IMG/VR virus record: IMGVR_UViG_638341084_000011
Location: 1-6,630 of that record
Origin: a virus
Taxonomy: Duplodnaviria; Heunggongvirae; Uroviricota; Caudoviricetes
Direction: 5' to 3' (one strand)
Length of the DNA: 6,630 nucleotides
The position numbers and the translations under genes are program-made. Under the pieces are notes generated by a model. It saw only the letters and a program-made list of their open reading frames with translations. It searched no databases and had not been told where the DNA came from. Every line of letters begins with the position of its first letter. Within the stretch, counting starts at the first letter, position 1. Positions 1 through 6,630 of the stretch are shown one piece after another.

Positions 1-849
1 AGCTCCATGCTGATGACACGCCTGTCCCGGTGCTGTTGCCAGGCAATAAGAAAACGAAGACCGGGCGGTTATGGACCTACGTTCGTGACGACCGTAACGC
101 CGGGTCAACGCTGGCGCCGGCGGTGTTGTTCGCTTACAGCCCGGACAGAAAAGGCATCCATCCGCAGACCCATCTTGCGGGGTTCAGTGGTGTACTGCAG
201 GCGGATGCATACGCCGGGTTCAACGAGCTGTACCGGGATGGCCGGATAACGGAAGCCGCCTGTTGGGCTCACGCCCGCCGTAAAATCCACGATGTGCACG
301 TTCGCACCCCGTCAGCCCTGACGGAGGAAGCGCTGAAACGGATCGGCGAACTGTACGCCATCGAGGCAGAGATAAGGGGAATGACGGCGGAGCAGCGCCT
401 TGCCGAACGTCAGTTGAAAACGAAACCGCTGCTGAAATCCCTGGAAAGCTGGCTGCGTGAAAAGATGAAAACCCTGTCGCGACACTCAGAACTGGCGAAA
501 GCGTTCGCATACGCCCTGAACCAGTGGCCGGCGCTGACGTACTATGCAGATGATGGCTGGGCTGAGGCGGACAATAACATCGCTGAAAATGCGTTGCGGA
601 TGGTCAGTCTGGGCCGCAAAAACTACCTGTTCTTCGGTTCGGATCATGGAGGAGAGCGGGGAGCGCTGCTGTACAGCCTGATCGGGACGTGCAAACTGAA
701 CGGAGTGGAGCCAGAAAGCTACCTCCGCTATGTCCTTGACGTCATAGCCGACTGGCCGATAAACCGGGTCGGCGAACTGCTCCCCTGGCGCGTAGCACTG
801 CCGACTGAATAACACATCCCCGTCAATACGGTTCTTGCTGCACGCTTAC
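1..849 (+). mobile_element. IS66-family insertion sequence, right-hand portion (left end lies upstream of the window)
   Basis: Contains the C-terminal part of an IS66-type transposase ORF ending at 812. About 37 bp downstream the sequence ...GCACGCTTAC (840-849) is the reverse complement of the 5'-GTAAGCG... terminus typical of IS66-family inverted repeats. Immediately after 849 the reading frame continues into phage structural-gene sequence. The exact boundary (+/- a few bp) cannot be fixed without the left end. Confidence 0.7.
3..812 (+). CDS. tnpC: IS66-family transposase (TnpC), C-terminal ~270 codons; 5' end truncated by the window edge
   Basis: Frame is open from nt 3 ([31 protein letters not shown]...), so the ATG at 30 in the ORF track is internal. 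The D-D-T-P-V / G[11 protein letters not shown] motif and downstream ...YAIE.EIRG...AERQ...NNIAENALR... are recognised as IS66 TnpC signature regions. Stop TAA at 810-812. Confidence 0.85.
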
Positions 850-1601
850 TTTCATCGTTATGCGATACCCGGACAGCATTTTCCACATGGAACCGTCTGG
901 CGCAGCGATTCGAACGTCGCCATGCTGCCACCGCAGGCAGACAGGGGACAATCACAACCTCGTACAACAGTCCGGTTGCAGAAAAAAATATTGCCACACT
1001 GAACTACGTCATGCTGGCAGCGGCGCAGACATACCGGGCAGAAGCTGCCAGCCAGGCACTGACTGCGGCACTGGATTTCAGTCGCCGGATGGATAATGCC
1101 GCCCGTGCACCTGTACTGGATGCCCCGTCCACCACAACCGGCACAGCCATCGGGGCCAGCAGCACATCCGCTACCGTCACACAGGGACAGTTACAGTTAA
1201 CTGCCATAACCCCGGACGGCGGTTTTTCACAGGTATCCTTTTCAGACAGTGGTACAGCCACGCCCCCGGTATTTGAAAGTGTGTCCGATATCGGAAAAAC
1301 AGCCGCCATGCTGGGGGCTGCACTGGATACCGTCATTCTGACGGCATCTGAGCAGGGCTTTTCGACAGACAGCGTTCAGCTTACGCAACTGCGTCTGCTG
1401 GTTGTTGCCGACCTGGAAAAACGCGGGCTGCAACTGGCGGGCAGTGAAACGCACCGCCTGCCGGAGACGATGCCTGCAATGGTGGCCCTGTACCGTTACA
1501 CAGGAAACAGCCGGAACTGGCAACGGCTGGCCCGCAGGAACGGTATCAGCAACCCGTTGTTTGTTCCCGGTGGTGTCAGTATTGAGGTGATTAATGAGTA
1601 A
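850..1601 (+). pseudogene. DNA circularisation protein (Mu N/gp43-like), 3' remnant; 5' half displaced by the IS66 insertion
   Basis: The same frame is open from the IS end through to stop TAA at 1599-1601, giving protein-like sequence (…[16 protein letters not shown]…[23 protein letters not shown]…). The first in-frame ATG is at 1011, with no Shine-Dalgarno sequence upstream. Its position immediately upstream of the baseplate hub gene matches the Mu order N-P-Q-V-W-R-S. About 250 codons remain, against roughly 490 aa for full-length Mu N (size from memory). Confidence 0.6.
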
Positions 1602-2733
1602 TACCGTCACGCTGCGAACGGATGGCAGGCTTTTTACCGGCTGGACGTCAGTCTCTGTCACCCGCTCGATTGAATCCGTAGCCGGATATTTTGAGCTGGG
1701 GGTGAACGTGCCACCGGGCACGGATTTATCCGGGCTGGCTCCGGGGAAGAAGTTCACGCTCGAAATCGAGGGGCAGATTGTCTGCACCGGTTATATCGAT
1801 TCACGGCGACGCCAGATGACCGCTGACAGTATGAAAATCACTGTCGCCGGACGTGACAAAACGGCTGACCTGATTGACTGTGCTGCCGTTTACAGTGGCG
1901 GACAGTGGAAAAAACGCACACTGGAGCAGATTGCGCGTGACCTGTGCGCTCCTTATGGCGTTACCGTTCGCTGGGAGCTTTCCGATAAGGAAAGTTCGGC
2001 AGCTTTTCCCGGCTTCACGCTGGACCATTCAGAAACCGTTTATGAGGCGCTGGTGCGTGCCTCCCGCGCACGCGGTGTACTGATGACCAGCAATGCCGCC
2101 GGAGAGCTGGTATTCAGCCGGGCTGCCAGCACAGCCACTGATGAGCTGGTTCTCGGAGAAAATCTGCTGACGCTGGATTTTGAGGAAGACTTCCGCGACC
2201 GGTTCAGCGAATACACCGTCAAGGGGTATGCCCGCGCAAATGGTGCTGAGGGTGATGATATTGATGCGAAAAGTATCGTCTCCCGGAAAGGGACCGCCAC
2301 TGACAGTGATGTGACCCGTTACAGACCGATGATCATCATTGCTGACAGCAAGATTACGGCGAAGGATGCACAGGCCCGCGCCCTGCGTGAGCAACGCCGC
2401 AGACTGGCAAAATCCATCACCTTTGAGGCAGAAATTGACGGATGGACTCGCAAGGACGGGCAACTCTGGATGCCGAACCTGCTGGTCACTATTGATGCCT
2501 CGAAATATGCCATCAAAACCACGGAATTACTGGTCAGCAAAGTCACCCTGATACTGAATGACCAGGACGGGCTGAAAACCCGCGTCAGCCTTGCACCACG
2601 CGAAGGCTTTCTGGTGCCGGTTGAAAGCGACCGTAAAAACAGGAAAGGCGGCGACAGTAACGGCGGTATTGATGCGCTGGTTGAAGATTATTATCGCAGA
2701 CACCCGGAGAAAACGCCGCCGTGGAAAGAGTAA
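1594..2733 (+). CDS. Phage baseplate hub protein (Mu P/gp44-like; P2 gpD-like late control D family)
   Basis: 379-aa ORF. Strong SD GAGGTG 5 nt upstream of ATG 1594. Start overlaps the stop of the upstream N remnant by 8 nt. Size and position match Mu gp44. Protein-like composition throughout. Confidence 0.8.
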
Positions 2734-3314
2734 ATGATTCCGCCATGAACCGCCTGCTGATGCCGCTGATGCGTCGTGTGCGCCTGATGCTTGCGCGTGC
2801 CGTTGTTAACGTGATTAACGACGGACGAAAGGTTCAGAACCTGCAGGTTGGTCTGCTGGATGATGAGGAATCTGATGAAGTGGAGCGCCTGCAAAATTAC
2901 GGGCATTTCAGCGTTCCTCTGCCGGGCGCAGAGGCGCTGATTGCCTGTGTGGGTGCACAACGTGATCAGGGGATTGCCGTTGTGGTGGAAGACCGCCGCT
3001 ACCGCCCGACAAATCTTGAACCGGGTGATGCTGGCATTTACCACCACGAGGGGCATCGTATCAGGCTGACAAAGGACGGACGCTGCATCATTACCTGTAA
3101 AACGGTTGAGGTTTACGCTGATGAAAGTATGACCGTTGACACACCCAGAACCACGTTTACCGGCGACGTTGAGATCCAGAAAGGTCTGGGCGTTAAAGGT
3201 AAAAGCCAGTTCGACAGCAATATTACTGCCCCGGATGCCATCATCAATGGCAAATCGACGGATAAGCATATCCACCGTGGCGATAGCGGCGGAACCACGG
3301 GGCCAATGCAATGA
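2721..3314 (+). CDS. Baseplate spike / puncturing-device protein (Mu gp45-like; P2 gpV-like)
   Basis: 197-aa ORF if started at GTG 2721 (GGAGA 11 nt upstream, overlapping the hub gene's end), or 189 aa from in-frame ATG 2745. Position after the hub gene and size match Mu gp45. Stop TGA 3312-3314 overlaps the next start (ATGA). Confidence 0.75.
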   Translation: MERVNDSAMNRLLMPLMRRVRLMLARAVVNVINDGRKVQNLQVGLLDDEESDEVERLQNYGHFSVPLPGAEALIACVGAQRDQGIAVVVEDRRYRPTNLEPGDAGIYHHEGHRIRLTKDGRCIITCKTVEVYADESMTVDTPRTTFTGDVEIQKGLGVKGKSQFDSNITAPDAIINGKSTDKHIHRGDSGGTTGPMQ

Positions 3315-3748
3315 CCGATTTAGCCATTATCTGGACGAACGGACGCGGCGATATTGCACAGGATGGCATTGATATGCTGACCGACGACAGCCTGACAACC
3401 GATGTGACAATCTCCCTGTTTACCGACCGGCGCTCGCTGGATTCTGACACGCTGCCGGATGGTTCAGATGATCGCCGTGGATGGTGGGGTGACAGTTACC
3501 GCGACCGCCCCATCGGTTCGCGGTTGTGGCTGTTATCACGTGAAAAAGCCACACCGGATACGCTGGAACGCGCCAGAGGGTATGCCGAAGAGGCGCTGGA
3601 ATGGCTGAAAACAGCGGGCCGGGTAAGTGCGATTAACGTCAGGGCGGAACAGTTACATCAGGGCTGGTTATACCTCTACATTGCACTGACATTACCGGAT
3701 GGTTCCGTTATTCCTTATGAGTTTAAAGCAGCATTTAACGGGGTTTAA
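3311..3748 (+). CDS. Mu gp46-like baseplate protein
   Basis: 145-aa ORF. ATG 3311 overlaps the upstream stop (ATGA), indicating translational coupling. Acidic N-terminal half (DDSLTTDVTISLFTDRRSLDSDTLPDGSDDRRGWWGD). Position and size fit the Mu gp46 family. Confidence 0.7.
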   Translation: MTDLAIIWTNGRGDIAQDGIDMLTDDSLTTDVTISLFTDRRSLDSDTLPDGSDDRRGWWGDSYRDRPIGSRLWLLSREKATPDTLERARGYAEEALEWLKTAGRVSAINVRAEQLHQGWLYLYIALTLPDGSVIPYEFKAAFNGV

Positions 3749-4831
3749 ATGGCTTATTCACCACCGACATTATCATCGCTGATTGCCCGTACAGAACAGA
3801 ATATTGAACAGCGCCTGCCGGGTAGCTGGCCTCAGGCCCGTGAAAAAACGCTGAGTGCCATTGCTTATGCTCAGGCGGGCCTTGCTGCCGGTTGTCACGA
3901 GCATATTTCATGGGTTGGACGGCAGATTATCCCGTCGACAGCAGATGAAGATGAGTTGCTGGAGCACTGCCGGTTCTGGGGGGTGCGCCGCAAACAGGCG
4001 ACAGCCGCCAGCGGCCCGCTGACTGTCACCACATCGGCAGCGACCACCATTCCTGCCGGTACACGCTGGCAGCGTGCTGATGGTGTGGTTTACAGCCTGG
4101 CTGATGCCATTGTGATTGACCGTGCAGGAACGACGGAAATTACCGTTACCGCACTGGCTGCCGGTGAGGCAGGAAATACCGGTGAGAATACCCTTTTAAC
4201 GTTGATCACCCCGGTTGCCTGTGTTGTTTCCGATGCCATCACTGTAAAAGGGTTTTCCGGTGGAGCTGATATTGAGAGTGCAGCGGAGCTGCTGTCACGG
4301 CTGGAATATCGTGTCCAGTATCCTCCGTTCGGCGGTAATCAGTTTGATTACGTCCGCTGGGCACGTGAAGTCAGCGGCGTTACCCGTGCCTGGTGTTTTC
4401 CGACATGGAAAGGCGGTGGCACAGTCGGGGTGACGTTTGTTATGGATAACCGGAGCAATATTTTTCCACAACCGGCAGACGTGGAACGCGTGGCGGATTA
4501 TATCGCCGGTCATACTGACCCGATCACCGGTCTGATTGTCGGACAGCCTGACGGTGTAAATGTCACTGTATTTGCGCCAAAGGCAAAGCCGGTAAATCCA
4601 CGGATTTATATATCACCGAAGACAGCCGAACTGAAACAGGCTATTACCCACGCCATTAATACCATGTTTTTTAATGAGGTGACGCCGGGCGGCGCACTTG
4701 CCACCTCCCGTATTATCCGTGCGGTGGCAGGTGTTACCGGTCTGGATGATTTTGAAGTGCGTTTCCCGACAGAGATCCAGCGTTCGGAGAATACGGAACT
4801 GTTAACACCGGGGACAATTGAATGGCTGTAA
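3749..4831 (+). CDS. Baseplate J-like wedge protein (Mu gp47-like; P2 gpJ / T4 gp6 family)
   Basis: 360-aa ORF. ATG 3749 directly abuts the upstream stop (TAAATG). Size and position match Mu gp47. Stop at 4829-4831 overlaps the next gene's start. Confidence 0.8.
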   Translation: MAYSPPTLSSLIARTEQNIEQRLPGSWPQAREKTLSAIAYAQAGLAAGCHEHISWVGRQIIPSTADEDELLEHCRFWGVRRKQATAASGPLTVTTSAATTIPAGTRWQRADGVVYSLADAIVIDRAGTTEITVTALAAGEAGNTGENTLLTLITPVACVVSDAITVKGFSGGADIESAAELLSRLEYRVQYPPFGGNQFDYVRWAREVSGVTRAWCFPTWKGGGTVGVTFVMDNRSNIFPQPADVERVADYIAGHTDPITGLIVGQPDGVNVTVFAPKAKPVNPRIYISPKTAELKQAITHAINTMFFNEVTPGGALATSRIIRAVAGVTGLDDFEVRFPTEIQRSENTELLTPGTIEWL

Positions 4832-5364
4832 CACCCTATCAGACGGCCTTTCTGCAATTACTGCCGTCAGGGCTTGCCTGGAATAAAAGCCCCGACAGCA
4901 AATTATCTGCGCTGGCGCAGGCCATCAGTGACGTGATTGCCAGTGCGGCGGATGATGCGCGGCAAATGCTGCGGGAGCGTTTCCCGTCCACATCCCGCTG
5001 GTATCTGGGGGAGTGGGAATCATTTCTGGGGTTGCCGGACTGTACAAGCGAAAACGGCACCCTGTCCGAACGCCAGCGGGCTGCCGCGAATAAAATGCGT
5101 ATGACCGGCAATCTGAGTCGGCGCTTTTATGAATGGCTGGCTGCGCAGTACGGTTTTACCGTCAGGCTGACGGATTCCACAGAAAGCCAGTGGGTTACGC
5201 AGGTCAATATTTACGGTATTAAAAATTATCGCAACGCAACGGTGCTGGATAATGTCCTGACGCCGTTGCGTGTTTATGAATCGGGTGCGCTGGAATGTTT
5301 ACTGGAGAAATATAAACCCGCGCATCAGATTTATAAATTTGTTTACCATGACGGAGATAACTAA
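4822..5364 (+). CDS. Mu gp48-like tail/baseplate protein (P2 gpI-like, DUF2313-type)
   Basis: 180-aa ORF starting MAVTPYQTAFLQLLPSGLAWNK. Start overlaps the gp47-like stop by 10 nt. Stop TAA 5362-5364 overlaps the tail-fibre ATG (TAATG). Lies between the baseplate-J gene and the tail fibre, as gp48 does in Mu. Confidence 0.7.
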   Translation: MAVTPYQTAFLQLLPSGLAWNKSPDSKLSALAQAISDVIASAADDARQMLRERFPSTSRWYLGEWESFLGLPDCTSENGTLSERQRAAANKMRMTGNLSRRFYEWLAAQYGFTVRLTDSTESQWVTQVNIYGIKNYRNATVLDNVLTPLRVYESGALECLLEKYKPAHQIYKFVYHDGDN

Positions 5365-6630
5365 TGTTTTATATTGATAACGACAGCGGCGTAACCGTCA
5401 TGCCGCCCGTATCCGCCCAGCGTAGTGCTATCGTTCGCTGGTTTTCAGAAGGTGACGGGAATAATGTTATCACATGGCCCGGCATGGACTGGTTTAATAT
5501 TGTTCAGGCGGAGTTATTAAACACGCTGGAAGAAGCCGGTATTCAACCGGATAAAACAAAATTAAACCAGCTTGCACTGTCCATTAAAGCCATTATGAGC
5601 AATAACGCGCTGCTGATAAAAAATAACCTCAGCGAAATTAAAACTGCCGGGGCATCAGCACAGCGTACAGCACGTGAAAATCTGGATATCTATGATGCCA
5701 GCCTGAACAAAAAAGGACTCGTTCAGCTAACCAGTGCCACTGACAGCCCCAGTGAAACGTTGGCAGCCACCGCAAAAGCGGTGAAAATTGCGATGGATAA
5801 TGCCAATGCTCGTCTGGCAAAAGACCGGAACGGAGCAGATATTCCCAATAAGCCGCTGTTTATCCAAAACGTCGGTTTACAGGAAACGGTAAACAAGGCT
5901 GGTAACGCTGTTCAAAAGACAGGCGATACCTTGTCCGGTGGACTTACTTTTGAAAACGACTCAATCCTTGCCTGGATTCGAAATACTGACTGGGCGAAGA
6001 TTGGTTTTAAAAATGATGCCGACAGCGACACTGATTCATACATGTGGTTTGAAACAGGCGACAACGGCAATGAATATTTCAAATGGAGAAGCAAACAAAG
6101 CACCACAACAAAAGACCTGATGAATCTTAAATGGGATGCTTTGTCTGTTCTTGTTAAAGCCCTTTTCAGCAGTGAAGTAAAAATATCGACAGTCAATGCA
6201 CTGAGGATATTTAATTCATCTTTTGGTGCCATTTTTCGCCGTTCTGAAGAATGCCTGCATATCATCCCTACACGAGAGAACGAGGGAGAAAATGGTGATA
6301 TAGGGCCACTACGCCCCTTTACGCTTAATCTCAGAACTGGTCGGATAAGCATGGGGCATGGTCTGGATGTTACAGGAGATATAACAACTAACGCCTGGGT
6401 TTATGCAAACAGGTTTGCTATTAACAGCAGTAATGGTATGTGGATTCAGATGCGCGATAACAACGCTATCTTTGGGAAAAATATAGTTAACACTGATAGC
6501 GCCCAGGCATTGCTACGTCAGGACCATGCTGATCGCAAATTTATGATTGGTGGTCTGGGTAATAAGCAATTTGGCATCTACATGATTAATAATTCAAGGA
6601 CAGCCAATGGCACCGATGGTCAGGCGTACA
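5364..6630 (+). CDS. Tail fibre protein (Mu S-like), 5' complete, 3' end beyond the window
   Basis: Not in the ORF track because no stop occurs before the window end. I translated by hand from ATG 5364 (GGAG 7-10 nt upstream) and found frame 0 open to 6630: MFYIDNDSGVTVMPPVSAQRSAIVRWFSEGDGNNVITWPGMDWFNIVQAELLNTLEEAGIQPDKTKL…KPLFIQNVGLQETVNKAGNAVQKTGDTLSGGLTFENDS…GQAY. Contains the K-T-G-D-T-L-S-G-G-L motif common to tail-fibre proteins, and follows the gp48-like gene as in Mu. Confidence 0.8.
   Translation, partial: MFYIDNDSGVTVMPPVSAQRSAIVRWFSEGDGNNVITWPGMDWFNIVQAELLNTLEEAGIQPDKTKLNQLALSIKAIMSNNALLIKNNLSEIKTAGASAQRTARENLDIYDASLNKKGLVQLTSATDSPSETLAATAKAVKIAMDNANARLAKDRNGADIPNKPLFIQNVGLQETVNKAGNAVQKTGDTLSGGLTFENDSILAWIRNTDWAKIGFKNDADSDTDSYMWFETGDNGNEYFKWRSKQSTTTKDLMNLKWDALSVLVKALFSSEVKISTVNALRIFNSSFGAIFRRSEECLHIIPTRENEGENGDIGPLRPFTLNLRTGRISMGHGLDVTGDITTNAWVYANRFAINSSNGMWIQMRDNNAIFGKNIVNTDSAQALLRQDHADRKFMIGGLGNKQFGIYMINNSRTANGTDGQAY
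5860..5885. other. gix/pix/hix-type crossover site for a Gin/Pin/Hin-family serine DNA invertase, embedded in the tail-fibre gene
   Basis: TTATCCAAAACGTCGGTTTACAGGAA is a 26-bp imperfect palindrome of two 12-bp half-sites around a 2-bp core. Its reverse complement TTCCTGTAAACCGACGTTTTGGATAA differs at one position from the Mu gixL sequence as I recall it (TTCCTGTAAACCGAGGTTTTGGATAA). Its location at the constant/variable junction of a tail-fibre gene is where these sites lie in Mu, P1 and e14. Confidence 0.65.

Follow-up and report, generated by a model that had tools for sequence, protein, structure and literature searches.

A Gin-type recombination site within the tail-fibre gene of a Mu-family Escherichia coli prophage, at the left end of an invertible G segment

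The DNA analyzed here, referred to as the window, is the entire 6630-bp draft contig AAJX02000080.1 (assembly GCA_000167895.4; locus L007). The first 849 bases (1-849) come from the right-hand end of an IS66-family element, with 100% identity to IS66 copies elsewhere and with an open reading frame (30-812) for the C-terminus of the IS66 transposase. The element meets Mu-like DNA at 849/850, and everything from position 850 onward belongs to the late region of an E. coli prophage of the Mu family (Muvirus). Over 850-6630 the identity is 98.1% to Mu, 98.4% to D108, and 97.9% to PhiR68_1, and a prophage in E. coli O111:H2 strain 12A, for which the genome is complete, is 100% identical over this stretch. 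The prophage genes in the window are as follows: the 3′ part of gene N (1011-1601), P/gp44 (1594-2733), gp45 (2721-3314; Pfam Phage_Mu_Gp45), gp46 (3311-3748; Pfam GP46), gp47 (3749-4831; Pfam Baseplate_J), gp48 (4822-5364; Pfam Phage_Mu_Gp48), and the tail-fibre gene S, which begins at 5364 and runs past the end of the contig. The order N-P-gp45-gp46-gp47-gp48-S, together with the high nucleotide identity to Mu, places the region within the Mu late operon genes. Among the baseplate and tail-fibre genes, neighbours share 1-13 bases (1594-1601, 2721-2733, 3311-3314, 4822-4831, and 5362-5366, the last as TAATG at the start of S), and these overlaps suggest translational coupling along the operon, as in Mu.

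Gene N is where the source prophage departs from Mu, with an IS66-family insertion inside it. The window starts within a copy of this element, and the element is complete in the related draft contig L004 (7393-9839), with three open reading frames (HTH_Tnp_1, TnpB_IS66, and a DDE transposase) and an 8-bp target duplication, TTTCATCG, on its two sides. N, which encodes the DNA circularization protein, is split after approximately codon 250, so the prophage is probably defective. The 40-mer spanning the IS66/N junction (832-871) had no match in the genome-contig or metagenome-contig collections. A homologue of the Mu late promoter is found within N at 1193-1259 on the plus strand, 98.5% identical to the promoter feature at 27287-27353 of AF083977; in Mu the corresponding promoter sits upstream of the late genes from P to U, S included. 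Since the predicted promoter lies 3′ of the IS66 insertion, the genes from P to S could still be transcribed if the activator C were made.

A preliminary description of the window had reported a 26-bp imperfect palindrome in frame within the tail-fibre open reading frame, at about codon 166, and had recognized in it the half-site pattern of Gin/Pin/Cin/Hin recombination sites. A 26-bp recombination site of the Din family, of the Gin type (gixL), is indeed present on the plus strand at 5860-5885, with the sequence TTATCCAAAACGTCGGTTTACAGGAA. It consists of two imperfectly symmetric 12-bp half-sites on either side of a 2-bp core: the outer half-site TTATCCAAAACG (5860-5871), which is part of the constant region of S, the core TC (5872-5873), and the inner half-site GGTTTACAGGAA (5874-5885), which is part of the invertible segment. 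On the minus strand this reads TTCCTGTAAACC, GA, and CGTTTTGGATAA. The TC at the centre (GA on the complementary strand) is the crossover dinucleotide; it falls in codon 170 (GTC, Val) and is presumably the place of the staggered cut by Gin. The site is in frame in S from the second base of codon 166, and its translation is KPLFIQNVGLQET (F-I-Q-N-V-G-L-Q-E).

As a palindrome the site is weak. Only 6 of its 13 pairs are self-complementary, 8.4% of the 26-mers in the window are equal or better, and an inverted-repeat search of the window did not include the site among the repeats that it reported. The site is real, but its dyad symmetry is non-significant when taken alone, and its significance thus rests on the match to known gix sites. 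Using the Din-family consensus and the list of sites in Table 3 of PMC3241671, 14 of the 15 specified positions are matched, and this is the sole such place in the window, where 0.01 would be expected by chance. Alignment to the gix, pix, cix, and hix sites, which had been proposed as a check, identified gix as the closest, with one mismatch to gixL (a match of 25/26 bases) and one to gixR. The related bixR and bixL differ by two and three bases, respectively, hixL by five, and cixR by six; cixL and pixR (eight each) and pixL (nine) are more remote. The earlier statement that the coding sequence after the site is AT-rich compared with the baseplate genes holds for the values themselves, since the GC fraction is 0.430 in S after the site and 0.544 across gp44-gp48, but the decrease does not coincide with the site. 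It starts at approximately 5100-5360, around the transition from gp48 to S, and the part of S before the site is already at 0.474.

The homologous 26-mer in Mu (AF083977) is TTATCCAAAACCTCGGTTTACAGGAA. The position annotated there as the ‘G-segment boundary’ (31966) is base 13 of this 26-mer, the first of the central dinucleotide, for which the equivalent in the window is 5872. The likeness to Mu gixL therefore extends to the gene, to the position within it (crossover at nucleotide 509 of S), and to the core dinucleotide, all of which are shared, and identity across the flanking genes is 98%. The site is thus identified both by its sequence and by its place at the homologous junction of the constant and variable parts of S. 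It differs from Mu gixL at position 12, where the window has G instead of C; the substitution falls on the first base of codon 170, with L170V as its consequence.

The crossover point divides S in two. The constant N-terminal part, Sc (5364-5871, plus strand), takes in codons 1-169 together with one further base, the first of codon 170. Over residues 1-169 the protein does not differ from Mu S. Sc is expressed in both orientations of the G segment. The remainder of the window (5872-6630, plus strand) is the left end of the G segment in its G(+) orientation and encodes Sv, the variable C-terminus of S, cut by the end of the contig. Downstream of the site the window is 100% identical to strain 12A, where the full S protein has 515 residues. 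Pfam matches in S are to Phage_fiber_2 and Gp34_trimer, and solved structures are available for the Mu tail fibre protein S (PDB 5yvq) and for an S/S′ fusion (8ju3). Compared with Mu S, the protein is a mosaic with 81% identity overall. Residues 1-264 are nearly identical, residues ∼265-352 (window 6155-6420) and 455-515 (the latter seen only in 12A) have diverged, and the blocks between the diverged stretches are again nearly identical to Mu. Mosaicism of this kind is typical for tail fibres, and the sequence comparison suggests a receptor specificity other than that of Mu G(+).

The contig ends 745 bp past the site, so neither the partner site nor gin is visible in the window, and that the source strain has them is inferred from relatives. 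Both had been anticipated downstream, as an inverted copy of the site and a recombinase of ∼190 amino acids, and in 12A both are found, a result that applies to the relative and not to the contig of the window itself. In 12A, positions 12586-12611 of the prophage locus (L001) contain the partner site, TTATCTAAAACCTCGGTTTACAGGAA, on the minus strand; it has two mismatches to the window site and the same core (GA/TC), and 3064 bp separate the two sites. An inverted partner site is also present in SfMu and in contig L009. The gene order in 12A is S-U-U′-Sv′-recombinase-com-mom (the last a mom-like gene), and this downstream architecture (U, U′, Sv′, gixR, gin, com, mom) is the same as in Mu. Between the sites, on the opposite strand, are the second assembly gene, U′, and a second tail-fibre C-terminus, Sv′. 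The recombinase starts 54 bp beyond the partner site and contains 197 residues, of which 192 of the 193 that can be aligned match Mu Gin; it differs from Gin in having four additional C-terminal residues. Its domains are Resolvase (PF00239) and HTH_7 (PF02796), and its N-terminus, MLIGYVRVS, places a serine at position 9. From gixR through the first 295 nucleotides of gin, 12A is 98% identical to Mu, with three substitutions inside gin, and the literature locates the Mu enhancer within this stretch.

The partner site in the relatives differs from Mu gixR in having T, not C, at position 6. The changed base therefore lies in the outer half of each site (G12 in gixL and T6 in gixR), and the inner half-sites are identical between the two, so that inversion restores the same sites. 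The right-hand site (TTCCTGTAAACCGAGGTTTTAGATAA; L001 12586-12611 and L016 13080-13105) is the same as bixR of the PinB system of Shigella boydii (PMC3241671), a hint that the ‘B segment’ of S. boydii is what remains of a Mu-like prophage of this type.

The evidence for inversion of the segment is comparative and comes from differences between genomes. The strain FDAARGOS_1059 contains the same prophage, with identical protein accessions for gp47, gp48, U, U′, and the recombinase. In this genome the Sv DNA of the window is detached from Sc and lies beside the recombinase gene, under the annotation ‘hypothetical protein’. Sc here continues in frame into Sv′, and the resulting tail fibre is intact, with 488 residues. 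FDAARGOS_1059 is therefore in the G(−) orientation and 12A, with its S of 515 residues, in G(+). In a pairwise BLAST comparison of the two, positions 9496-12611 of L001 are inverted at 99.8% identity, and the flanks are collinear at 99.9%. The endpoints of the inversion are the two 26-bp sites, in assemblies that are both closed. The genomes are collinear through Sc, as are the draft contigs L004 and L006, and sequence markers (position 12 of the site, and the 9th/10th bases after it) confine the exchange to 5872-5893 of the window. The proposal of an invertible cassette in the preliminary description is thus borne out by near-identical prophages in both orientations, and so is the accompanying proposal that alternative C-termini and assembly genes are swapped, with Sv′ and U′ on the opposite strand in 12A and the Sc-Sv′ fusion in FDAARGOS_1059. 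Seen across relatives, the DNA inverts and leaves an intact tail-fibre reading frame in either orientation.

Both orientations are also found more widely. Among 5426 complete E. coli genomes, the Sc-Sv junction is present in 23 and the Sc-Sv′ junction in 8, and the exact variant site occurs in seven IMG/VR contigs in which both orientations are represented. Drafts that have the same IS66/N junction as the window are in G(+) in three cases (L005, L006, and the window itself, L007) and in G(−) in two (L004 and L008), and the overlapping G-segment DNA of L004 and L006 is 99.9% identical in opposite orientation. Judged from these contigs, the presence of both orientations beside one IS66 junction suggests that inversion went on after the IS arrived; alternatively, the IS66 element may have inserted into a population already polymorphic for G orientation. 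It is established that Din invertases can stand in for one another, and the enzyme responsible for inversion after the insertion could be the Gin of the prophage itself or a different Din invertase supplied in trans.

Taken together, these observations lead us to interpret 5860-5885 as gixL, at the left end of the invertible G segment in an E. coli prophage of the Mu family, to which the established Gin mechanism would apply; we place the probability of this interpretation at approximately 0.95. The mechanism is drawn from the literature on Gin and Hin (PMC3575834, PMC3798978, PMC4406740). One Gin dimer would bind to each of the two inverted 26-bp gix sites, and in negatively supercoiled DNA the sites would meet, by analogy, at a Fis-bound enhancer within the start of gin to form an invertasome. 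Cleavage of all four strands, within the 2-bp core, would proceed through a phosphoserine link at Ser9, half of the Gin tetramer would turn through 180 degrees, and rejoining of the ends would leave ∼3.1 kb inverted. Because gixL is in frame at codons 166-174 of S, the constant 169-codon N-terminus is joined to either of two C-termini. In one orientation, that of the window (G(+), Sc-Sv), Sv would be expressed with the assembly gene U, and in the other Sv′ would be expressed with U′. This swap of the C-terminus would be predicted to alter receptor specificity, and hence host range. The site and the switch themselves are already known; they are the classic gixL of Mu and textbook biology.

The place of this site within the Din family can be judged from its relatives, which include bix (PinB, S. 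boydii), hix (Hin, Salmonella), cix (Cin, phage P1), pix (Pin, e14), and mix (Min, p15B). In the phage and plasmid members the site lies at the junction of the constant and variable parts of a tail-fibre gene, as it does here, whereas Hin switches a promoter and not a coding C-terminus. The core of hix, cix, pix, and mix is AA, and that of the window site is GA. A further close counterpart is the Shigella phage SfMu (KP010268; PMC4406740), which has the gixL of the window, G12 included, and the gixR of 12A, both without any difference. Up to the site, SfMu and the window share 98.6% identity; the SfMu record is in the G(−) orientation, and homology to the window consequently stops shortly after the site. 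It is an intact, inducible phage, in contrast to the IS-interrupted prophage of the window.

The authors of the SfMu study suggested that this one-base change beside the crossover bases might reduce or abolish inversion (PMC4406740), and their concern is one reason to consider that the window holds a descendant of Mu gixL that is no longer recombined, either through disablement of the site by the C-to-G change or through loss of gin from a decaying, IS-interrupted prophage. The interruption of N by the IS66-family element fits with such decay, and derivatives that are without gixR and most of gin do exist, L012 (below) being an example. We nevertheless consider this explanation to be unlikely. 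The exact pair of gixL and gixR sites is found in both orientations (12A against FDAARGOS_1059, and SfMu in G(−)), and this argues that the change to G12 does not abolish inversion, contrary to the suspicion raised for SfMu. Contigs with the same IS66 junction also exist in both orientations, and C is present at the equivalent position in the pixR and mix sites listed in PMC3241671. The combination of gixL with G12 and a gixR of the bixR type is, in our judgement, probably competent for inversion, and the switch would have gone on flipping even in a prophage that is broken by IS66 and that probably yields no infective particles. Compared with Mu, the G12 variant may invert at another rate or with another bias, and in the source lineage, with IS66 in N, the switch may be without phenotypic consequence.

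A second possibility, that the orientation differences arise from RecA-dependent homologous recombination between inverted repeats of ∼58 bp, or from errors in assembly, is highly improbable when compared with site-specific inversion by Gin. The inverted repeats do reach beyond the 26-bp sites (58 nt, 79% identity), and this part of the genome is one in which assemblers struggle, as all five drafts of the IS66 lineage break in the G segment. Against this, a repeat of this length and divergence falls far short of what efficient homologous recombination requires, the 22-bp interval to which the exchange is mapped starts at the core dinucleotide, an almost unchanged gin adjoins the segment, and the endpoints are clean in two closed, complete genomes. 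That the site is a chance imperfect palindrome in coding sequence, devoid of recombination function, would account for its weak dyad and the silence of the inverted-repeat search, but this idea is refuted by the match to Mu gixL at the homologous place in a homologous gene, by the fit to the Din consensus, and by inversion endpoints in relatives that coincide with the site, and its likelihood is negligible.

In terms of what this adds, the comparative data speak to the question left by the SfMu paper (PMC4406740) and indicate that the one-base change does not prevent inversion. For annotation, S at this locus is best described as Sc together with an exchangeable Sv or Sv′, and calls of ‘hypothetical protein’ beside gin represent the detached alternative C-terminus. 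Contig breaks and differences of orientation are to be expected at this locus and should not be taken for differences between strains. Beyond correct annotation the importance is small.

Breaks of this type are seen throughout the IS66-marked drafts. The window ends inside the invertible segment, and each of the five (L004-L008, the window included) breaks within the G segment, at differing points. These breaks are likely to result from mixed orientation, from tail-fibre repeats that are common to other prophages, or from both. Strain 12A, for example, has four places that match the S query. In ∼1000 complete E. coli genomes, homology to the window begins either with base 1 of the site or 8 nt before it (query positions 188 and 180 among the matches listed). 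The homologous DNA there follows different tail-fibre N-termini, some of which are annotated as ‘prophage tail fiber N-terminal domain-containing protein’. A start of homology at or near the site marks it as a module boundary common to several prophage families.

Two further contigs show rearranged forms of the segment. In a metagenome contig, L011 (IMGVR_UViG_3300023289_000038), constant S is joined to both ends of the G segment (3770-3795 and 6448-6473), one inner half-site is GGTTTACGAGAA, unlike gix, and its final 24 nt repeat the end of Sc as the reverse complement. This structure may be the product of an assembler confronted with both orientations in the sample, or a fold-back artefact. 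In the Mu-like contig L012 (3424-3990; IMGVR_UViG_2562617057_000010), the same gixL is present and Sv′ is cut after 436 nt, with the shortened Sv′ joined directly to the last codons of gin and followed by com. With gixR and most of gin deleted, the tail fibre of L012 should be locked in G(+).
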